Notes under the pieces: model-generated
Database searches by the model: none
What the model was told of the DNA's origin: nothing
What the model saw: only the letters and a program-made list of their open reading frames with translations
Shown here: piece after piece, positions 1 through 56,212 of the stretch
Layout: every line of letters begins with the position of its first letter
Numbering within the stretch: the first letter of the stretch is position 1
Made by a program: the position numbers and the translations under genes
NCBI RefSeq assembly: GCF_006345805.1
Contig: NW_021833707.1
Span: 1-56,212, forward strand
Direction of reading: 5' to 3'
Source of the DNA: Octopus sinensis
Taxonomy: Eukaryota
Length of the DNA: 56,212 bases

Positions 1-560
1 TGTGATGTGTTTAGTAATTCATACATTTGTTTCAAAATTCTCAACACATCAATCTTTCAAACACCTTCCACACACGGGTGATCCTGTACTATTTCTTTGT
101 TTCCTTTTGGGTTTTTTTTCTTTCTTTTTTCTTTATTCGCTTTTCTACAAGTAGATTTCTGATTGAAGAATGAGATTTTAGCATCGTCTGAGCTCATCCC
201 AATACTACAACTCCGTTTTGTTTCTATCATGATCGCCTGAAATATAAACTCACCTTCGTAGATAATCGATTTCTTCATAAATTTTACATTAATGGGACAA
301 GAAACTTGTTCTTGCATTTACACTTCATTTGTTAGATAATGCTCGGAATAACTTTTCGGTGATTAGGCAATCTTATGCTGCCAACATTTTACGTGGAGCT
401 GAAACTGACACGGCCTTTGTATTTAGAAAACGTTTTATAGCATTTATGACTGGCTTACAACTATTTTCTCTTTCAATTACCACTGACAATTTTCTATCAA
501 TGTTGGATTTTTACATTTTTATAATTCGCTGGCATCAGATAATGTTACATTTTTAAAGAT
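1..560 (-). pseudogene. Decayed Penelope-like retroelement ORF fragment (RT thumb end + GIY-YIG endonuclease)
   Basis: Minus strand, with stops and frameshifts, reads KSNIDRK...SHKCYKTFSKYKGRVSFSST*NVGSI...NHRKVI (PLE thumb), then KCKCKNKF/CPINVKFMKKSIIYEGE...SIGMSSDDAKISFFNQKSTCRK (ORF 57-317). This is colinear with CKC..CP..VIY..YVG..RNH..F of the intact ORF at 14769-15551. Confidence 0.75.
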
Positions 561-1294
561 TCGTTGGCTTTTGTTCTTCTAGTTACAGGAAAAATTTCCA
601 TTTTTTTTTTTTCGGGATCTGTCTATCTTACCGCGTGTCACCATTGAAATGTGACATTTTATGCAGTATTGTTAATTTTTCAACTAATAATGGTAATGCT
701 GGCATTAATTTTAAATCCAACCAAAATTTGGCCCCCGTGCTTTCCGCCCACTATAAATTATAAAATGAATTCCGCAAAAGAAAATTTTACATCACAAGTG
801 GGTAGCACTGTATCAATCACGTTATATTGCTATGGGCGATTACATCGGAAAAGCCATTTCCTCAAACATGAATTCGACCTCCACAAGAGAAGAAATCAAA
901 ATGTCACAGATTATCTAGATAGCTATGTAATATGTAAGTTAACGTGTAGACCATTTCGATATCAACTGTTCAGTAATCAAACGTAATGCATTCTACATAA
1001 ATAAGCGATTGTAATACCAGTTATGTAATTAAAAAAATACCATATATATACTTTGAAGAGAAGAGTGATTATTTGGAAATGGCTTTGAGATATGTAGGAT
1101 GTAAACAAACTGGAGCTTTGTGAGATGCTGCAATGCTGCACTGAATATCATCATCATCATTATTACCATCATCAACCGCTGGACATTACTATCTCGCGTT
1201 CTAAGGCACGTGGAACTGTTTACCTTGATTTCCGTGACTCACAAATCGCCCTCCAAATGGGACGTCAGCCTGTCGATGTTTATTAATTTTCGTC

Positions 1295-1420
1295 TGAATG
1301 GACAGAAGCAACATGAAGAATGTTGCTCAAGGACACGACGCCCCTTTCGCTCCGAGAATAGAAACCACGATCTTGCAAACGTGAGTGCAAGCCCCCGGCA
1401 ACTAGGGTACCATATACCTT
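1295..1420 (-). mobile_element. Decayed tRNA-derived SINE fragment
   Basis: Degenerate B-box-like GGTTTCTATTCTC followed by GTGTCCTTGAGCAA on the minus strand; similar to 51165-51460. Confidence 0.45.
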
Positions 1421-2615
1421 CATCTACACTGAACGACAATGATAATAAACGTCAACATAAACATATCTTTGTTGACATACGAATAGAGGATGGAACCCGC
1501 CTAAGTATGTGCTACATAACCTTTATCTAGGAAAATCACGGTTATATCAACATTCCACATGCTAAAATGTTATTTTAAACTCAGACAATTACAGGAGTAC
1601 GACCCCGTACTAAAAGGGAAATACACGCAGAGGGTAGTGATACCCCAATATGAATATACATACATATGTAAAACTTTCCAGAAGTTTATCATTTAAATAT
1701 ATACGAGCATATGTAGACATGTAAGTAAATGCATGAGAATACATACATATATACATACATAGGCATGCACATGTACATACAGAAGCACACATGCACACTG
1801 ACGAACAAGCATGCGCACATACAAAAAGAACACAGCTCCAATAACGGACAAAGTCAACAGCTCTTGAGAGGGTTGCAAAATGCAACGAAAGTTTTGGAAA
1901 ATATATATCTATAAATGAGTGGAAATCGAACCAGTGAGTGTGTTAGATAATAAGGTATTAATACAATATAGCTGAATTCAACAGAATTGACTTAAAACAG
2001 TTTAACAACTAATTGTGTCTAGAGACCCAAAGAGGGATATGACACACACATAACTGCATCAGCAGACACGGCATAACAACAAAGAAAGTTTCCCCTCCAG
2101 TGCCGCAACATTGAAGCTCACGTTCCATCACTGACCTGGCACAATAGACAATGATAACCTCCTTCCACAGACAAAGAATAAAAAACATCAAAGAAACTGT
2201 CATTGGCAATAAGCTTTCTTTCAAGATACATCCGTCGGAAGAATTCTGTTGAATATCAACAGATAAAGTTTTAGAAAGTTATTATCAATCACAGAACAAG
2301 AAAGTAGAATGGCATTATTTTCATTGCCTCATATTTCGACATACAACTTACTGTTTAACAGGACTCGTAATATTCGTCATATGCATTACAAATCTTACGT
2401 CTGTCTGTTTGTGTGTGTCTGCCTGTCTGTGTGTGTTTGCCTGTCTGTCTGTCTGTCTATGTCAGTATGTGTGTGTATGTGTGTGTGGCTGTCCCTCTGT
2501 GTATATGTGAGTGTGTTGGTCTGTCTGTCTATCTATACAGAATATAAGTATTGAGGTAGGTTATTTCGACCGCATCACTGCATTATAATGACAAATAAGT
2601 AAAAGAATGTAAAGA

Positions 2616-2685
<70 letters not shown>

Positions 2686-2690
<5 letters not shown>

Positions 2691-2958
2691 GCGGACTAGG
2701 TCTAAAAGTATTGGTAACTAGGAGACTAAGTGGGCCCACCCGCAACTGCAATGCTATTATTTAGTTTTTCTTTTTCTTTTTTGTTAAAAGTATTCTGTTC
2801 AATTATCTGCAAACACAGACAGGCTGAAATAATCAATGCATTTTCCAGAAGTGAATAAAATATTCTCGATTCTAACATGGGACCCCATATATCTATTCTA
2901 ATGGCGCAGGGGCCCAATTGCCATCGGGCAAGATCGCAACCAGGTCAGTCCACCACTG
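2686..2958. mobile_element. Non-autonomous DNA transposon (hAT-like MITE) in a (TA)n tract
   Basis: Terminal inverted repeats TAGTGGCGGACT (2686-2697) and AGTCCACCACTG (2947-2958); (TA)n on both flanks; no ORF. Confidence 0.55.
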
Positions 2959-3086
2959 TATATATATAAATACATATATATATATATATAGTAAATTCAT
3001 ATAAACGGAAATGAGAAAGGGAAAATTCTAAAGAAGGAAAAGAAGTAGCCAACTGCACGTGTGTGCGTGTGAGTAAACATACGAAA

Positions 3087-3165
3087 GCGGTTGCGTGGTA
3101 AAAGCTTGCCTCCTAACCTCATGGTTCCGGGTTCAGTACCACTGCGGGGCACCTTGGGCGAAGAC
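3087..3165 (+). mobile_element. tRNA-derived SINE head fragment (family A)
   Basis: A-box-like GGTTGCGTGG and B-box-like GGTTCAGTACC; matches the head of the full copy at 21802-22209. Confidence 0.7.
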
Positions 3166-3229
3166 AAAGGCAGGTGTATAAACAACAATTAGGTGTATTA
3201 GTTTGACGCTAGGGAAGGTGAGAAAGTTG

Positions 3230-3263
3230 TTTTACGTTTCGAGCCTACGCTCTTCTACAGAAA
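3230..3263 (-). ncRNA. Ultra-minimal hammerhead-like motif (ACGT stem III variant) in a short repeat at ~3165-3310
   Basis: Minus strand TTT-CTGTAGA-A-GAGC-GTAG-GCTC-GAAAC-GTA-AAA; the same motif recurs at 37321, 39677 and 44232. Confidence 0.5.
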
Positions 3264-4293
3264 GGAACACAGATAAAATTAAAATGTGATGTTAGCGGTC
3301 AATCATGACTGAAACTAGGAAAAGAATAAAAGAGTAACTTAATATACTATATGTATATAAAATGTGTGCGCCTTCCGTACATATGTGTGCGTATATGTGT
3401 CTATAGAAATTGAATGTCATGCAGGAACTATAATTTCAAACGATTTCCTAAATATTTGCTTGTAAAATGTTTGATTTCCTAGATGTATTAGTTTTTGGAT
3501 GTTTAATGCAGTCTGGAAGAGTTTCTTTGCTAATTACATAAATATAGCAATTAATTATTCATTAATGTTATTTAACACCGCATTTAACGACCTGTTTTAC
3601 AAGAATTTCTCAATGTTTGACTCGTTAATTATATCTAAAATTCCTTGAGCTTAACGAAATCTTTCTGGATATTTTCAACGAGATACTTGGCATGTATTTC
3701 TAATCTCATAATTTCCAATCTTCGCGCATGCGCTATCAAAGTGATATTGCATATTTTATAAATAATTGATTTAAATATTCTAATATCTATAATATTGAGC
3801 TATTTATGAATAAATGTATAGGACCTATGATATATAGTCTACATTTAATTTACTTTTGTACAACAGCCAAACATATTGCTTTTTAAAAAACTGAAGCCAT
3901 CGCTTGGCAAACGGCAATCTGGTAATTAGTAAAGCGATATTATCGTTCTAAGTAATGTTCGACAATATATCTAATAATGGTTGTCATGATATATTGCTTT
4001 GCAATAATATGACAAGGAATATGTAGATGATATGGAAATAGTTTCGATGTTCAATATAATTTATGAAACAAATAAGATTTGTTTAATCTGTTATGCTTAC
4101 AAGTATACATGTGTACACATATTTCACCATGAATATCTGTATACGTGTGTGTAACGTGTGTGTGTGTGTGTGTGTGAAGATATAAGTATGTGTGTATATG
4201 TGTCTATACAAATGTATAGAGATAAATGAATAAACATATATATATAGAGAGAGGGAAAAGGAGAGAGATATTTCGCGGCGGTCAGTTTTTTTG

Positions 4294-4741
4294 TTTGCCA
4301 AATAAACACACGCATTATATATTCGTTCTTCACCCATTTCTGTTCTTATTGTAACTCATGTTCATTATCCGGAAATATTTTGTCACTCATCTGTGACTTC
4401 CTCGGCGACACTTTCTGTCTTCGTGTGTGTTCTTGCTCTGCCTATTCCATTCTGTTCTTCCATGATATATATCGTTATATGTGCATGCGTCTGTGTTTGC
4501 ATGTGTGTGCCCGCCATCGTGCTACTGATAACGATGACACACACTAATACAGACGAAGGCGCATATAAGGATGCACATCATAGAAGAACAGAATAAGCAG
4601 AGCACACACGAAGACAAAAGTATCGCTGAGGAGGTCACAGATGAGTGACGAAAGATTTCCAGATAATGGACATGAGTTAGAATAAGAACAGTGATAAACG
4701 AGTGAAGAACGAATATATAATATGTGTGTTTATTTGGCAAA
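4294..4741. repeat. ~450-bp imperfect palindrome (foldback/MITE-like)
   Basis: TTTGCCAAATAAACACACGCATTATATATTCGTTCTTCAC... is mirrored by ...GTGAAGAACGAATATATAATATGTGTGTTTATTTGGCAAA; pairing continues inward to CATCGT/ACGATG around 4516-4536. Confidence 0.85.
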
Positions 4742-5142
4742 AAATACATCTGTTTCAACACACGGTTTCACATCAGGATTCTTGCAACACAAATTCACAA
4801 GCATACATACATATACATATATATATATTATCCTGTCAAGAGCTTATATGCGCCTTTATTAGACTATTTTTTTGGTCGTTGCACGATAATCACCATAAGC
4901 ATTATGCTTGCATAAAAATACCATATTATTATTTCAGGGTTGTGAACACGGCGCCGTATAAGAAAAAAATTCGTATATATATATATAACGCCCGGCTGAG
5001 ACTCTGACAGGTGCTGCCATTCCGAGTTCTATTGAATGATAATTAGTTTGCGATGGATTTAAGGTGGAATTTTATTGAATAAAATTTGGGCTTGTGGTAT
5101 TGCTTACACATTATTCATACATGTAGACCATTGTAATCAGGT

Positions 5143-5147
5143 GTATA

Positions 5148-5183
<36 letters not shown>

Positions 5184-5839
5184 TGTATATATGCATGTAT
5201 GTATATGTATATATATATGTATGTATATATATGTATATATATATGCATGTATATATATGTATATATATATGCATGTATATATATATGCATGTATGTATAT
5301 ATATATATATATATGCATGTATGTATATATATATATGCATGTATGTATATATATATATATGCATGTATGTATATATATATATATGCATGTATGTATATAT
5401 ATATATATGCATGTATGTATATATATATATATGCATGTATGTATATATATATATATGCATGTATGTATATATATATATGCATGTATGTATATATATATAT
5501 ATGCATGTATGTATATATATATATGCATGTATGTATATATATATATATGCATGTATGTATATCATATATATATGCATGTATGTATATAAATATATATATG
5601 CATGTATGTAATATATATATATATGCATGTATGTATATATATATATATATATGCATGTATGTAATATATATATATATATATGCATGTATGTATAGATATA
5701 TATATATGCAGGTATTGTATATATATAATATATATATGCATGTATGTATATATATATGCAGGTATGTATATATATATATATATATGCATGTATGTATATA
5801 TATATGCAGGTATGTATAATATATATATATGCATGAATG

Positions 5840-5886
<47 letters not shown>

Positions 5887-8042
5887 GCATGTATGAATGT
5901 ATATATGTATATATATATATGCATGTATATGTATATATATATATAATTGCATGTATATGTATATATATATATATATGCATGTATATGTATATATATATAT
6001 ATATGCATGTATGTATATATATATATATATTATATATTATGCATGTATGGTATGTATGTATATATATATATATATATATGCATGTATGTATATATATATA
6101 TATATATATATATGCATGTATGTTATATATTATATATATGCATGTATGTATATATATATATATATATATATGCATGTATGTATATATATATATATGCATG
6201 TATGTATATATATATATATAATGCCATGTATGTGTATATATATATATATATATGCATGTATGTGTATATATATATATATAATATGCATGTATGTGTATAT
6301 ATATATATATATATGCATGTATGTATATATATATAATGCATGTATGTGTATATATATATATATATGCATGTATGTATATATATATATATATGCATGTATG
6401 TATATATATATATATATGCATGTATGTGTATCTATATATATATGCATGTAGTATATATATATATATATGCATGTATGTATATATATATATATATATGCAT
6501 GTATGTATATATATATGCATGTATGTATATATATATATGCATGTATGTTATATAATATATATATGCATGTATGTATATATATATATATATGCATGTATGT
6601 ATATATATATATATATATGATGTATGTATATATATATATATATATGCATGTATGTATATATATATATATATATGCATGTATGTATATATATATATATATA
6701 TGCATGTATGTATATATATATATATATATGCATGTATGTATATATATATATATATATGCATGTATGTATATATATATATATATGCATGTATGTATATATA
6801 TATATATATATGCATGTATGTATATATATATATATATATGCATGTATGTATATATATAATATATATGCATGTATGTATATTATATATATATATGCATGTA
6901 TGTAATATATAATATATATATGCATGTATATATATATAATAATATATATGCATGTATATATATATATATATATATGCATGTATGTAATATCTATATATAT
7001 ATATGCATGTATGTATATATATATATATATATGCATGTATGTATATATTATATATATATGCATGTATGTATATATATATATATATATATGCATGTATGTA
7101 TATATATTTTATATATAGATGCATTATTATATATATATATATATATGCATGTATGTATATATATATATATATGACATGTATGTATAATATATATATATAT
7201 ATGCATGTATGTATATATATATATATATGCATGTATGTATATATATATATATATATATGCATGTATGTACATTATATATATATATATATGTATGTATATA
7301 ATATATATATGCATGTATGTATATATATATATATATGCATGTATGTAATATATATATATATATGCATGTATGTATAATATATATATATATATGCATGCAT
7401 GTATGTATGTATGTATATATATGTATGTATGTATGTATATATATGCATGCATGTATTTTATGTATATATATATATATGTATGAGTATATATATGCATGTA
7501 TGTATATATATATATGTATGTATGTATATAATGCATGTATGTATATATATATATATGTATGTATGTATGTATATATATATATGTATGTATGTATATATAT
7601 GCATGTATGTATATATATATATATGTATGTATGTATATATATATATGTATGTAGTATATATATATTATGTAGTATGTATATATATATATGTATGTATGTA
7701 TATATATGTATGTATGTATATATATATTATGTATGTATGTATATATATATATGTATGTATGTATATATATATATGTATGTATGTATATATATATATGTAT
7801 GTATGTTATATATATATGTATGTATGTATATATATATATGTATGTATGTATATATATATGTATGTATGTATGTATATATATATATGTATGTATGTATATA
7901 TATATATGTATGTATGTATATATATATATGTATGAATGTATGTATATATATGTATGTATGTATGTATATATATATGTATGTATGTATGTATGTATATATA
8001 TATGTATGTATGTATGTATATATATATGTATGTATGTATGTA

Positions 8043-8073
<31 letters not shown>

Positions 8074-9082
8074 ATATATATATGTATGTATGTATGTATG
8101 TATATATGTATGTATGTATGTATATATATATATGTATGTATGTATATATATATATGTATGTATGTATATATATATATGTATGTATGTATATATATATATG
8201 TATGTATGTATATATATATATGCATGTATGTATGTATATATATGCATGTATGTATGTATATATATGCATGTATGTATGTATGTATGTATATATATATATA
8301 TGCATGTATGTATGTATGTATGTATGTATATGCATGTATGTATGTATGTATATGCATGTATGTATGTATGTATATATATATATGCATGTATGTATGTATG
8401 TATATATATATATGCATGTATGTATGTATGTATATATATATGCATGTATGTATGTATGTATATATATATGCATGTATGTATGTATGTATATATATATATG
8501 CATGTATGTATGTATGTATATATATATGCATGTATGTATGTATGTATATATATATATGCATGTATGTATGTATGTATATATATATATGCATGTATGTATG
8601 TATGTATATGTATGTATGCATGTATGCATGTATGTATGTATGCATGTATGCATGTATGTATGCATGTATGTATGCATGTATGTATGCATGTATGTATGCA
8701 TGTATGTATATATATATGTATATATATATATGCATGTATGTATGTATATATATATATGCATGTATGTATGTATGTGTATGTATGTATATATATATATATG
8801 TGTATGTATATATATATATGCATGTATGTATGTATGTATATGTATGTATGTATATATATGTATGTATGTATATATGTATGTATATATATATGCATGTATA
8901 TATATATATATGCATGTATGTATGTATATATATATGCATGTATGTATGTATATATATATGCATGTATGTATGTATATATATGCATGTATGTATGTATATA
9001 TATGCATGTATGTATGTATATATATGCATGTATGTATGTATATATATATATGTATGTATATATATATATATATATATATATA
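5143..9082. repeat. ~3.9 kb compound microsatellite/minisatellite array of (TA)n-GCATGTATG and (TATG)n
   Basis: Directly visible; explains all YIYIHT/MYVC ORFs in this interval. Confidence 0.98.
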
Positions 9083-12000
9083 CACCACTACATATGCGAG
9101 CTGTCTGCGTTCCCTATAGGGATATCTTAGCTACTTCAACCTCTCCCATTTGTGCCTCTTTTATGTGGTGACAATGTTGTTACCGGACGTCTTCTCGTTA
9201 GGTCACTTCCTGTTCCGCCTTTAGTCCAACTTGATATCATGGCCATATTTTACAGTATCAATCCCACAGTCTTGAAATACATAGTTTATAGAAGTAGGTT
9301 CATTTCTAGTTTTCTCCTTCCATATGTCCTCTGAAGATATCTCGTCAGCCCTCAATATAAGTTTTCTATATTAACAGCCTATACATGTTTGTCTATTTTC
9401 AATCATACTTTTTATATATTTTAAAGTCTTTCCTAAAATCTAAGGTTATATGTATCTTCAGATAGCGCATATTTTGCATGTTTTCTTTCAAACGCTTCCA
9501 GCAAGTCACAACACATATGCGCCCTTCTTTCTCTTTTAAATCCAAATTCAACTTCTAAGGTACATACTTCCTACATATTTCCGATGACCGACGTCCTCTA
9601 CCATGTTCTGTAAAGCATCGTGACCACAGTAGTACAATCTTTATAGTAAGGTCAGGTATTGTTACTCAACTGCACACTCCCTATAATTATTTTGTGACAA
9701 GGAATGCAGTCGCCGGTCATCCACTGCTTGCTTTGACTTCAATTTTGGCTTCCTCTTTACACTTCATCACTCTGTGTTCATTGCCCTTATCTGTTATCTC
9801 TTCTCTGTACACGACCTGATACTTCTCTATATGTCGGGCAATGAAATCCCTTCATCAAAGATTCATTGACAGTACGTTAATTTTGTTTGCGACCCATTAT
9901 TTGGATGCAATGAAGGATAGTTACGAGGGAGTTAGATTAGTTTTGTGTAATTTGAACGCATTTTGTCACTAAATATTTCGTGTCCACTTCGCATAATTTC
10001 GTACATAAAATATAATTCATTATAATTTTCAATGTACGGATTCAGATGATAGCATCGGATATCAAAGCACTGTTTTAGTAATTCAGGCTTATATCCTTCA
10101 CACCTGGGATTCAAATAGTGCCCACGCATTACAGGCTTACAACGCCTACCCTAAGCGTTCACTAGACTTGCAGTAGATCTCTTAAATCCATATCCTGCAA
10201 TCTTAAACGAAGATGCACACACATGTATACATGTGTACGTGCCTGTATGTATGTGTGTGAATCTTTCATTCGATGCTTCCTTTCACAATTCTTTATTTTA
10301 CTTCTATATTCTTCTCCTGATCAAGGACTGGCGTCCCAAATATTTGACTCTTTCCCTTTTTAGTGTTAAATAAATACTATTTTTCTTAAAACCTTTCCCT
10401 CCTCTGTCTTTTTTTTATTTTGAGCATGGCCTTCCGTTTATATACAAGGAATTTTCACGCCTGGGATCCTCTTCATCAGGTGTCTGCTGTATCCGGGTAG
10501 ACAGTGAATACATAATGACGTCTAGACATACTAAAATACTCAGCAGTGCGATTTTAAATATCATTAATTGTTTTTTTTCCTGGAGTTTGCTATGAAACCA
10601 ACTATTTGTAAATAGAGATAATAATATTGTGACTAAAGGCCACATCTTAAGTAGTGTATGAATCTATTTTCTGATTTATATAGAGTTATTTATTAGAGAA
10701 ATCTTTTTAATAGGTTTTTGTATCTTCAGTTTCCATTGCACTCATCGTTGTCAGTTATATTAGTTTAGCTTCTATAATTTACTTTACAAATCGTTATTTG
10801 TTCAATATCTACGGAAGTTCGTGGCTGATGCAGCTACTATCATTATAATCGATTCTATCAACAGTAGTTCCTTCAAGTTATTTTTAGTTGTTCATTTTTC
10901 AATCACCTTCCTCTTCTTATCGATGCTAAGTTTTTTCAACAATGTAAACAAAATCAATGATTAGACATATTGTTTACAGTAGCTAATGTATCTCCTATGC
11001 AATATCCTTCAAATCACCTCTTCTCAATTTTGTTAATTGATTTTAATAGTTTTCTCAATGTTGTTATTTCAGTCTAATAGATTTTCCATTCTTGTTGGTG
11101 TCTATGTAACTAAAATACTGATTTCTAACACTGGAACGTTTTGAAATATCATATCAACTTAGTCTGTTGCCATCCTCCAGACATTTTAACCCGTAGCTCA
11201 CCATAGTATATACGGCATTTAAAGAACTGTAAAGGGGAGACAGGCCATGAAAGCCACATTTGTCCATCGCAAGATGAACCTGGCTGTAAAATGGGACTTG
11301 GTACTTTATTTTAGCAGAATATGAACAAGAGGAACATAAAATAAAGTATCTTTTTCAAAAATACAATGCACTGCTCGAGAATTGAAACCTCAACTTGACG
11401 TTTATGAACCCACGTTGCAACTTCGCAAACTTTTTGTGAGTGTAGACTTGATTATGTTCGCCCCTGTACATAATTACCGCTTTATTCTATCGACCATGAA
11501 AATATGAAGACCAAAGGTGACTCCGATACGATTTACACAGACTTTATGCAAGCTCTTCATTAAATACCGCTTGACATTTTGTTCGACACCCTCACGAAAC
11601 TGCCAGATAACCCCATCTCTTTTCCCTAATTTAAATTCTGATATATGATTTTTTATATGATGTACCTTTTTTGATTAGTTTTTTTCCTTCCATCAATTCG
11701 TTTTTAATGAGATCTTGGGGATTTGGAGATTTTTTTAATTCCAAACTGTTTCCTTTTTCTTCTATTCAACAACGATTACTACACGGAGATTAACAAGTTC
11801 ATTTTAAATCTAATTTAATAAGATTATATCGTAAGTCTTTTAGCAAGTAAGCTGCGAACATCTAAGAAACAAAACCATCTAGCCTACCTTTGCACTATTA
11901 TTAAAATATAAAAAATAATCGACTTTCACCAATATTTCCTATTATAACAATCACTTTGCACATTATGCTAAATAAAATTTTTCACCGTTTTATATCTTTT

Positions 12001-12623
12001 TCAAAGCCTATGTAAGACTGCCACTTATTCTTTAAACGCAATACGTTGTTTACCCATCACAACGTGACTGGAATTTTTCATATCGAAACTATTTCACACT
12101 TTCATTCTGTGACTAGATTCTCATTTTAGTTTCTCTTGAAGTATTTTTCTTTAAAGACACTATTTTATTCTTTTGCTGTATTCGACATCATTTTTAGTTG
12201 ATAACATTTACACAATTGCCTTGCATGTAAGTTACATATTTTATTGAGAAGCTGGAAGCAATTTCGTCGTTTTTAATTCAAAGTAGATAACCTCAACGTC
12301 GATAAAAAGCGCTGTACTTTACTCCACGCATACTTATTTGTATTTATACAAATAAATAGATAGATAGATTGATAGATAGATGAAGAGATATATACATATA
12401 CATATTTGAGAATGGCTATAGATATGTGTGCATGAAACGCACTGACATCGTCAAACGAATAAAATTTACAGGACAGTGCATTTGGTCCCGATATGATTTG
12501 GTTCTGAATCAGAGTTTTAGCTACACAGTTCTTGCTCTGACTCCTTTTGCATGTTTTGTACACTCCTCTTATACATGCATGCATACACACATATATGTAT
12601 ATACACATATCTATATATTATAT

Positions 12624-12672
<49 letters not shown>

Positions 12673-12677
<5 letters not shown>

Positions 12678-13030
12678 CAGAATGAGATAACAAATCCGAG
12701 GCTGTGAGGAGTTTTCTGAACATTTATAATATAATTTTCTCACAGCTATTTCTGGGATATTATGGATGTCCCTTCATCAGAGACGGTGTAAGGAAATATC
12801 TGAGTTCGAATTATTGTCGAAAAGGAGGAGACAGGGAATAGAGAGGGACATAAGAGAATTAAAGTAGAAATAAGATATATTAAGATATTGTATTTGCATG
12901 CTAATACAAGAACCACATTAACCTCCTCACTCGTATCATTATCAAACCAGGAATTTAACTACGATCTATCCATAGCACTTATCATTACCTGACACTCTTT
13001 AGGTCTTCTAGATACCAATACATCTCATAC
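12673..13030 (-). mobile_element. Probable PLE terminal (pseudo-LTR) fragment between two (TA)n tracts
   Basis: Starts directly after (TA)n; contains a degenerate minimal hammerhead and a purine-rich tract, like the arms of the large element. Confidence 0.5.
12738..12783 (-). ncRNA. Degenerate minimal type I hammerhead ribozyme
   Basis: Minus strand TCT-CTGATGA-A-GGGACAT-CCATA-ATATCCC-A-GAAA-T-AGCT-G-TG-AGA: stem I TCT/AGA, stem II GGGACAT/ATATCCC, palindromic AGCT loop. The triplet is GUG, which is non-canonical. Confidence 0.6.
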
Positions 13031-13195
13031 ATATATATATATATATTATATATATATATATATATATTCAAAAAGCAATAAAGATTCAAGTTAATTTAAA
13101 TGAATTTACTTGAATATGGTACCTAACTTAGATGCACCAAAAAAAAAAAAAAAACTATACTGTTTTAACAATACAGTAATGTGGGGTGATTATAA

Positions 13196-14820
13196 GCGAG
13201 AAAGAAGCAACAAGAATGGATAGGTTTTTAGTACAATCGTTTCATACAAGGACAGGCTTTATTAAAAGTTGTAAAAATTACAGCATATAAACGTGTCCCG
13301 TACTCATCAGCTAAAATACATGTGAGTTCTCTAGACATCCTAGTGGTTGAGGCTATACTCATGAAGTAATGTAGATAATTAAGTAACATAAACAGATTTC
13401 CAAAGTTCATTAAAGTTCCTTAAAGATGATGTACAGTCTTATCACAGAATTTTAAAAAAGTTCTAATAGCATCACAGAGAAGGTGACCTAATCCATAGAG
13501 CACATATGAATTTCCAGAGATATGATGAGGGATTACATACTCACAGAAGACAAATTTATCCATTGTTAATCACAATGAGGTGGGTCTCAATTCCTGCTTA
13601 TTAGCATTACAGAGAGGGTGAATTAATCCTTTGTATAGATGCACAATTTCCAATGGTGTAGATGTAAGTTTCCAGAGAAATGAAGAGGAATTTCATATTC
13701 ACAGGCGATAAATTTATCAATGGTTGAACACAATGAGGTAGGTATCAATTCTTGTTATATGATTAGGTATTTGCCACATTAATCACATTACTGCTATTTA
13801 CAAGAGGCTGTAGCTATTAACTTTTAAATGCTGAAGGGCTTTCTAGAGAGGCCAAGAATAGAAAGGGAAGGGAATAGAAGAAAAGAGAGAAAATAAAGGA
13901 GGAGGGAGCAAAAAAGGGGGGGAGGGGACTAAAAGAGAAGAGAAAAGGAAAAAGAGAATAAGAAGAAGAAACAGAAAAAAGAGAAAAGAGAAAGAAATAG
14001 GGAAAGAAGGGAAAAAATAAAAATAAAAAGAGGGTTCTAGTTATACAGACGAATTAGTAGACGGCAAGTCTGGTTTTAATTTACAGGCATCTAGGAACTA
14101 GAGGAGAATATTATTCTTTGGCCAGTAAAACAGCTAATTATTGCTGTTGAAATCAGCTATGAATTTAAAGAGAATCTAAAGAGATAACACAGTCAGGGGT
14201 TTAGGGGTCAGATGCTAAAATCAAAAGAAAATACATTAGGAAAATCTAAGTATAATCCTATCAAAAAGTCAATAAAATTTACTTATTTAATTTATTCATT
14301 TTATTGTCTTAAGGAGTTGCCGTTATTATTCATACATTGACGGACTACAGGTCAAATCTTAGAAGGTCATTTACAAGGCGTTAGGGGATTGTCTATCATA
14401 ATGAAGATAATCATATTATCACCGAGGGGGTAGCCTTATTTATTTAATTTTGAAATAGAATTATGGGGCTATAGTATCTCATTTATTTTATTAGAGTTAT
14501 GCTACTTAAATTAGATTAAGTTAGGAATTAAAATTAAAAATTACAATTAAGATTTAAAATTAAGAATTTAAAAATTATGAGTTTGAAATTAAATAAAGCC
14601 TCAATTAAGCAGCGTATAAGTACTATTCATTTCCCTGTTCTCAAAAAACTGATGCAGATATAAGGAAAAAGATAACTGTAGTGTGAGAACTCTTAGTTAT
14701 CTACTTAAAGCAGTGCTATACTAGTAGAAATCAAGTTATATCTATCTATCTAGTTACGGCTATTCTAATCATTTAAAATATTTTAAAGTCTTCAATTTAG
14801 CGTGGACACAAACTTGACCT
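13196..14820. repeat. Left arm of the ~1.63 kb inverted repeat (PLE 3' pseudo-LTR)
   Basis: Runs GCGAGAAAGAAGC...CACAAACTTGACCT; reverse complement of 15565-17191 with only scattered substitutions and homopolymer indels; the identical 60-aa ORF appears at 13228-13410(-) and 16977-17159(+). Confidence 0.97.
13226..13316 (-). ncRNA. Minimal type I hammerhead ribozyme (left-arm copy, sense to the ORF)
   Basis: Reverse complement of 17071-17161: TTTTAG-CTGATGA-stem II-GAAAC-GATT-GTA-CTAAAA. Confidence 0.8.
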
Positions 14821-15551
14821 AGTTCGATATGATTATTCAATAAGTTTCTATGTCTTCTATGCTTTAGAATTTCATACGTCTCCATGGAGCATAGTTGGCA
14901 ACCAACCCTACTATTTTTATACGGAATTGCTCTCCTAACTATTTCCCAATTAAGGTTATAATTTTTATTATTATTTTTGAGTTCCCAGATTTTGTTTGAA
15001 AGTGTGGTGGTACCAGCTTTATGACGTAATTTAAAAGACGAGATGTGATTTCTAACTCTGGCTAGAAAATTAATTGTACATCCAACGTAAAGATATTTGT
15101 TATTCTCCGTGGATATGGTACATTTATAGATTACATTATTTTCCCCACATAGACCAGGTGCCGGGCATTTTGATTTTATTCTACACTTACACACAGGAGG
15201 AGCAACTTCAGGCTTTGGATTATTCTTGGGTAGATTTCTTAGGTTCCTATTATTTTGATTATCATTTCTATAGTTGGTGCTGATATCTAAAGTATTGCTA
15301 TTATTTATTGATCCTTCAGCTTCATCATTTAGGTTTAAAGTCCTACCATGATTTCTTATATTATTGGTAATGTTACTATTATTGTTAGTCTTTTTATCCG
15401 ACTGCATATTGCTGTTATAAATATCACTGATATTTTCATTCTCCTTATTTTCTCCATTTGCCTTATATCTATTATTTCTATTATTAACATTATTACTTCT
15501 ATTAATATCGGCATTGTTATTATTACTATTAATGTTAATGTTATTAGTCAT
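14769..15551 (-). CDS. Penelope-type GIY-YIG endonuclease domain preceded by an Asn-rich linker (RT absent)
   Basis: Uninterrupted 260-aa ORF: CKCRIKSKCP...C, NVIYKC (GIY box), YLYVGCT (YIG box), RVRNH, NWEIV, CQLCSME, LLN...CVH. The ATG is only 14 bp from the inversion junction, so this is probably the stump of a longer RT-EN ORF. Confidence 0.85.
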   Translation of the reverse strand: MTNNININSNNNNADINRSNNVNNRNNRYKANGENKENENISDIYNSNMQSDKKTNNNSNITNNIRNHGRTLNLNDEAEGSINNSNTLDISTNYRNDNQNNRNLRNLPKNNPKPEVAPPVCKCRIKSKCPAPGLCGENNVIYKCTISTENNKYLYVGCTINFLARVRNHISSFKLRHKAGTTTLSNKIWELKNNNKNYNLNWEIVRRAIPYKNSRVGCQLCSMETYEILKHRRHRNLLNNHIELGQVCVHAKLKTLKYFK

Positions 15552-15564
15552 TCTGTGGTTACTA

Positions 15565-17191
15565 AGGTCAAGTTTGTGTCCACGCTAAATTGAAGACTTT
15601 AAAATATTTTAAATGATTAGAATAGCCGTAACTAGATAGATAGATATAACTTGATTTCTACTAGTATAGCACTGCTTTAAGTAGATAACTAAGAGTTCTC
15701 ACACTACAGTTATCTTTCTCCTTATATCTGCATCAGTTTTTTGAGAACAGGGAAATGAATAGTACTTATACGCTGCTTAATTGAGGCTTATTTAATTTCA
15801 AACTCATAATTTTTAAATTCTTAATTTTAAATCTTAATTGTAATTTTTAATTTTAATTCCTAACTTAATCTAATTTAAGTAGCATAACTCTAATAAAATA
15901 AATGAGATACTATAGCCCCATAATTCTATTTCAAAATTAAATAAATAAGGCTACCCCCTCGGTGATAATATGATTATCTTCATTATGATAGACAATCCCC
16001 TAACACCTTGTAAATGACCTTCTAAGATTTGACCTGTAGTCCGTCAATGTATGAATAATAACGGCAACTCCTTAAGACAATAAAATGAATAAATTAAATA
16101 AGTAAATTTTATTGACTTTTTGATAAGATTATACTTAGATTTTCCTAATGTATTTTCTTTTGATTTTAGCATCTGACCCCTAAACCCCTGACTGTGTTAT
16201 CTCTTTAGATTCTCTTTAAATTCATAGCTGATTTCAACAGCAATAAATTAGCTGTTTTACTGGCCAAAGAATAATATTCTCCTCTAGTTCCTAGATGCCT
16301 GTAAATTAAAACCAGACTTGCCGTCTACTAATTCGTCTGTATAACTAGAACCCTCTTTTTTATTTTTATTTTTTCCCTTCTTTCCCTATTTCTTTCTCTT
16401 TTCTCTTTTTTCTGTTTCTTCTTCTTATTCTCTTTTTCCTTTTCTCTTCTCTTTTAGTCCCCTCCCCCCCTTTTTTGCTCCCTCCTCCTTTATTTTCTCT
16501 CTTTTCTTCTATTCCCTTCCCTTTCTATTCTTGGCCTCTCTAGAAAGCCCTTCAGCATTTAAAAGTTAAATAGCTACAGCCTCTTGTAAATAGCAGTAAT
16601 GTGATTAATGTGGCAAATACCTAATCATATAACAAGAATTGATACCTACCTCATTGTGTTCAACCATTGATAAATTTATCGCCTGTGAATATGAAATTCC
16701 TCTTCATTTCTCTGGAAACTTACATCTACACCATTGGAAATTGTGCATCTATACAAAGGATTAATTCACCCTCTCTGTAATGCTAATAAGCAGGAATTGA
16801 GACCCACCTCGTTGTGATTAACAATGGATAAATTTGTCTTCTGTGAGTATGTAATCCCTCATCATATCTCTGGAAATTCATATGTGCTCTATGGATTAGA
16901 TCACCTTCTCTGTGATGCTATTAGAACTTTTTTAAAATTCTGTGATAAGACTGTACATCATCTTTAAGGAACTTTAATGAACTTTGGAAATCTGTTTATG
17001 TTACTTAATTATCTACATTACTTCATGAGTATAGCCTCAACCACTAGGATGTCTAGAGAACTCACATGTATTTTAGCTGATGAGTACGGGACACGTTTAT
17101 ATGCTGTAATTTTTACAACTTTTAATAAAGCCTGTCCTTGTATGAAACGATTGTACTAAAAACCTATCCATTCTTGTTGCTTCTTTCTCGC
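15565..17191. repeat. Right arm of the ~1.63 kb inverted repeat (inverted pseudo-LTR copy)
   Basis: Begins AGGTCAAGTTTGTGTCCACGC, which duplicates the last ~17 codons of the ORF; ends TTCTTTCTCGC followed by (TA)n. Confidence 0.97.
17071..17161 (+). ncRNA. Minimal type I hammerhead ribozyme (right-arm copy)
   Basis: Stem I TTTTAG (17071-76)/CTAAAA (17156-61); CTGATGA 17077-83; stem II GTACGGGAC...GTCCTTGTAT; GAAA 17144-47; C-GATT-G mini stem III; GUA triplet 17153-55. Confidence 0.8.
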
Positions 17192-18676
17192 GTATATATA
17201 TATATATATATGTGTGTATGTGTGTGTGTCTATGCGTATATGTATGTATATATATTTTCGTGTGCGTGTGTTCCCCAGTATATGAGACTCTTAAAATGTT
17301 GAAAATATAATTATTAATCTCAGATGCGTGTCAAAGATAATTATAAATTTCGCATCAATCGTGAGGTAATGAACTGTGTGAAAGGTAAAAAAAAATAAAA
17401 CCAAAAAACAGAACATCTTTAATGCATTATGTGATTATACATTCCTGTGTTCAACATTTTAGGAAAATGGTCATATTTATTATTTTAGTACGTGAAATTA
17501 TAAAGTGAAGAGCGGACATTGAAGCGAACATCTCTGATACTCATTTATAAAGAAATAAATGAACCATCAACAATTCCAAACAGATTTGACAGAGAATACA
17601 AAAGGATTATTTTATATTAATTGTTTGTTAATGATTATATTTTTCGACAGAAAATATTCTGGGTCTCTAAGAATACGTGAATAAAATGACAATGCCAGCA
17701 TTGATTATTGCCATCATTACTTTATCATAAAGACAGTTTACTATTTTAAAGGTTTAATATACGACTTCATTAAATTATTAGATATATTCTTTATGAAAGA
17801 TGTCCCTAAGAAACAATGTAGATCTTAGATATCTTAGTTCTCTAATGAATATGTAATATTTTATAGAAAATAATGCTGCAAAATTTAAACACCATTTTTC
17901 AAATCTTTTAGACATATTCTGTCAGTTAAGTAATATTATAGTCTGCAATAGAGCGACAAATGGTTATGTTTATAATTGACATAACCGTACACTAAATGTG
18001 CTGAGAGTTGTGATCCTAAAGACATTAAATCTATGAGACTATTCACTGCCACCAAAATGAAGACAGAAAGAAAGCTTAATTTTTCTGAAAATATTGTTAC
18101 AAACGATAGTCACGGGAGCACATTTTCCCTTCAGGATATATTTTCATCCAAGCCAAAAGTTAAAGGGAAAGGTGAGATTGCACAGGCAATAAAAAGATTA
18201 TCAGTGAGATGAAAATAAGATAAAGACGCATCAGAATAACCCCATGAATAAAGAAAACAAACTGGGAATAAACGAGGTAATTATGAATGACAGGATTCTG
18301 ATGCAGTGAATGTCGTTGGAAAAGGTATGTTTAGGGCATGCGGTGCCAAGTGGAAATGAAATGAAATTGCGAATTAGAGGATTTCCTACAAGATTTGTTG
18401 CGTAGAAATACCCGTCACTTGAAACAGCGTATGACACTTTATTGTAAACAGATCTGATAAACTAGATGTAATTTGGGAGGCAAATCAGCTTGTACTCTGT
18501 GCTATGCACGAACTTAATCTATTGTTTTATGTATAGACCGATAAAAATTGTCATTTGTTTTGCAGTGAGTGACATTTTCTATGTAATGTATACATACGCT
18601 CATGGGCATATGGCGTAGTGGTTAAGAGCGCGGGCTACTAATCCCAAGATTCCGAGTTCGATTCCAGGCATTGACC

Positions 18677-18709
<33 letters not shown>

Positions 18710-19262
18710 GCCCTGATGCAGTACCAGACAGTGGCTCTCATGGCTCCTAATCTTAACTGATTGGAAGTGTTATCATGTACATTGTTTTGTCTTGGTATAA
18801 AAAATGGGCTACATTAAATATTCTGCTCAATACCACAGATTTGCTTGTCAGTTGTTTGACCATAACCAGTTGTGCACATCCCTTCGTGTCTGACGATATG
18901 TGCATCTCTGATCACGAGCAGAAGTAGTGGGGGAGCATCATAGCCGTGTGTTGAGAGGGATTCTTTGGGGTTTGAATAATTCACCTCTGGAAACACGTGT
19001 TTTTCGTTCAACATCCTTAAACAATCCTTATTCAGGAACTTTTTGAGTGGGATGGGCTACTGGACCAGAAGAAAATTCTAACTGGGCCCCACCTGCAAGG
19101 TCATGTGCTGTTTATCTTGATATGAGATCACCATGTCGCGCACATATGGTTGTGATGCATGTGCCTGGTGTACCCTTATCAGACTGGTCATCATGATGGG
19201 TATACTGGGCTTTGTATATTTTACCCCAGTGTTACTTGGATGTTATGCACTGCTCTCTCACT
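18710..19262 (+). repeat. Probable interspersed repeat inserted in the (AAT)n tract
   Basis: GC-richer ~550-bp block bounded by (AAT)n on both sides; no credible ORF. Repeat status is inferred, as there is no second copy in this window. Confidence 0.4.
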
Positions 19263-19360
19263 TAATGATGATGATAATAATAATAATAATAATATAATAA
19301 TAATAACAACTTCTAAAAATACTTTATGATTAAGAATCCAGGTTCGAAATTTCCCCAAGA

Positions 19361-19405
19361 CAACTGATGAAGGCTTGGAGGGTATATCAGCCGAAGCGTT
19401 GTGTT
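19361..19405 (+). ncRNA. Degenerate hammerhead-like motif
   Basis: CAA-CTGATGA-A-GGCT...AGCC-GAAG-CG-TTG; GAAG replaces GAAA and stem III is essentially absent. Confidence 0.4.
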
Positions 19406-20687
19406 AACAACAAACAAGATGAGGACAAATATCCGGCAAATGTAAATAATGTAATGTAAACAAAGTTCTCTTGCTACAGCTTGGTTATGAACGGAAGTCT
19501 TTGGAAATCTGGTCTAAATATTAACAAATTCTGAAAAAAAAAAAATCAAGTCAAGGTCTGTGCCCCTGCTTACCTGTTTAATATTCTCAGATATAAAATT
19601 TGATTTCTTAAGGTCGTTGGACGTAGAACTAGCGTAGCACCAATCATGTGTCTACTTTCATATGCGAAAATGTTCCACATTTGGGAAATTGTTCAGTTCT
19701 TTGACAATGTTCAGTGTTTTCCTACACTTAGTCAGTGACGAGAGAGATGAGTAGGGCCTATAAAAGGGACCATCGAAATCTAGAAATTATAAGATAACAA
19801 CAAAACAAGTTAACATTTTTATAACAAAATTTCAAAGTAATTTTGGTTACCATAGAAGAAGGAATATTTTCATCTCTAGTATTCTTCCCATTCGAAAATC
19901 GCTGGTTTCAAATAACGGCAAAAGTAAAATGAATAGCAACGGCAGAAGAGAAAGTGAAATTCAAATCTGATGATATTTACTGCCATGCTTACAAGGAATT
20001 CAAATTAATCTTGAGTTTGGCATATTAACATTCTAACTTTTTTGAAATTATATAATAATTATTCAATACTATTAAAGGTCAAGAACCAACTTTCCTTCAA
20101 ATTGTGGAAGAAATATTAAAAAAAAAAACGAGGAATTTCAGAATGTAACATAATTTTACAAAGACAAATAATAGTTTTCTGTCTTCTTCTAATGAATGAC
20201 AAATAAGAAAGTAAGAATTGAAATTAGACGCAAATGCTCAGATATACGTGTGTTTGCGTGTGTGTCTGTGTGTGCGTGTGTGCGCGCGCTCGCGCACGCT
20301 CGCACATTTGTGACTAGTTATAAATGTATAGCGTTGTTACGTTAAACTGTCTTATGCCCAAATTTGGCCATATGTGTTTCTTTCAATATATATTTTTGCT
20401 TGCAATAGCTGGTTCTTTTGGTCAAGCTATTATATGTCCAGCTACTTCAGATGCTAAGATATCAAAAATAGTCATAGTGTAGTACAACCATTTTGCTATG
20501 GAATGGGGAAACTGTTTTGGTTTCCTGAAAAATCAGCGTTTTGGACTTACGATACTTTTGTATAATAGCAACGATATATTCTTAGACTTGTTTTACATGA
20601 ACAACAGATTAGGAATTGATTCATTTGCAGTGAAAAATATTAAACGGATATCATAGTTAATTTTATAGAAATATACTTGCATAGTAG

Positions 20688-20988
20688 TGACTTGATCTGA
20701 GATCGTGTGCTGAAATAAGAAAAATTGCATCGTGAATATATTTGTAAGCCATTCAAGAACACACACAAAACTGTTCGTTTCACTTCCAAGAAACGATTTT
20801 CCTCAGAGTTTTGATAGCCTGGCTGAAGCTTTCGGAATTACGGAGATGTACTTGCATAACAAATGACTTGATCTGAGATCCTGTGCTAAAACAAAAACAA
20901 CCGCAGCATGGAAGATATTTGTGAGCCATTCAATTGAAAATTTAATTGTTGAAGTGAAACTAACAGTTTTTGTGTATTCTTCAATGGG
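20688..20988. repeat. Rearranged MITE-like repeat (direct plus inverted copies)
   Basis: TGACTTGATCTGAGATC...GCCATTCAA at 20688-20756 and 20864-20933; 20748-20787 is inverted at 20951-20988. Confidence 0.65.
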
Positions 20989-21333
20989 TTTCTTCCACGC
21001 TGTGATGGTTAATGTGTTTAGAGGTTTAAATTTCTGTAGCAACAGTAAAACAAAATGGGACCTAGTGATCTAAGAATACGTTCTGAGAAAATGTCCTAGG
21101 TTTGTCATGATCCATTGAGAACCTAATATATTTCTACTGAACGTGCGTTACAAATGCTATCTGTAAAACCAGAGGAGAAACATTCTTAAATGAAGCTGAA
21201 GTGAATTTCTATGATTGAAACACTGGAATTATTAATAATTTTCATTAGTCAATCTATTTTTGCAGAACATAATGAATTTAGCTGAATATATCGCACGTAT
21301 TTCTCAGTCAATGAAACTAATGTTTTTCGGTGG

Positions 21334-21365
<32 letters not shown>

Positions 21366-21801
21366 TTACAGGCAGAGATAGAGGCGGGGAGAAGTTATGG
21401 AATGGAATGGAAGAAAGATTTGTGGTGGAATTCAGATACAGAAGAATAAATGAGGGGAAAGCCATGATTGAAAGAGAAAAAAGAAATATTTTTTACAATA
21501 AAAATATCATTAAAATCAATGAGTTGACTAAGAATGATGTAAATAGATGTCTTCTAAATTTAGTTTATATATTCATATATTCATTGGAGTTCAGGAATTG
21601 AGATATTTTCACTATTGTTTCCACGTAAACTAAATGAAATTTTCAAACGAACAGCATAACTACATATTATACAAAAATGGGACTGCGAAACACATACGCA
21701 GATACGCACACACATACACAATATACATATATATATATATAATGTGTGTGTGTGTGTGTAGATACATATAATTAATGCGTATTTACATATATATATATAT
21801 A

Positions 21802-22209
21802 CTCTTTTACTCTTTTACTTGTTTCAGTCATTTGACTGCGGCCATGCTGGAGCACCACCTTTAGTCGAGCAAATCGACCCCGGGACTTATTCATTGTAAG
21901 CCCAGTACTTATTCTATCGGTCTCTTTTGCCGAACCGCTAAGTGACGGGGATGTAAACACACCAGCATCGGTTGTCAAGCAATGCTAGGGTGACAAACAC
22001 AGACACACAAACACATACACACACTCTTATATATATATATACATATATACGACAGGCTTCTTTCAGTTTCTGTCTACCAAATCCACTCACAAGGCATTGG
22101 TCGGCCCGGGGCTATAGCAGAAGACACTTGCCCAAGATGCCACGCAGTGGGACTGAACCCGGAACCATGTGGCTGGTTAGCAAGCTACTTACCACACAGC
22201 CACTCCTGC
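21802..22209 (-). mobile_element. Full-length tRNA-derived SINE (family A)
   Basis: Minus-strand head GCAGGAGTGGCTGTGTGGTAAG...GGGTTCAGTCCC (A and B boxes), internal (TG/TA)n, tail GAAACAAGTAAAAGAGTAAAAGAG; several homologues in the window. Confidence 0.9.
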
Positions 22210-22223
22210 TGTGTATATATATA

Positions 22224-22291
<68 letters not shown>

Positions 22292-22948
22292 TTTAATAGA
22301 TATATACTTTAATAGGTTATTCTTACCATTATTAAAAATAACAATAATAATGAAGTGGTCATAAAAACTTCACATAAATAGGCAAAATATACATATAAAT
22401 TAGGGGATTGAAATACCAGCTTGCTAGAAATAGGAGTCAATACCTGTAGTGTTGACACCTATTTCTCTAATTTATATATGTACATATATTTGTGTGTATT
22501 AGCAATCTTACGGATTTCACCGACGTGGAAATTGCTAAAAGTTATGGTTGAAAATCGATTTTGCCACTATCCGCGGATGCTTCGGGGAAAATAAGTTGAC
22601 AAAAAAGACAGCCATGATCGTGACCAATGTCCTAAAATTGGAGCGACATGCGTGCACATTTGTAGACGTGCATAAATTACATTCTCTCTCTCTCACACAT
22701 ACATCATGTCTTTTATAGATAAATAGATAAGTGATTTAAAATAAATATATTTCAATTGTTTTGTGAAAAAGTATATATAATCTGATTATAAAATATAGTG
22801 TCTTTCAAAAACATCCAAAATCATGTTTAAGAAAGAAAATTACACTTTTATTTTGTGGTTGAAAATCGATTTTTATCGCTACCCTCCTAAAATAGAAGCG
22901 ACATGCATGCTAATTACATTCACGTACACACACATATATCTTGCCTTT

Positions 22949-22993
<45 letters not shown>

Positions 22994-23000
22994 ATATGTA

Positions 23001-23033
<33 letters not shown>

Positions 23034-23058
23034 GGTGTGTGTGTGTGTGTATTATGTC

Positions 23059-23275
23059 TTTTCTTTTATATTTTACTAGTTTAAGTCATTTGATTGTGGC
23101 CGTGCTGGGGCATCGCCTAACACTGTTTTAGTCGAATAAATTGATACCAGAATTTATTTTTAAACCTTGTACTTATTCTATCGGACTCTTTTCCCAAACC
23201 GGGGACGTAAACACACTAACACCAGTTGTGGGTCGGACAAACTCAGACACAAACACGCTCACACACACACACATT
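23059..23275 (-). mobile_element. SINE family A, 3' half
   Basis: Aligns by eye to 21802-22020 (AGTCATTTGA, TACTTATTCTATCGG, GGGGACGTAAACAC). Confidence 0.75.
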
Positions 23276-23284
23276 TGGCACTAC

Positions 23285-23584
23285 AGTGACTTAGGGTGCA
23301 CGTCAGCACCACCATTGCTAGAAATAAGAGCCAAAACAACTCTTAGTTACGGTCGAGCACTTATCTAATGCTGACAATGGAGACAAAATCCATTGTAAGG
23401 GTTCTAATGAAGGGTCACTGATGAGGTTTCATCAAATCCGAAATCACTGAGAATCAGACTCGATCACACCTGTTGCAGGGAGTTTGTCTCCCTTGTCAGT
23501 CATTAGATAAAGTCTTGCCCACGGTCAAGAAATATTGTGACTCATTTCCAGCAATGCTCATTCTGACTTGCACCCTTCGTCACT
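23285..23584 (+). repeat. ~300-nt imperfect rod-like hairpin with a hammerhead-like core in its loop
   Basis: AGTGACTTAGGGTGCACGTCAG...TTATCTAATGCTGACAATGGAGACAAA pairs with TTTGTCTCCCTTGTCAGTCATTAGATAA...CTGACTTGCACCCTTCGTCACT; CTGATGA (23418-24) ...GAAA (23440-43) lies in the centre. Confidence 0.7.
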
Positions 23585-23950
23585 TTAATGAGGATTGTAC
23601 TTGTGCCATTTGGTTGTAAGCCACCTTAATAGTGTTTGCGACTAAGGATGAGGAAACTAGCTCAAAACTGAATTGGTCCCGTCGTCCTGTCGTCTGCTGG
23701 AGAGTCCTATGTGTTCGCTCCTCGGCTGGGGTTAAACTAGTAGTAACATTGAATAGTCATATTGATGTGGCGATTAATTTTACTAGCTGTGTGGCATCAA
23801 TCAGGGCAGGCTGTGTCACTTAAGATGCACAATACCCTACCTTTATGTCACAGAGCAGGATGGGTCGAAGCAATCGCTGTGCTAAATAAAAATTCGTACT
23901 AAATCCATCTTCCGTTTCTTTTATCACCTTTATATATATGTATACATACA

Positions 23951-24099
23951 ATAGGCCTCTTTGAATTTCCATCTATCAATTCCATTCACAAGGATATGGT
24001 GGGATCGAAACTATAATAGAAGACACTTGCCAAGCAGGGGAGCTGAACCCAGAAAGGTAATTGGGAAGGAAACGTTTTACCACACGGCCATGCCTGGAT

Positions 24100-24143
<44 letters not shown>

Positions 24144-24185
24144 TCTTTTGTTCTTTTACTTGTTTCAATCATTTGACGGCAGCCA
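23951..24185 (-). mobile_element. SINE family A fragments (decayed head plus tail) around (CA)n
   Basis: AGAAGACACTTGCC...TTACCACACGGCCATGCCTG and CTTTTACTTGTTTCAATCATTTGAC match 21802-22209. Confidence 0.7.

Positions 24186-38890: not shown

Positions 38891-38894
<4 letters not shown>
38557..38894 (+). mobile_element. SINE family A, near full length, diverged
   Basis: Head AGGAGTCGCTGTATGG...GGTTCAGTCTC; body GACAACCGATGCTGG...GATAGAATAAGTACT; tail AATAAAAGAATAGAATA. Confidence 0.85.
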
Positions 38895-38939
<45 letters not shown>

Positions 38940-39676
38940 CACACACACACACACATACATGTATACTTTTAATAAACTGTTTCGTGTTAATGCATTCAGC
39001 TTAACCAGTCTTACTGTTATGTCTGTATTACTCAATTGACAGTAAAATAATTACTACAATTCTGCTATAATTCCTTAGTACCGCATTAACACCAATGGTT
39101 TTGTCAAAAGAAATTATTCATTCTCTAAAGAGCCGTTGATTGCTCAGGTTTTAGTCTCTTAGTTATATCTACATATATGCGGGAGTTTACGTATGTGTGT
39201 TCTTGTGTGCCATGTGTGAACGCATAAATATATGCATATGCATGCAAATTATATATATATATATATATATATGTATCATATGAATATATATATATATAAC
39301 TGGGGAGAGACAAGGAGTTCTATGGAAGCCATAATTGCGCAACACTGCTATTAAACTGCTGTAAAATATATAGATGTTCTATTTTCTTTTGTTCGACGAT
39401 TTTATCATGTAATCTGATGGCGAGCTAATTCCTAGTATAATAAATTCTTAGTTGTGCAACGCACATAAGGTTGTATTAAATGAATGTAAAATCTTATTTC
39501 TGTTCTTGTTGTGTGTGTGTGTACATATATACATACTCATACACACACACACACACATGTGTGTGTGAGTGTATAAAGTTAAACCAAACATGAAAACACA
39601 AAGAGAAAACACAACGCGAGAACGTGGAACAAATATAGTATTATTGGACGCTCAGGAAGGAAGGGAAGAAGGAGGG

Positions 39677-39709
39677 TTTTACGTTTCGAGCGGAGCTCTT
39701 CGTCCGAAA
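39677..39709 (-). ncRNA. Ultra-minimal hammerhead-like motif in a short repeat at ~39575-39785
   Basis: Minus strand TTT-CGGACGA-A-GAGC-TCC-GCTC-GAAAC-GTA-AAA. Confidence 0.5.
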
Positions 39710-39789
39710 CATAAGAAAAGGAAAGATCCAGAGAAAGGAAGACGGAGGGAAAAAAATCGCCAACGGTACACACGCGGTCACATTACATA

Positions 39790-39835
<46 letters not shown>

Positions 39836-42480
39836 TGTATGTATATATATGTATATACAGAGAAATGTATGGACATGTGTAAATGTATCAGTATGTGTGT
39901 GAGTGTGTTTCTTCGTGTGTATTTGAAATAAGAATATTTATTACATACGGATGTGTTTTATAATATTACCAATGATTGCTATGTGGTTGATAAATGGAAT
40001 TATAATTTTAGATTTAATAGAAGTCGCGTGTAGAACAGTCACCTATTGACTGCTGTATTTTTGCTAATCTCCACTGTGTTAATATCTCTACGATAGAAAT
40101 TCCATTCCACAACGTTATACCATTTCACCTTTCGCGTGATATTATTTAAGTGATAGAAATTTCTGATACACTAAACGTTTAGTAGATTTCTGTTAGATAA
40201 TGAACAAAGTTAATAGGAATACAAATGAAAGTGATGAGAAAGTATATGAGAACGGCTCCTCCTTTCTGACGTGAATCTGAATACTACAAGTGGAATTGAA
40301 GCTTACGGGTTCTCTAATGTATATATAATATGCTCCGAAAACGTACCACCGACGTGAGTACCATTAAGATACGCTTTTTGTTTACTTTAAAATAAAACAA
40401 ACAGCGATTTCTGACAGCAGAGCAATTCTAAATTTCCCTTGTCAACTTACGCTTTATTTACTGACCTGCACAATATATTTTTGGGATGAATAAGGAACTG
40501 GATATTCAATAGTGAAAATGTCAGGAACAAAAATGGCAATTATAACATTTCTATAGAAAGCACGTTCAACTCCTGAACGCCAATTGTCTTCCTCTAACAA
40601 TACGAAGAAGGGAAGGTACGTCTGCTAACAAAAGTGATATAGAACTATGAATGACACCAGAGTAACTTATAAATAAGGAGCATCTCATTTAAAAGGTAAA
40701 CTTTTGTAAGATGCTAAATGGAAACGTACTGTGGAACGCAAAGCAAGAGAAATGAACCAAACAAGACGGAAATAATCGTATCAGGAAACGGAATTTAAAT
40801 ACTAGTTATTGGTTCGTTTATTGATTTACTTAAGAAACCGGTGATTTCTTAGCAAAATGTCCCACCTAAGAAACATGAAAATGTATATTGACACGCAATT
40901 TCACATCGCAAAAATGAAATACTTTCACTTTATATTCCAAATACTGGGTGTATAACGTGGGTCTCAGCGCTATCCACGATTACGAAGGCTTTAACTTACT
41001 TCTTGCCATGAGTGTTCACAACCGATTGTAAACAATACTATATAAAGCTGATAGATTATAGACATGCTAGCATGAAATATAGACTTTTACGTGATTGGAA
41101 CGTAGGGCAGAGAACACCGAAGCCTATACATAGTAATCATGTAAGTTTCTACCTCGTGCATCGGCCAAACGCAGCGCCTTGTATATTTTAGAAGGAATTC
41201 TTTAGAGAACGAAAACAATCAGTACCAGCAAGGGAAATCGATTAAATCTACAACCAAGCATTACTGGTTCTTATTGAATTGATTGGAATTATGAAAATCA
41301 ATGGAGACTCCAACGGGATTTCATCTGAACGCTTTCGGAGGAGGAAACAAAATTCTGTGATATTTCATCCCAGTGCTTTCAAACAATTTCGAACAATTTT
41401 TCCCCTTGTGAAGTTAACTTATTGCTTTCCGTTTGACGAGGCAGCTGTCTAATATATAAACGGGTGGCTGCAACGCTCTATACAACAGGCTGAAATATTT
41501 TAATAGTACTTAGCTTGATTAACCCCTAAATGGGTAAAATACAAAGAGTAGCCCAGTGGGATCTTAAAATTCTGTCACATCAACAAATACAAGGACCAAA
41601 ACAACGAAATTATGTTTATTATTCAGACTCACCTATTCATGCTTCAGTATCAATTATTTATATTGTTCCACACACACAAACAAAAAAAAAAAAGGAAACA
41701 ATAAGCTTCATATATTTTTATCCATTTTTTTTATATGAATGATTTATGGAAAATTACATCGACTTTCAAGTTTCCTATCATCTTTTTTTCTCGATAATTT
41801 TTCATAATTTTTTTCTTGTTTCTCCTTTTATCATACGATTTTATTTCATTTTGTATATTTTTTTATCTCCTCTGTTCATGTTTCTCTAGGTACGTTTTCG
41901 TCTTATGCAGAAATCAACATTTTCGTTTTACCGTTCTTTATTCTCATATATTTTTCCGCCGTCTCCTTACTCCATACTAAATCACCTCTTTGTTATACAT
42001 AATTCCTACGCTCCATTTCTTTATTGTTTTATTATTCATCCCCCCTTTTAATAATTCAAAATATCTAATTCCAACAGAATATATTTCCTTATATTTACCT
42101 TTGAAATTCCCATTGACCCAGTTTTCTAACAACCATATAAACACATATACTAACACATCTACATTCGCTTTTCCCTGTTTTTTTTTTCTAATTATGTTCA
42201 GCGCTAGCACAAACCCGTTGCGCAGATTTAGGCGCTTATAAAAACAATTTGACTTTCCCTTCATTTGTGGAGAGCGAATTGATTAAAAACAGTCTATTAT
42301 CAACAAAACTAACATGATATCTGTCTTTCTTAGCTTCCAATTAGTCTCGGTTTCTCAAGCCCCACAATATGACAGAAGTACCTGGAATGCTACTACTACT
42401 GTTGCTGCTGCTACTACTATTACTGCTGCTGCCGCTGCTGCCGCTACTCCTGCTACTACTACTACTACTACAACAACAAT

Positions 42481-42685
42481 ATATTTATTTACTACCCACA
42501 AGGGGCTAAACACAGAGGGGACAAACAAGGACAGACAAACGGATTAAGTCTATTACATCGACCCCAGTGCGTAACTGTTACTTAATTTATCGATCCCGAA
42601 AGGATGAAAGGCAAAGTCGACCTCGGCGGAATTTGAACTCAGAACGTAACGGCAGACGAAATACCGCAAAGCATTTCGCCCGGCG
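42481..42685 (-). mobile_element. SINE family B, 5'-truncated
   Basis: Near-identical to the reverse complement of ~46430-46631. Confidence 0.9.
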
Positions 42686-44129
42686 ATCGTTGTAGAGGGA
42701 CAGTGATCAGTAATGTAGTTTGGCTGGCAGGCACAATGGAATCCGTTGGAATGTCGCTAGCTGTGAAGCTATGTGGTGGTCTTATATGATTCACGTTTTC
42801 ATTTTTGTTCATAGAGTTGGGAAGAAGGTTAATTTTCGATTTTTCAATAAAGTTACAGTGAGTTACTAACCTTCTTTCTATGTTCTGCAAATGCTGCTTG
42901 TTGGCATAGTTGCTTCGCATTAAAATGATTTAATTCTGGCTGCAGATCGTCCTAATATGATTTCAGTTGTTTCATACAGCCAACAGCGGGGTTTTTTGCT
43001 TCGCTTTTTCGTAGCAGTTAAATAAATCATTATTCAATTCATAACTCCAAGAGAAATGAGTTTTGTAGTTACGGTTTCTTCTATAACTACAGCTAGAAAG
43101 AATTTGTTTACCTGTGGAGCTGTTGTTTTCTGTTCCTCAATTGTGTTGTTGTTGGTGCTGTCTCCACTTATGTTGTTTGTAGTAGCTCTCAGCATGCTAA
43201 ATTCACGTTTCAGTCGAAATTCACTACGATCATGAATAAAAGCCTCCCTCAGTTAATTCATCTTGATATCAACCAGTTATTTATGAAGGCTGATAGTTGT
43301 GGCTTCAAAGCTGGACATAGTATTCATCGGATTTTCGATAGTCTCCAACGTCAAATACACGACTTGTCACTTCGAATATGTGTGTATGTATGTATGTATG
43401 TATGTATGCAAAAATGTATGTATGTCTTTATGAATATGTACGTATTTTATTCCCAAATTTCTATATTATTTTTTATATCTTCTTCCGTTTCTGACCATTT
43501 CTTTGAATCATTACTTCTGCTGCTAAGATTTTATTTTCCCTCTCCTCATTTCAATTGTGAAGTCATTTCGATTATATCTTATTTTCCTATTTATTTATTT
43601 ATTTATTTATTTATTTATATACTTATTTATTTATCTATTACTACTTTCAAATGCACATCTACCTAACCCAAATATCTTCCCGTATGTTCAAGAGTTCATT
43701 TATCTACTCATCTGCTATCTTCTCTATTGAAAATTTTCTGTAGAAGTCTTTAGCCATTCTAACAATCACCTCCCCGCCCAACTTCGCTCTCCACCCCACC
43801 TCCAATCAAAACATACGCTTTATTTGCTCTTTTTTATTATTCTTTACTTTTCTTTTGTTTTCTTTTCACTTACCTTCCTGTTTCTCTTACTTTCTTTACT
43901 CTTTTTGCTTCCTTCTTTTCATATTTATCGCATCTTCCCCCCACCGCCATCCACTACGACAGGATTCCTAAATATCGATATCTGTAAATTCCATCATAAC
44001 TGTCCATTACTGAGGTTCATCTACAGGCGAAACTTTGAGCAGCACCAATCTAATTCGACTAGAACAAAAAATTAAATATAGATAATCACTTATATACGTA
44101 CATATCTACACACACACACACACACATAC

Positions 44130-44183
<54 letters not shown>

Positions 44184-44231
44184 TCGTTAGCTCCTACACT
44201 CATTTTTGTCTCCTTGTTTCTCTCTGTGTAT

Positions 44232-44268
44232 CTTTCTGTCGAGGAGCATAGGCTCGAAACGTAAAAAA
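44232..44268 (+). ncRNA. Ultra-minimal hammerhead-like motif in a short repeat at ~44180-44366 between (TA)n tracts
   Basis: CTTT-CTGTCGA-G-GAGC-ATAG-GCTC-GAAAC-GTA-AAAA. Confidence 0.5.
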
Positions 44269-44364
44269 CTTGTTCTATTTCTATTCCTGAGCGCCATACT
44301 AATACATTTGTTTGTTTGTACTCCACCTGCCTTCGTCTTTTGTTTATTTTCGTAAATCTTTCCG

Positions 44365-44456
<92 letters not shown>

Positions 44457-45699
44457 ACGAACTAAAACGCAATAGAGGAAAAATCATTCGGGCAGATAGA
44501 CGATTCAAAGGCAGACAGGAAAAACGACAATTAGAATGACAGGCAAAAAATGACGGGTCATTCGTGGCTTTCTTTCCTTAGTCAAGTTACCAGAATTCCT
44601 TGCTGTTTCGAGCAGTAACACATGAGGCAGTTCGGTCAGGTTCCCCCCCACCAAAAAAAAAAAAATCTCAGCTAAGAGCGTTAGATGATTTTGTAAGAAA
44701 GGTAGCGAATGTGTGCAGCAACAAAGACAAAAAAGGGAGGACATGGTACACAATTACAAATACAAACAAGAAATAACAACAGCTGTCTTTCGATAGAGAA
44801 CGAACCAAATTGAGCTGGTGTGTATGAAATGAAAGCCTAAAGGCAGGAACATAGGAGATTGACATAAGGGGTGTTGAAAGTCGGCAGTCAGGCTAAGAAA
44901 GAAAGATCATGGCTGGACGGACACCGGTCACGTGGAAGGAGGTGATATGGTAGGGGGCAAGGGGATTGAAGGATTAGAAAAAAAAATCAGACAAAGGGTA
45001 AGGTACAGGTGAGATGAACGAGGGAGAAAACAATTTTCAGGTGTAACCCTAGTGTTATATGCATTTACATATCGTACTTTAGGGTCTTATTTATCGTATA
45101 TTTATATATTTATCTAAGTATCTAATAAAAGTCAATATTCAATTTTGGAGGATTATCGATATGCGGGTATTCTATTTCAGATAATACAAAAATAACCTGA
45201 TGTGTATATCTTACTCATGGTATCAATTTGTACATCATGAAATACCACTTAAAGTATATAACCAAAATTTCCAGCTGGGTATATAATTTACTTCATTAAT
45301 TATATCCTACTTTAGTTAATACTTATATTTATTAAACATGAAGGAACTACTCATGTTTCAGAATTGGAAGATTACAATGTATATATACATATACACGACT
45401 GTATATCCATATATATACATATATAAATACATGTATGCATAAGTTGTACACAGTTATTTTGTACACGGTTATATCTCAACTCGACACGGTCTTACCCATA
45501 TTTCTTCATTAGAGATATTTCCTCTTTCTATCTTTTGTTGAATTTCTGCGAAAATGAATGTTTGGAAACACCAAAATTATTTCCATTAACTCATTCTCAC
45601 ATCAACTAACAAAAGTAATACTAATAAAAAATGTATTGTCATTTTTCGTTTGATGTTATTTGCTCCATGTCTGAAGCCAGTCAAGCAGAAAGATATGTA

Positions 45700-46150
45700 A
45701 CTGGAACTTACTGTGTGAAGAAGAAAAATTTATCAGCAGCCCTTATTGTTTTGGATTTTACAAATGCATTTGATTCGATCCATTTAGGGAAAATGGGAGA
45801 GTTATTGCCAGCATATGGAATTCCTGGAAAAACTTGAATGATATCATAATGTTTTATCAGAAATAGATACAGCACGGATGCGGATGCTACTTGGAGTGAT
45901 ACCCTCTTTATATCCTTTCCTAATATGCCAAGATTATGTTCTAAGGAAAGCTCTGGACTCAAACTTCACAGCCATATTTAACAGAAAAGAAGTGAAAAAT
46001 ATCGTGCAAAGAAAATTACTGAAGTTGCTTGTGCCAATGGTCAGGCAAGGGTCAGTGATAACATGGAAGATGTCAGTATCTTTCAACATTTACTGGAGAA
46101 AAATTCTAGACTACATATCAATGCTGCGAAAACAAAACATAACCCTTACA
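45700..46150 (+). pseudogene. Non-LTR reverse transcriptase fragment (RTE-like)
   Basis: KNLSAALIVLDFTNAFDSIHLGKM..LLPAYGIP (DFxKAFDSI motif), PFLICQDYVLRKALD, KITEVACANG (decayed YADD region), LHINAAKTK; frameshifted. Confidence 0.85.
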
Positions 46151-46397
46151 ACTGTAATGCACTCACACATACACACACACATACGTGCAAACATACACAC
46201 ATACATACACACGCATGTGTGTTTGTCTGTGTTGTTATGTGTGTGTTGTTATTTGTTTGCTTGTGTGTGTGTGTTATTTGTTTGTCTGTGTGTTGTTTGT
46301 GTGTGTGTGTGTGTGTGTGTATCTTTATATGTGTGAGTATGGGTGTGTTTGTGTGTTCAAATTGAATGTATATGATCACAGATACAGCCAAGAATAC

Positions 46398-46631
46398 GAA
46401 GGCGGCGAGCTATCAGAAACGTTAGTACGCCGGGCGAAATGCTTAGCAGTATTTCTTCTGCCGTTACGTTCTGAGTTCAAATTCCGCCGAGGTCGACTTT
46501 GCCTTTCATCCTCTCGGGTGTCGATAAATTAAGTACCAGTTACGCACTGGGGTCGATGTACTCGATTTAATCCGTTTGTCTGTCCTTGTTTGTCCCCTCT
46601 ATGTATAGCCCCTTGTGGGTAGTAAAGAAAT
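46398..46631 (+). mobile_element. Full-length tRNA-derived SINE family B with 18-bp TSD
   Basis: Head GGCGGCGAGCTATCAGAAACGTTAG, B box GAGTTCAAATTCC; flanked by AGATACAGCCAAGAATAC (46380-46397) and AGATACAGCTAAGAATAC (46632-46649). Confidence 0.92.
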
Positions 46632-47023
46632 AGATACAGCTAAGAATACTACCCATTGCGTTTGTACTTACTGAGAGAGATCGATGAGTAATGGTCGATA
46701 TATACGATTTTCAGGGATTCACTGTGTTTGTGCATCTGTATTCATAGTTCAGAAACTTAGTTTTGTAACAATTGATATGTTGTTGACTTACATTAAGTCT
46801 AGAATCATAGAATGTTTTAGGCAAATAAAGAAGGAAAACACTGTGCTTGGTTGAGATGAAAATTTAAGCATAAATATACGACTTGATAACCATGTGAAAT
46901 AAAATATAAATGCGATATGTTTGAGTACATTGTATATTATCTCGAAGAATAGCTTACGGATATGATGTGAATAGAGTAACTATTTAACTTGTACATACAC
47001 ATATACATACATTTATGCATGCA

Positions 47024-47079
<56 letters not shown>

Positions 47080-47124
47080 TATATATATGTACATGCCTAC
47101 ATATATATGTATATATACATACAT

Positions 47125-47856
47125 ATATGGGTACACGACGTCAAAAAAATGTGAACAAAATGAGAAACGAGAATATAAAAAAACAAAAGCATGGAAAACG
47201 AACTATTTTCGAACAACGAAGGAAACAAATAGAGAAACGAGACAGGCAAGGTAGAGAACATTCCATTCATCAGTTTTCTATTTTCTCCCTCTGTTCTACT
47301 TCCTTTCTATTTTTCTCCCACCCTTTCTCTAATTTTTCTCCTCTCTCCTTCACCGTACCCTCTTTCTCCCTCTCAATCTTCCTCCTTGAATGTCTCGTTG
47401 CTCACACGTGACCAACGACCATCCGTTGTTCTTTCTTCCACTTCCTTCCTAAAGACCAGACATGCTTTTACCTGTCTCTTCTCAAAGCTCATTTTTTCCA
47501 GCGTTCACCACTTCACCTTGTTATGGCTTAACAACTCTCATCGTTTGTTTTTATTGTTTTGTTCTTACCGTCTTGTTTTCGTTACCACTCTAACATTCCG
47601 CAAAAAATCCGAACTTTTATTTGATTTGCATTGCGGGAATGACTGATTTAAGGAAGTCGCGTATTGTCGCTACCTTCGAAACGTGAAGTAGATACAAAAG
47701 GGGACAATTGATGGAGGGAATGTTCTTTATGTTGCCTGTCTCGTTTCTCTATTTCTTTCCTTCGTTATTCGAAAAAAAGTTCATTTTCCATTCCTTTGTT
47801 TCTTATGTTCTCGTTTCTCATTTTGTTCACGTTTGTTTGACGTCATGTACACATAT
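47125..47856. repeat. Element with ~148-bp terminal inverted repeats and a pyrimidine-rich interior
   Basis: 47125-47272 (GACGTCAAA...GTGAACAAAATGAGAAACGAGAA...AGAGAAACGAGACAGGCAA) is mirrored at 47709-47856. Confidence 0.85.
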
Positions 47857-47980
47857 GTGCATGTATATATACATATGTAAGCATGTACATGTATGTGTGT
47901 ATATATGCTTATATATATATATATATATATATTATTTATATTATATGATCGAACGCCACGCATCCATTTCCAAGTAAGTT

Positions 47981-48050
<70 letters not shown>

Positions 48051-49144
48051 CTATACATATATATATATATATGTTACGGATCTAACCACCCGTAACATAT
48101 ACTGCAAAGAATCCCGAGAACCGTGTATAACAGAGAATCTAGACAATACGTGGATGAACAGATATTGAATATGCACGCCGAATATTACAACTCAGCACTA
48201 GCTAGGGCAGTGTATAAGGACAGAGTAGTGTATGTACAGATTAAGACAGAGAGGGCTCAATACCCGGAGAGCGTTATTAATATTAGAGTTAATCCTCTAA
48301 GTAACCACCAAAAAAAAGTAAATATAATAGCGACCAAAATGGAAAGAAGGGGCCACAGCACTAAAAAGTATAGATGTAAAAGAGAACCTACGAAGCAGAA
48401 TGAAAGGGTAGAAAGAAAGGGCCGATAAACGTAGATAGAAATAGTAAAATGATGAAACTTAATACAGTAACAAACCAAATAAATCCATTTGAAATTGGAA
48501 AAATAAGTGAGTAAATTATTTGGTTTAGCCCAATTTTCCATTCACAAATGAAATCCAAAATAGATCATGAATTCTTGAGAGTTAGACAGGCAATTACCCA
48601 AATCTTCCAAAATCACAAAATCAACAGGCTAATGTAAAATAAGCATATGTGACCTCTGAAAATCTGAAATACTACATACACAAACTAAGCAACATAAAAC
48701 ACAAGAGGATAAAACTGGGGGGGAGGGGCTTACGGATAAACCCCAAACTTATAACCCAATAAACAACGATGGAATGTTGCAACTAGGAATAATAATATAT
48801 CACCAATAACAAAAATGGGCCCAAGCAGATTCATGCTATTGGCAGTCCAATCCATACCTAAGGAAAATGAAAACGCGGTTACAGGAAGAAAAACAAATAG
48901 ACCCCACCTTCAGTAATAACTCCGCTTAAAGAACCGCAAAATATGATATAAAATGTAACTGCAGACGTAAAACAGAATGCCAGATTCAAAGCAACTGTAT
49001 GATAACGAATGTTGTTTGCAAATGTTAGGTGAAGACTGGTAACCAGAAATACCTGTACAATGGTGATATCGGAGACATGAAAAATCGTGAGCGCAATCAT
49101 ATTACCTCATATTCAAATGTAAACAAAAGGCACTTGACATTATT

Positions 49145-49515
49145 CTTTTCTACTCTAAGCACTTGGCCTGAAATTTTGGGGGAGAGGGCCAGTCGACTTA
49201 ATTTATCGACCCCGAAAGGAAGAAAGGCAAAGTCAACCTCGGCGGAATTTGAACTCAGAACGCAAAGACAGATGAAATATCTATTTCTTTGCTACCCACA
49301 AGGGGCTAAACACAGAGAGGACAAACAACGACAGACAACCGGATTAAGTCGATTATCTCGACCCCAGTGCGTAACTGGTACTTATTTAATCGACCCCGAA
49401 AGGATGAAAGGCAAAGTCGACCTCGGCGGAATTTTAACTCAGAACGTAGCGGCAGACGAAATACTACTAAGCATTTCGCTTGGTGTGCTAACGTTTCTGC
49501 CAGCTCGCTGCCTTA
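49145..49515 (-). mobile_element. Dimeric SINE family B insertion with a perfect 15-bp TSD
   Basis: GCACTTGACATTATT at 49130-49144 and 49516-49530; full unit ~49279-49515 plus a headless second unit 49145-49278 with a different tail. Confidence 0.9.
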
Positions 49516-50297
49516 GCACTTGACATTATTAACTAACCTCATCTGGAGGCTCAAGCAGAATGGAGTTTACAGTAAAATATGCTTCACAATACAATGGCAC
49601 ATCGTGAGTATGCAATTTATGCGTAGAGGAAACCCTGAAGATCCTCACATCTACAGAAAACTTAATTAATGGTCAATCCGAAATAATTATATCGTGTAAG
49701 CATAGTAGCAATGCATCATTCCTAGAATTCGAAAAAAAATATTTTAAAACAGAAAAACACTAACCGTCTTAAGCATAAAATGGAACAAGAAAAGAACATA
49801 TAACCGACTAAATAAAATAAACGTTATATTCATACGATATATACGATGGCATTTACCACCAAAAGTAGTTAAAAGGACATTTTAAGAGAATATCATTTGT
49901 CAACTCAGACAATGAACTCCAAAAACAGAATAGCTATACTTGTTATCCCCACTACATTGGAATTCAATGATGGGGCACCTACTGCGACTAAGGCCAAACT
50001 AACGAACCATACTACCCATACTGACACCTGCATACTCAAATATCAAAAAAATATCACCATATACCTCCCTCTCGTTTATAATTATCATTCCTTTCTCACC
50101 TTCCATCATCTTCTACTCCGCCCCAAGAAACGCACACAGAACTACCCACATACAATGATCAGCGTTTTCATTGGTCAAAATTGTTAAAGAACTCTCAGTT
50201 ATACATCTGCTGCTTCCAATCTTAGTGACATATCACGTGAAGAAAACGCATGAATACGATCCACTTGATAACCAGGGATACTACGGATTGGAGTATA

Positions 50298-50362
50298 ATC
50301 ACCTGAGGAATGCGGACTATGATCGTAAGAAAAATGCGATTTGTGGAAATGTGCGTAGTGAT
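50298..50362 (+). ncRNA. Minimal type I hammerhead ribozyme
   Basis: ATCAC-CTGAGGA-stem II (TGCGGA/TTTGTG, inner ATCGTA/TGCGAT)-GAAA-T-GTGC-G-TA-GTGAT; perfect 5-bp stem I; same strand as the upstream PLE ORF relic. Confidence 0.75.
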
Positions 50363-50415
50363 GCTTTAAGATATCAAAAAATTCCATCCATAGATTGTTA
50401 TTATTAATAATAATA

Positions 50416-50645
50416 AAGTCGACGAGCTGGCAGAATCGTTAGCCCGTTGGGCGAAATGCTTAGGGGCATTTCGTCCGTCTTTACGTTCCGAGTTCAAATT
50501 CTGCCGATACCGACTTCGGCTTTCATCCTTTTGGAGTCGATAAATTAAGTACCAGTGAATCACTAGGGTGGGTGTAATTGACTAGTCCGTTCCCCACAAA
50601 TTTCAGTCCGTGTACATTTAAGAGAAAGGATTAATATTATTATTA
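50416..50645 (+). mobile_element. SINE family B
   Basis: GAGCTGGCAGAATCGTTAG...GAGTTCAAATTC...GTCGATAAATTAAGTACCAGT; ATT-repeat tail. Confidence 0.85.
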
Positions 50646-50922
50646 ATATGTGTGTGCGTGTGTATGAGTATGTAAGATACTTGGCAAAAATGCTTGAACC
50701 ATTAACAGTATTTAAAGAGAGAATGTTTATAATGTTACGAATTCAAAATAATATTTATAAAGTAGAGTACCTCAAACCTTTTGGTACAGTGGGTATTATG
50801 TGTGCCAGCGCTTTCATTGGTCAACCGTTTAAAACAATCAAAGCGCATGCGCACATTACAAAATGTCTTCCCCATAAGTTTAACTTGTAAAATTTCTTTT
50901 TAATCACATACGCACACACATA

Positions 50923-51157
50923 TTGGTTTGGTGCATCATTATTGCGGCTTTTTTTCTACAAATTTTATTCAACAAAATCAATAACAACATTTAACAAAAA
51001 CATCTTTAAGAGACGGTTTGACCGTCTGCGAAGCACATGGGAAGCGGTAACTGAAGTAGATAGTGAATATACTCCGGAATAATTATTTGAAGTTTTTTTT
51101 GTTACATGTTACTGTTTTTGTTGAAAAAAAAGCCGCAATAATTATGCACCAACCCAA
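50923..51157 (+). mobile_element. Internally deleted mariner element (MITE)
   Basis: TA-flanked TIRs TTGG(T/G)TTGGTGCAT(C/A)ATTATTGCGGCTTTTTTT, similar to Hsmar1/Mos1-type TIRs; interior encodes FKRRFDRLRSTWEAVTEVDSEYTPE*, resembling a mariner transposase C-terminus. Confidence 0.9.
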
Positions 51158-51164
51158 TAGATAT

Positions 51165-51460
51165 TGGTACTCCATCAGCTGCGGCGATATGTGTTCCAGT
51201 GGTTCTAATCAATTAGTTTGTTAGAGGCTGAGCACATCAAAAACATACGCATCCTAAACGTAGTTCTCAGAGAGACTCAGTGTGACATAGAAGGTGACAA
51301 GGCTGGCTCTTTGAACTTAAGGTAATATTGATTTTCGCCCCCCACCTGAGTGGATTTGAAGTAACTTTAAATAGTGCTTGCTCAAAGACAAAAGGTGCCG
51401 CCAATAACCGAACTAAGGACATTACAATAGTAATCTGAACACCCTAAACACTAATCCATA
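51165..51460 (-). mobile_element. Decayed tRNA-derived SINE (family C)
   Basis: Minus-strand head TGGATTAGTGTTTAGGGTGTT...AGTTCGGTTA, then TGTCTTTGAGCAAGCACT. Confidence 0.55.
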
Positions 51461-51708
51461 TATATATGTAAATACATATACACATAAACAAAACACTCAT
51501 ACCGTTAAGCTAAGATCAATGAAATGTACTGCATCGAGAGGGGCATAAATATCTTTTTCTCTACACAGTATAAAGATAAAAATAGTTTCTTGCCATGAAG
51601 ACACGTGGCAAATAGATTTTTATAACGCGCTTTGTATCTCTAAAGCAGTCTCCGGCTCTGAGTTCATGTGCTCAGTATGAACACACGCACAAATGAGCAC
51701 ATACATAT

Positions 51709-51782
<74 letters not shown>

Positions 51783-51860
51783 AGGAATCTAAACAAACAA
51801 GAAAAATCAATAACGCGAGGACGTGGTACAAGTTATGTATTATCAGGAAAAGAAGGAAAT

Positions 51861-51924
<64 letters not shown>

Positions 51925-52085
51925 GCAAGCATAGCTGCGTGGTAAGAAGCTTGCTTCTTGAACACATGGTACTGGGCTCAGTTCCATGCGTGGCATCTTG
52001 GGCGAGTGACTTGTACTATTCGAGCCGAACAAAACCCTGTGTGTTGATTTGGTAGACCGAAAATGAAAGAAGCCCGTCGTATATA
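51925..52085 (+). mobile_element. SINE family A, 5' half
   Basis: TAGCTGCGTGGTAAGAAGCTTGCTT...GGCTCAGTTCC...GATTTGGTAGAC...AAAGAAGCCCGTCGT. Confidence 0.8.
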
Positions 52086-53282
52086 TGTGTGTATGTGTAA
52101 GTATTTTTTTTATTCGTTCGTGTTGCGTCAGAACATGACAGTGTAGTTGGTTTATATTCTTTATCTTGCTCGCAAATGTAGGTAATATGAAATTTACTGT
52201 ATCTAGGATGTTAAATACCTGGAATAAGTGGACGATGTCATTACATACTTTCGGTTGTTTTCTGTGGTTATATTTCAGATATGTAATTTTGTGGATAATG
52301 TTTTTTAAATATTTTTTCATTTTATAATAAAACCACGCTGTGAGAATCAAATTTAATACGAAATGTAGCAATAAGAAGTGTTGCAATGTTATTAAACAAA
52401 CGAGTCTTTTGACAGATTTAAAGCCAAGTGGAAGGGAAATTTCGAGTATGCTAATAAAGGCAACTAAAGTGTCGCCATTTTGGTCTTCTTATTTGAAATT
52501 TGTATTACGATTACAAATCCTTAAATCTTTGCCAAAAGCTTGCAGTATTGAAATTACACTTGCCAAAACCTGAATTGCCAATAACGTAGGCAAAATCTGT
52601 ATCCACTATTATTGGTATAGAAAGGTTTGAGTAGAATTATGTAGATATATTAATGAATTTATAATGACGGCGCATTCGTGAAGTGGAATTGTTATTGATC
52701 TAAACTTTTGTTCCGTGTCTGAACAGTAAAATGTAGTTTTAAATTGTACGAAGGTAAACTAAAAATACTTATATGTTGTGGCATGGTCGTTTAAGAGCTT
52801 CAATCCTTAACTATGTGGTTTCTATCTCATTGCCCGGTACACTTGGCAAATATCTTTTCGCGGTGCTCCGCATTAACAGAATCATCATGTGGGATATTTA
52901 CTATGAACTATGGTGTGCAGTTCCTCTTCTGGGTGGAATTACTTAATCCAGTGCCTGGCTTTGAAGGTCCGTCTAACAGGTTTGGTGCGTTTAGTGGAGA
53001 AACTCCAGTGAGAATTCATATCTCCCTTCGCAATAATGTCAGAATCTCTGGACATAACTTCATGATCTGCTTCATATGTGTGTTTGTGAACACATATAAG
53101 CTGTCTAGATAGACATTAACACACAGACACATACGGGGGCGAAATGATAAGAGGGAGAGGAGGAGGAGAGAGCTAAGAAGAGAGAAATAGGTTATGCGCA
53201 TATCTCTGTATGTGTGAATGCATATACCTTACAAATACACGCGCACACTCATAGACACATACTGGAACGAAATAATAAGAGT

Positions 53283-53321
<39 letters not shown>

Positions 53322-55116
53322 ATATATACATAGACAGACAGTGAGACAGCTACTGAGAGAGTCTGTACGCGTGTGTCTTTCTATGGATGTATGTGTGGGT
53401 GTGTATGTGTCTGCATGTATGTTTCTCTTTATGTGCACGTCTGCGCATGTATATGTGAACGTGTATGTGTGAGTGTGTATGTGTGTGCGCGCGCGTGAAT
53501 TCGTCATGTTTACATTTGTACGGTAACAAATCAATAATTGAAACCTTGATTGTTATAGATATCCCTATTGAACTTATGTCTTTCTTGGCTTTAAGTGTTG
53601 ACAAGGTTTCGCGCCTGCCTCTTCAGAATTATCTCATTGAACGGGATGTCGGGCTGTTTTTAATTTGTCAATATATGGATTTTCATTCGGGAAAATACTG
53701 CGTTGTGATTTCCAAGTCATGGGAAATCTGCCAATTCATGAGATCGTTCTCATCTATGTCCGTGTCACGTGACACAGGATGCGTTCAAAATGTTGCTGTG
53801 TGGAAGCTTCGAATGTTTTTCTCGGTGAATCGCTTATCATTTAACCTGGAATATTTCCAAACGCATACAATATCTTCTAATATATTAATTAAAGAATGGA
53901 TAGAAATTCAATATAATTGAGTAAAGTGTTGTTATTGGATGGCTGTGTCCAATATCTCAAGAAGGTTCCAATTGAGTGTGATAGTCCGATATTTGGCGAG
54001 GTAAGTGAACAGAAATCTGGTGGACCTCCGACCAGTCTGTTAATTTATACAAAATAGCAGGAAGGATGTAATTGGTGTTTCAGCTTAAATGATCTCGATT
54101 CTGTTTCAAATAGTCTAAATTAGTCTGAATAAGTCTAAAACAACATGAGTTACTGAGCCAGTGTTGTCTTCACCTCACCAGCATAAATCTGTTGACTTTA
54201 ATGTTTAATGCTTCTTGCATGAAATATAATAGCGTTAAAATAGATATTTATTTTACAACTGAATCATTTAATACAATATTCCGTCTTTTAGTTCATAGAA
54301 TTATGGTTTCATAGAATTATTGTTAACTCTAATTCACACGCAAGAGAAGATTTTATCAATGGATAAATGTTCTTATAACAGTTCTATTTATAACATATTT
54401 AAAATCCCTCTCAATCCGATAATTAATGCTTTGGGTTCAGAAACTAAACCTCAAGTATTTTATTTTCTAAAAGCTCATAGTATGAAAGACACGTGCCAAT
54501 AGAGAATATCTAGTTACAAAGAAAGTAATCACATATGATCACATCATTGAACATCGATCTATTTCCTGTTTTAAGACTTCCATATATTAACAGAAACACT
54601 ACAGATTTTCTGACGCCATACAATAATATGTAAACTAATAATTTGGTTTCTGAAATGACAGGGTTGTCTTCACTGTTTTAGCGTAATTATTGGAACTTTT
54701 TTATTATTTTAATGTTTAACATTAGCGCCCCTTAATTATATATTACGTATTCATGGGTAGCAAACTTATAATTTAAGTAAGTCCAGAGCATAATGACCCG
54801 CGTTTCACACCCCCTTAATTTCTTTCTCTGTACACGTGTATATGTTACCGTATATTATATTACATTGCGTGTATAATATACAAGAAATATAGAAAAAAGA
54901 TAATTATGCACCAACGCTCAAGATGTTATTAAATCATTTATATCTTCAGAGTGTTTGATTCTTTTTCCTATTTTCCCTATTTTCTTCCTAAATATATCTT
55001 GCTTGTCCCCGCATTGAAATTGCACACAAGCGTCTCCATTGTTTCCTAGGACACATAAGTAGCATTTAGCTACCCTGTAATTATTCCCTCATATTCTTCT
55101 TATATATTGTACATTC

Positions 55117-55149
<33 letters not shown>

Positions 55150-55176
55150 ATATATATAATATATATATAAAATATG

Positions 55177-55717
55177 CAGGGTTATACAAAATGAAAGACC
55201 AGATTTTAAATTTACTTTTGAAACAAAAGGTAAGAGACACAAACACATTCTACCTATTTCTTGATAGGGGAAGTTTTAAAGTTTATTTTAAGGTAGTATG
55301 CATTGTACATGAGCTCTGTGTGTTGCTCGACAAACATCGAAATATCGAAATCTTTTTCTGTTAATTTTTTATGCCATTTGTAAATTTGCTTGTGACGAGG
55401 TGGATGTTTATTGAATTGGCGGCGAAATTCACGTTTCACTTGCAGAATCAATTCGCATTTCTCAAACTGCAGCACACAAAAGGACTTTTCTTGTGGCGTC
55501 GCCATTTTCTAAGGGATTACACAAATGAAAATTATACAACTTTAAATAAAATGAACAAAATGAAACATTAAAATAAATTTAAAATATTATTTTATTGAAG
55601 GCTTGATTCAATTGATCATGTTCAGCTGTAAACTTTAAACCTTCCCCTGTCAAGAAATATGAAGAATGTGTTTGTGTCTCTTACCGTTTGTTTTAAAAAT
55701 AAATTTGAATAAGCCTG
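55177..55717 (-). mobile_element. Internally deleted Tc1/mariner element with ~90-110-bp TIRs
   Basis: Ends CAGGGTTATACAAA... and ...TTTGAATAAGCCTG-TA; the block GGTAAGAGACACAAACACATTCT...ATTTCTTGA(T/C)AGGGGAAG is inverted between 55177-55285 and 55629-55717. Confidence 0.85.
55254..55505 (-). pseudogene. Truncated transposase N-terminal HTH (DUF4817-like)
   Basis: MATPQEKSFCVLQFEK...QVKREFRRQFNKHPPRHKQIYKWHKKL matches the N-terminus of DUF4817-type Tc1/mariner transposases; no DDE domain follows. Confidence 0.8.
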
Positions 55718-55744
55718 TATATATATATATATATAAAAATGTAT

Positions 55745-55995
55745 ATAAAGTACCTACATCCAACCCATGTGGGTCCCTCAGGTCCTTCGGGGGGGGGGAT
55801 ACTGAAGAGCTGTGGTCCTCTATAGACCAGGCTATTTCAGTATATTGTCCTATATGTGGATGGCAAAATTTGAGTCCTTGGCACCCTCTTGTAGTATTTG
55901 TGTAACTCTCGATACCAAACTTTGGGACAAATCCCTCCGGGATCTTCCAGATGTATATTATGGCATATCTATCTCACATACGCTCTAAGGAATAG
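55745..55995 (-). pseudogene. CR1/L2-group LINE ORF2 C-terminal fragment
   Basis: YSLERM*DRYAIIYIWKIPEGFVPKFGI...NSLVYRGPQLFSIP..PKDLRD matches the SLERRR...WKI...LFN.LP tail of CR1-group ORF2. Confidence 0.8.
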
Positions 55996-56212
55996 GCATA
56001 GAAGTACATATGTATATAATTTGATAGGTTTCGACCAGTACTGGCTCCGGTGATGTCTAACGTAATAGCACCACCTAGCAAAGTAATTCAAATCAGAAAT
56101 CGGACAACATTGCCCACTCGACTAGAGAGTTATTATTTACAGAGACATGTCTGGGTGTAGAAGGTTTATCCGAAATTTTTTGAAGGAAACTGTTCAAAGA
56201 CGTCTTGAATAT

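Follow-up and report, generated by a model that had tools for sequence, protein, structure and literature searches.

One tail per two-armed insertion in an apparently uncatalogued Penelope-like element family of Octopus sinensis

The palindrome described here, on contig NW_021833707.1 of Octopus sinensis, is very probably a single young insertion of a Hydra-clade Penelope-like element (PLE), which consists of two 5'-truncated copies placed head to head in a (TA)n target and is likely dead because the reverse transcriptase (RT) of its family is missing. The window, i.e., the whole stretch of DNA that was analysed, is 56,212 nt long. Head-to-head arms are the norm in the parent family, with a breakpoint that differs from insertion to insertion, and exactly one of the two outer ends carries a tail in each of the 47 two-armed insertions scored. 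This one-tail rule, together with the variants that both arms have in common, fits paired target-primed reverse transcription from two start sites and, as a genomic pattern, suggests such a mechanism.

The insertion and its parts

Inverted arms, a 744-bp spacer and a 260-aa open reading frame (ORF) combining an Asn-rich part with a GIY-YIG endonuclease (EN) had been reported by the first-pass annotation, and all of them are present as described (Table 1). That annotation did not recognise 13068-13195 as the family's tail, the hammerhead-like core in each arm or the (TA)n next to both ends. The arms are reverse complements of each other and differ by 5 substitutions and 4 one-base indels; the substitutions, all transitions, fall at 13487, 13576, 14258, 14379 and 14667. 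The arm edges are a mismatch at 13195 and a gap at 14820, and the spacer spans 14821-15564. In coordinates of the full-length family unit, the insertion comprises 2218-4593 plus the tail, joined to an inverted 2962-4593, and the tail stretch is one that precedes the ATG in the full-length sister copies L031 and L032. Both ends of the insertion adjoin (TA)n; the right flank is single-copy, and the left flank is a different repeat. A search of the genome with the flanks found no empty allele, so that a target-site duplication is unreadable. The extra G that follows the right end is also found after most tail-less ends in sister insertions.

Table 1. Features of the insertion, in positions of the window
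Feature	Position	Strand	Remark
(TA)n target, left	13027..13067	.	ends of sister copies adjoin (TA)n too
Tail, first part of the following tandem unit (unit 1-126), from the 5' leader upstream of the family ATG	13068..13195	-	left end only
Left arm (unit ~2962-4593), main-copy 3' region with the final 52 nt of the ORF	13196..14820	-
Type-I hammerhead-like motif, left arm	13226..13316	-	found by pattern; without Rfam match
260-aa open remnant, C-terminal part of the ~946-codon RT-EN ORF of the family	14769..15551	-
GIY-YIG endonuclease (R, H, E, N and CxxC / CxH present), preceded by a CxCX5C linker of Hydra type	14772..15191	-
Asn-rich insert, RT thumb region to EN	15192..15551	-	missing in 7 relatives aligned
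Head-to-head junction of two 5'-truncated copies (unit 2218 / 2962), 1-nt overlap	15565	.	genome-unique
Right arm (unit 2962-4593), the second copy, inverted and 5'-truncated, with a tail-less end	15565..17191	+
Type-I hammerhead-like motif, right arm (CUGAUGA / GAA core, stems I-III)	17071..17161	+
Single G foreign to the tandem join of the family, then (TA)n target, right	17192..17211	.

Among the arms sampled, none of the five substitutions occurs in more than one arm, and the two arms share 3 letters that occur in no other arm. With the rate implied by PMC13282606 (a distance of 0.09 for 25 My), the arm divergence of 5 in 1,620 corresponds to an age of roughly 0.4 My, a hand estimate that ignores gene conversion.

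A candidate canonical hammerhead lies near the 3' end of each arm, where a pattern search recovered the core and stems I-III. Its constrained fold has an energy of -10.5 kcal/mol, compared with -12.5 kcal/mol for the free fold (z of the free fold, -0.35), and one pair of stem III alternates between G-U and G-C in the two subfamilies of the element (93 and 37 occurrences). Rfam matches over 12900-17400 were limited to miRNA and 6A noise driven by microsatellites, with no hammerhead family among them.

The parent family and its place in the Hydra clade

The first-pass annotation had called for full-length, RT-bearing relatives, and these were found: the frame upstream of the EN in long sister copies encodes a telomerase-like RT. 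A natural full-length copy has a unit of 4,593 nt, with the ATG at 174, a stop codon ending at 3013 and a 3' region of 1.58 kb; its single RT-EN frame of ~946 codons contains two Asn-rich inserts. Upstream frames read from 10-kb stretches of sister copies contain the motifs RWK, DKT, FDINS and YRDD, and the top Foldseek matches of the modelled RT of sister copy L032 (pLDDT 80.7) are telomerase RTs (E 1.3e-8), which points to a telomerase-related RT in the family ORF, the type to be expected of a PLE. By sequence, neither Pfam (three family frames and alignment A1) nor the PDB (RT region) gave a match. The copy at the locus has no RT, as judged by six-frame translation of its stretch, and in tblastn a 753-aa family frame matched it over residues 522-753 only.

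As in EN+ PLEs, the frame ends in a GIY-YIG endonuclease. The conserved residues Y, YxG, R, H, E and N are all kept in the 260-aa remnant, which also contains both CxCx5C and CxLCxxE. The Pfam match to GIY-YIG (PF01541) is below the cut-off (E=0.0024), and the AlphaFold model of the last 140 aa (pLDDT 75.7) retrieved T4 EndoII and I-TevI first in the PDB and UvrC at a high rank by Foldseek, none of them at E<=0.001. A partial tandem pseudo-LTR (pLTR), an inverted 5'-truncated copy and a tail, all of them features of EN+ PLEs, are present as well.

The family is abundant and contains two subfamilies that are ~5% apart. A 30-mer from the 3' end has 1,827 exact matches in the genome, and a 22-mer that reaches into the tail has 1,038. 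A 99%-identical piece of the family also occurs inside a protein that its source names Octopus vulgaris. An unbroken ORF was present in none of the 23 full-length copies checked, which one-base assembly errors may partly account for. Of the earlier description of the locus as a recent truncation/inversion product of an active family, the recent product of a young PLE family is supported, and the word active is not.

The same annotation had suggested a Hydra-type clade from the CxC motifs, and this agrees with the account of Craig et al. 2021 (PMC8557442), as a match of motifs rather than of an RT tree. According to that study, the Hydra clade is defined by RWK, DKT, CxCX5C, no CCHH, CxxC and CxH around the E and N residues, hammerheads and (TA)n targets. 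In the octopus family, RWK and DKT occur at residues 37 and 124 of the L032 frame; the CxCX5C linker is present, CCHH is lacking, and CxxC and CxH stand beside E and N (frame and alignment A1); the outer ends show the insertion preference for (TA)n; and the EN region matches, by eye, passages of the Fig. S7 alignment of Craig et al. The order of the single ORF (RT, then a C-terminal GIY-YIG domain) and the position of the hammerhead motif near the 3' end are also those of the clade, and Penelope-13_HM, a Hydra-clade element, is listed with an inverted 5'-truncated copy, as seen here (PMC8557442). By these motifs the family is assigned to the Hydra clade, of which it would be an apparently uncatalogued member. 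Judged by eye, its RT and EN follow the Hydra alignment yet are different from Hydra-1_Obim, as is its N-terminus, and the two appear to be separate families.

The family departs from the clade in its size. Hydra-clade elements are described as generally <3 kb, whereas the octopus unit measures 4.59 kb because of the Asn-rich inserts and the long 3' region, and its ORF of ~946 codons compares with ~700-730 aa in relatives that are 36-40% identical and do not have the two inserts. The tail is also longer, 126 nt as against the 30-40 nt described for PLEs, and it accompanies a 3' region of 1.58 kb.

Two other systems are similar in part. The Penelope elements of Adineta vaga (Arkhipova et al. 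2013, PMC3846280) have inverted pLTRs with the tail on one of them, palindromic junctions and, between RT and EN, long in-frame inserts rich in Asn; on the other hand, their copy number is very low, their pLTRs measure ~200 bp and no Hydra-type motifs are described in the available text. In Anolis, Poseidon PAc (Frangieh et al. 2024, PMC11167929) has a tail with two fixed ends, an AT-rich target and a hammerhead beside the pLTR-ORF junction, with start sites that lie 111-118 nt inside the ORF, whereas both tail ends of the octopus element lie upstream of the ATG (unit 174); inverted insertions and a pairing of the two start sites are not discussed in the text consulted.

Two-armed insertions and how they may form

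Among the first 100 3' ends listed, 28 outward-facing pairs were found within 10 kb of each other and no inward-facing ones. The outer ends are of two kinds, lying either at the end of the unit or 126 nt further, in the leader of the next unit (the tail). Exactly one outer end was tailed in 47 of 47 two-armed insertions (42/42 simple ones and 5/5 that contain tandem units), as against about half if the ends were chosen independently. The 47 consist of the 28 pairs and 4 further loci in list order on contig C1, 14 picks that hold the EN or ORF, and the locus itself. Left aside were four insertions in which one arm is partial or very short (L031, L050, L080 and L087), one with an open end (L037) and single-arm insertions; the four with a partial arm show one tail too. 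Published accounts call the presence of a tail on one of the inverted pLTRs optional or frequent, and a search of the PLE literature available found no report of strict tail pairing or of twin priming in PLEs; older PLE papers may state it.

The arms of one insertion always belong to the same subfamily (47/47, 27 of one and 20 of the other), and letters found in exactly two arms fall within one insertion 59 times and otherwise 4 times (~3 expected). Arm variants in common could also be explained by gene conversion or by two RNAs from one source locus. In the 42 simple insertions, the junctions have an overlap of 1-15 nt (26), an insert (14) or neither (2, blunt), and the shorter arm ranges from 70 to 3,455 nt. 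With 1,627 nt the locus ranks fourth, and 3 of the 42 have a longer short arm. The unusually long pseudo-LTR noted in the first-pass annotation is long mainly on account of the 1.58-kb 3' region of the family and is not without equal, and a start of the inverted arm within the EN C-terminus is not a rule in this family, the breakpoint of the locus being one of many scattered ones.

In the mechanism tentatively preferred here, whose chance is put at a little less than even, one RT-EN complex would nick both strands of the (TA)n target. RNA of a single source would provide two start sites, separated by 126 nt, each of which would always be given one of the strands, and the resulting cDNAs would be joined head to head. 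The RT-EN protein of a full-length copy would make the two nicks, and each 3'-OH would then prime cDNA synthesis on element RNA, one at the start site at the end of the tail and the other 126 nt from it, at the tail-less site. The two cDNAs would stop early, pair at their 3' ends through a short complementarity (1 nt at the locus) and be completed by fill-in. Several of these steps have counterparts in vitro (Frangieh et al. 2024, PMC11167929), where the protein of a PLE nicked AT-rich DNA on both strands and extended each of them, reverse transcription began at two RNA sites, which are the limits of the tail, and the anole RT-EN protein is predicted to dimerise; in those experiments, in which strands were not paired per molecule, the start site was no different between strands. 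Any transcript that runs through the insertion would be expected to form a 1.6-kb hairpin instead of acting as an mRNA.

A comparable process is known from L1. During twin priming of this element, a second nick in the target primes a second cDNA, which results in an inversion joined by microhomology. L1 inversions are not known to duplicate the 3' end, whereas both arms of the octopus insertion carry it.

The alternative that fares best concerns only the mechanism and leaves the dead, truncated copy as it is. The second arm would arise by fold-back, i.e., self-priming, and the tail asymmetry by a later staggered endonuclease cut in the hairpin DNA, placed at the two limits of the tail. This would account for the identical templates and the one-tail rule, and it agrees with the near-perfect palindromes with equal breakpoints seen at several places in the family (L066, L074, L077, L079, L081 and L090). 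Self-priming on an antisense template is, moreover, what the authors of the Adineta vaga study favour for PLE inversions (PMC3846280), and recognition of the tail by the Penelope EN is cited in PMC11167929. In the 31 insertions with unequal arms, however, the tail lies 16 times on the longer arm and 15 times on the shorter one, and plain fold-back of a target-primed cDNA cannot place it on the shorter arm alone. The staggered cut also demands an extra step, the integration of free DNA, for which no biochemical support was found in the sources available, in contrast to the RT starts seen in vitro at both tail ends. Fold-back followed by such a cut is accordingly considered rather unlikely.

The endonuclease-only frame and the value of the family

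That the palindrome is an artefact of assembly or of chimeric reads is very improbable: the contig is unplaced and only 56 kb long, homopolymer indels separate the arms, and the junction rests on one assembly, with no bridging contig among those listed from 4 public sequencing runs (contigs only), but the arms differ by substitutions private to one or the other among the arms sampled, the flanks are different, the right one being single-copy, and only one arm is tailed, as in 46 other insertions. Two features of the run contigs were rejected as support for the junction. A joint of 14833 to 15565 is the normal colinear sequence of the family, and the loose ends at 15565 (X17 and X9) are its upstream, RT-side sequence.

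The remaining question is whether the EN-only frame is an element of its own. The frame runs on the minus strand from 15551 to 14769, is 260 aa long from its ATG, has 52 nt inside the left arm and is very rich in Asn (42 N within the first 120 aa). The first-pass annotation had raised the possibility that the same junction recurs and marks a non-autonomous element that supplies EN, a suggestion that the genome searches contradict. A 37-mer across the junction has 1 exact match in the 2,719 Mb genome, the locus itself, and of the 40 matches scored among 626 candidates the locus alone spans the full 71-nt junction. When 14780-15620 was used as the query (40 scored of 842 candidates), the other 39 loci matched only up to 15565, and beyond this point all 29 sister loci that were fetched run into one shared family sequence, the RT-bearing frame, and not into an inverted arm. 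The same internal junction was thus not seen at several loci.

The ATG itself, 14 nt from the junction, is an internal Met of the family ORF (unit position 2232). Truncation elsewhere leaves the same frame: 12 of the 29 sisters have lost everything up to a point downstream of YRDD, with 11 different cut points among them, and the 260-aa frame survives in 5 of these 12, while at 550 of the 1,347 possible cut points between YRDD and the CxC linker (41%) the first downstream ATG is in frame. The EN-only frame is a by-product and, in the mechanism preferred here, would be an accident of where the longer cDNA stopped.

The frame is 0.4-1.7% distant from the 29 sister copies, and only 2 of its letters are absent from all of them, one silent and one replacing (codons read by eye). 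Private changes in the 29 sister EN frames number 44 nonsynonymous and 17 synonymous, a dN/dS of 0.61 that mixes changes in the source with those made after insertion. A non-autonomous EN-only element, one that is mobilised as a whole by RT provided in trans and contributes the endonuclease, is extremely improbable, even though the frame is open, with its ATG close to the junction and all conserved EN residues in place, the 3' region, hammerhead motif and tail would in principle make its RNA copyable in trans, and non-autonomous Chlamys PLEs are known (PMC8557442): besides the unique junction, the internal ATG and the five other RT-less copies with different breakpoints, the two private letters of the frame give no signal of selection, and no sense-oriented pLTR lies upstream of it. 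No report of EN-only PLE families was found in the literature searched; older PLE papers (Arkhipova 2006, Evgen'ev & Arkhipova 2005, Pyatkov 2004) may contain one.

As one of hundreds of truncated copies, the locus has no importance of its own. The family, an unusually long Hydra-clade PLE, offers many young insertions with a long and easily scored tail and is a good data set for a question that Craig et al. 2021 (PMC8557442) name as open, the origin of the tandem and inverted structures of PLEs and of their one-sided tail. If paired priming is true, the presence of one tail in 47/47 insertions, independent of arm length, would be its genome-scale signature, and the in vitro result of two start sites would be linked to inverted structures that have lacked an explanation. 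Strict tail pairing is also a prediction that may be tested in the existing in vitro PLE system.

Outer ends and breakpoints of the two-armed insertions

The head-to-head insertions of the Penelope-like element (PLE) family in the Octopus genome G000 carry the 126-nt tail, which is the start of the next tandem unit, at one outer end and never at both or neither. This holds for all 47 two-armed insertions scored (loci L032-L091 and the window insertion), and the pattern is unrelated to arm length. At the tail-less ends a G mostly precedes the (TA)n tract, as it does at window 17192, a position occupied by T in the tandem join, and the tail ends of family insertions frequently pass into (TA)n several bases early. 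Mis-priming or slippage may account for both the G and the early merging.

Seven insertions (L065, L066, L074, L077, L079, L081 and L090) are near-perfect palindromes, their two arms being broken at an identical position of the unit, and these equal breakpoints frequently fall at short self-complementary stretches. Within the 3' region of the family, the direct repeat adjoins a long purine/pyrimidine tract (window 13860-14040).

Neighboring repeats and retroelement remnants

The repeat beside the window insertion has 2,603 candidate matches, with 83-89% identity. In its relatives, part 1-219 lies on one strand and part ~200-340 on the other, and a hammerhead-like core lies within the window copy; the repeat is possibly an older PLE-type inverted insertion. 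Non-family retroelement frames also adjoin family copies at three sister loci (L043, L040 and L050).

Repeats and retroelement remnants in the window and at sister loci
Feature	Location	Strand	Remark
High-copy repeat, distinct from the family	window 12680-13020		flanked by two (TA)n tracts
CTGATGA hammerhead-like core	near window 12764-12770	-	
Direct repeat, family 3' region	window 13511-13601 vs 13669-13758		82%
Decayed old Hydra-like PLE fragments	window 35192-36041; 47994-49139	+ (both)	28-42% identity to family protein (range for both)
Second PLE type, presumed	L043 20-703 and 1505-2731 (-); L040 6674-7273		DKSG motif, CxxC linker; labelled by motifs
LINE-like RT frame, presumed	L050 7714-8550		labelled by motifs

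Family sequence in public data

Words of the family sequence are present in public sequencing runs (X1-X20) with four organism codes and from 10 studies, and the four runs compared with the stretch, from two organism codes, cover it with variants. Over its N-terminal ~150 aa, a database protein (P0010) that is annotated as an Octopus vulgaris adhesion GPCR G6-like isoform X2 shows 99% identity to the Asn-rich insert of the family, and this Asn-rich start represents either an annotation artefact or exonisation.

Follow-up and report, generated by a model that had tools for sequence, protein, structure and literature searches.

A long-stem type I hammerhead on both strands of a Penelope-like element in Octopus sinensis: predicted cleavage as a dimer and a mirror copy that likely arose in one insertion

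A 56,212-nt stretch of the Octopus sinensis genome (assembly GCF_006345805.1, contig NW_021833707.1, positions 1 to 56,212; hereafter the window) carries the same candidate self-cleaving RNA twice, once on each strand and in mirror image. Do these two motifs form a working pair, or do they follow from the way in which a mobile element was inserted? We consider it very probable that the motif is a hammerhead of a Penelope-like element (PLE) that would cut as a dimer, and that the mirror copy came from one insertion in which an uncut RNA was likely copied twice.

The motif at 17071-17161 (plus strand) lies in the inverted, short-ended arm of the element and is the reverse complement of 13226-13316, with 91/91 nt identical; the latter, on the minus strand, belongs to the tailed arm that runs in the sense of the open reading frame (ORF). 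The initial annotation had reported this identical copy, together with a complete core, and every part that it named is present: the 6-bp stem I (17071-17076 with 17156-17161), the CUGAUGA core (17077-17083), a long stem II, the GAAA core (17144-17147), and a C-G pair closing GAUU (17148-17153), followed by U 17154 and by A17 at 17155. The anatomy also bears out its placement of the cut, expected after 17155 on the plus strand and after 13232 on the minus strand. The stem II domain spans 60 nt (17084-17143) and comprises a G.U base pair, a lower stem of about 10 bp, and an upper part with a bulged middle and an apical 5-bp hairpin, in which compensatory change is found within the family. The near-palindromic stem III described earlier corresponds to the octamer 17147..17154 (plus strand), which is self-complementary with two G.U pairs and predicted to form the helix between the two molecules of a double hammerhead.

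Scanned with a hammerhead descriptor, the window yields these two sites and no others, versus 0.01 per shuffled window (100 shuffles). The motif has the CUGANGA and GAAA core, an NUH site, three helices, and closure by stem I, as expected of a type I hammerhead; the basal stem II pair, 10.1-11.1, reads G.U in the window copy, not the usual G-C; among the 17 family representatives described below, 9 have G.U there and 8 have G-C. The label "minimal", applied in the initial annotation, does not hold: helix III with a tetraloop is present and no extra nucleotide separates position 9 from position 10.1, making the motif a hammerhead variant with a small palindromic helix III and not the published minimal form. 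Nor did Rfam, to which the annotation had looked for confirmation, return a hammerhead family in window 16500-17190 at E up to 10, in a second copy at E up to 5, or among the 150 of 489 whole-window matches listed, which were microsatellite-driven miRNA matches; the long stem II is the most likely reason for this miss. Taken alone, the motif folds no better than its own shuffles (z 0.0). That the two copies are identical adds no independent evidence: both sit inside arms that are 99.4% identical over 1633 nt. The sequence features of the motif support its reading as a PLE pseudo-LTR hammerhead of type I, with self-cleavage as a prediction.

The element itself is recognizable on the minus strand. 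A 5'-truncated ORF remnant (14769..15564) encodes an Asn-rich linker, CxCX5C, a GIY-YIG endonuclease (PF01541, E 0.0024, below the cut-off), CxxC, CxH, and a stop. It is followed by a 1.45-kb 3' untranslated region (13317..14768), in which a pyrimidine tract occurs and 90 nt are duplicated (13511-13601 and 13669-13758, 82% identity). The element in the window breaks off at about 15564 and lacks the RT; tandem copies elsewhere in the genome have a 4590-bp unit that includes it. In these, an ORF of about 2830-2840 nt starts 209 nt past the predicted cut, and its frames hold RWK, DKT, YRDD, CxCX5C, VIY/YVG, CxxC, and CxH; an internal CCHH is absent from the element frames. The order is RT, then a C-terminal GIY-YIG, with both Pfam scores below the cut-off; the ORF carries two Asn-rich inserts, and eleven homologous proteins share 34-48% identity. 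All retrieved copies are frameshifted, with no unbroken full ORF among them; two element copies are 24 gap openings apart, which may reflect assembly error. The traits of EN+ PLEs are all seen: partial tandems (upstream parts of 354-1289 nt), an inverted 5'-truncated copy, and a one-sided tail. By its motifs and (TA)n target, with likeness judged by eye, we assign the element to the Hydra clade of EN+ PLEs; the family is young and abundant. The initial annotation was thus right to place the hammerhead in a PLE pseudo-LTR, here the 3' repeat of a Hydra-clade element with a GIY-YIG remnant on the minus strand.

Other assignments were considered and rejected. The endonuclease is C-terminal, whereas Naiad elements have an N-terminal GIY-YIG and no canonical hammerhead; Neptune and Nematis disagree in domain order and motifs; and a non-LTR retrozyme, a non-coding 150-450-bp tandem repeat, is set aside because the copy belongs to a protein-coding element. 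A related long-stem hammerhead family forms arrays of ~533-bp units, both tandem and head to head, at loci L168:1500-4900 and L174 (57.9 Mb, 93.1 Mb, same contig). No RT or endonuclease match was found in these two array loci, and this family is a retrozyme-like derivative.

Is the fold kept across the family? The genome holds 313 exact copies of the 91-mer (0 in the control) and about 6,500 pattern matches to such hammerheads. Looser search patterns, which fixed only the core and loop III, recovered several families with unrelated stems; from 90 loci of these searches we chose by hand 17 family or subfamily representatives, which are related sequences, for an analysis of covariation. Among them, 88.4% of the cells are paired versus 70.2% in shuffles, and covariation reaches 0.611 versus 0.257; none of 500 shuffles attains either value, and pairing drops to 32-47% when the registers are slid. 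Both sides change at 5 of 6 pairs in stem I, which lay outside the search pattern, and at 4 of 5 pairs in stem II. For the count of pairs altered on both sides, 29 of 500 shuffles attain the observed value, and just 73.5% of cells are paired in the apical hairpin. A stem II of 51-63 nt is kept in 9/9 folded representatives. At the level of these alignments, the hammerhead stems are shown to be maintained by compensatory change; the conservation of core and stems among family copies, on which the initial annotation had staked its reading, is borne out by the covariation of stems I and II.

The palindromic helix III raises the matter of how such a motif would cut. Its inner pair would close a 2-nt loop in a monomer and would form part of an 8-bp helix in a double hammerhead. 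Genome matches have A-U (3002), G-C (2092), G.U (1438), or A.C (70) at this position, with 1-4 in controls; the 8-bp dimer helix is computed at -5.8 to -10.0 kcal/mol for the three self-pairing states and at +0.3 kcal/mol for the A.C mismatch. The use of all three self-pairing states and the avoidance of the mismatch support dimer cleavage; the counts overstate this evidence, since CpG decay links the states and independent lineages are few. Folding of 9 representatives points the same way: the active monomer fold is the minimum in 0/9, helix III in the monomer never exceeds a probability of 0.024 (9/9), and the active dimer is the cofold minimum in 5/9. In the window copy, the active dimer lies within 0.9 kcal/mol of the minimum, a competing dimer being 0.9 kcal/mol more stable. 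By computation, then, helix III is palindromic and unstable as a monomer, as in dimer-dependent PLE hammerheads, and the models favour cleavage mainly as a dimer; the suggestion in the initial annotation that dimerization was probably needed is, on the loop III states and this folding, the favoured reading.

The two copies cannot be each other's partners in one RNA, since they lie on opposite strands. They sit in an inverted repeat of 1633 nt (13191-14820 and 15565-17196), 99.4% identical with about 10 differences. The inverted arm (15565..17191, plus strand) matches 14820-13191 and stops at a short end at 17191; the other arm alone continues into a tail of about 120 nt (13063..13190, minus strand), whose sequence is that of the initial stretch of leader found ahead of the ORF in tandem copies. 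Between the window arms lie 744 unique nt; the head-to-head junction (15561..15565) has a 1-nt overlap and a 4-nt near-microhomology, and the target microsatellite flanks the insertion as (TA)n on the left (13030..13068) and on the right (17192..17211). Two details concern the ends: most short ends show G instead of the element's T ahead of the (TA)n run (corresponding to window 17192), perhaps through a target preference or priming slippage; and an A run in the tail (window 13139-13156) is about 8 nt longer than in most copies, giving a tail of 127 versus 119 nt.

This architecture recurs across the family, which has two fixed 3' ends, a short one 36 nt past the cut and a tailed one about 155 nt past it, both joining (TA)n; genome-wide we count 1026 tailed and 946 short ends. 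Head-to-head insertions, chosen through a ribozyme or end match on one arm, combine one short with one tailed arm in 31/31 cases, and in 42/42 in a larger, overlapping set (arms of at least 100 nt, junctions under 60 nt). A cruder test in several other families finds one long and one short arm in 17/23 pairs, with 5 of the 6 exceptions from one tandem-array family. Paired arms of the 42 insertions differ at common polymorphisms at 0.78 per kb versus 18.1 for shuffled pairs, a single template per insertion, and 25/42 junctions have overlaps of 1-7 nt. Two whole hammerheads occur in just 23/31 mirror pairs, and some miniature mirror insertions are without any hammerhead. The mirror copy is likely a by-product of one insertion that pasted the element end twice, which would also explain why the motifs face apart. 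It is not a functional pair and, as such, is ordinary: opposite-strand hammerhead pairs, inverted copies, and one-sided tails are already on record in the published text available to us (PMC4209133, PMC8557442, PMC3846280).

What, then, does the cut do? We looked for a pile-up of 5' ends at the predicted cut, at +10, and at +15, and found no excess: 3 copies (4 matches) start exactly at the cut, 4 of 30 loci read (114 matches) start at +10, and 20 of 28 loci read start at +15, some of these being two arms of one insertion. A broader 5'-end control (2406 matches) was swamped by other subfamilies and left out of the counts. One locus (L062:1502-1537) has a 36-nt insertion that spans exactly the interval from cut to short end, an isolated instance that does not exceed background. 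Genomic copy ends are not set by cleavage at the predicted site. Since insertions end downstream of the cut, the 3' hammerhead of the template would have been uncut or re-ligated; together with the lack of a 5'-end pile-up at the cut, these 3' ends make uncut RNA the likely template.

Several other accounts of the locus were weighed. That the inverted repeat is an assembly artefact of a small contig is extremely improbable: the contig is unplaced and only 56 kb, and many 1-nt indels separate the copies, but the arms differ in their ends and at about 10 positions, and the same layout is found at 41 other places. Selection for the two ribozymes as a pair, to trim the RNAs of the locus in sense and antisense, is very improbable. 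It is true that neither copy is damaged and that each has the right orientation for its strand; this intactness, however, follows from the youth of a family with 313 exact copies, and the second whole hammerhead is missing in 8/31 mirror pairs. Furthermore, a hammerhead paired with its mirror forms a duplex of -152 kcal/mol versus about -12 for the ribozyme fold, so that a read-through RNA would bury the ribozyme. A fold-back origin, in which one cDNA primes itself at a short palindrome or an antisense template does so, explains identical arms and shared template variants equally well; several junctions are short palindromes or 10-20-nt overlaps, and self-priming has been proposed for rotifer Penelopes (PMC3846280, in the text available). 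We nevertheless regard it as unlikely, because in 18/31 pairs the short-ended arm reaches further 5' while the tail is on the other arm, and copying a longer cDNA that lacks the tail cannot supply it; both arm orders occur, and the window arms are kept apart by the 744-nt unique stretch.

The remaining alternatives concern the ribozyme and its template. An efficient monomer, in which the long stem II would provide tertiary or protein contacts in place of the dimer, has in its favour the preservation of a 51-63-nt stem II in all nine folded representatives, a stem I pairing probability of about 0.65 in the monomer, and the good monomer cleavage of invertebrate retrozyme hammerheads that have a 2-bp helix III and a tetraloop (PMC7229834, available text). 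It is decidedly unlikely, given a monomer helix III probability that nowhere exceeds 0.024 and a self-complementary loop III that persists across families; according to the available text, published PLE hammerheads cleave weakly as dimers (PMC4209133), and the element protein is required for or assists cleavage of the PAc hammerhead (PMC11167929). A circular template deserves somewhat more credit while still falling on the doubtful side: the ribozyme would cut both ends of the unit, the RNA would be ligated and the hammerhead re-formed, and cDNAs of more than unit length and partial tandems would follow. The intact hammerhead upstream of insertion ends, the partial tandems with upstream parts of 354-1289 nt, and a leader helix that requires a tandem or circle to form behind the 3' hammerhead agree with such a template, which was also proposed in the accessible part of PMC4209133; on the other side, a linear read-through RNA from a tailed copy also holds both end sites, and no circle turned up in the contigs, a kind of data unable to reveal one.

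Behind the cut lies a folded leader. From cut to ORF start (L031:2622-2840, plus strand, 219 nt) it is computed to form one fold domain (z -6.0; -6.4 in a second family), with a 13-bp helix over the AUG start codon, and both insertion ends fall inside this domain. The tail part of the leader in the window is 13225-13063 (minus strand); tail-only copies cannot form the 13-bp AUG helix and have an alternative hairpin instead. Covariation of the leader, measured over two families (two sequences), is reached by 70 of 500 shuffles and is not significant, and when the tail alone is aligned over 12 sequences, two short helices emerge, in which both sides have changed at 1 of 11 pairs. In RNA viruses, type I hammerheads are reported to promote translation (PMC13725137, available text), which makes a role of the ribozyme in forming the 5' end of the mRNA plausible by analogy. 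A more far-reaching reading is possible, and we offer it tentatively: a two-part RNA module would join the hammerhead with its 51-63-nt stem II to a 210-nt, AUG-covering leader that contains both RT start sites, the translated RNA would owe its 5' end to the ribozyme, and a protein dimer would copy one uncut RNA once per site, hence one short and one tailed arm.

The explanation that we favour, dimer cleavage combined with a single insertion, builds on the observed element class, two ends, pairing of one short with one tailed arm, single template, microhomology joins, (TA)n targets, and conserved fold, and may be pictured as follows. The endonuclease would nick both strands of a (TA)n target, and each nick would prime cDNA at one of two fixed start sites in structured RNA just past the ribozyme. 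Two prematurely ended cDNAs would then be joined head to head by microhomology. The ribozyme would cut slowly, through a double hammerhead between same-sense copies of a tandem transcript or with help from protein, and its product would be a unit-length RNA starting 209 nt before the ORF; the ribozyme would not be needed to set the insertion ends. Read-through RNA of the locus would form a 1.6-kb hairpin that hides the ribozyme. In a separate observation at L031:6900-7360, three of four presumed-RNA runs (X1, X5, X13) have an excess of A>G or T>C, their RNA status being a guess. One contig among them has 8 differences, in a stretch where those listed are T>C changes that the deep run X16 lacks; runs X9 and X19 have no such excess. 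With guessed RNA status and unmatched DNA, the excess fits A-to-I editing of a hairpin RNA.

How much of this has precedent? We compare the element with the available text of the relevant papers. Like Hydra-clade PLEs (Craig et al. 2021, PMC8557442), it has a C-terminal GIY-YIG, RWK, DKT, CxCX5C, CxxC, and CxH, no CCHH, a (TA)n target, and a type I hammerhead near the 3' end with a palindromic helix III; the listing for the Hydra element Penelope-13_HM includes an inverted copy, hammerheads on either strand, and G.U at the base of stem II. Differences from that clade, as described there, are the two Asn-rich ORF inserts and the 1.45-kb 3' UTR, a unit of 4.59 kb against "generally <3 kb" (a typical and not a diagnostic value), a stem II domain that measures 60 nt where 26 Hydra rows have at most about 26 nt, and a tail of about 120 nt against 30-40 bp. 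Half cores separated by 35-50 nt are mentioned there for Naiad, and a 35-nt loop II for one spike-moss motif. PLE hammerheads as described by Cervera and De la Pena (2014, PMC4209133) share the type I form in a pseudo-LTR, a palindromic helix III variant, a predicted dimer, and dual opposite-strand motifs; unlike them, the octopus motif has no extra nucleotide 9/10.1, a G.U in place of the highly conserved G10.1-C11.1, and a much longer helix II.

The Poseidon element PAc of Anolis (Frangieh et al. 2024, PMC11167929) is reported, in the text available, to undergo cleavage on two strands and to use two internal start sites that bound a tail, with a ribozyme dispensable for insertion. The octopus element likewise has two fixed ends that bound a tail past the hammerhead, an AC-rich stretch at the start site, and no sign that the cut defines copy ends; the PAc ORF starts inside the hammerhead with the start sites in the ORF, whereas here the ORF lies 209 nt past the cut and both ends fall in a leader that is folded and non-coding. 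Rotifer Penelopes (Arkhipova et al. 2013, PMC3846280, available text) share the head-to-head inverted repeat, one-sided tail, microhomology junctions, and Asn-rich ORF inserts; their tail is 31 bp and optional, versus about 120 nt on exactly one arm in 42/42 here. Non-LTR retrozymes (Cervera and De la Pena 2020, PMC7229834; bioRxiv 10.64898/2026.07.22.740005; both as available) have in common the type I hammerhead and weak helix III; this copy, unlike them, belongs to a protein-coding element and is not a short tandem repeat. Hammerheads on both strands of PLEs, inverted insertions, and the G.U base are known already. In the literature searched we found no account of the 51-63-nt Hydra stem II, the 120-nt tail, the strict one-of-each rule, or the leader fold; long-stem variants may be present in Lunse et al. 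2017 or in the supplements of PMC4209133.

Elsewhere in the window lie other features: long degenerate TA/TG/CA microsatellite arrays at 5000-9080, 27500-28500, and 29300-29800, which give rise to spurious miRNA matches and long open frames, and, outside microsatellites, open frames at 51667-52488 (minus strand, 274 codons), 43097-43663 (plus strand, 189), and 45842-46333 (plus strand, 164).

The role of hammerheads in PLEs and the origin of inverted insertions are open questions in the field, as stated in the available text of PMC8557442 and PMC11167929. The long stem II escapes Rfam, so that thousands of such ribozymes, about 6,500 by pattern match, would be missed by standard annotation. 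On the questions above, this octopus family provides natural statistics: head-to-head insertions strictly pair a short arm with a tailed one, both arms share a template, and ends are not enriched at the cut. It also supplies defined RNAs, the long-stem hammerhead and the folded leader, for direct assays.
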